In this document: positions 1 through 38,602 of the stretch, in pieces | Position numbering within the stretch: the stretch's first letter is position 1 | Layout of the letters: every line of letters begins with the position of its first letter | Origin: Nitrospinaceae bacterium | GTDB taxonomy: Bacteria; Nitrospinota; Nitrospinia; Nitrospinales; VA-1 | Assembly: GCA_029937655.1 (NCBI GenBank) | Contig: JAPYPK010000003.1 | Location: forward strand, 1 to 38,602 | Direction of reading: 5' to 3' | DNA: 38,602 nt | Position numbers and translations under genes: made by a program | Notes under the pieces: generated by a model | Databases searched by the model: none | Seen by the model: the letters and a program-made list of their open reading frames with translations, nothing else | Told to the model about the DNA's origin: nothing

Positions 1-153
1 AATACGCCTTTGTTCCAACTCATTCTCATCAGCGGGATTCCAGGGATGTCGATCTGCTGTATTTATTATTGAATCAGTCGATTGCGATTGGGAGCTTATC
101 GAGCAACCAATTAAGGAAGAAACAAAAAATATTAAAATCAATTTTTTAATCAT
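1..153 (-). CDS. Putative lipoprotein, N-terminal part (runs off the window edge)
   Basis: Not in the ORF track. Manual translation from ATG at 153: MIKKLILIFFVSSLIGCSISSQSQSTDSIINTADRHPWNPADENELEQRRI, open to position 1. Basic N-terminus, hydrophobic core and lipobox LIG-C. Confidence 0.75.
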   Translation of the reverse strand, partial: MIKKLILIFFVSSLIGCSISSQSQSTDSIINTADRHPWNPADENELEQRRI

Positions 154-223
154 TTTTAGTGAAAATTACTTTATAATTATAATATAACTTTCCTATATTA
201 ATAGAAAACTCCAATTATTTCAA

Positions 224-1126
224 GTGGTTAGAAATGTGAAAGATTATTATTCAATACTAGGTGTGCCTCGTGGCTCTACTGAGGAAGATATTAAAAAAGC
301 TTTTCGAAAAAATGCCATGAATTATCACCCCGATAGAAATAAGGACAACCCACGCGCAGAAGAAAAATTTAAGGAGATTAATGAGGCCTACGCTGTTCTG
401 AGTGATAAAGAAAAGCGGTCTCAATATGATCGATTTGGAAGTGATGGGTTTCGTAAACGTTTTTCAAGAGAAGATATATTCAGAGACTTTGATTTTGGGG
501 ATGCTTTTAGTTCTTTTGGCCCCCAAGCCGGTTCTCGTGGAACTGGGGGATTTCCCGATCTAGATAGTTTCCTGTCGGGACAAGGCTTTGGAGGTCCACG
601 TACAAGCAGAGGAAAGGACATAAGGCAGGATTTTTATATATCTTTTTACGAAGCAGCGCTCGGTACTAAACGTAGTATAATTATTGAATTAAACGGAAAA
701 AAAATAGAAACAACCTTCAAGGTACCGGTAGGATCTAAGGATGGGTGTCGATTAAGGCTTGTTGGGAAAGGCCAACCTGGAGAGAATGGAGGGTCTCATG
801 GGGATTTATACCTCAAAATACGTATTAATAAACATCCTCATTTCTCTAGAGAGGGAGATGACCTAGTCATTAGTAAAGAAATAAGTCCAACGGAAGCCCT
901 GCTAGGTGCTTCAGTTGAAGTTCCCACGCTCAATGATTCGAAATTCTTAACAATTCCTCCATGCACTCAAAGCCACACAAAACTTAGAATCAAGGGAGTT
1001 GGTATCCCATTCAATCAAGGTAAGAATACGGGAGACCAGCTAGTTCGCATTATTGTCAAGTACCCCAAGCAACTCACAGAACAACAACTTGAACTGGTTC
1101 ACAAGCTAAAAGTTTCTGGTTTGTGA
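224..1126 (+). CDS. Class II DnaJ/CbpA-like co-chaperone
   Basis: J domain (DYYSILGV, HPD motif), G/F-rich linker and DnaJ C-terminal domains (GDLYL, HPHFSREGDDL). No CxxCxGxG zinc finger. Confidence 0.93.
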   Translation: MVRNVKDYYSILGVPRGSTEEDIKKAFRKNAMNYHPDRNKDNPRAEEKFKEINEAYAVLSDKEKRSQYDRFGSDGFRKRFSREDIFRDFDFGDAFSSFGPQAGSRGTGGFPDLDSFLSGQGFGGPRTSRGKDIRQDFYISFYEAALGTKRSIIIELNGKKIETTFKVPVGSKDGCRLRLVGKGQPGENGGSHGDLYLKIRINKHPHFSREGDDLVISKEISPTEALLGASVEVPTLNDSKFLTIPPCTQSHTKLRIKGVGIPFNQGKNTGDQLVRIIVKYPKQLTEQQLELVHKLKVSGL

Positions 1127-1176
1127 GAAATGAATGATGTCTGTGGTCAACTTTTTCTAACATATAACGATAAGAT

Positions 1177-1473
1177 ATGGCTTCCATAAAATTTATTCCA
1201 GACAAGATAATTCATCAAATTGAGGATGGTTGTCGATTAATTGAGATATGTGATGAAATCAATGTTTCTTTAGCTTTCGGTTGTACCGAGGGAAGTTGTG
1301 GTGTTTGTGAACTTACTGTTTTAGATGGAAAAAGTAACTTATCGAAAGTAACTGATGAGGAAAAAAATTATTTACTACCAGAAGATTTGGACCAAGGAAT
1401 GCGATTAGGTTGTCAATTAAAAGTTCGAAAAGGAGAGGTGTCTCTAACTTGGAGAAAAAGTAAGAAATCTTAA
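1177..1473 (+). CDS. 2Fe-2S ferredoxin
   Basis: FGCTEGSCGVC plus RLGCQ (C-x4-C-x2-C...C) in a 98-aa protein. Confidence 0.9.
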   Translation: MASIKFIPDKIIHQIEDGCRLIEICDEINVSLAFGCTEGSCGVCELTVLDGKSNLSKVTDEEKNYLLPEDLDQGMRLGCQLKVRKGEVSLTWRKSKKS

Positions 1474-1548
1474 AATATTTTTAATAATTTTAAATTGATA
1501 CTCTCATTATTTCTTTTCGGTTTAACACATTAAGAATTTTTTTAGCTA

Positions 1549-1577
1549 TTGACTTATCCTCGACATATAAATAAAAT
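1549..1577 (+). promoter_or_regulatory. Sigma70-type promoter of the pyr operon
   Basis: TTGACT (1549-1554), 17 bp spacer, TAAAAT (1572-1577), directly upstream of the PyrR leader. Confidence 0.75.
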
Positions 1578-1597
1578 GATTTTTGTTTAACTTTGAA

Positions 1598-1630
1598 CTC
1601 TTTAAACTGGTCCTGTGAGACCTTTAAGGG
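1598..1630 (+). promoter_or_regulatory. PyrR binding loop (anti-antiterminator RNA)
   Basis: CUUUAAACU-GGUC-CUGUGA-GACC-UUUAAGGG contains the UUUAA motif, an upper stem and the CNGNGA hexaloop typical of PyrR binding sites. It lies upstream of pyrR. Confidence 0.88.
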
Positions 1631-1658
1631 ATCTAATGCTATATTACATACATAAGCC

Positions 1659-1696
1659 AGCTCCTTCGTATAAACTTGCGTAGGGGCTATTTTTTT
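1659..1696 (+). terminator. Attenuator terminator of the pyr leader
   Basis: AGCTCCT...AGGGGCT stem followed by ATTTTTTT, ending 8 nt before the pyrR start. Confidence 0.8.
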
Positions 1697-1704
1697 GCCT
1701 TAAT

Positions 1705-2265
1705 TTGGAGTCAAAATTGAATTCTGCCGTTTTAAGCGAACAAGATATTTCCAGGGCGGTAACGCGTATAACTCATGAAATACTGGAAAAAAATAAAGGG
1801 GCTACAAACCTAGTATTGGTAGGAATCCGTACTAGGGGCGCAACTCTCGCAAAAAGAATTGTAAAAAAAATTAATGATATTGAAGGTTTAGAAGTAGACC
1901 TTGGAGTTTTAGATGTAACTTTATACCGAGATGATTTATCCGCGGGAAAACAAAATCCGGTAATCGAGAAAACAAGCATTCCCTTTGCTTTAGAGGGTAA
2001 GCACGTTGTCTTAATTGATGATGTGCTTTTTACGGGCAGATCAATCAGAGCCGCTATTGATGCTCTAATTGATTTTGGCAGACCTGCCTCTATTCAACTT
2101 GGTGTCCTGATCGACAGAGGGCACAGAGAACTTCCGATTAGACCTGATTATGTAGGGAAAAATATTCCAACCTCTAAAGCTAACCACGTGCAGGTTCAAA
2201 TGCGAGAAGATGACGGCAAAGATGAAGTTTGCATAATAGATCCTCTAACTGTAGATAATCCTTGA
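1705..2265 (+). CDS. pyrR: Bifunctional pyr operon regulator / uracil phosphoribosyltransferase
   Basis: RITHEILEKN, GIRTRG, LDVTLYRDD, PRPP motif VVLIDDVLFTGRS, DRGHRELPIRPDYVGKN. TTG start. Confidence 0.97.
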   Translation: MESKLNSAVLSEQDISRAVTRITHEILEKNKGATNLVLVGIRTRGATLAKRIVKKINDIEGLEVDLGVLDVTLYRDDLSAGKQNPVIEKTSIPFALEGKHVVLIDDVLFTGRSIRAAIDALIDFGRPASIQLGVLIDRGHRELPIRPDYVGKNIPTSKANHVQVQMREDDGKDEVCIIDPLTVDNP

Positions 2266-3197
2266 TGTTTATTCATAAAAATCTTTTAGGAACGAAAAGC
2301 CTATCCAATGATGCAATAACTACTATTTTAGATACGGCCGATTCCTTTAAAGAAATTTCCACTCGTCCCATCAAAAAGGTTCCTGCATTACGAGGGAAAA
2401 CCATCATTAATTTATTTTTTGAACCGAGTACTAGAACTCGTACTTCATTTGAAATAGCAGGTAAAAGGTTAAGTGCCGATGTTATCAATATTTCAGGGCC
2501 TTCTAGTAGTTCGGTTAAAGGTGAAAATCTAATAGACACCGCGCTAAACCTTGAAGCTATGCATCCAGATATTATGGTCGTACGTCATGCTCTCTCAGGA
2601 GCATCTGAAATGATTTCTCAGCATGTTAAATGCCCAATTATTAATGCCGGTGATGGTTTTCATGAACATCCTACTCAGGCCTTATTAGATTTGCATACCA
2701 TAAGAGAAGCAAAAGGAAGCTTGGAGGGCTTAAATATAACGATTGTTGGAGATATAGCTCACAGTCGAGTAGTCAGGTCTAATATTTACGCTATGAAAAC
2801 AATGGGTATGAACGTGAAACTTATTGGCCCCCCGACTATGATCCCTCAAGGAATAGATAAGATGGGTGTAAGTGTAGGCTATGATTTTGAAGGAGTAATA
2901 CATGACACAGATGTTATCATGATGCTCCGCTTACAAAAAGAAAGACAAAGCAGGTATCTCTTATCAAGTATTCGCGAATACTCTAATTTATATTGCCTTA
3001 CCTCTAAAGTCTTAGAAAAAGCAAAAGATGACGTTCTTATTTTTCACCCGGGACCGGTCAACCGTGGAATTGAAATTTCTCCAGACATTATGAGAAGCAA
3101 ACGGTCACTGATATTAACTCAGGTTACCAACGGAGTTGCTGTTCGTATGGCCCTGATGTATCTCCTTCTAGGAGGCAAAAATGACACTAGTAATTAA
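2265..3197 (+). CDS. pyrB: Aspartate carbamoyltransferase catalytic subunit
   Basis: FFEPSTRTRTSFE, HPTQALLD, HPGP. The ATG at 2265 overlaps the pyrR stop (TGATG); the track start is TTG at 2262. Confidence 0.97.
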   Translation: MFIHKNLLGTKSLSNDAITTILDTADSFKEISTRPIKKVPALRGKTIINLFFEPSTRTRTSFEIAGKRLSADVINISGPSSSSVKGENLIDTALNLEAMHPDIMVVRHALSGASEMISQHVKCPIINAGDGFHEHPTQALLDLHTIREAKGSLEGLNITIVGDIAHSRVVRSNIYAMKTMGMNVKLIGPPTMIPQGIDKMGVSVGYDFEGVIHDTDVIMMLRLQKERQSRYLLSSIREYSNLYCLTSKVLEKAKDDVLIFHPGPVNRGIEISPDIMRSKRSLILTQVTNGVAVRMALMYLLLGGKNDTSN

Positions 3198-4476
3198 AAA
3201 TGGAAGGTTTATTGATCCAGCCAATAGTTTGGATGAACCAAAGGATATCTTGGTCCATAAAGGAATAATTAAAGCTATAGAATCACCAGGGAGCATAAGT
3301 TTTGATGCTGGAGAAAAACCATCCGTTATTGATGCCAAAGGCTGTGTTGTTTGTCCAGGATTGATTGATATGCATGTACATTTTAGAGAACCTGGGTTCG
3401 AGTATAAAGAAACCATTACATCTGGATGCCAATCAGCGGCAGCTGGTGGGTTTACTTCTGTGGCAGTCATGCCAAACACTAACCCCGTAAACGATACACG
3501 AGCAGTTACAGAGCACATTCTAGCCCTAGCAAGGACTGAGGGTATTATCAATGTGTACCCCATTGCTGCTATTACGCAAAAACTTGAGGGAGAACGTTTG
3601 TCTGAAATGGCGGATCTGAAAAATGCTGGAGCGATAGCGTTTTCAGATGATGGGCGCCCCGTTATGAACAACGAGCTAATGCGCAGGGCATTTGAGTACA
3701 GCAAAATGTTTGAACTTCCACTGATTCAGCACAGCGAAATGCTAGATCTTACAGAGGGAGGTTGCATGAACGAGGGAATGGTGTCAACAGAACTCGGGTT
3801 AAAAGGCATGCCTGCAGAGGCAGAAGACATAATGGTATACCGTGATATAGCACTACTTGAAAAAACTGGAGGGCGGCTTCATGTCGCACACATAAGCAGT
3901 AAAAACTCTGTTGACCTTGTACGGCAGGCAAAGTCCAAAGGATTACCTGTAACCTGCGAAGTAGCTCCCCATCATTTTACTTTAACAGACGAAGCCGTGC
4001 GTGGATATGACACAAACACAAAAATGAGTCCTCCGCTTCGCGCAATTGAGGATGTTGAAGCTATTAAAGAGGGTTTAAGAGACGGGACAATTGATATTAT
4101 TGCCACTGACCACGCACCCCATGATATTACAGACAAACAGGTCGAATATCAGAATGCGTGCTTTGGAATCGTTGGATTGGAAACCGCCCTCCCCCTTTCT
4201 TTAAAATTAGTAGATGAAAAAATCTTATCTATGGGTGATGTCATCAAGAAACTCACCTCCACTCCCGCAGATATATTCAATCTAAAAGCTGGAAATCTTT
4301 CGTTGGGTAACGAAGCAGATATTTTAATTTTTAATCCAAGTCTTGAATACTCCATCGATATTTCAAAATTTCATTCCAAAAGTAAGAATAGCCCTTTTGA
4401 TGGCTGGAAAGTTAAGGGAAAGGTCCTCCACACATTAGTCAAAGGAAAAACTGTTTACTCAGTAAATGAAAATTAA
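3181..4476 (+). CDS. pyrC: Dihydroorotase (type I)
   Basis: PGLIDMHVHFREPG, MPNTNP, ATDHAPH. GGAGG SD upstream. Confidence 0.96.
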   Translation: MTLVIKNGRFIDPANSLDEPKDILVHKGIIKAIESPGSISFDAGEKPSVIDAKGCVVCPGLIDMHVHFREPGFEYKETITSGCQSAAAGGFTSVAVMPNTNPVNDTRAVTEHILALARTEGIINVYPIAAITQKLEGERLSEMADLKNAGAIAFSDDGRPVMNNELMRRAFEYSKMFELPLIQHSEMLDLTEGGCMNEGMVSTELGLKGMPAEAEDIMVYRDIALLEKTGGRLHVAHISSKNSVDLVRQAKSKGLPVTCEVAPHHFTLTDEAVRGYDTNTKMSPPLRAIEDVEAIKEGLRDGTIDIIATDHAPHDITDKQVEYQNACFGIVGLETALPLSLKLVDEKILSMGDVIKKLTSTPADIFNLKAGNLSLGNEADILIFNPSLEYSIDISKFHSKSKNSPFDGWKVKGKVLHTLVKGKTVYSVNEN

Positions 4477-4504
4477 TAGCCCTTTTAAAAATTTATAAAA
4501 AATT

Positions 4505-5632
4505 ATGAAAGCTATTTTGGCCTTAGCGGATGGAAGAATATTTGAAGGAACGTCCTTCGGTGCGCAAGGTGAGGCTGATGGTGAAGTAGTATTTAACACC
4601 AGTATGACTGGATATCAGGAGATTCTAACAGACCCTTCATATTTTGGACAAATGGTGGTCATGACCTACCCTCTCATTGGTAATTATGGGGTTAATTCGG
4701 AAGACTTTGAATCTGAGCGACCTCACCTTTCTGCTTTCATTATAAAAGAATTAAGCGCCATCCCAAGTAACTGGCGATCTCAAGAATCATTGCATGATTT
4801 TCTTGCTCAGCATGGCATTATAGGAATTCAAGGGATTGATACTAGAGCATTGACACGCCACATTAGAAACACCGGGGCCCAACAGGCTGTAATTTCAACT
4901 AAATCAACTGATCGAAAGAAGTTAGTTGCTCAAGCAAATCTATTACCCTCTTTAGAAGGTCGTGACTTAGTAAAAGAAGTGACCTGCAAAGAATCATACG
5001 AATGGTGCGAGGGTGAGTGGGAATTGAATAATGGAAAGACTGCTTTTAAAGGCACTCCTATGTCCAGCAACTATTTTATTGTTGCCTATGATTTTGGGAT
5101 TAAAAGAAATATTTTGCGAAAGCTTGTTCAGGCAGGATGCCGGGTAAAAGTAGTGCCTGCCTCAATGCCGGCTAAAGATGTTCTTGCAATGAACCCAAGC
5201 GGTATATTTTTATCAAATGGACCGGGCGATCCAGCAGCAGTGGAATACGCTTTGAAAAATGTAAAATATTTGATTGGGAAAATCCCGATATTTGGGATAT
5301 GTCTTGGACACCAAATTCTCAGCCTTGCATTAGGAGCGCGTACCTATAAATTAAAATTTGGTCACCATGGAGGCAATCAACCTATTATTAATTTAAAAAG
5401 TAGTAGCGTTGAGATAACAGCTCAAAACCATGGATTCGCTGTTAATGCGACATCCCTGAGTAGTGACTGTGAAATCACATCCACTAATTTAAATGACAAT
5501 ACGATTGAGGGAATCCGCCATAAGTCTCTCCCGATTTTATCGGTTCAATATCACCCAGAAGCATCACCGGGACCACACGATTCGTCACACTTATTTAAAG
5601 AATTCACTGAATTAATAGATATAAATAAATGA
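4505..5632 (+). CDS. carA: Carbamoyl-phosphate synthase small subunit
   Basis: [39 protein letters not shown]. Confidence 0.98.
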
Positions 5633-6501
5633 TAAAAGATAGCATCGAGTATTTAATTAAAATCGCTACAAACCCTCCGTATTCAAACAACCTAATGGTA
5701 GCTCGTCAGGAATATCAAAAATATGCTGGTGATATTTTTGACGATGACAAATCCTATGAAAACCAAATGGCCTTATTTCTTGAATGGTATATTTTTGATC
5801 GCATTGAACCGGCACAAGATCAAACAGTACTTGAAATAATAATTAATAACGAGAAAGGAGCATCTCTCGACCTACAAAAAAATATCAATGTTTTTATCTC
5901 TCACATCCACGGCCTTTTCATAATCAAAAAAATAAAAGAAGATTATGTCAAAGTAATTAATTTATTTGATAATGAACAATATAAGGTTGTCGAACCTTCA
6001 GGAAAGCTTTATTTCAGCAAAAATAGTATTTTCGAGGGGAGACTTCTTACTTATGGAAACACCTATTACTTCACAGGAAACTTTTGTTTTCACCCAGATG
6101 ATTCAAAAAAATTCATTAAAAGTGAAACAAAAAAAATTTCCTCGTTACTAAAAGTAAACACAAAAGAACTAAAGCTGCAAAATGTAAAGTTGATGAATGA
6201 AAATAAAAAGCTAAATAAAGTCATTTCTTCCATAGAAAAAATTCAAAAAAAAATTCAAGGATTAAATTCCGAGAAAAAATTATTTAAAATTAAAAGCGAT
6301 CTATCTGAGCTAGAATTAATTAAAGAAAAACACGAAGAAAATTACTCCTTGCTAAAGAAAAATATTGATACATTTACCCAAAAAAAAATAATTCGTGAAA
6401 TACAATCAATCCAAACAAGATTTATATTAAAGCTTTCTTCTATGAGATTACTTTTAGATCGGTCTCGAAACATTGAACTTAAAGATATTTATAAAAATTA
6501 A
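5629..6501 (+). CDS. Hypothetical protein with C-terminal coiled coil, between carA and carB
   Basis: 290-aa ORF that fills the carA-carB gap exactly and overlaps both genes (ATGA and TAATG). K/E/L-rich heptad-like C-terminal part. Confidence 0.85.
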
Positions 6502-9500
6502 TGCCTAAAAGGACTGACATAAAAAGAATTTTACTCATTGGCGCTGGACCGATTATCATCGGTCAAGCTTGTGAATTTGATTACTCTGGAACACAGGCAT
6601 GCAAAGCTTTGAAGGAAGAAGGATATGAAGTTATCCTGGTTAATAGCAATCCAGCAACCATAATGACAGACCCAGGGTTTGCTGATAAAACTTATGTAGA
6701 ACCAGTAACTCCTGAAATGGTTGAAATGATCATCAAGAAAGAACGTCCGGATGCCATTTTACCCACTATGGGAGGTCAGACTGGTCTAAATACGGCTCTA
6801 GCGCTTGCTGACAAAGGCGTGCTTGATTTATATAACGTTAAATTAATTGGAGCCGATATCAGGTCAATTCGAAAAGCCGAAAATCGTCAACTTTTTAAAG
6901 AAGCAATGTTAAGCATAGGCCTTAAAGTCCCCCCTAGCGGGCATGCTCAAACTCTTGATGAGGCATTGGAAATAGTAAAAGAAACAGGTTTCCCTGCAAT
7001 CATCCGCCCATCATTTACCCTTGGAGGCAGTGGTGGAAGTATAGCTTATGGACCTATAGAATTTGAGTCCCTTGTAAAATCCGCGATTAATATAAGTCCC
7101 ACTAATGAAGTTCTTATAGAAAAGTCTCTCATCGGTTGGAAAGAATATGAACTAGAAGTGATGCGCGACCACATGGATAACGTTGTCATAGTCTGTTCAA
7201 TTGAAAATCTTGATCCGATGGGGATACATACTGGAGATAGCATTACTGTAGCTCCCATTCAAACACTATCAGACAGGGAATATCAATTAATGCGCAATGC
7301 TGCAATTGATATCATTCGTGAAATTGGTGTCGAAACAGGTGGTTCTAATATTCAATTTGCTGTAGACCCAAAAAATGGGAATATGATAGTAATTGAGATG
7401 AACCCTCGAGTATCTCGAAGCTCAGCTTTGGCTTCAAAAGCGACTGGGTTTCCAATAGCCAAAATAGCCGCCAAACTTGCCGTTGGATATACATTAAATG
7501 AGATAAAAAATGATATCACACGTGTCACACCGGTATCATTTGAACCTACAATAGATTATTGCGTTGTAAAAATTCCACGGTTTACTTTTGAAAAATTCCT
7601 CACAAGCGACCCTGTTCTTTCTACACAAATGAAATCGGTTGGCGAAGTAATGGCCATAGGTCGTACCTTTAAAGAATCACTCAACAAAGCTCTTCGGTCT
7701 TTGGAAATTGATGTATTTGATTTAAGCAAAAATATAAAAAATATTTCTAGTGATTTTACATCGGACCAAGAAACCATTAAAAACAAACTAGAAAACATAT
7801 TAAACAAGCCACTTTGGAATCGACTCTGGTATATCGCAGAAGCACTTAGGAACGGATTTTCCGTTGAGGAAGTATATAAAATCACTTTTATTGACCCTTG
7901 GTTTCTTCAGAATATTCAAGACCTTATAGCTATTGAAAAAGAACTAGTTTCCACAGGAAATCTTGATGGATTGACTGACGAACTACTTAAAAAAACCAAA
8001 CAGAATGGTTACTCAGATACTTTTATCGCGAAAATTCTCAATTGCAGTTCAACCGATATCCATGCTAGACGATGTTCATCTAATATTAAACCCGTTTATA
8101 AAAGAGTTGATACCTGTGGAGCTGAGTTCGAGGCACATACACCTTATCTCTATTCAACATACGAAGAGGAGTGCGAGGCTGAACCCACGAATAAAAAGAA
8201 AATTATGATACTTGGTGGTGGCCCTAATCGTATAGGACAGGGGATTGAATTTGATTATTGTTGTGTTCATGCATCCTTTGCACTTAAAGAATCTGGTTAC
8301 GAAACAATCATGGTCAATTGTAACCCTGAGACAGTGAGTACTGATTACGATACTTCTGATCGTCTCTACTTTGAACCGCTCACATTTGAGGATGTGTTAA
8401 ATATTGTGGAGGTTGAAAAACCAGATGGCGTTATAGTTCAATTTGGAGGACAAACACCTCTAAAACTTGCCATTCCACTAATGAGTGCTGGAGTACCAAT
8501 CATTGGAACGAGCCCAGATAATATTGACAGAGCCGAAAATAGAAAATTATTTTCGGAGGTTATTGGAACCCTTAATTTAAAACAACCAGCAAATGGAACA
8601 GCAACCTCATTTGACGACGCGCAAGAAATTGCTAAAAAAATTGGCTACCCAGTTGTTGTACGACCCTCATACGTTTTAGGAGGACGTGCAATGGAAATCG
8701 TGTATGATCGAGAACGCCTTGAATACTATATGGGAAATGCTGTTGAAGCATCACCTGAGCATCCAGTTTTAATTGATAGTTTTCTTGAAAATGCAATTGA
8801 GATTGATGTAGATGCTATTTCTGACGGAAAATCAGTTTTCATAGGGGGCATTATGGAACATATTGAAGAAGCGGGTATTCATTCTGGTGATAGCGCCTGT
8901 TCACTTCCTACCTTTTCCATAAAACCTGAAACCTTAGCATCAATAAAAGACCAAACACGTAGGCTTGCTTTAGAGTTGAATGTGATCGGTTTAATTAATA
9001 TCCAGTTCGCAGTTAAAACCAACGAGATCTTCGTTCTGGAGGTTAACCCAAGGGCGTCTAGAACTATACCGTTTGTGAGTAAAACTACCGGGATTCCCCT
9101 CGCAAAAAAAGCGGCCCTTGTAATGGTTGGAAAATCATTAAATGAGCTCGGTTTGACAAAGGAACCTATTTTATCTCATATAGCCGTGAAAGAATCTGTT
9201 TTCCCATTCAATAAATTTGACAACGTCGACATTCTTTTAGGACCAGAAATGAAATCCACCGGTGAAGTAATGGGAATTGACAAGTCTTTTGGAATGGCAT
9301 TTGCCAAAGCGCAGCTAGCGACAGGAATAAAGCTTTTAAATAAAGGGTCTGTATTTATCAGTGTTAAGGATTCGGACAAACCTAAAACACTAAAGATCGC
9401 TCAGGAATTTTCTATGAATGGTTACACTGTTATATCCACGAAAGGAACAGCCAAATACCTTAACAAAAATAATTTAAATGTAGTTGAGGTCAATAAGGTA

Positions 9501-9755
9501 AAAGAGGGTTCTCCCCATATTGTCGAAAAAATTAAAAGTGGAGAAATTCAATTTGTAGTCAACACAACATTTGGTGAGCAATCAATCAAAGATTCTTATT
9601 CATTGCGGCGCGCAGCACTTAACACTAATATCCCCTATTACACAACGATAGCTGGAGCACTAGCTCTGCTCAAAGGTTTGCAAGCGCTTAAGGATAACGA
9701 TATGACCGTTACCTCTCTACAGGAATTTAGGTTAGAGCAGGGCAAAAACAATTAG
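6501..9755 (+). CDS. carB: Carbamoyl-phosphate synthase large subunit
   Basis: MPKRTDIK...[10 protein letters not shown], two ATP-grasp halves ([21 protein letters not shown]) and a C-terminal MGS domain. Confidence 0.99.
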
Positions 9756-10849
9756 TATGACAAGGACGATAGGCCCTTGTAGTCCCCCCAAATGATATCG
9801 GGTTGAAATATATTTTTTTTCTTCTCTCGATGAGAGTTTCTTTTGGTCCAAGGAATTATTTTTGCCTCTATTTTTTTTGAACTTCTGTTTTTAGGAACAA
9901 CTAAATCACCAGGGGTTAAATTCACTCCCGCGACTATTTGCGCTTTCGAGAATCGCCCTTGAACCTCGCTGACCTTTATGATGCCTTTCCGGGAATACCT
10001 AGCACCCAAGTCAACTTTAGCTACTGGATCATTAAATTCAGGTTCTAACGAAAAAACGGTGAATACATCTTGTACATTAACACCATTTGCTTTCCCTAAA
10101 TTTATAATAGTACTATTATTTTTATGATCGATCGATATCAAATCACCCTCAAGCGGAACAGTATTTAAGGCGTTATAAATAAATACCTGTACTTGATCAT
10201 TCAAATTCCACAGAGCATTCCCCATTGAATGATCTTTAAAGGTATCTGATTGATAGCTAATATTCTGGACATTTATATCAAAAGGTTTTCGTCCTACACT
10301 TGAGTTAACTGTGAATATTTTTTTTACAAACGAGCGCCCCGTATGCAAATTCTGTAACTCTATGGATACCTGTATGAGCGCCAGCTCTTTATGAAGGCGT
10401 GCTTCTTTCTTTGTGTGGTTTTTTTTAAGCGGATTAGTATCTGGATTAAATATTAAAATATTACCTCGAACTTTGTACTGACTTAATGGAGCCTTCGTCA
10501 AAGAAGTAAAACTTGTCACATTGAGTTGGCTATCCTTATTAGTTTTTTTATCTTTCTTTGCTTTATTCCCCAATTGACTTTTAAACTTATTTGTTACATT
10601 TGATTCTATTTTTTTTAAGCGGACCACTTGAAAGACACCTAAATTAGTAAGACTGTTTTCAAGCATCGAGGAAAAAAAGATACCTGGTTTGAATTGATAC
10701 TCCCAGTCCACAGGATTAGAAAATGACTCCACTGTTATTTTTTTTATAAATTTTGCCTCTACATAGCTCTCAGAGAACAATAGAAAAGGAAAAAAAAGAA
10801 AATACATTAAATATGGTTTTGATAATATTTTTTTAGTTAAAGTACCCAT
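9752..10849 (-). CDS. Exported CsgG-like / FlgT C-terminal domain protein
   Basis: Signal peptide (ending VEA), CsgG/TolB-N-like segment (ITVESFSN...[15 protein letters not shown]) and an FlgT_C-like tail ([18 protein letters not shown]...[13 protein letters not shown]). Confidence 0.6.
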
Positions 10850-10967
10850 ATCATTAAATATCGACAGTTAGGCATAAAATCTTCATATAAATATTCGTTT
10901 TATTATAATAAAATCTTTGTTTTTCCAAATTATAGCCTTCTATACTTGCTTCCAATCGTCTTGACCT

Positions 10968-11759
10968 ATGGATCATAGAAAAGTACAATCACTCGCTATG
11001 AAAAAACTACTATATCTTATTATTTTTTCTTTATTATTTCTCCCAAACTATCAAGCACAGGCTAAGTCATCACCAGAGGGTATGGTTCTCATCAAAAAGG
11101 GTTGTTTCATGATGGGCACCAACAAAATACACGACTACTTGGCTTTTGACCCAGATGTCCGAGAACGCCCAAATGATCGAGAACGCCCCGTTCACAAGGT
11201 GTGCCTCGATGCTTTTTATATGGACACCTACGAAACTACACAAGATAAATGGAGCAAGGTGAACCTTATAAATAATTCCGTATACAAAGCCCCTAATATT
11301 GCTGTCAATCAAATTGAATGGGGAGATGCAAATGATTATTGTCAGACGCTCGGAAACCGCCTCCCTACGGAAGCTGAGTGGGAATATGCAGCTCGTGCAG
11401 GCACCACGACGGAGTATCCTTGGGGTGATAAAATGGACCGCAATTATGCTTGGTATGGTGGAAACTCAGGCCATACACATCACCCAGCGGGAACTAGAAA
11501 ACCCAACCCATGGGGATTGTATGACATGTTCGGAGGCGTCTGGGAGTGGGTTAGTGATTGGTATGGCGAGTTCTATTATAAAACCAGCCCACTAAAAAAT
11601 CCTAAAGGTCCATCAAATATTTTGAGCTGGCATGTAATCAGAGGGGGGTCATGGATTGATGACAAACAATTCGTTCGTACCACTATCCGATATCCCGGGT
11701 TAGCTGATAATACGGATGATTTCTGGGTTGGATTCCGCTGTGCCAGAGATTTAAATTAA
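10968..11759 (+). CDS. Exported FGE-sulfatase (SUMF1/PvdO-like) domain protein
   Basis: GCFMMG, ERPVHKV, RLPTEAEWEYAARAG, PNPWGLYDM, RGGSW, GFRCA. Signal peptide MKKLLYL... suggests the true start may be the second ATG at 10998. Confidence 0.92.
   Translation: MDHRKVQSLAMKKLLYLIIFSLLFLPNYQAQAKSSPEGMVLIKKGCFMMGTNKIHDYLAFDPDVRERPNDRERPVHKVCLDAFYMDTYETTQDKWSKVNLINNSVYKAPNIAVNQIEWGDANDYCQTLGNRLPTEAEWEYAARAGTTTEYPWGDKMDRNYAWYGGNSGHTHHPAGTRKPNPWGLYDMFGGVWEWVSDWYGEFYYKTSPLKNPKGPSNILSWHVIRGGSWIDDKQFVRTTIRYPGLADNTDDFWVGFRCARDLN
11160..11188 (+). repeat. 11-bp direct repeat CGAGAACGCCC x2 inside the FGE-domain gene
   Basis: Copies at 11160-11170 and 11178-11188 (18-bp period), encoding RERP-ND-RERP. 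Confidence 0.8.
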
Positions 11760-11793
11760 TCAATATGCCAGATCAAAAATCTCTCTACATGTA

Positions 11794-12438
11794 ATGACTT
11801 TTGTTTTTGATTCTCGCACAACCAATAGGTTATACCAAAAACTTAGATCAAGTATTCCTGTCGCTACAACAGAGTTGAGCTACAGTAATCATTTCGAACT
11901 ACTAATAGCAGTAATGCTTACTGCTCAGGCAACAGATAAAATCGTAAATGAAGTAACCCCATCGCTTTTTAAAAAGTGCCCTAGCCCCAAAAGCTTTATT
12001 TTGTACGGCGAAAAAAAACTAGCTCGCTTGATAAAAAGAATCGGTTTAGCGCCTACCAAAGCAAAAAATATTATTCGCACGTGTCAAATATTATTAAAAA
12101 ATCACAATGGCGTTATACCTAAAACTCGAGAGGAGTTAGTAGAACTTCCAGGTGTTGGTAGAAAAACGGCAAATGTTGTTTTAAATGAAGCATTTGGAAT
12201 ACCTACTATAGCCGTCGACACACATGTGTTTAGAGTTGCCAATCGCACAGGATTAGCCAAGGGAAAGACTGTCCTTGAAACTGAAAAAAAATTAATAGAA
12301 GTAACTCCGGAGAAATGGAAAAAAGACGCGCACCATTATCTTATTCTTCATGGACGTTATGTTTGCAAAGCAAAAAACTTTAAATGCTCCAACTGCTCCA
12401 TCATTAAAGAGTGTCAGTTTAAAAATAAAACTAAATAG
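11794..12438 (+). CDS. nth: Endonuclease III
   Basis: FELLIAVMLTAQATD, HhH LPGVGRKTANVV, AVDTHVFRV, and the 4Fe-4S motif C-x6-C-x2-C-x5-C. Confidence 0.96.
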   Translation: MTFVFDSRTTNRLYQKLRSSIPVATTELSYSNHFELLIAVMLTAQATDKIVNEVTPSLFKKCPSPKSFILYGEKKLARLIKRIGLAPTKAKNIIRTCQILLKNHNGVIPKTREELVELPGVGRKTANVVLNEAFGIPTIAVDTHVFRVANRTGLAKGKTVLETEKKLIEVTPEKWKKDAHHYLILHGRYVCKAKNFKCSNCSIIKECQFKNKTK

Positions 12439-12440
12439 AA

Positions 12441-13205
12441 ATGTCCACCCAAAAAAAAAGAAGTTATGCAGATCTTGTAAAACGATTAAGCAAAACACTA
12501 GATAATACCGTTCAAATTTTTACCCTTGACCATATTAAATATTCAAATAATAAATATCCCTTCCAAAAAATAATATTAGGAGTTCATAATCCGAGGCGAG
12601 TTCTAATTTCAGCAGGAATTCATGGGGATGAACCGGCCGGAATTGAAACAATATGCTCTTTTTTAGAAAATAGTAGGTACAAAAAACATTTGGATCAATG
12701 GGAAATCACTATACTCCCATGTATTAATCCTTATGGTTTTGAAAATGACACCCGTGAAAACCATGAGAGCAAAGATTTAAACCGCTTATTCAAGGTTCAC
12801 AACCCCCCACTTGAAGTAAAATTAGCTAAATCGATCATTGAGCCCTCATATTTTGACATGACAATAGAATTACATGAGGATTGTGATAGCCATGGATATT
12901 ACTTGTTCCAAAAATCTAACACACCTAATGGACTTGAAATTGGAGTTAAAATTATCGAAGCGCTGAAAGGAGTTATTTCAATTAATTCAGATAAAACTAT
13001 TGAGAACATGCCTGCAGAAAAAGGAATTATACATAGAATAAAAGACATCAATCAGATGGAATGGTGGCCTATGGCTGGATATTCGCTTTCAATGAAAGCA
13101 GTCCATTGCTTAACCCTTGAAACTCCCACCATGCTACCTATGGACACACGTGTACAAGCGCACCTCTTGGCCATCGATCAAGCATTAATGTGTAATCATC
13201 AATAA
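12441..13205 (+). CDS. M14-family zinc carboxypeptidase / desuccinylase-like hydrolase
   Basis: ISAGIHGDEPAG (HxxE), PCINPYG, DLNRLF, IELHED, TLETP. Confidence 0.85.
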   Translation: MSTQKKRSYADLVKRLSKTLDNTVQIFTLDHIKYSNNKYPFQKIILGVHNPRRVLISAGIHGDEPAGIETICSFLENSRYKKHLDQWEITILPCINPYGFENDTRENHESKDLNRLFKVHNPPLEVKLAKSIIEPSYFDMTIELHEDCDSHGYYLFQKSNTPNGLEIGVKIIEALKGVISINSDKTIENMPAEKGIIHRIKDINQMEWWPMAGYSLSMKAVHCLTLETPTMLPMDTRVQAHLLAIDQALMCNHQ

Positions 13206-13254
13206 GTGTGCTGCCGTTTTATCACAATCAAAGGCGGTAATAAAATTAGGGGAC

Positions 13255-15444
13255 TTAACTTAACTTGAGGGGAGATATAATAGGAACAACTATAGGCTCT
13301 CCAACGGGGATAGAATTGATATCCTTCCTTGGATTATAACTAGCAAGTAACCAGAAAGGGATAGCGTATATTTCGTTACATAATTCCCAAGCGGTTTCAC
13401 CCTTGGCCATATTTCGAACTAAAAGCTTCTCAATCATAAAATTATTAAAAAAATCTTCCTGTATAGCTTTATGATATTCCTGTCTTCGTTCTTCAAAAAG
13501 ATCTGGTTCCACCTTTAGGAATGGAACTTTAATTTCCGCATGGACATTTAACTGAGACCTCTTATTCATCCGATTAAGTTTTAATATTTTTTTAACCGGT
13601 AATTTGCTCCACTCCGCATAGTGACTTAACGTTTCATCAAAGTCCACCACGATGACTCCGACTTGAGATGAGTTCATAGTATCGTTACCAGTAAAGGAAA
13701 CTGGGCGAAATGCTGGCCTACCATGATTAGCTTTATCTACAGATTTAATATGAGCAAGTTTTACTTCAAAGGTTTGATTTGTCCGTTTTTCCGAGTTATT
13801 TTTTTTCGGATCAGGTTTGAAAGTATTTCGTTTGACAACTTTAGGTCTGGATGCAATCTGCATTCGATCATTTAATGGTATTTCTCCCGAAGGAACGTTT
13901 AACAACTGACCGCGAATAATCTGATCCGGATATTTAATTCGATTTAACCTGAGTAATTCGTTTACTTCTGTATCAAATCGATTAGCAATTTTCGTTAAAT
14001 TATCATTGCGACGTACTTTATATGTACTTAATTCACCACTATATTTTTTCTGATATTGTTTTACCATACGAACTGAAGGGTAAGCAGAACCTCCCCTCCC
14101 AGGCAAACGAAGTACCTGTCCTATATATATTTTATTCCTATGAGTTAGATTATTATATGAGTATAACTTATTGACTGAAGTTCTAAATCGCGATGCAATT
14201 ACCGACAGGGTATCCCCTCGGCGAACGGTATACCATTTTGAGCGAATCTGGTTTTTGTGACGCTCACTAGCCGGGATAATCTGATAAAAACTTCTTTGTT
14301 GAGAAAGTTTATTTTGAGGAGCTTGAAAGGTGAAATTTCGCGGAATTCGCTTCTGACCAGATATAACTGGCCTTCTAAGAGCGGGATTATATTTTGCTAT
14401 TTCATCTCTTGTCATGTTCAGGCTAGGCATAACACTATTTATGTGAACAAAATCTTTAAAAACAACGGAAGATAAATTCAAAGGTTGTTCAAATTTAGCA
14501 TTAGGAAAATATTTATTCTTGTTTTTCACAACATGCAGTGCCGCTAAAAATTCCGCATAGAAATTTTTAGAAGCAAAACCAAAACTACGGCTTCTGTAGC
14601 CATTGATCACATCTACGATGTTGGCTCCATATCTTTTTTTAGCATTTTTCATTCCCTGAGTACCATGATTATACGCTGTAATAGCAAGTGGCCAGCTTTG
14701 CAGAGCTTTAAAGTTTGATTTTAAAAGTTTTGCTCCAGCAATAGTAGATAGAATTGGATCTCTACGCTCATCAACATCATAACCAACATTCATAAACAAA
14801 CGCCCAGTTCCGCGAGTAAACTGCCAAATCCCAGCCGCCCCGGCACTGGAGTACGCATTTACTTGAAACGAAGATTCGACGTGCGGGAGTACCGTTAATT
14901 CTAAAGGAAGTTTAGCTTCAGCGAAAATTTGATTAATTCTGTCTTTATACTTACCGGAACGTTCAATACCAGATTTAAAACGGTCACTCTGGCCGATTTG
15001 AACCCTTATTCTCCGGGAGGCTTTTCTAAAATTTGACTTAACTAAATTGTAAATTCTTTTAGGTTCACCTTTTAATGACTGCTTTTTTTTGGTTCTGGAT
15101 ATTTTTAGTAATAATTTTTTATACTTTTTTTTAACCAGACCCAATCTATACTCCCTTGACCTTCTCGACATATTTGATCCATTTTTGATATAGAGAACCT
15201 CATAAATTATGCCAAGGTTATCCATGTCATGAACTACGTAATGATCTGTGGAGTATTCAGAATAGATCTTTTTCCAAAATTTAACTTTCGACTCAAGTCC
15301 TACAGGAGTGGAAAAATCATAATGATGTAATGTGTGCACTTCTCTATTAAGGTTTGCATGCACATAACCTTCAGAAAAGAAATGTATAATTAAAAAAAGA
15401 AACAATATCTTTATAGATTTAGTGAACAAATTATTATCTTTCAA
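13255..15444 (-). CDS. Lytic transglycosylase (SLT domain) with LysM repeats, MltD-like
   Basis: HVESSF, AAGIWQF, AITAYNHG. Two clear LysM domains (YTVRRGDTLSVIASRF, YKVRRNDNLTKIANRF) and a signal peptide. Confidence 0.92.
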   Translation of the reverse strand: MKDNNLFTKSIKILFLFLIIHFFSEGYVHANLNREVHTLHHYDFSTPVGLESKVKFWKKIYSEYSTDHYVVHDMDNLGIIYEVLYIKNGSNMSRRSREYRLGLVKKKYKKLLLKISRTKKKQSLKGEPKRIYNLVKSNFRKASRRIRVQIGQSDRFKSGIERSGKYKDRINQIFAEAKLPLELTVLPHVESSFQVNAYSSAGAAGIWQFTRGTGRLFMNVGYDVDERRDPILSTIAGAKLLKSNFKALQSWPLAITAYNHGTQGMKNAKKRYGANIVDVINGYRSRSFGFASKNFYAEFLAALHVVKNKNKYFPNAKFEQPLNLSSVVFKDFVHINSVMPSLNMTRDEIAKYNPALRRPVISGQKRIPRNFTFQAPQNKLSQQRSFYQIIPASERHKNQIRSKWYTVRRGDTLSVIASRFRTSVNKLYSYNNLTHRNKIYIGQVLRLPGRGGSAYPSVRMVKQYQKKYSGELSTYKVRRNDNLTKIANRFDTEVNELLRLNRIKYPDQIIRGQLLNVPSGEIPLNDRMQIASRPKVVKRNTFKPDPKKNNSEKRTNQTFEVKLAHIKSVDKANHGRPAFRPVSFTGNDTMNSSQVGVIVVDFDETLSHYAEWSKLPVKKILKLNRMNKRSQLNVHAEIKVPFLKVEPDLFEERRQEYHKAIQEDFFNNFMIEKLLVRNMAKGETAWELCNEIYAIPFWLLASYNPRKDINSIPVGEPIVVPIISPLKLS

Positions 15445-15543
15445 TTGCAGGTAATTAGTATTTTTAAGGGACAGTATAATGGACTAATTCAAAAGGGAGT
15501 TAAATTACTACTAGAAAAACAACCTAACTTCTATATTTTCAAA

Positions 15544-15572
15544 AGGCTAACAAAGCTGCCACTGCCAGTCAA
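15544..15572 (-). promoter_or_regulatory. Possible sigma70 promoter of the lytic transglycosylase gene
   Basis: Minus strand TTGACT, 17 bp spacer, TAGCCT preceded by a TGn extension. Confidence 0.4.
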
Positions 15573-15629
15573 GGTAAATCCAGCACCAGAATTAAACCTT
15601 TGAAAAATCAATACGTGATAAAATTAAAC

Positions 15630-15920
15630 TTATTTATTTTTAGACGAATACTCACTATTAAGTCTATATACAAAGGACAATAACTCGGCTACTACCTGGT
15701 ATAAAGATGCCGGAATTTCACGATTTAAATCAACTTTCGAGAGTAGGTGGACTAAGTCCGGATCTTCCTTTATTGGAACATTATTTTCTTTTGCCAAAGC
15801 AATAATTTTATCAGCAATTAGTCCCTTACCCTTTGCGGTAACAACGGGAGATTTGTTAACTCTATTGTCGTACCGCAGCGACACTGCAGAACGATCTGGT
15901 TTTTTTTTGAAATCAATCAT
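15630..15920 (-). CDS. Stand-alone FlhB C-terminal domain protein (FlhX/YlqH-like)
   Basis: AVSLRY...PVVTAKGKGLIADKIIALAKENNVPI...IPASLYQVVAELL. No TM domain and no NPTH motif. Confidence 0.93.
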   Translation of the reverse strand: MIDFKKKPDRSAVSLRYDNRVNKSPVVTAKGKGLIADKIIALAKENNVPIKEDPDLVHLLSKVDLNREIPASLYQVVAELLSFVYRLNSEYSSKNK

Positions 15921-17476
15921 GTTGTCAAATCCACCAATCTATCAGAATCACATGTTAATAACTGGTCCAATTGTTTTTCCAATTTTCTATCAATAGTACC
16001 AACAACACAACATGATGCGCTAACCTCAAAGTCCAAACTACTTAAGCGAGAACAAAAATCTTTAAGATTACCGTCTATAAATTTAGCTACATTTTCACTC
16101 TCAACATCAATTTTAATTGAAATAGATTCCTTGTTCATTTTGGCATCAACACGAATATTTCCGAGCACTGATAATTCCAACAGAAAAACAAGAAGCACGT
16201 CATCATTATTTTTATCCTCTTTCCCTTTACCCTCATCCTCAGGACGTCTCAAATAAAGGTTAACTGTCTTACCAACCATAAAAGGATCAGGAATTTGTAA
16301 TAGGATAGGTTGATTTTCTTGACGTGCAAATTGATTCGTCAATTGCTGCAATTCAATATTTTCAACTGCCCGAAGTAAAACTTTAATTACCTCTGTAAAT
16401 TGACGCCTCTGACTAGCCGAAATATCCTTTTCTACACTCTTTGCCTCTAAGACCTCCAACAACTTTGTGAGTTGACCCTTCAAGTCGTTTCTCACATTAA
16501 ATGGAATTTCAAAAGGGACTTTTCCCTGAAAAATATTTTTCACTTTTGGCTCATAATTAATGCCAGATAAATCTATTTGTTCTTTTAGTTGGGTACTGCC
16601 TTGACTTAGAAAATTTTGTACCGTGGGTGGAGTTTTTACAAAATTCAAAGTTTTGGCCAAACGCCAAACTAAATCGGTTTTAGTACTGAGATTCTTAATA
16701 ACCTCAGATGAATTAACCAAAATATCTAGTCTTTCAAGCATTACTCCAAACGGTTCTTTAAAAGGTAATAAAGATTTAATTCTAAAAATATCAACCAGCT
16801 TAGACGTATTATCCGGTTGAACTACAAGCCTAAAACCATCACGATGTGGGGTGACTACTAAAGAAACATTTTCCCCGGTTTTAGGTGGTAGTGAAGAAAA
16901 ATAGGCAGTTATCAATTTATTTTCAAAATTAACAACTATATTATTATTTCCAGAAATATCCACAACGGTAGCTTTTATTGATTGACCTGATGTGAGATTC
17001 ATATTGTCGATTTCACGTGCCGACAAATCTCTAGAAAAAATATTACTGGATTTTGTTAGGGTGAGATTAGGGTTAGAATCCAAAATTGATTTATTATCGA
17101 ATACTTGATTTGATGGAATATTTGAAAAATTTTTGCCAGATATTTTGGTTCTATCCTCAATGCCATGTGATGGGGAAGTTGGATGAGAGTCTATTAATTT
17201 TATCTGTAATGGCAATTCAGAAGAAGGTCTATATACTTGAGCAGAAAAAGAATGCCCAGGAGTTAAAGGATGTCGTGTTTCAACCATTATCCGCTTATTA
17301 AAAATTTTTAGAATAGCTTTATTTTTCTCGGGCAATGATTCTAAAACGGTAGCCTGGAACTGTGCCCCCGATTTAAGAAATTTATTTAAATAAGGGAGAG
17401 TATCGAGAGAACTATTGACCAATGTCAATTTCAATGAGTTTTCAGATAAACCTTCAGGAATCAATTCAACCTCCAA
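15917..17476 (-). CDS. FliK-like (hook-length control C-terminal domain) protein
   Basis: C-terminal LELSVLGNIRVDAKM...ISIKIDVE...LSSLDF pattern. Overlaps the FlhB-C gene by ATGA, the usual context for this pair. Confidence 0.75.
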   Translation of the reverse strand: MEVELIPEGLSENSLKLTLVNSSLDTLPYLNKFLKSGAQFQATVLESLPEKNKAILKIFNKRIMVETRHPLTPGHSFSAQVYRPSSELPLQIKLIDSHPTSPSHGIEDRTKISGKNFSNIPSNQVFDNKSILDSNPNLTLTKSSNIFSRDLSAREIDNMNLTSGQSIKATVVDISGNNNIVVNFENKLITAYFSSLPPKTGENVSLVVTPHRDGFRLVVQPDNTSKLVDIFRIKSLLPFKEPFGVMLERLDILVNSSEVIKNLSTKTDLVWRLAKTLNFVKTPPTVQNFLSQGSTQLKEQIDLSGINYEPKVKNIFQGKVPFEIPFNVRNDLKGQLTKLLEVLEAKSVEKDISASQRRQFTEVIKVLLRAVENIELQQLTNQFARQENQPILLQIPDPFMVGKTVNLYLRRPEDEGKGKEDKNNDDVLLVFLLELSVLGNIRVDAKMNKESISIKIDVESENVAKFIDGNLKDFCSRLSSLDFEVSASCCVVGTIDRKLEKQLDQLLTCDSDRLVDLTT

Positions 17477-17536
17477 TTAAAAAACAAAGGTTTGAGTATT
17501 GCAAAAACAAAAGAAATTATAGTTAACGATTTTTTT

Positions 17537-17878
17537 TTAAACGGTAAGGTTGATGTTCTGCCCTTGGTGAGAATTACCTTTAAAGACATTTTCTTGGGTA
17601 GAATTTGGGAGGGCCTTTTCAAGATCATTATTTTGCTTAGATTTATTGCGAAGCCTAATATCGCGTCTTCGTTTTGCCTCAGGGCTAACTGAGTCTGGGG
17701 CTTCTATTTTCTCAGGGTCCTGAACTTCAATTTGTTTCAATTCATTTACAGCAACTTGTTCCTTCTGAATTTGCTGAGCAGTAGTTGACGGAAGCTGCTG
17801 CATCGTCTGCTGCAACTTTTCAGCATGCGTTCCCATTTGAAGAGTTTGCTGAGTATTTACAATTTCTATAGTTGGCAT
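17537..17878 (-). CDS. Small Gln-rich hypothetical protein ending GQNINLTV
   Basis: 113-aa ORF co-oriented between fliL and the FliK-like gene. Confidence 0.75.
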   Translation of the reverse strand: MPTIEIVNTQQTLQMGTHAEKLQQTMQQLPSTTAQQIQKEQVAVNELKQIEVQDPEKIEAPDSVSPEAKRRRDIRLRNKSKQNNDLEKALPNSTQENVFKGNSHQGQNINLTV

Positions 17879-17917
17879 GGTTTAAAGCTATCGATTAACA
17901 AATAAGAGACATTAATC

Positions 17918-17945
17918 AATATAGCTCAACAACCTCCATTGTCAA
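17918..17945 (-). promoter_or_regulatory. Possible sigma70 promoter of orf113-fliK-like-flhX
   Basis: Minus strand TTGACA, 16 bp spacer, TATATT. Confidence 0.5.
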
Positions 17946-18000
17946 GCGAACCAATACAAGCAACAAGTTAGTTATTAACTTTTACGGCAAAAGAAAAAGT

Positions 18001-18588
18001 CTACTTAACTATAAATTCAGAAAAATAGACCTCTTGAACAACACCCGTCCCAACAGGTAAAAGTTCGTTAACCTTAGTAATAATCCTTTTTTTAACTCGT
18101 TCCTTAGTGGACTCTATTTTTGTGGTGAGATTTTTATAGCTTTGCCGAAGAAGAATATTATAAATTCTTTTTCGAATACTGGGCAGGTTTTTAGAGATCT
18201 CCCCCCCTAACCCTGCATTGCTCATGCTAAAACTAGGGGTAACCAGAAGGAAACGACCTGATTCATCCTTACCCTTAAGCTTGATAGGAAAGAAAAATGC
18301 CTTGAGTGGATACATGTGTACTTTGTCAAACTTTGGTTGTACTAATTTACTGGCAACATCATCGCCCTCACCTAAAGCGCCTTCTGTTTCTAAATCAACC
18401 CCCTCTTCCGTCACAACATCACTTTTTGGCTCATCTCCTGAAAGAAAATAATACGCAGCGCCACCAATAAGTAAAAGAAGAAGCAAAACACCGCCACCGA
18501 CCATAATCATTAATTTTTTATCGGATTTAAGCTTTGCAATCAGGCTCGGTTCACTAGTATCTGATTCAGTTTTATCGTCTTCGGCCAT
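18001..18588 (-). CDS. fliL: Flagellar basal body-associated FliL family protein
   Basis: KK followed by a single TM helix ending GGAAYYFL, an acidic linker, LPSIRKRI, and C-terminal VQEVYFSEFIVK. Confidence 0.85.
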   Translation of the reverse strand: MAEDDKTESDTSEPSLIAKLKSDKKLMIMVGGGVLLLLLLIGGAAYYFLSGDEPKSDVVTEEGVDLETEGALGEGDDVASKLVQPKFDKVHMYPLKAFFFPIKLKGKDESGRFLLVTPSFSMSNAGLGGEISKNLPSIRKRIYNILLRQSYKNLTTKIESTKERVKKRIITKVNELLPVGTGVVQEVYFSEFIVK

Positions 18589-18609
18589 AATTCTTGATTA
18601 AATATTACT

Positions 18610-19215
18610 CTACGCAAGACTCTGAAATTCAGAATACAAACAATGTACCTGAGATTTCAATAGGTCTCGACCACTTGTGTTATCTAAAACATAATCGGCA
18701 TAATTCAACTTTTCCTCTAGCGACATTTGTGATTTAAGACGACTTTTAACGGAGGCACGGGATTCTCCGTCACGGTTCACCACACGTTGAATTTGCAGTT
18801 CCTGAGCACTTTGAATAATTATAACTTTAGCAACATTTTTATAGTTTTTTGATTCAATCAATAAAGCTGAATCAATAATAACAACAGCTTCAGGGCTTAT
18901 CTTTTGATGATCTGAATATATTTTTTTTTCTTCTGCTATAATGCGGTGATGCAAAATAACTTCTAAAGCATGTCTCTTTTTATCACTTTGGAAAACTTCG
19001 GCTGCTAATTTTGACCTATTTAGAGTTTTATCAGGGTTCAAATATTCGTTGCCAAACTTGTCAACAATTTCTTTCCAGGCAGGTTGATGGGGAGCGACGA
19101 GCTGCCGACTTATAAGGTCTGCATCAATAATATAGGCACCTAATTCCTTAAAGTACGATGCGGCAAGGGACTTTCCCGACCCTATATTTCCAGTCAATCC
19201 GATTAAAATGGACAT
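18610..19215 (-). CDS. coaE: Dephospho-CoA kinase
   Basis: IGLTGNIGSGKS, IIDADLISRQLV, ALLIE, SQMSLEEK...ADYVLDN. Confidence 0.96.
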   Translation of the reverse strand: MSILIGLTGNIGSGKSLAASYFKELGAYIIDADLISRQLVAPHQPAWKEIVDKFGNEYLNPDKTLNRSKLAAEVFQSDKKRHALEVILHHRIIAEEKKIYSDHQKISPEAVVIIDSALLIESKNYKNVAKVIIIQSAQELQIQRVVNRDGESRASVKSRLKSQMSLEEKLNYADYVLDNTSGRDLLKSQVHCLYSEFQSLA

Positions 19216-19227
19216 AGCAATCCTCTA

Positions 19228-20085
19228 TCACTCAAAGCGCTCTAGAAAATTTTCATATAAGCAAACCAAACTTCGAGTAATAGGACCTGGCTTCCCATCA
19301 CCAACAATTTTTCTATCCAAACGAGTAACGGGCATAAGATTTTTAACAGACCCAGTTAAAAACATTTCATCAGCACTTTCAAGAATCTCAACAGGCCAAG
19401 CACCTTGCTCCAATCTAAATCCATTTTCCTGACTGAGTTTAATGACCAGATCTCTTGTTATACCAGCTAATATTCCACAATCTAAAGAAGGTGTCATCAG
19501 ACTCCCATTTCGCACAAAAAAGAAATTACTTGTTGTGCTCTCCGTTAAATGACCTTGTGAATTTAGCATTAAAGCATCATGTGCACCAAGACGCTCAGAC
19601 TCTATTTTAGCAAGTACATTGTTTAAATAGTTTCCAGTTTTAATGTTAGGACTCAGCGCATCTTTTGAATTTCTCTGAACACTGACAACAGCAAGGTGAA
19701 TTCCATTTTCGTAGAATTCTGAAGGGTATATATGCGCAGGAGTCACGTAAATAAGAACGAGCGGAGATAGGCAGGACGAAGGGTCAATGTTTATATCTCC
19801 CACACCACGAGTCACAACTATACGAACATAGGATTCTTGGTTTGCCGCATCTGCGAGAGTACGGTCAATCTGCTTCCTCAACCAAAAATCATCAAACGGA
19901 ATAACCAGTTCGATTCCTCCTGCAGAACGACGCAACCTCTTTAAATGTTCATCAAGAAAACAAGGGCGATTTTTCCTAGTATTAACAACCTCGTAAACAC
20001 TATCGCCAAATAAAAAACCATGGTCGAAAACTGAAACAAACGCTTCTTCTTTTATCGTTCCGTTAATATTAATACGTGTCTTCAT
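19228..20085 (-). CDS. Class IV PLP aminotransferase (IlvE/Dat/PabC family)
   Basis: DHGFLFGDSVYE, HLKRLRRSA, IKTGNYL, ESTTSNFF, ILAGITR. Confidence 0.93.
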   Translation of the reverse strand: MKTRININGTIKEEAFVSVFDHGFLFGDSVYEVVNTRKNRPCFLDEHLKRLRRSAGGIELVIPFDDFWLRKQIDRTLADAANQESYVRIVVTRGVGDINIDPSSCLSPLVLIYVTPAHIYPSEFYENGIHLAVVSVQRNSKDALSPNIKTGNYLNNVLAKIESERLGAHDALMLNSQGHLTESTTSNFFFVRNGSLMTPSLDCGILAGITRDLVIKLSQENGFRLEQGAWPVEILESADEMFLTGSVKNLMPVTRLDRKIVGDGKPGPITRSLVCLYENFLERFE

Positions 20086-20115
20086 GCAATCTAGTATTAA
20101 AAAATTTACAAAAAA

Positions 20116-20850
20116 CTACTTAGTAGAAAATTTTTTCAGGAGATTGTTTAATTTATTTTTGTCTTCTTTTGTGTGGTTATCCATAGCATCTTCTTCAGGA
20201 CTATTTTTTATTTCCCCTTTAACCGCATCCAGCAATTCTTCTTTTTTATGTTTTATATCTTGAGTAATTTCATTAAGCGCACCTATTTTTTCTAATTTTT
20301 CTTGAACACCATCAAAGGACATCTCTGAGGAAAAATCTAAAAATTTATCGATGTAAGATTCTTGACTGACCAAGGAAATAATTTTCTCTAAATAAGGTGA
20401 AATAATTGATCCCTGAGTAACTTTTTCATAACCACCGCTAAATAAACCTAATGGAAACATCATAATAGCTACAATAACAAGCCCTTTTAGAAATCCAAGT
20501 CCCCCACCTACAATGCGATCAAGAAAGGAAATAGCAAGTGTCCCCTCAACACTTTTTCTGATCAATCGACCAAGCAAACCGAAAATGACTTTTACTATAA
20601 AAATAATAACCAGCCCTACTAAAATTTTAACAACAGTGAAAACTATCGTAAATTCTGCAATACGAGCCATAACCTCTTGAGAAACCATCGACTGAAGAAA
20701 AATGGCAAATTCCTCGTAGTAATCTATGGCCAAAACATAACCTACCAAATAACCAAGCAACGAAAATATTTCCCTAACCATTCCCTTAGAAAAGGAATAA
20801 ACAAAGGAAAAACCAACAATAAAAATAATAAAATAATCAAATAGACTCAT
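20116..20850 (-). CDS. cvpA: CvpA family membrane protein
   Basis: FDYFII...KGMVREIFSL, LDRIVGGGLGFLKG, and a charged C-terminal extension. Confidence 0.88.
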   Translation of the reverse strand: MSLFDYFIIFIVGFSFVYSFSKGMVREIFSLLGYLVGYVLAIDYYEEFAIFLQSMVSQEVMARIAEFTIVFTVVKILVGLVIIFIVKVIFGLLGRLIRKSVEGTLAISFLDRIVGGGLGFLKGLVIVAIMMFPLGLFSGGYEKVTQGSIISPYLEKIISLVSQESYIDKFLDFSSEMSFDGVQEKLEKIGALNEITQDIKHKKEELLDAVKGEIKNSPEEDAMDNHTKEDKNKLNNLLKKFSTK

Positions 20851-20909
20851 AGTAGCTAATTGGCAGCCGCATAAGCATTGCTACGCTAGGAAAATAATGA
20901 ATGATAAGG

Positions 20910-21419
20910 TCAGACAAGTTTATTGATATAATTCTCATAAATATGGCTAAAGGTTGACGTGTGTATATCGGGCTTTAATTGCATCAAGGCGCTTATTTCG
21001 GACAACTTCATATACTTACCCTCAGAAATCTCATTCTTGTTGATACAAATATTACCATCAGTAACACATTTATAAACACGAACATGCTCCCAAAAGGTCA
21101 TACTTTGGGCAGGAATGGATAAAACCTCATCTAATTTAACACTCGAAAGACTTAATTCTTCTTTAAGTTCCCGTTTAGCACAGCTAAAATAATCTTCCCC
21201 TGACTCTACATGCCCTGCTGCAGACGAATCCCATAACCCAGGGCTTTCGTCCTTATTCATCGACCTCATCTGAAGAAACAAGCTACCAATGGAATTAAAA
21301 ACAAGAATATGTGCCGACCTGTGCATTAAGTCCTTATTGTGGACTTGAAGTCTAGAAGCTTTACCTATAATCCGATCCTCTGAATCCACCACATCCAAAA
21401 TTTCTTCGTATTCACTCAT
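20910..21419 (-). CDS. Nudix hydrolase (YfcD/Idi-like)
   Basis: Nudix box GHVESGEDYFSCAKRELKEEL and HRSAHILVFN. Confidence 0.9.
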   Translation of the reverse strand: MSEYEEILDVVDSEDRIIGKASRLQVHNKDLMHRSAHILVFNSIGSLFLQMRSMNKDESPGLWDSSAAGHVESGEDYFSCAKRELKEELSLSSVKLDEVLSIPAQSMTFWEHVRVYKCVTDGNICINKNEISEGKYMKLSEISALMQLKPDIHTSTFSHIYENYINKLV

Positions 21420-21451
21420 ATGACAACCAAAAATATTAAAAGTTAAAACCT

Positions 21452-22780
21452 TTATCCTGATTTTTGATATTCTCGTAGATAAGAAAGTCTCGCCGGGATT
21501 TCCCCTTTCTCGCAGTAGTTATGCTTTGCAAGTAGTTTAATATCATCAACAACTCTTTTGTCGCCCTCAAAGAATATAGTCTGATACCCTTTATCAGCAA
21601 CAAGCCCACCAACTTGCAAAAGGCTCATAACCGACTTGGCATTAAATTTTTTCTCATCAACAATCACAAACAAATCCAGATCTTCGTACTTCCTAGCAAT
21701 AATAGATACAAGAGTTGATGGGCGAGCGTGAAAACCTAATGGTTTAGGAACAGGCAACTCCACTTTCACCACAATAGAAAAGCATTTCAATATTTCATCT
21801 GCCAGATTATTACCTTCATTGATAAAGTATTGACTATAAAAAAAACCGTAATTAACGATTTTGTCCAAAAGCACATTTTTATTAACTATCATAGAAATAC
21901 GTTTCCTATTCTCTCCAGGTCGGATTTCATCCTCATGACGCTCATAAAAATGCACCAACCATAAAGATACTTCAAGAAGATGCAAGGGCATTGACACATA
22001 ACCACGCAATACTTTTAACTCCTGATGTTCAGCCTCAAGCTTTGTATTTTTAACATATGTATCAAAATCCGATTGGGCATTATGAATTAAATTTTTGTGA
22101 AGACGGGCTCGATTTTCATTATATTTCTGCAAAACGGATAGCTTGAGTTCATTAATATCATCTACTCGAGAAATCTTTGAATCATTCATTAATTTCGAAA
22201 TATGTTTAATTTTATCGCATACTTCAATGACACGTTCTTTTTCGTCTTTCACTTCATCCTCGGCAACATTGCGCGGCAACCTTTTATAGGATTCAATATC
22301 AGAAAATTCAATCTGAATATCACTATCAATAGACATATTCAAACTATTTGATTCGGTATCAGCATATAACTCCTGAAGCAGGTTGAGGATAGACTGGTTA
22401 AGAAAAAACAGCACACCTACAGACTCTTTCTTAAATTCATTTTCTTTACTACTAGATTCTCTCAGATTGTAATAAGGGTATCGATCTAATATATGGCGAG
22501 TAAAAAAAGCTGCAATGGATAAGTTTCGTATTGATGCAAGACACTCAACAAAGAAACTCCATTTTTTATTTTCTCTTGCTCCATATTGATCCATAAAATT
22601 TTCTAAAGACTCGGATTCTTGAATAAGGTTCGAATAAAATTTTCTTGAGATATCTTTTTTCTCTTTGTTACGGCGCTTAAAAAGAAAGAGCACATTAAAA
22701 AATTGTTTACACGGGACTTCAGCCAGCGCAAGAAAATCTTTCTCGGATATAATTTGGGTTAACGATTTAGGTTCAGCCAT
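21452..22780 (-). CDS. Large protein with a C-terminal HPr domain
   Basis: GFHARPS and NAKSVMSLL in the last ~100 aa. The ~335-aa N-terminal region is not recognised. GGAG SD upstream. Confidence 0.85.
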   Translation of the reverse strand: MAEPKSLTQIISEKDFLALAEVPCKQFFNVLFLFKRRNKEKKDISRKFYSNLIQESESLENFMDQYGARENKKWSFFVECLASIRNLSIAAFFTRHILDRYPYYNLRESSSKENEFKKESVGVLFFLNQSILNLLQELYADTESNSLNMSIDSDIQIEFSDIESYKRLPRNVAEDEVKDEKERVIEVCDKIKHISKLMNDSKISRVDDINELKLSVLQKYNENRARLHKNLIHNAQSDFDTYVKNTKLEAEHQELKVLRGYVSMPLHLLEVSLWLVHFYERHEDEIRPGENRKRISMIVNKNVLLDKIVNYGFFYSQYFINEGNNLADEILKCFSIVVKVELPVPKPLGFHARPSTLVSIIARKYEDLDLFVIVDEKKFNAKSVMSLLQVGGLVADKGYQTIFFEGDKRVVDDIKLLAKHNYCEKGEIPARLSYLREYQKSG

Positions 22781-22869
22781 AAATCTCCATTCACCTTATT
22801 ACTAATAATAAAATTAAAGGTTATATTTGAAATAAAAAAACACGGTGATTAATTAAAACAATAAATTCA

Positions 22870-23409
22870 TCAAATCAAAGATTTGGAAATTATAGAAGCG
22901 GGAAGATATTTTTTCCAGATTTCCAAATGAGAGGTTGGGCCTGTTGGGATGTTAAAAAAAGGCCAATAAGAACCTGGCTTAGATGGTTTCGTGAGTAGTT
23001 GCATTCCTTTTTCGGAAGGTGTTTGATTACCTTTTTTTAAATTACACGGTTTACAGGCAACTACTACATTAATCCAATTAGATTTGCCGCCACGTGATTT
23101 TGGGAGCACATGATCAACAGTCAACGAATTATTAATTGTACCGCAATACTGACAAGTAAAGTTATCCCGACGTAAAATATTTTTCTTACTAAAAGAGATC
23201 CCCTTCCGTTTGGACCGTTTTACAATATTAAGAACACGAATTACTGCTGGGAGGTTAAATGTTGTTGTTGGAGTTCGGATCACATAACCATCACTTTCAA
23301 TAAATTCAGCTCGCTCATTAAAAACCATAATAATTGCGCGTTTTGCACTACAAAACTGAAGTGGTTCATAAGAATAGTTTAGAACCAAGCTTTTCACTGA
23401 ATTTAGCAT
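22870..23409 (-). CDS. HNH endonuclease
   Basis: LVLNYSYEPL, RRDNFTCQYCG, TVDHVLPKSRGG, ACKPCNLKKG. Confidence 0.93.
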   Translation of the reverse strand: MLNSVKSLVLNYSYEPLQFCSAKRAIIMVFNERAEFIESDGYVIRTPTTTFNLPAVIRVLNIVKRSKRKGISFSKKNILRRDNFTCQYCGTINNSLTVDHVLPKSRGGKSNWINVVVACKPCNLKKGNQTPSEKGMQLLTKPSKPGSYWPFFNIPTGPTSHLEIWKKYLPASIISKSLI

Positions 23410-23535
23410 AATTCAGGGCCTCTATAATTAACAGAAATCAACCACACTAAGAAAAAAAAATTAGACCTACAGAATTCTTTCTACATTTCATATGCGCTGT
23501 CAATATGGGTTGTATTTTTCAAACAAACAGCGTTA

Positions 23536-24951
23536 TTAAAAAATATTCCCCTTACCAAGGATAAATTTTGGGTCAAAAACCTCCTTAATAGCCTTAAGTT
23601 GAACTACAGACTCTTCTCCCACCATCATCAAAAAATATTTTTTCTTCAACTTGCCAATACCATGTTCAGCTGAAATAGTACCATTCCAATCAAGAATTTG
23701 CCGAACAAGCCTGGAATACAGTTCGTGGGCTTTTGAAACATCTTGTTCTTCGGGTAAAAAATTTATATGTAAATGATTATCACCAACATGACCAAAGACA
23801 ACATATTCAATGCCTGAACTCTCAAGTTCATTTTTATAAAAAAACATCATATCTTTAAAGTGTACACTTGGGACAGCCATATCTGTTCCTATTTTGGTTC
23901 TTTTAAGGCGGCTATTTTCTTCATTTAATAAAACAGGGATCGCGTGTCTAAATTCATGAAAACGTTTTAAATCACTGTTGGATTGAGCCATCCAAGAGTC
24001 ACTAAGTGCGCTAGTTTCTTTCAAATAATCGAACCACCCTTCTAATGCAGGATCATGGTCTGATTGTCGGTAAATATCATTTTCAAAAAACAGGGCGGAT
24101 TGAGCGACAAGAGGAATATTTGTAAACTTTTTGCGCAAGCGATTCAATGAGTACCTATCAAAATATTCAAGAGAACAAGGATTTATAAATTTATTATTTG
24201 TTTTTTTAATCAAATCAATGAAATCCCAGCACTCTTCCTCCATACTAAAAAATAAAATTCCGCTAATAAAAGACGTGGGGCGAACCTCAAGTTTCAATCT
24301 AACACGAGTAAAGATACCTAGAGTTCCATCAGAACCAATAAGCAAATCCAACCAGTCCATATTAGGCCTTACATAATAACCAGCAGCGTTTTTACATAGC
24401 GGGCTATTGTAGGTAACCTCAGGGAAAAATAATTGCTGCCCATCAGAAAAGCTAATAGGACTATCGATGGTTAACCCCCTTTTCAAAGTGGTCGAATTCC
24501 CATCAACCAGCATAATGTCTGCTTCAAGCACATAGTCTCTGGTCACACCAAATTTATAACTTCTAGAACCAGATGCATTGGTTGAAAGTGTTCCACCTAT
24601 AGACGCAAGGGTTTCAGTGGGATTAGGTGGATAGAAATATTCTGTGGCTTCTAGTTTTTTATATAGATTAGCAAGAGATGCAGCAGGACCAACGTCTATA
24701 ATGCCATTCTCTGGGTTACCAACACGATCAAATCGCTCAAGAGAAATAACACAACCAGTTTCTGGAATACGTGATGCTGTCAATCCTGTCCCAGCGCCTG
24801 CTATCGTAATTTGTTGTGTGTTCGTTTTTAAAAAAGATGAAAGTTCTTCAATAGATTCTGGGATAACAACTTTATCCGCATTACCTCCAATGTAATTTGA
24901 CGCATCCTTCAGGTAGGGAGAGATTTCTTGTGGGTCTGTCTTGCAAATCAT
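23536..24951 (-). CDS. FAD-binding oxidoreductase (GlcD / D-2-hydroxyacid dehydrogenase family)
   Basis: GAGTGL, ASIGGTLSTNASG, IGSDGTLGI, GHVGDNHLH, SAEHGIG. Confidence 0.9.
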   Translation of the reverse strand: MICKTDPQEISPYLKDASNYIGGNADKVVIPESIEELSSFLKTNTQQITIAGAGTGLTASRIPETGCVISLERFDRVGNPENGIIDVGPAASLANLYKKLEATEYFYPPNPTETLASIGGTLSTNASGSRSYKFGVTRDYVLEADIMLVDGNSTTLKRGLTIDSPISFSDGQQLFFPEVTYNSPLCKNAAGYYVRPNMDWLDLLIGSDGTLGIFTRVRLKLEVRPTSFISGILFFSMEEECWDFIDLIKKTNNKFINPCSLEYFDRYSLNRLRKKFTNIPLVAQSALFFENDIYRQSDHDPALEGWFDYLKETSALSDSWMAQSNSDLKRFHEFRHAIPVLLNEENSRLKRTKIGTDMAVPSVHFKDMMFFYKNELESSGIEYVVFGHVGDNHLHINFLPEEQDVSKAHELYSRLVRQILDWNGTISAEHGIGKLKKKYFLMMVGEESVVQLKAIKEVFDPKFILGKGNIF

Positions 24952-24975
24952 TTGAGTTGCCTGTCAATAATCAAA

Positions 24976-25656
24976 TCACAATGCATTAAAGTTTGTTTTT
25001 ATAAAGGTATTTAATAGATCGTAAGCTAATTCTCTAGCCATAGAAATTTTTTTTTCCTCCAGACACTCATTCACTCTTTTATTGCCAAGCAACTCAATGA
25101 GAAATTTTTTTCTATATTCTACTGAGGGGATCTTTTTTTTAGACTCAACCCTAAATTGACTTTGCAAGTTAATTTGCAGGAGCATCAGATCGCTAATAGA
25201 TTTTTTTATTAAAGGTTCAAGGTGTTGCCTTATGGATTTACTCAATAAGGGACTTCTACCACCTGTAGAAATAGCGACTTGAACTGTGTCATTAATATTA
25301 ATTACTGATGGATGACTAAAATCACTCGCTTGTGGATCGTCTGATGCGTATACATAGCAATCGTATTTTTTTTTCCCAACAATAAGAATTTCTCTATTTA
25401 TATCTGGATCATCAGTTGTTGCCAAAATCAAATCAAGTTGTTTATAGTCATTTAAAAAGTCAACACTTTCTATTTTTCTTAAATCAAGTGAAACTTTGCC
25501 TTCATCAGCGTAGTTTTTTATCGATTGTTCAGCTTGTTCAGTTACCACAAAAATCTCGCATTGCTGCGAAAGAAGGGCTTCAATCTTACGACTTGATTCA
25601 TTACCTCCACCCACAACGAGAGCACGCTTTCCTATCAAATTAAGATCAACAATCAT
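24976..25656 (-). CDS. Precorrin-2 dehydrogenase / sirohydrochlorin ferrochelatase (SirC/Met8p-like)
   Basis: LVVGGGNE, ATTDDPDIN, DDPQASDF, AISTGGRSP. No methyltransferase domain. Confidence 0.9.
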   Translation of the reverse strand: MIVDLNLIGKRALVVGGGNESSRKIEALLSQQCEIFVVTEQAEQSIKNYADEGKVSLDLRKIESVDFLNDYKQLDLILATTDDPDINREILIVGKKKYDCYVYASDDPQASDFSHPSVININDTVQVAISTGGRSPLLSKSIRQHLEPLIKKSISDLMLLQINLQSQFRVESKKKIPSVEYRKKFLIELLGNKRVNECLEEKKISMARELAYDLLNTFIKTNFNAL

Positions 25657-25786
25657 TATAAAAATCCATTTTATAATTCTAACATATATAACTATTCATA
25701 AATCCATCTGAAAATACGTTTGTAGATTCAGTAATACTCATATAACATTTCAATTTAAGGCGACATATATACTTTCTTTTGGGGGT

Positions 25787-26734
25787 TTGATGAATCAACA
25801 AAGTATTAGTAAAACTGCAGTACTAGACGGAGTCACTCTAACTTTAAGTAAACCAGACACAACTAAACCTGAATGGATTGGTCAAAGTGAAGTTTTAAAG
25901 CAAGTCTTAGCGTGCTGGATGGTTATATCAGATAAGGACCTCCCATTATCTCCTAGAATCATTGGTATGCCCGGAATCGGGAAAACCACTTTAGGAATGG
26001 TTGCAGCTTTAGAAAGAAAACAACCACTTTATATATATCAATGCACAAGTGATACACGACCAGAAGATTTAATTGTCACTCCTGTTTTGGCTGAATCAGG
26101 GAAAATTTCTTACCACGCATCACCATTAGTGACAGCAATGATTAGCGGAGGAATCTGCATACTGGATGAAGGAAATCGAATGAACGAAAAAAGCTGGGCT
26201 TCTCTAGCTCCTCTTCTTGATCACAGGCGCTATGTTGAGTCGATCATTGCCGGACTTAGGATAAAAGCCCACAATGATTTTCGTGCTTGTGTCACGATGA
26301 ATCATGATGAGTCAACATTTGAAATTCCCGATTACATATTATCAAGACTTCAACCTACCTTGTCATTGAATATGCCTAATACTGAAGATGAGATGGCCAT
26401 CTTAAAATATCACCTTCCATTTGCTGAAGAAGAATTACTCGAAATGACCGTTAACTTCTTACAAAAGTCTCATCAACTAGACCTTGAATTCTCTCCCAGG
26501 GACGGTTTACATATATTGCAATACGCGATGAAAAGGTTGATCCAAGACAAAGATCATCCAATAGCAAAAGATATGATTTGGCAAGAATCCATTCAAAAGG
26601 TTCTTGGGGACGACGCACTAGATTTAGATGTAATGGCAGAGAAGAAAAATCGCGCCTTAGGTGGAGCACAATTACCGCAAGGACTGGGTGATTTTTTTTT
26701 CGATGAAGATAGCCCAATTCATCCTGATCGATAA
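25787..26734 (+). CDS. MoxR-type AAA+ ATPase
   Basis: Walker A GMPGIGKT, Walker B ILDEGNRM, sensor I VTMN, Arg finger LSRL, sensor II FSPRD. The start may be ATG at 25790. Confidence 0.9.
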
Positions 26735-26739
26735 CAATA

Positions 26740-28566
26740 ATGGGTATCTTTTATCTCAGTAAAAAAATTCGATTTTTACCAGTAATACATGGCAGTGCCA
26801 GTTTCACTCGTATTATAAGAGACCGCTTATTATCATCTCCAACTGACTGTTTAGCAGTAGGCCTTCCTCCAGAGTTTCAAACAACGGTGAATGAGGGGAT
26901 CAATCACCTGCCCTTAATAACTCTGTGCTCTCAGAAAGAATCATCGGGTTCCTATAATTATGTCCCTATAGATCCTTGCCAACCCGTTATTATGGGCCTC
27001 CGCATCGCTTCGCAAGAAGGAATCCCTAGAAAGTTCATAGATTATAGTTGTGATGACTATGAACCAAGAAAAATAAACTTCCCTGACTCATACGCCTTAA
27101 GGCATATGTCTTATGAAAAGTTTTGCGCCACTCTTTTACTTTCCATTAAACGCCCTAAAGCTGACACGCTTCATGACAAAAGAGCACGGTGGATGGGATA
27201 TCAGCTTCATCAGCTAGAAATGGATTTTAGGAATATAACTGTCATCTGTTCGATTCTAGACTGGCCCTGGATAAAAGAAGCTTATGATGACAGAAAACCA
27301 TACGATAAAATATTTTCATCTTTCAACAATCCTAAAATATATGGGGTTGAAAAAGAAACACTCTTTTTTGCACTTGCGGAATTTCCTTACATAACTTATC
27401 TCAATGAGGTATATCGGCAACAAATAAAATCTGACAAAGAAGTTGTGGTTGATGGAATTAAAGAAATTCTAATAAAAGCTCGAGATATCTTCACTAAAAA
27501 ACATAAACTACGATTTCACAATCTCACATCACAATCTTTTCAAATATACCTACAGTACGTAAGAAATTTAACATTAATAGAAAGCCGCCTAACACCTGAT
27601 CTGTATACTTTAATAACAACTGCAAAACAATTCAGTGGCGACCCTTTCGCAATTGCTGTTCTTGAAGCGGCCAGAGCGTATCCTTTTCAAGACCTTAAAC
27701 ATACTAATCTCGAACCGTTAGCACTTGGAATAGATAAAGCCATAGACAGTGAAAATAACGCTATTAACATGAAAAATCGCCTATCAGAAAATCAAACAGA
27801 ATGGCGTGAAATCAACCTAAAACCAGAACCTGGCATAAAAAAACAAACTCAATGGAAACACAATTGGAATCCATATGGCCAATGCTCCTGGCCACCAGAA
27901 GATGATAAAATAGAAAGCTTTAATACTCATGTTCGAGAACAATCTAAATTACTTTTGAGCACTGACCTCGCAAGGTCCGAGAAGTTTACTTCCTCCACAA
28001 AAGACGGTGTAGATATGAGAGAAACACTTCGTCATTGGCACGAAGGCGATATCTACGTTAAAGAAATACCCCCCTCACGGGGACGTGTCGAAATCGTTGT
28101 TTTTATTTTTGACACAGAACCTAATCAAAATAAATATCAATGGTGTCAAACTTGGTATGCCGAACATAATGAAGAGTCAACATTATGTTTTTTTGCAACA
28201 AATTACATGGATGATATGATCGGTCCTGGAGTGGGTCGTGCTACATATGGCGGATGCATGATGATCTATCCACCTAGACCAATACCTGACATCTGGAAAG
28301 ACCCTAGAATTCATGTAGGAAAAACTTTAGAAGAAAAATTATTAGAAGCAGCTTTTTTTCATTCGCAAGAAAAACATATAACAGTGGTCACACCATGCCT
28401 CCCAAAGTCAAACTGGCGAAAACTTTCTCGAAAGTATCACAAAAGTATTATCCACATTCCTTTGAAACGTTTCTCTAATCAAACCATCGAAAAAGTTCGA
28501 AGATTTCATGTCCTCAATGGAAAACAAATTAGATCTTTTGCAAATCATTTTATTCAAGATTTATAG
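26740..28566 (+). CDS. Conserved hypothetical protein, probable MoxR partner
   Basis: 608-aa ORF starting 5 nt after the ATPase stop. Motif resemblance to YehM and YehP (see findings). Confidence 0.85.
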   Translation: MGIFYLSKKIRFLPVIHGSASFTRIIRDRLLSSPTDCLAVGLPPEFQTTVNEGINHLPLITLCSQKESSGSYNYVPIDPCQPVIMGLRIASQEGIPRKFIDYSCDDYEPRKINFPDSYALRHMSYEKFCATLLLSIKRPKADTLHDKRARWMGYQLHQLEMDFRNITVICSILDWPWIKEAYDDRKPYDKIFSSFNNPKIYGVEKETLFFALAEFPYITYLNEVYRQQIKSDKEVVVDGIKEILIKARDIFTKKHKLRFHNLTSQSFQIYLQYVRNLTLIESRLTPDLYTLITTAKQFSGDPFAIAVLEAARAYPFQDLKHTNLEPLALGIDKAIDSENNAINMKNRLSENQTEWREINLKPEPGIKKQTQWKHNWNPYGQCSWPPEDDKIESFNTHVREQSKLLLSTDLARSEKFTSSTKDGVDMRETLRHWHEGDIYVKEIPPSRGRVEIVVFIFDTEPNQNKYQWCQTWYAEHNEESTLCFFATNYMDDMIGPGVGRATYGGCMMIYPPRPIPDIWKDPRIHVGKTLEEKLLEAAFFHSQEKHITVVTPCLPKSNWRKLSRKYHKSIIHIPLKRFSNQTIEKVRRFHVLNGKQIRSFANHFIQDL

Positions 28567-28810
28567 TAATCCCCCTTTTCAACATAGCCTCTTAATACTT
28601 TTATTTATATCTTTATTCTTTGAGTAAGAATCACCTTAAATTTAAACAATTAGGCTTACCAATAAAATTTCTATATAATTTTAGTAAGTTGAGATTTCTA
28701 TTGACCTATACTTTGAACGTCCATTCAGCATTTTCCCTTTACCAAGATTAAATCATTCGATTATTTTTTATCCACATTAGGGTCTCCTTTTTTAACTAAC
28801 ACCATTTTAA

Positions 28811-30382
28811 ATGAACAATAATAAAAAGTTAAGTCAGACTGCTGGCACCGTTGGGGGAATGACACTTATCTCTCGTTTATTAGGGTTTATAAGAGATCTT
28901 GTTATAGGAATGCAGTTTGGAGCAACTTTTGCGGCAGACGCTTTTTTTGTTGCATTCAGAATCCCTAATGTTCAACGGAAAATACTTGGTGAAGGAGCTA
29001 TTTCCGCAGCTTTTATTCCCGTTTTCACAGAAATTCGAAATAAAAAAGGAGAAGAAGACGCCTGGAAAATGGCCGCAAATTTATTTAATATTTTATTGAC
29101 GATATTGATAACTTCCTCTCTCGCTTTAGCGCTATTTGCACCCTACATAATAATGGTTTTTGCACCTGGATTCGCACAAACTTCTGAAAAATTCAATCTA
29201 ACTGTTCTCCTAACCCAATGGATGGCTCCTTATTTTCTTTTTATAGGGTTGGCTGTTTTCTGCATGGGTATACTTAACACATACAACAAGTTTGCTTTAC
29301 CGGCAATAACCCCAGCCATTCTGAATATATGCATGATCTTAGGCACACTGATAATTTCTCCCAAGCTTGACCAACCAATTTTAGGCCTAGCAGTTGGAGT
29401 AATAACTGGGGGGTTACTTCAATTCGTTATTCAAATACCAGCAATTATCCGGTGCGGGTTCAAGTTTATCCCATCCATTGATTGGAAAAATCATGAAACT
29501 TTAAGAATTAGCAAATTAATGATTCCCGCTATATTTGGTTTAGCAATTTACGAACTTAATATGTTAGTGGATACCATTCTTGCTTCTTTACTCCCAGAAG
29601 GATCTATTTCTTATTTATATTACGGGAATCGTCTGGTGCAATTACCTCTTGGTATATTCGGCGTTGCGCTAGGAGTTGCAATCCTACCAATGTTATCTCA
29701 TCAAGTTGCGAATAAGGACTTCTCTGAAATGGTAAAAACAATCGCTTTCGGAATTCGATTGATTTTATTTATAACAATCCCTGCAACCATTGGTCTTATC
29801 CTTCTAAGGTTTCCAATTGTGAACACCTTATGGGAGAGAGGGGAGTTTAATAGACTGACAACTGAAGGAACGGCAATAGCTCTACTCTATTATTCTGTTG
29901 GGTTATGTGCTTTTTGCGGAATCAAAGTCATTGTTCCAGCATTTTACTCATTAAATGATACAAAGACTCCAGCAAAAGTTGGAGTCTATTCTATGCTACT
30001 CAATATAATTCTTAATTTAATACTCATGGGTCCCTTAAAGCATGGTGGATTAGCTCTAGCAACCTCAATATCGGCCTTGTTTAATGTGATTCTATTAATC
30101 TACTTACTTAGAAGAAGAATTGGATTGATGGGGGGGCGAAAGATATTATCATCTACCATCAAACTATTTTTCATATCAGGAGTCATGGGTATTGCAGTAT
30201 ATTTATTTAACTTAACTTTTTTTGACCCTAATTCGAAGTTAGCATTAAAACTCTTCATTCTTTTTGCAGATGTTTCGATTGGTGTTTTAGTATACACCGC
30301 TATCTCACGCATAACACAAAATGAGGAATTGATATTTTTGATTGAGTTATCTCGCAAACGTAAAAAAAAATCTTCCGTCTAA
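28811..30382 (+). CDS. murJ: Lipid II flippase MurJ
   Basis: SRLLGFIRD, ADAFFVAFRIPN, GEGAISAAFIP, RLVQLPLG, DTKTP; many TM segments. Confidence 0.97.
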   Translation: MNNNKKLSQTAGTVGGMTLISRLLGFIRDLVIGMQFGATFAADAFFVAFRIPNVQRKILGEGAISAAFIPVFTEIRNKKGEEDAWKMAANLFNILLTILITSSLALALFAPYIIMVFAPGFAQTSEKFNLTVLLTQWMAPYFLFIGLAVFCMGILNTYNKFALPAITPAILNICMILGTLIISPKLDQPILGLAVGVITGGLLQFVIQIPAIIRCGFKFIPSIDWKNHETLRISKLMIPAIFGLAIYELNMLVDTILASLLPEGSISYLYYGNRLVQLPLGIFGVALGVAILPMLSHQVANKDFSEMVKTIAFGIRLILFITIPATIGLILLRFPIVNTLWERGEFNRLTTEGTAIALLYYSVGLCAFCGIKVIVPAFYSLNDTKTPAKVGVYSMLLNIILNLILMGPLKHGGLALATSISALFNVILLIYLLRRRIGLMGGRKILSSTIKLFFISGVMGIAVYLFNLTFFDPNSKLALKLFILFADVSIGVLVYTAISRITQNEELIFLIELSRKRKKKSSV

Positions 30383-30429
30383 AAAACCATACAAAATAAG
30401 CCTAAAAAATTTAAAAAAGGAATATTATT

Positions 30430-31041
30430 ATGCTTGCATGTCTTGACCTTGAAGGAGTTTTGCTACCAGAAATATGGATTGCTTTTGCAGAAAAAACAGG
30501 GATAGAACAACTTAAACTTACCACCAGAGAAATTCCTGATTACGACGAATTAATGCAAGGTCGGTTAAAAATCCTTCATGACAACAACCTAAAGCTACTT
30601 GACATACAAAATGTTATTAAAACATTATCACCTATGGCAGGAGCGATTGATTTTCTTGGTTGGCTCAAATCCGAATTTCAAGTAATTATATTATCTGATA
30701 CATTTTATCAGTTTGTAGGACCCCTCATGAAGAGCCTTGATTACCCAACTTTATTTTGCCACGAACTCACAGTTAACAGCAAAGGAAGCATAACAGGGTA
30801 TCGTCTAAGACAGAAGGATGGTAAAACCAAGGCGGTCTCAGCATTAAAAAAACTAAACTTCAAGGTGATTGCAGCAGGGGACTCCTACAATGACACCGGA
30901 ATGCTGCAAGAAGCAGATGCGGGGATCTTATTTTGTCCACCTGACAATGTTATTCAGGAATTTCCACAATTTCCAGTTTCGCGAAATTACAAGGAATTTA
31001 AGAATACCCTTCTAGATTTGCGAGACTCCCTAAACAAATAA
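30430..31041 (+). CDS. thrH: Phosphoserine phosphatase / homoserine phosphotransferase
   Basis: CLDLEGVLLPEIW, ILSDTF, AAGDSYNDTGML (HAD family, ThrH type). Confidence 0.93.
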   Translation: MLACLDLEGVLLPEIWIAFAEKTGIEQLKLTTREIPDYDELMQGRLKILHDNNLKLLDIQNVIKTLSPMAGAIDFLGWLKSEFQVIILSDTFYQFVGPLMKSLDYPTLFCHELTVNSKGSITGYRLRQKDGKTKAVSALKKLNFKVIAAGDSYNDTGMLQEADAGILFCPPDNVIQEFPQFPVSRNYKEFKNTLLDLRDSLNK

Positions 31042-31044
31042 TAT

Positions 31045-31578
31045 TTATTTTAAGTTTTGAACTTCTGATTTAATTAATTTGCTGGCAATCCACCCTTTTT
31101 TTTCAAACACTCGAACCTTTGTCCAGTCCCGTTTTTTTTGAACAATAATAAGATTCATTCCTTCCTCCACTACGGCAATTACTGGACTATCCATTGTAGG
31201 ATTTGAGCGAACGTTTGCCAACGATGGGATTACCGTATGTATTAACTCGAACCCATCATCTTGATCTTTTTCTCTTAAACTTAATGAGTCCGCTTCTAAA
31301 ACCGTATCTGAAGAAAAAAATAAATCATCCATAGACACATCAAACTTAACTACAACAATACATAAAAACAAAAATACTAAAACACTAATACGTTTAACGG
31401 CCTGATCTAAGGATATACCAGTCTCTTCAGGTTCTTTTTTAGGAAGGTCAGGAAGTCCACATTCAAAGCAAAAAATAGTTCCTGATAATATTTTTGCGCC
31501 ACAGTCAGAGCACAAACAGGTTAATTTTGATTCTTTTAAATGTTCTCGACTAACGCTCATCACAAAAAAAGCCCTCAA
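31045..31578 (-). CDS. Zinc ribbon - TM - SH3b domain protein
   Basis: CSDCG...FCFECG, one TM helix, then ANVRSNP...WTKVRV..KKGWIASKLI. The start may be ATG at 31560. Confidence 0.82.
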   Translation of the reverse strand: MRAFFVMSVSREHLKESKLTCLCSDCGAKILSGTIFCFECGLPDLPKKEPEETGISLDQAVKRISVLVFLFLCIVVVKFDVSMDDLFFSSDTVLEADSLSLREKDQDDGFELIHTVIPSLANVRSNPTMDSPVIAVVEEGMNLIIVQKKRDWTKVRVFEKKGWIASKLIKSEVQNLK

Positions 31579-31589
31579 GGTTTTAATTA

Positions 31590-33107
31590 TTAAAGGCTAT
31601 AAATTTGACCATACTTCTGTTTAAGATAGGAAATAAAAAAGTCTGGGTTTATTGAGTCTCCAGTAACTTTGTAAAGAAGGTTTTCAGGTGAATATAAACG
31701 GCCCGCCTTATGAATATTATCATTAAGCCATTTTTTTATACATGAGAAGTTTCCTTCCTTAATCTGTTTAGAGATATCGTTTATATCAAGTAACATTTTT
31801 GAATAAAACTGGCACGCATACATAGCCCCAAGTGTGTAGGAAGGAAAGTACCCAAATGCCCCCCCACTCCAATGCACATCCTGCAAGACTCCTTCTGAGT
31901 TGGAAGGTGGACTCACACCCAAATATTCTTCCATCTTATAGTTCCAGATATCAGGTAGGTCTTTCACACTAATACTTTCGTCAAACAACTCCTTTTCAAT
32001 TTCATAACGAAGTATTATGTGCAGGGGGTATGTTACCTCATCCGCTTCTACCCGAATAAAAGACGGGTCGCACCTATTAATAGCTGCATAAAGTGTATCT
32101 AAAGAAACACCTTGCATTGATTCGGGAAACGTCTCCACAAAAAGATTAAGATAGTGATCACAAAAATAAAAATTCTGCCCAATCATTCGCTCCCAGAACA
32201 AGGATTGAGATTCATGAATAGCCATGGTTAACGGTTCAGAAACCGGCAAATCCATAAAACCTAACATTCTACCTTGTTCATATAACCCATGCCCTGTTTC
32301 ATGTATTACCGCAAAAAGTGAATCAATAAAACTTTCTGATCGATAACGTGTTGTAATACGCACATCTGTCGGATGTCCACCACCACAAAACGGATGCACA
32401 GAAACATCCATACGACCCCTATCATAATCAAACCCTATATCCTTACTGATAATCCTCCCCAAGGCCTCTTGCTTATCAATTGGGAAATTACCTCTTAAAA
32501 AACCTATATCAGGGTTAATTGGTGATTTTCTAATTGCGTCAATGAGTGGAATTAATTCTTTTTTTAATGTGTCAAAAATTGGAGTGAGGCATTCCATCCT
32601 CATCCCTCTTTCAAAAATATCTATATTAGCATCGTAAGGATCTAGTTCCGGGAAAGCAAATTCAGCCCATTTCTTTTTCAGAATAATTAATCGCTCGAGG
32701 GTTGGAGCAAAATCTTCAAATTTATTTTCTTGCCTAGCCTTAGCCCATACTTGATGACCGCTGGAACTTAATTCCGCCAACTCCTGTATCAATTGCTTCG
32801 GAATTTTTGTTTCCAATTCATATTCACGTTTAGCTTCATAAATATTACATTGCTCGATCTCCGTGAAGTTATTTAGATCGCCCTCAAAAAGTTTGTCAAT
32901 CAAACTTCCAATCTCCACATCAACAGATTTGTCGTGTAAAACTCCCGCTAATGCTGCCATCTGCTTTGATCGATTTTCTGCTGCTGCCTTAGGCATAATG
33001 ACTTCCTGATCCCAGTGCATAGTTGCCATCACACCACCCAACCTACTACGTTCTTCAAGCTTGTTGACTAACTGCTGATACATATCTTTTAATTTTTTTG
33101 AATTCAC
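31590..33107 (-). CDS. Carboxypeptidase M32 (Taq-like)
   Basis: HPF, DVRITTRY, HETGH, HESQS, IRVEADE, GVLQDVHW, GYFPSY. Confidence 0.96.
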   Translation of the reverse strand: MNSKKLKDMYQQLVNKLEERSRLGGVMATMHWDQEVIMPKAAAENRSKQMAALAGVLHDKSVDVEIGSLIDKLFEGDLNNFTEIEQCNIYEAKREYELETKIPKQLIQELAELSSSGHQVWAKARQENKFEDFAPTLERLIILKKKWAEFAFPELDPYDANIDIFERGMRMECLTPIFDTLKKELIPLIDAIRKSPINPDIGFLRGNFPIDKQEALGRIISKDIGFDYDRGRMDVSVHPFCGGGHPTDVRITTRYRSESFIDSLFAVIHETGHGLYEQGRMLGFMDLPVSEPLTMAIHESQSLFWERMIGQNFYFCDHYLNLFVETFPESMQGVSLDTLYAAINRCDPSFIRVEADEVTYPLHIILRYEIEKELFDESISVKDLPDIWNYKMEEYLGVSPPSNSEGVLQDVHWSGGAFGYFPSYTLGAMYACQFYSKMLLDINDISKQIKEGNFSCIKKWLNDNIHKAGRLYSPENLLYKVTGDSINPDFFISYLKQKYGQIYSL

Positions 33108-33308
33108 TCAACCCCCTTTCTTTAATGTTTTGGAAATAAACATGCGGTGTTCTCGTGATTCATCACAAAGAATTATCAAAAAACGAGAGTTTTTAGATCA
33201 GAAAAAGCGTCTTGAAAGGGATATTAATGTGAGGGGGGGGATTAAAAATATTTGCACTGCACCAATGTTTTTTCACAACACACAAAAAACACTCTTAACC
33301 TTAGTTTA

Positions 33309-33569
33309 TCAGTTAATAAGATTTTTACCGTCTTCTTTTTTCAGCATTTCAAAGCTCCCATCTTTCGCTGAATCTATTTTTTTAAACTCCTCCCAATCAT
33401 CTCGAAAAAAATTAAACCCAACAAAATTAATTGCTTGCATGATTTCAAGGTCTGAGTATCTACCTTCTCCACCGTCAACTTCTCTAATGCAATCTTCGAT
33501 TGACTCACATAATTTCACAAACTTTGTATCCTCAGACTTCATTGAATCTTTCATAAAATCAAATGCCAT
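33309..33569 (-). CDS. Small acidic hypothetical protein
   Basis: 86-aa ORF co-oriented with its neighbours, with a GGGGA SD-like sequence before the ATG. Confidence 0.72.
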   Translation of the reverse strand: MAFDFMKDSMKSEDTKFVKLCESIEDCIREVDGGEGRYSDLEIMQAINFVGFNFFRDDWEEFKKIDSAKDGSFEMLKKEDGKNLIN

Positions 33570-33603
33570 GGAGTCCCCAATTCTAAAAAATTATAAAAAT
33601 GAA

Positions 33604-34269
33604 TTAAGACGTGGAGTGAAAAATTTTCACAGTTGAAACAAGTTCCGTAATAGCTGTTTTAATGGAGTCAAAGTCCTTATTTCTCATTCTCGTTACTGTA
33701 AACAACGACCCACCAACCGCCACAGCAGAGGCACCCGCCTTAAGGTATTCAACCGCATTAGATAAATCAACACCACCTACAGCCATTAATGATAACTCAT
33801 TAAATGGCCCGCGAACAGTATTAAAGTAACTCGCACCCATTTGTGAGGCGGGGAAAACCTTGACCATTGTAGCACCAGCACCCCACGCCTTTTCAATTTC
33901 CGTAGGAGTAAGCGCTCCGGGGAAATAAGCTATATCGTTTTCAACACAATGTGTCGCCACATCAATATTTAACGTTGGTGACACAATAAACTGGGCTCCC
34001 GCATTGACTGCCTGCTTGACATCGGTTAGCGTGAGAACCGTTCCTGCTCCAACGCAAAGATCTTCTGAAAACTGTTGCGACGCTGATTCAATTAGAGGCA
34101 ATGCTTCTTCTGTATTGAGAGTCAACTCAACAAATCTAAGCCCTCCGGTAACACAGGCATCCAATACGCCTTGAATTGAGTCCTTCGATACGCCACGAAT
34201 AATACCAAGAACTGGGGATTCTTTGAATCGGTTTAGATTAAAAGTCGAGTTTGTCACCAAGTTGTTCAA
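33604..34269 (-). CDS. KDPG/KHG/KDPGal aldolase family (Eda/DgoA)
   Basis: GIIRG, VELT, VGAGTV, GAQFIVSP, PGALTPTE, Schiff-base VKVFPA, AVGGV. Confidence 0.92.
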   Translation of the reverse strand: MNNLVTNSTFNLNRFKESPVLGIIRGVSKDSIQGVLDACVTGGLRFVELTLNTEEALPLIESASQQFSEDLCVGAGTVLTLTDVKQAVNAGAQFIVSPTLNIDVATHCVENDIAYFPGALTPTEIEKAWGAGATMVKVFPASQMGASYFNTVRGPFNELSLMAVGGVDLSNAVEYLKAGASAVAVGGSLFTVTRMRNKDFDSIKTAITELVSTVKIFHSTS

Positions 34270-35216
34270 GCACTATCACTCTGAGCAAGACTATCAAAAA
34301 AACCTAGATAGTCATCTTTGCTTTCTGATTTTCTCAGCTTCATTCCTGCTCTTGGATGCAAATCAAGAATTCCGGTAATCATATAAGGGATTGTATATCC
34401 CCATTCTATTTCTTCCTTTAATTTCACAAAGTGACTTTCCAGGATTTCCAGTATAGGGCGCAAATCATATTTTGGATTTTTTAGGAACCCAAGTAATAAT
34501 TCCAATGGGCAGTTGCCCGCGGCACGACCAATTCCAAAAATGGTTCCATCCAAATAGTTTATATTTTGTATAACTGCTTCTATCGTGTTTGCAAAAGCCA
34601 ATTGTTGATTATTATGCGCGTGAATACCTATTTGTTTTGTAGGCATTAGTGACTTGTATTTTTGTGCTAAATGAGAAATCTGTTCAGAGTATAGAGCACC
34701 AAAACTATCCACAAGGTATAAAGCATCAACATTGGATTCTTTTTCTACTTGCATCAAAGCCTCATCTAGTTCTACTTCTCTTGCATGAGATACCGCCATC
34801 AGGTTTATTGTCGCCTCGTAACCCTTTGTTTGTATTTGATTTGCTAAGTCAATGGCTTTGTCAATATCCTTCACATAACTTGCCACACGCATCATATCAA
34901 TCAAACTTTCACCCTTATGAGGTATTGTCGAGGGATCTACTCGGCCAATATCAACCATTACAGAGATTTTACTTTTCACTTCCTCGCCATTAATAACTTT
35001 TTCAATATCTTTTTCACTACAAAACTTCATCGATCCGTATTCACTTCTAGAAAATTGACTTTCGTCAGCCTTATAACCAAGTTCAATATAATCAACTCCA
35101 GAACTATTAACCGCTCTAAAAACAGCGGACAGAAAATCATCAGTAAACAAATGATTGTTCATAAGGCCACCGTCTCTAATCGTGCAATCTAAAACCTTGA
35201 TTTCTTTACGATACAT
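34266..35216 (-). CDS. DRE-TIM metallolyase, 4-hydroxy-2-oxovalerate aldolase-like
   Basis: LDCTIRDGG, LVDSFG, GIHAHNN, GIGRAAGNCPLE. GAGG SD upstream. Confidence 0.87.
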   Translation of the reverse strand: MYRKEIKVLDCTIRDGGLMNNHLFTDDFLSAVFRAVNSSGVDYIELGYKADESQFSRSEYGSMKFCSEKDIEKVINGEEVKSKISVMVDIGRVDPSTIPHKGESLIDMMRVASYVKDIDKAIDLANQIQTKGYEATINLMAVSHAREVELDEALMQVEKESNVDALYLVDSFGALYSEQISHLAQKYKSLMPTKQIGIHAHNNQQLAFANTIEAVIQNINYLDGTIFGIGRAAGNCPLELLLGFLKNPKYDLRPILEILESHFVKLKEEIEWGYTIPYMITGILDLHPRAGMKLRKSESKDDYLGFFDSLAQSDSA

Positions 35217-35288
35217 ACCTATCCTCTAAAAAAAACATTTTTTCAATCAAACTAATATGGCATTAAAAAACATAAGTGGTATATAAGA

Positions 35289-35317
35289 ATTATATTTTGA
35301 ATGTTCAATCAGGTCAA
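35289..35317 (-). promoter_or_regulatory. Sigma70 promoter of the aldolase operon with a dyad in the spacer
   Basis: Minus strand TTGACC, 17 bp spacer, TATAAT. The spacer holds TTGAA-N2-TTCAA (35297-35308). Confidence 0.72.
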
Positions 35318-35442
35318 TCTATTAATTAAAATCAATACTTTATACACTACTAATTCCCCAACGAGTTGATAATGGTAGAGTTCCGTCAGGTGTTATATAC
35401 TCAGTTTCTCATGATAATCTCCAAATATTAGTTTTTTAACTT

Positions 35443-35865
35443 ATGAATTTTTGGCTTGTTAAACAAGAACCATCCCAATATAGCTGGGATCAGTTTGTAA
35501 TAGACAAAGAAACCTACTGGGATGGAGTACGTAATTACCAGGCACGTAATAACCTCAAAAAAATGAAGAAAGGGGATCTTGTTTTTTTCTATCACAGCGT
35601 TGTAGGAAAGGAAATCAAGGGGATTGCGAAAGTGTCTAAAGAGAATTACCCTGATCCAACCGCAGATAGTCCGAGCTGGGTGGTGGTAAACCTTAAACCA
35701 TACAAAGCGTTATTAGTACCCGTTACCCTCAACGACATTAAAAACCAGCTAAAATTAAGTAACATGGCCTTAATCAAACAATCCCGGCTATCTGTTATGG
35801 CGCTCACGAAAAATGAATTTAAGATTATTTTGATAATGGGAAACACAAAAATCTCAAACTTATAA
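35443..35865 (+). CDS. EVE domain protein
   Basis: WLVKQEP, WDGVRNYQARN, MKKGDLVFFYHS, SRLSV. Confidence 0.95.
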   Translation: MNFWLVKQEPSQYSWDQFVIDKETYWDGVRNYQARNNLKKMKKGDLVFFYHSVVGKEIKGIAKVSKENYPDPTADSPSWVVVNLKPYKALLVPVTLNDIKNQLKLSNMALIKQSRLSVMALTKNEFKIILIMGNTKISNL

Positions 35866-35870
35866 GCCCA

Positions 35871-36557
35871 ATGACTTTAAACAAACGAAAAACTTTAGGG
35901 AATCTAAATATTTTCATACTTTTACAATCACTTCTAATCGCATCGTTTGTATCAACAGCATTTGCAAATCCACCCTGCCAAGAATTGGTCGAACCACTTT
36001 TTAAAACTACCGATAACATTGCCTTAAATGGAGGTCTATGGGGATATTTTGAGAAAGATCCATTGTTACGAAAGTATTCAACACAAGCCGTACAACTTGA
36101 CTCACGTATTAACAAAGTATTTTTTCTTCTTAATTATCTTTGTAAAACAAGAAATGGCATCCCTTTTAATGACCTTGCAACTTATATATCACGCAGTATT
36201 GCGGAGAAAGGTGAGCCTGCATTCAAAGCAGAACTTATTATTTTTGGCAAGACCTCTAAGCAAATTAAAGGCTGGTTTAATTTTTTTAAATTTGCACAGT
36301 CTCACAGATTTCGAACCCTTAACTTAACCACAATCAGAGCTACTATCAAGAGAGCAACCCCTTTGATAAATAATTACACGACTTTGGGAAAAAACATTAA
36401 TCAATCAAAACAATCAAAAGTTATATTAAAAAACGCAGAGAAACTTAGAATTGAAATTGATAGATTTCTTTCAAAAGACCCATATATCACTCAAGCTTTA
36501 GATGAAATTTCACATGTGCCATACTGGGATATCAACGAAAGCACTGGCGGGTCCTAA
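35871..36557 (+). CDS. Secreted hypothetical protein
   Basis: 228-aa ORF with a signal peptide ending AFA and two Cys in the mature part. Confidence 0.8.
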   Translation: MTLNKRKTLGNLNIFILLQSLLIASFVSTAFANPPCQELVEPLFKTTDNIALNGGLWGYFEKDPLLRKYSTQAVQLDSRINKVFFLLNYLCKTRNGIPFNDLATYISRSIAEKGEPAFKAELIIFGKTSKQIKGWFNFFKFAQSHRFRTLNLTTIRATIKRATPLINNYTTLGKNINQSKQSKVILKNAEKLRIEIDRFLSKDPYITQALDEISHVPYWDINESTGGS

Positions 36558-36614
36558 ACAAGTCGGATCAACCCAAGGTAATAAAAACACAGAAATGTTA
36601 ACTGAAAGGATCCA

Positions 36615-37421
36615 ATGAAATTTTTTTTAATCATAGGTGGAACAGGGGTTATGGGAACATCGGCTATAAGAGCAATAAGGGAACACTTTGACCAAAGCAG
36701 TGTGATTATTGCTAACTGGTACGGCAAAGAATCTCCTGGTTTTAAAATTGAAGGTGCTGACAACACTATTTTTGGTGACATAAATGACCTTAGTTGCAGA
36801 GAGCAAATTAAATCCTTTAATAATGGAAAGTATGACTACATGTTTTATGCAACAGCTCTTGGAGACGTAGGCATTCCAGTAAAGGATGCAACTAAGGAGC
36901 AAATTGATCGCTCTAACAAGCTTTCGTTTAATCCAATTCCTCAACTTGAAAATGAGCTTGATATCTCCACCATAGTTGCTTATTCGACATTCTACACAAT
37001 ACGACATCAATTAAGCACTTACGGCGCTATGGGACACTCAAAAGAAAATATAGAAAAATGGACAGTGACCTCAGATGGATCATCGAAACATGCTTGCATC
37101 CGTGCCGGCCTTTTTGAATCTCCCTCATCAAGAGGAATCAAACTACTTCTCAGAAAAACATCTAAAAACCTAGATAATTTAAAGGACCCCCTTCTCCGTT
37201 CCTATTTCGAAAATACCCCTTCTAGCGAAGGGATTAAAAAATTTGAAGAAGGGATCTTCACAGAAGAGAAAGAAGCGTATGGAGATTGTCGAACTAAGAA
37301 GGAAGACCTGATGAGAGCACACCTTGAGTTATTCAAATCAGACAACCCAACTTTTATAAATGTTTGCGGAAAAAAGATATGGCCAAGCAAAGAACCTCTC
37401 TTACTCAAGCAGTTTATCTAA
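36615..37421 (+). CDS. Divergent SDR-fold oxidoreductase, enoyl-reductase (FabI)-like
   Basis: Rossmann LIIGGTGVMG, YGAMGHSK (YxxMxxxK), CIRAGLFES. AAGGA SD upstream. Confidence 0.6.
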   Translation: MKFFLIIGGTGVMGTSAIRAIREHFDQSSVIIANWYGKESPGFKIEGADNTIFGDINDLSCREQIKSFNNGKYDYMFYATALGDVGIPVKDATKEQIDRSNKLSFNPIPQLENELDISTIVAYSTFYTIRHQLSTYGAMGHSKENIEKWTVTSDGSSKHACIRAGLFESPSSRGIKLLLRKTSKNLDNLKDPLLRSYFENTPSSEGIKKFEEGIFTEEKEAYGDCRTKKEDLMRAHLELFKSDNPTFINVCGKKIWPSKEPLLLKQFI

Positions 37422-37589
37422 ATATAATGAATCTTAAGACTATGGTCATCTAATTATTTTAAAATTCAAATCCACAAGATTTAATTGATTTAATAGCACT
37501 TTCAGATAATAATAATTTAATTCAATAGCAATTAGAGCATTGTAAAATAAATCCAAAAATTTGTTTAACTTTCAGCATGATCAGGTTCT

Positions 37590-38602
37590 ATGAGAATTGT
37601 TTGCACTCATTGTCAAACTAGTTACCAAGTAGATATTTCCGAAGTAAAACCTGAGGGAATAGAATTTAAGTGCGTAAAATGTAACAAATTTTTCCTAGTA
37701 ACCCAAAAAGACATTGACCACCACAAATCAGGAGTTCGAAATAATATGAACACCGAACAACCCCGTTATTCTGAAGATGACAATCTCAACACCCTTGTGG
37801 CGAGTGTTGTCGATGACCTTAAAGGCTATGGCAATCGACTAAATAGTCAGCTAGGCAAGCTATCTGAAATTGGAATTGCCTTATCAGGCGTTACTAATCT
37901 CACCGTTTTACTAGAAATGATTGTGGATCAGGCCAGGGAATTCACTAATGCCGATGCTGGGACCCTCTACCTTAAAGAGGAAAACAAACTAGCCTTTAAA
38001 ATTGTTCAGAATGAAAGTCTGGGAATTCGCATGGGTGGAACATCGGGGAAAGACATCACTTTTCCCCCTGTCGAACTAAAAGAAAGCAATGTTTCGGCCT
38101 ATGTGGCAATCAAAGGTGAATCTGTAAATATTCCCGATGTATACCAAACCGAGCTATTTGACTTTACTGGACCAAAAAACTTTGACAAATCATCTGGGTA
38201 TCGGTCTAAATCCATGCTTGTGGTGCCTATGCGAAACCATGAAAATGATGTCATTGGCGTCTTACAACTTCTTAATGCCCAAAACATTAAGACAAATGAG
38301 GTCATCCCGTTTTCTAAAGATTATGAAAATTTAACCGAATCTCTCGCGTCCCAAGCAGCGGTTGCCGTGACCAATGCCCAACTAATCAGAGAAATGGACA
38401 ATTTATTTGATTCTTTTGTCCAGGTGATGGCAACAGCAATTGATGAAAAATCTCCTGTTACCGGAGGTCATATACGACGAGTTGCAAATATGACGCTCAC
38501 ATTTGCCGACATTCTCAACAAGAACCAAGATCAGTACAAAGATATTTCTTTTAATGATGATCAAATCCATGAACTCCGAGTTGCCGCATGGATGCATGAT
38601 AT
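37590..38602 (+). CDS. Zinc finger - GAF - HD-GYP phosphohydrolase (truncated at window end)
   Basis: Not in the ORF track. Manual translation: MRIVCTHCQTSYQV...FKCVKCNKFF, GAF (ADAGTLYL...SMLVVPM...IGVLQLLN), then AIDEKSPVTGGHIRRVA...AAWMHD, open to the edge. Confidence 0.9.
   Translation, partial: MRIVCTHCQTSYQVDISEVKPEGIEFKCVKCNKFFLVTQKDIDHHKSGVRNNMNTEQPRYSEDDNLNTLVASVVDDLKGYGNRLNSQLGKLSEIGIALSGVTNLTVLLEMIVDQAREFTNADAGTLYLKEENKLAFKIVQNESLGIRMGGTSGKDITFPPVELKESNVSAYVAIKGESVNIPDVYQTELFDFTGPKNFDKSSGYRSKSMLVVPMRNHENDVIGVLQLLNAQNIKTNEVIPFSKDYENLTESLASQAAVAVTNAQLIREMDNLFDSFVQVMATAIDEKSPVTGGHIRRVANMTLTFADILNKNQDQYKDISFNDDQIHELRVAAWMHD

Follow-up and report, generated by a model that had tools for sequence, protein, structure and literature searches.

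The window, a stretch of 38,602 nucleotides from a Nitrospinaceae bacterium, contains a gene for an AAA+ ATPase and, directly downstream of it, a gene for a larger protein that is referred to here as the partner (Table 1). The ATPase stop codon, TAA, occupies positions 26732-26734 and the partner starts with the ATG at 26740; both the ORF list and the spacer sequence confirm the original prediction on this point, which described an ATPase followed after 5 nt by an ORF of 608 amino acids. The ATPase ORF begins with a TTG, directly behind which stands an ATG (25790) that is preceded by a GGGGG stretch, and the true start therefore probably lies at this ATG, one codon downstream. Both genes also appear in contigs from RNA libraries (95-99% alike), and in 3 of 4 runs such a contig reads across the junction; these contigs may contain DNA, and they are not proof of a single transcript. 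The window was also said to contain no canonical vWA gene, and this is confirmed: across the assembly, VWA_2, VWA and VWA_CoxE match only contigs C6, C122 and C43 and never C10, the contig to which the window belongs. Every string that had been quoted from the partner is present in the protein.

Table 1. Features of the ATPase-partner locus (positions in the window; residue numbers refer to the protein concerned)
Feature	Position	Strand	Remarks
AAA+ ATPase gene, 315 aa, AAA_5 / CbbQ-NorQ-midasin kind	25787..26734	+	ORF list, Pfam
ATPase Walker A GMPGIGKT, residues 60-67	25964..25987	+	G60, P62, G63, G65, K66, T67 invariant
ATPase Walker B D127-E128	26165..26170	+	invariant (45-sequence alignment)
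ATPase post-sensor-1 segment, residues 175-195, including presumed arginine finger R187	26309..26371	+	predicted partner contact
ATPase C-terminal tail, residues 296-314	26672..26728	+	conserved; predicted to lie on the partner
Spacer CAATA, 5 nt, between ATPase and partner genes	26735..26739	+	
Partner gene, 608 aa, ATG start	26740..28566	+	without Pfam family
Partner TIKI/TraB/ChaN-like domain, residues 1-190, degenerate	26740..27309	+	H17 kept; G41, A149, D174 replace consensus E, E, H
Partner middle helical domain, residues 229-346	27424..27777	+	
Partner helices 260-308, predicted ATPase docking site	27517..27663	+	
Partner C-terminal alpha/beta domain, residues 376-608	27865..28563	+	most conserved part of family
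Proposed pre-vWA motif and first strand, DGVDMRETLRHWHEGDIYVKE...VEIVVFIFD-TEPN, residues 421-462	28000..28125	+	

The ATPase matches Pfam AAA_5 with an E-value of 7.6e-18 and 65.3 bits (cut-off 22), while AAA_3, the model for MoxR proper, reaches 25.2 bits and stays under its cut-off of 27. The earlier label of an intact MoxR ATPase is thus right as to intactness and as to the MoxR class in its broad sense, but the enzyme belongs to the AAA_5 branch and is not MoxR proper. Its nearest solved relatives are midasin (3e-12), CbbQ (5c3c, 9.3e-10) and NorQ (9qh4, 2e-6); among the weak family matches at the locus, those to the NCBIfam models GvpN and GrdX fall far under their cut-offs and were taken as chance. 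In a 45-sequence alignment N172, R187 and R238 are invariant together with the Walker residues given in Table 1, and the retention of Walker A, Walker B, sensor 1 (N172) and the presumed arginine finger (R187), along with the AAA_5 score, indicates an ATPase that is intact. Residues 175-195, which are largely invariant in the same alignment, are designated the putative post-sensor-1 region from their position behind N172, and in the C-terminal tail F305 is invariant, with conservation of 90% or more at D302, F304, P310 and P313. The ATPase is not YehL-like, and comparison with E. coli YehL shows no close relation (BLASTP E 1; hhalign 8.7%).

No family of Pfam or NCBIfam matches the partner above its cut-off, and Ribonuclease_T2, which appears under its cut-off in 10 of 18 family members, was taken as a chance match. 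Clustered at 50% identity, the family to which the partner belongs numbers 1180 clusters or more (E<=0.001). An AF2 model built from a 104-sequence alignment has a pLDDT of 93.9 and a pTM of 0.85, and an earlier model from 18 sequences (pLDDT 51.3) was discarded. A sequence search of the PDB with the family profile gave 0 matches with the first alignment and two noise matches (E 0.58 and 0.91) with the second, and Foldseek of the partner against the PDB gave 0 matches at E<=0.001, the weak rows consisting of HopBA1 and scattered RNase H-like domains; in the fold searches good coverage was confined to residues 1-191 and 229-346. The model divides the partner into three parts, a TIKI-fold N-domain, a helical middle domain and an alpha/beta C-domain, and of these assignments the homology and the fold of the N-domain are regarded as established.

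The proposal that the N-half parallels YehM/DUF5682 is borne out by profile comparison. The 104-sequence family profile matches E. coli YehM in hhalign with 94.4%, and a 28-sequence YehM family profile with 95.6% (E 1.3e-8, 274 columns), the latter in a single match that aligns residues 9-295 with YehM 3-321 and ends at these positions, short of full-length homology. The DUF5682 model itself (PF18934, cut-off 26 bits) does not match the window's partner; it appears in 2 of 18 close relatives (best E 0.024) and, among 71 distant relatives, in 11; 3 of the 71 score over cut-off, over profile positions 1-317 of 727 only. Structures of the TIKI superfamily, whose membership follows the account in PMC6254334, top the fold search of the N-domain, and the modelled N-half accordingly shows the alpha/beta TIKI/ChaN fold that had been anticipated for it.

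The substitution of putative catalytic residues in this domain was likewise predicted correctly. The His/Glu site was mapped by the family consensus and by motifs of the DUF5682, DUF5694 and TraB models rather than by a superposed active site; among 104 representatives the consensus residues are kept at H17 in 90, E41 in 75, E149 in 63 and H174 in 72, and all four are kept in 59. The window's partner reads H, G, A and D at these positions, and E41, E149 and H174 are absent from all 70 proteins of its close subfamily. The TIKI motif has been lost in many family members, and since three of the four consensus residues are gone here, the N-domain of this lineage most likely serves for binding or as a scaffold, without catalysis.

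The middle domain supplies the predicted point of contact between the two proteins. Complex prediction for the ATPase and the partner gave a score of 0.77, a model confidence for a 1:1 assembly rather than a hexamer, and the best of 3 controls gave 0.01; a score this high was obtained for 116 of 157 solved complexes and for 2 of 215 mismatched pairs, counts that apply here in a rough way only, since the alignments for the prediction were our own. The runs share at least 37% of contacts, with a partner pLDDT of at least 81. On the ATPase the predicted interface includes residues 175-179, 182, 185-186, 189-193, 195, 296-305, 309-311 and 313-314. These models support binding of the ATPase and the partner through the middle helices of the latter and the conserved C-terminal tail of the former. 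This tail is seen only with the partner subtype of the window and with one other pattern (9 loci with, 37 without).

The two genes are also associated in genomes far more often than chance would produce, in a link that is strong and not absolute. Of the 65 genome loci with at least 1000 nt of upstream sequence, 55 have the ATPase immediately before the partner, 6 have it at a greater upstream distance on the same strand, and in 4 no ATPase was found; in the metagenomes the two adjoin in 37 of the 45 loci with room, and the remaining 8 have none upstream. Co-conservation of the pair, which the original prediction had proposed to examine by co-occurrence, is evident from these counts, and the two-gene module with a dedicated partner that has no recognisable vWA domain is supported. 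Among 120 Nitrospinota genomes 92 carry the partner, as do 49 of the 57 of high quality; it is represented in 25 of 30 genera, and a genome usually has one match. ATPase sequences from Nitrospinota, Nitrospirota, Latescibacterota, Planctomycetota, Gemmatimonadota and Tectomicrobia share 61-96% identity.

Genes for MurJ, a HAD protein and an FAD oxidase and an HNH gene keep stable synteny with the pair across Nitrospinota, and no third gene near the pair is conserved across phyla. A sirohaem-synthase neighbour, considered as a functional clue, was dropped, since no more than 6 of 80 loci have it upstream, and ORF clusters c2, c6 and c14, which consist of antisense or alternate-frame ORFs from high-GC loci, were set aside as artefacts. 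Relatives that keep the TIKI motif were located with a degenerate DNA pattern in order to view their gene context. Some Planctomycetota loci contain an IS200-like gene and varied neighbours.

Within the family it is the C-domain that is the most conserved, with an invariant polar set formed by S383, E387, D388, E392, S419, D422, T429, R431, E475, E479, S480, H590 and R598. On this pattern of conservation the C-domain is taken to be the working end of the partner, which may hold a catalytic or metal/ligand site or a client-binding surface.

The partner had originally been read as a fusion of YehM and YehP, with a degenerate vWA domain in its C-half that would serve as an adaptor without need of a MIDAS, and several observations agree with this: the N-half is YehM-like (see above), the C-domain is alpha/beta and ends in alternating helix-strand units in a region where the fold search is weak, and the likeness to YehP seen by eye, LxHWH..G.xYxxE, is real (query 390-442 against YehP 143-201, E 0.004, 8.5% in hhalign with one sequence). 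This last value falls to 2.5% (E 0.019) against a profile of 26 YehP-family sequences, among which HWH is not conserved, and the alignment stops short of the vWA domain. The YehP family alignment was used for this comparison in place of one for VWA_CoxE, whose matches in the phylum (9 of 120 genomes at E<=1e-5) are too few and weak for a profile. The vWA Pfam models match neither the partner nor any of 71 distant relatives, and the whole-assembly searches with PF13519, PF00092 and PF05762 leave the partner ORF unmatched. Of 104 relatives, 1 has a DxSxS-like motif behind the strand, where the window reads D-T-E-P-N, and therefore nothing suggests a recently decayed MIDAS. The vWA fold runs from strand 1 to helix 1, strands 2-3 and then an alternation of helices and strands, whereas in the AF2 model four more strands (468-472, 481-486, 493-495 and 498-509) come between VEIVV (strand 452-456) and the first helix. 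There is no vWA chain among the fold-search matches listed, in which residues 376-608 are barely covered, and a search of the named clusters of the ESM Atlas with these residues gave no usable match. The reading of the C-half as a YehP-like pre-vWA region and vWA domain is thus unsupported, and hence so is that of a fusion, which is considered quite improbable, although a highly derived vWA or some other known fold may lie in these weakly covered residues.

Two further explanations were considered. If the genes were only neighbours within an operon, forming no complex, and the partner were a stand-alone enzyme with its catalyst in the C-domain, then the invariant polar residues would suit it well, and the loci that lack an upstream ATPase (4 of 65 in genomes, 8 of 45 in metagenomes) would be readily understood; it is improbable, however, given that adjacency is kept in at least six phyla while every other neighbour varies, that the complex prediction so far exceeds its controls, and that the ATPase tail co-varies with the partner subtype. 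The pair could instead be an anti-phage or conflict system in which an AAA_5 ATPase controls a TIKI-fold hydrolase effector. AAA_5 includes McrB, and McrBC is presented in PMC13036017 as a case in which an ATPase of this class is served by a non-vWA partner; TIKI-fold domains, in the account of PMC6254334, include proteases, esterases and toxin effectors; and the representatives with all four His/Glu residues, as well as the IS200-like gene and varied neighbours of the Planctomycetota loci, would fit such a role. A conflict system is nevertheless very unlikely: in PADLOC the partner has no match and the ATPase none but IetA (E 0.04), most high-quality Nitrospinota genomes carry the partner, generally once, and in stable synteny, the identity of the ATPase across phyla differs from that of fast-evolving defence genes, and the putative hydrolase site is gone from the whole subfamily.

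The preferred reading is that the two genes probably encode a remodelling module, in which an AAA+ ATPase acts with a 608-residue partner that replaces the vWA adaptor. The ATPase, of the CbbQ/NorQ type and presumably a hexamer like its relatives, would work with this one dedicated partner, and the partner would occupy the place that a vWA protein has in NorQ-NorD, CbbQ-CbbO and RavA-ViaA. According to the model, the middle domain would dock on the N-terminal helix, the post-sensor-1 segment and the aromatic-acidic C-terminal tail of the ATPase. ATP hydrolysis would act through the partner on a client, and the client step would most likely be to mature a housekeeping protein or to load it with its cofactor, as for NorQD and CbbQO; every functional step of the module is proposed by analogy. 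A bolder version of the remodelling module is possible but on balance doubtful: that it is a vWA-independent branch of the MoxR/CbbQ-class machines, that its C-domain, with the invariant acidic, His and Arg residues, is a new catalytic or metal-handling fold that serves the ATPase in maturing a core enzyme of the nitrite-oxidising Nitrospinota and of several other phyla, and that the TIKI site is an ancestral activity which many lineages have shed.

MoxR-class AAA+ ATPases are generally described, in the account of PMC13036017, as acting through vWA partners, and the family analyzed here represents a different and conserved partner architecture for such an ATPase, found in at least 1180 clusters and at least six phyla and near-core in marine nitrite oxidisers. 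A literature search returned no paper on DUF5682 and none that joins MoxR with Tiki, and no name or function for the family was found. The new elements of the present work are the recognition, from the alignments, of the C-domain as the most conserved part of the family and of the loss of the TIKI motif in many members, and the predicted binding of ATPase and partner, which the complex models support. The family offers a way into systems of the YehL-YehM type, which are uncharacterised, and it leads to testable predictions about docking at partner residues 260-308, the role of the ATPase tail, the polar site of the C-domain and a TIKI site that would be dispensable in many lineages.

Compared with the TIKI/TraB-PrgY/ChaN/erythromycin-esterase superfamily, the partner keeps only H17 of the four consensus His/Glu residues, and its TIKI domain is joined to two more domains and to an ATPase. 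In its loss of these residues the partner resembles PMT, a protein of TIKI fold that according to PMC6254334 has neither the 2His/2Glu motif nor the corresponding activity. McrC, the non-vWA partner of McrB, shows no sequence or fold relation to the partner in any search, and the partner differs from it in having no nuclease domain and a housekeeping-like distribution.

In E. coli YehL-YehM, as here, an AAA+ gene lies directly upstream of the gene for a large protein. The first ~320 residues of YehM are homologous to partner residues 9-295, a span that takes in the TIKI-like domain and runs into the helical region for which docking to the ATPase is predicted; the YehM family keeps RHHSP, IEGP, REAMMA and CGGYHAP, whereas the window's partner has lost three of the four. 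The ~310 C-terminal residues of the partner have no detectable relation to the ~440 of YehM. The yehLMPQ cluster, which is uncharacterised and in which YehM corresponds to Pfam DUF5682, also encodes the vWA protein YehP and the SWIM protein YehQ, and the module described here has neither.

NorQ and NorD serve metal insertion into NO reductase and CbbQ and CbbO serve Rubisco activation, the partner in each case being a vWA protein. The ATPase of the window is of the same AAA_5 kind as NorQ and CbbQ and likewise has one dedicated adjoining partner gene. Unlike NorD and CbbO, this partner is without a recognisable vWA domain and without a MIDAS, and a finger in the pore, which a 1:1 model cannot reveal, would be hypothetical for it. 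The C-terminus of NorD, as reported in PMC13036017, contacts the segment behind sensor 1, and the contact predicted here between the partner and the corresponding segment of the ATPase resembles it.

At the junction of the two open reading frames the sequence reads TAA and then five bases. The listed ATPase frame opens with a TTG at 25787, which has a GGGGG stretch upstream and an ATG immediately after it at 25790 (window 25787-25792), and the protein probably starts at this ATG, one codon past the listed TTG. The ATPase matches Pfam AAA_5 above the cut-off (7.6e-18) and AAA_3, the model for MoxR proper, below it; its closest solved structures are the midasin AAA domains, CbbQ and NorQ, and an alignment of 45 sequences shows no variation at Walker A, Walker B, N172, R187 or R238. 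Judged by these residues it is an intact AAA+ ATPase. The partner has no Pfam, NCBIfam or PADLOC family above cut-off. Named relatives place the organism within Nitrospinota, near Nitromaritima.

Open reading frames of the pair, and structures matched by the partner in the fold search (with the three values of each search row)
Feature	Position	Strand	Source	Structure	Value 1	Value 2	Value 3
ATPase ORF, 315 aa	25787-26734	+	ORF listing				
Partner ORF, 608 aa	26740-28566	+	ORF listing				
Fold match	partner 1-190			Tetrahymena complex IV subunit 7w5z_E	10.2	4.2	161
Fold match	partner 1-190			ChaN 2g5g	8.3	4.0	142
Fold match	partner 1-190			HopBA1 5t09	7.9	3.2	132
Fold match	partner 1-190			EreC 6xcq	7.2	4.3	145
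Fold match	partner 1-190			PMT 2ebf	6.7	4.1	140

The association of the two genes, proposed in the original prediction, is real and conserved. A genome scan for the partner yielded at least 595 confirmed relatives, from which 80 loci were kept for comparison (Nitrospinota, Nitrospirota, Latescibacterota, Planctomycetota including Singulisphaera acidiphila DSM 18658, Gemmatimonadota and Tectomicrobia). Among the 65 of these where 1000 nt or more precede the partner, the ATPase lies directly upstream in 55, is on the same strand but 689-3451 nt upstream in six, all labelled Planctomycetota, Planctomycetaceae, Singulisphaera or Isosphaeraceae, and is absent from the locus in four. An IS200-like transposase gene stands between ATPase and partner in one Planctomycetota locus of those six (L049:2861-3412). 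A further 80 metagenome loci were fetched, and the ATPase is adjacent in 37 of the 45 that have room for it. One fetched locus (L166:521-4843, minus strand) carries the partner homologue within a stop-free frame of 1441 residues with no separate ATPase upstream, possibly a fusion, possibly a read-through frame in GC-rich DNA. In metatranscriptomes, contigs 95-99% alike extend over both genes and bridge their junction in three of four runs (three studies), which is compatible with co-transcription and is not proof of it.

The partner is found in 92/120 Nitrospinota genomes, 49/57 high-quality genomes and 25/30 genera, usually as one match per genome. The remaining neighbours (MurJ, HAD, FAD oxidase, HNH and an HPr-domain protein) are common only to Nitrospinota loci, and a sirohaem-synthase-like gene is upstream in merely 6/80 loci. 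The HPr-domain gene (21452-22780, minus strand) encodes 442 residues whose sole Pfam match is near the C-terminus (residues 341-391), the long N-terminal part being without assignment, and its synteny is kept in 19 Nitrospinota loci; the 179-aa HNH endonuclease (22870-23409, minus strand) holds the same place in 20, unusually stable for an HNH gene.

An AlphaFold model of the partner, computed from a deep alignment of 104 sequences with identities down to 24%, reached pLDDT 93.9 and pTM 0.85, and a fold search with it matched residues 1-190 to TIKI-superfamily structures, ChaN among them, in agreement with the TIKI/ChaN-like fold anticipated for the N-terminal half. The folds of this superfamily include PMT, HopBA1, Bcr135 and ChaN, and its shared catalytic motif is a 2His/2Glu set, according to PMC6254334. 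The similarity to YehM/DUF5682, noted by eye in the original prediction, was correct, because profile-profile comparison (hhalign) aligns partner residues 9-295 with residues 3-321 of that family at 95.6% (E 1.3e-8), and the partner family profile with E. coli YehM alone at 94.4%, and among 71 distant relatives 11 show a match to the Pfam DUF5682 model (three above cut-off), always inside profile positions 1-317 of 727. Five E. coli assembly proteins in single-member clusters (P0276, P0394, P0396, P0404 and P0392) join DUF5682 to vWA or AAA_5 in one frame; since the K-12 yehM and yehP genes share an 8-nt overlap, they appear to stem from frameshifts or assembly errors and not from natural fusion. 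One distant member of the partner family (P0168, 806 aa) bears at its C-terminus a domain resembling the Mor transcription activator (E 3.9e-4, below cut-off).

The substitution of putative catalytic residues was likewise borne out, the positions being mapped by family consensus and by motifs that the DUF5682, DUF5694 and TraB models match, with no superposed active site. Among the 104 relatives H17 is present in 90, E41 in 75, E149 in 63 and H174 in 72, and all four in 59; the window's partner reads H, G, A and D at these positions. In the close subfamily (69 loci and the window, at least five phyla) none of the 70 proteins has E41, E149 or H174, and D174 is invariant. A second degenerate pattern (PEDRHASL and variants at eight key positions) is commonest among the fetched metagenome loci (L106-L185), where such partners (e.g. 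L118, L120 and L130) are paired with ATPases without the conserved C-terminal tail, and many other patterns occur among family representatives.

The second half was predicted to be a degenerate vWA domain, making the partner a YehM-YehP fusion, and this is unsupported. The quoted string is present and resembles E. coli YehP just ahead of its vWA domain, but the hhalign match falls from 8.5% against that single sequence to 2.5% against a profile built from 26 sequences of the YehP family, where HWH is not conserved, and never reaches into the vWA domain. No vWA model matches the partner or its relatives (Pfam searches, and vWA searches of the whole assembly), a DxSxS-like motif stands after the strand in only 1/104 relatives, and the AlphaFold model places four more strands between the proposed vWA strand and the next helix. 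No relation to the back half of YehM is detectable by hhalign, and the fold searches, dominated by the N-domain, gave nothing better than weak rows for residues 376-608.

This C-domain is, on the pattern of conservation, the core of the family. Compared over the 80 loci, it is 55-94% identical (whole partner 45-91%), its mean column conservation is 0.52 versus 0.40 for the N-domain, and a 23-residue signature (S383, P386, E387, D388, E392, F416, S419, D422, G423, T429, R431, E475, E479, S480, T487, G495, P496, G497, G504, G505, P511, H590 and R598) is shared without change by 60 of 104 representatives whose identity is otherwise 24-48%.

Given both alignments, prediction of the complex between ATPase and partner reached a score of 0.77, the best of three controls scoring 0.01; this mark is reached by 116/157 solved complexes and 2/215 mismatched pairs, a rough guide here as custom alignments were used. 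Runs share at least 37% of contacts, with partner pLDDT of at least 81. Confident predicted contacts involve ATPase residues 38-54, 175-195 (immediately after sensor 1) and 283-314 in the C-terminal tail, and partner helices 260-308, residues 328-362 and C-domain patches 495-497 and 578-604; the complex was modelled 1:1, and pore entry is beyond the reach of such a model. The tail motif (LGDFFF..D.P.HPD, F305 invariant) occurs only in ATPases whose partner is of the window's subtype or of one other pattern (9 loci with, 37 without).

The best-supported reading is that the pair is a vWA-independent AAA+ remodelling module. The ATPase would bind a three-domain partner dedicated to it; in that partner the conserved C-domain would do the work and the Tiki-fold domain would be non-catalytic in the window's lineage. 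The same genome encodes on another contig (C6:861-5833; loci L083-L085 and L090) a conventional MoxR-type ATPase with three vWA-domain frames after it, and such a separate operon fits, without proving, that the module does not borrow a vWA protein; a further pair of vWA frames lies on contig C122. In the literature outside subscription journals no paper was found on the partner family, on DUF5682, or naming both MoxR and Tiki. A housekeeping role, more than one in defence, is suggested by how nearly core the distribution is, how stable the context and how high the conservation, and NorQD and CbbQO suggest, by analogy, enzyme maturation or cofactor loading. According to PMC13036017, the partner in NorQD touches the loop that comes after sensor 1, as is predicted here at ATPase residues 175-195, and McrBC provides a non-vWA partner for the same ATPase class.
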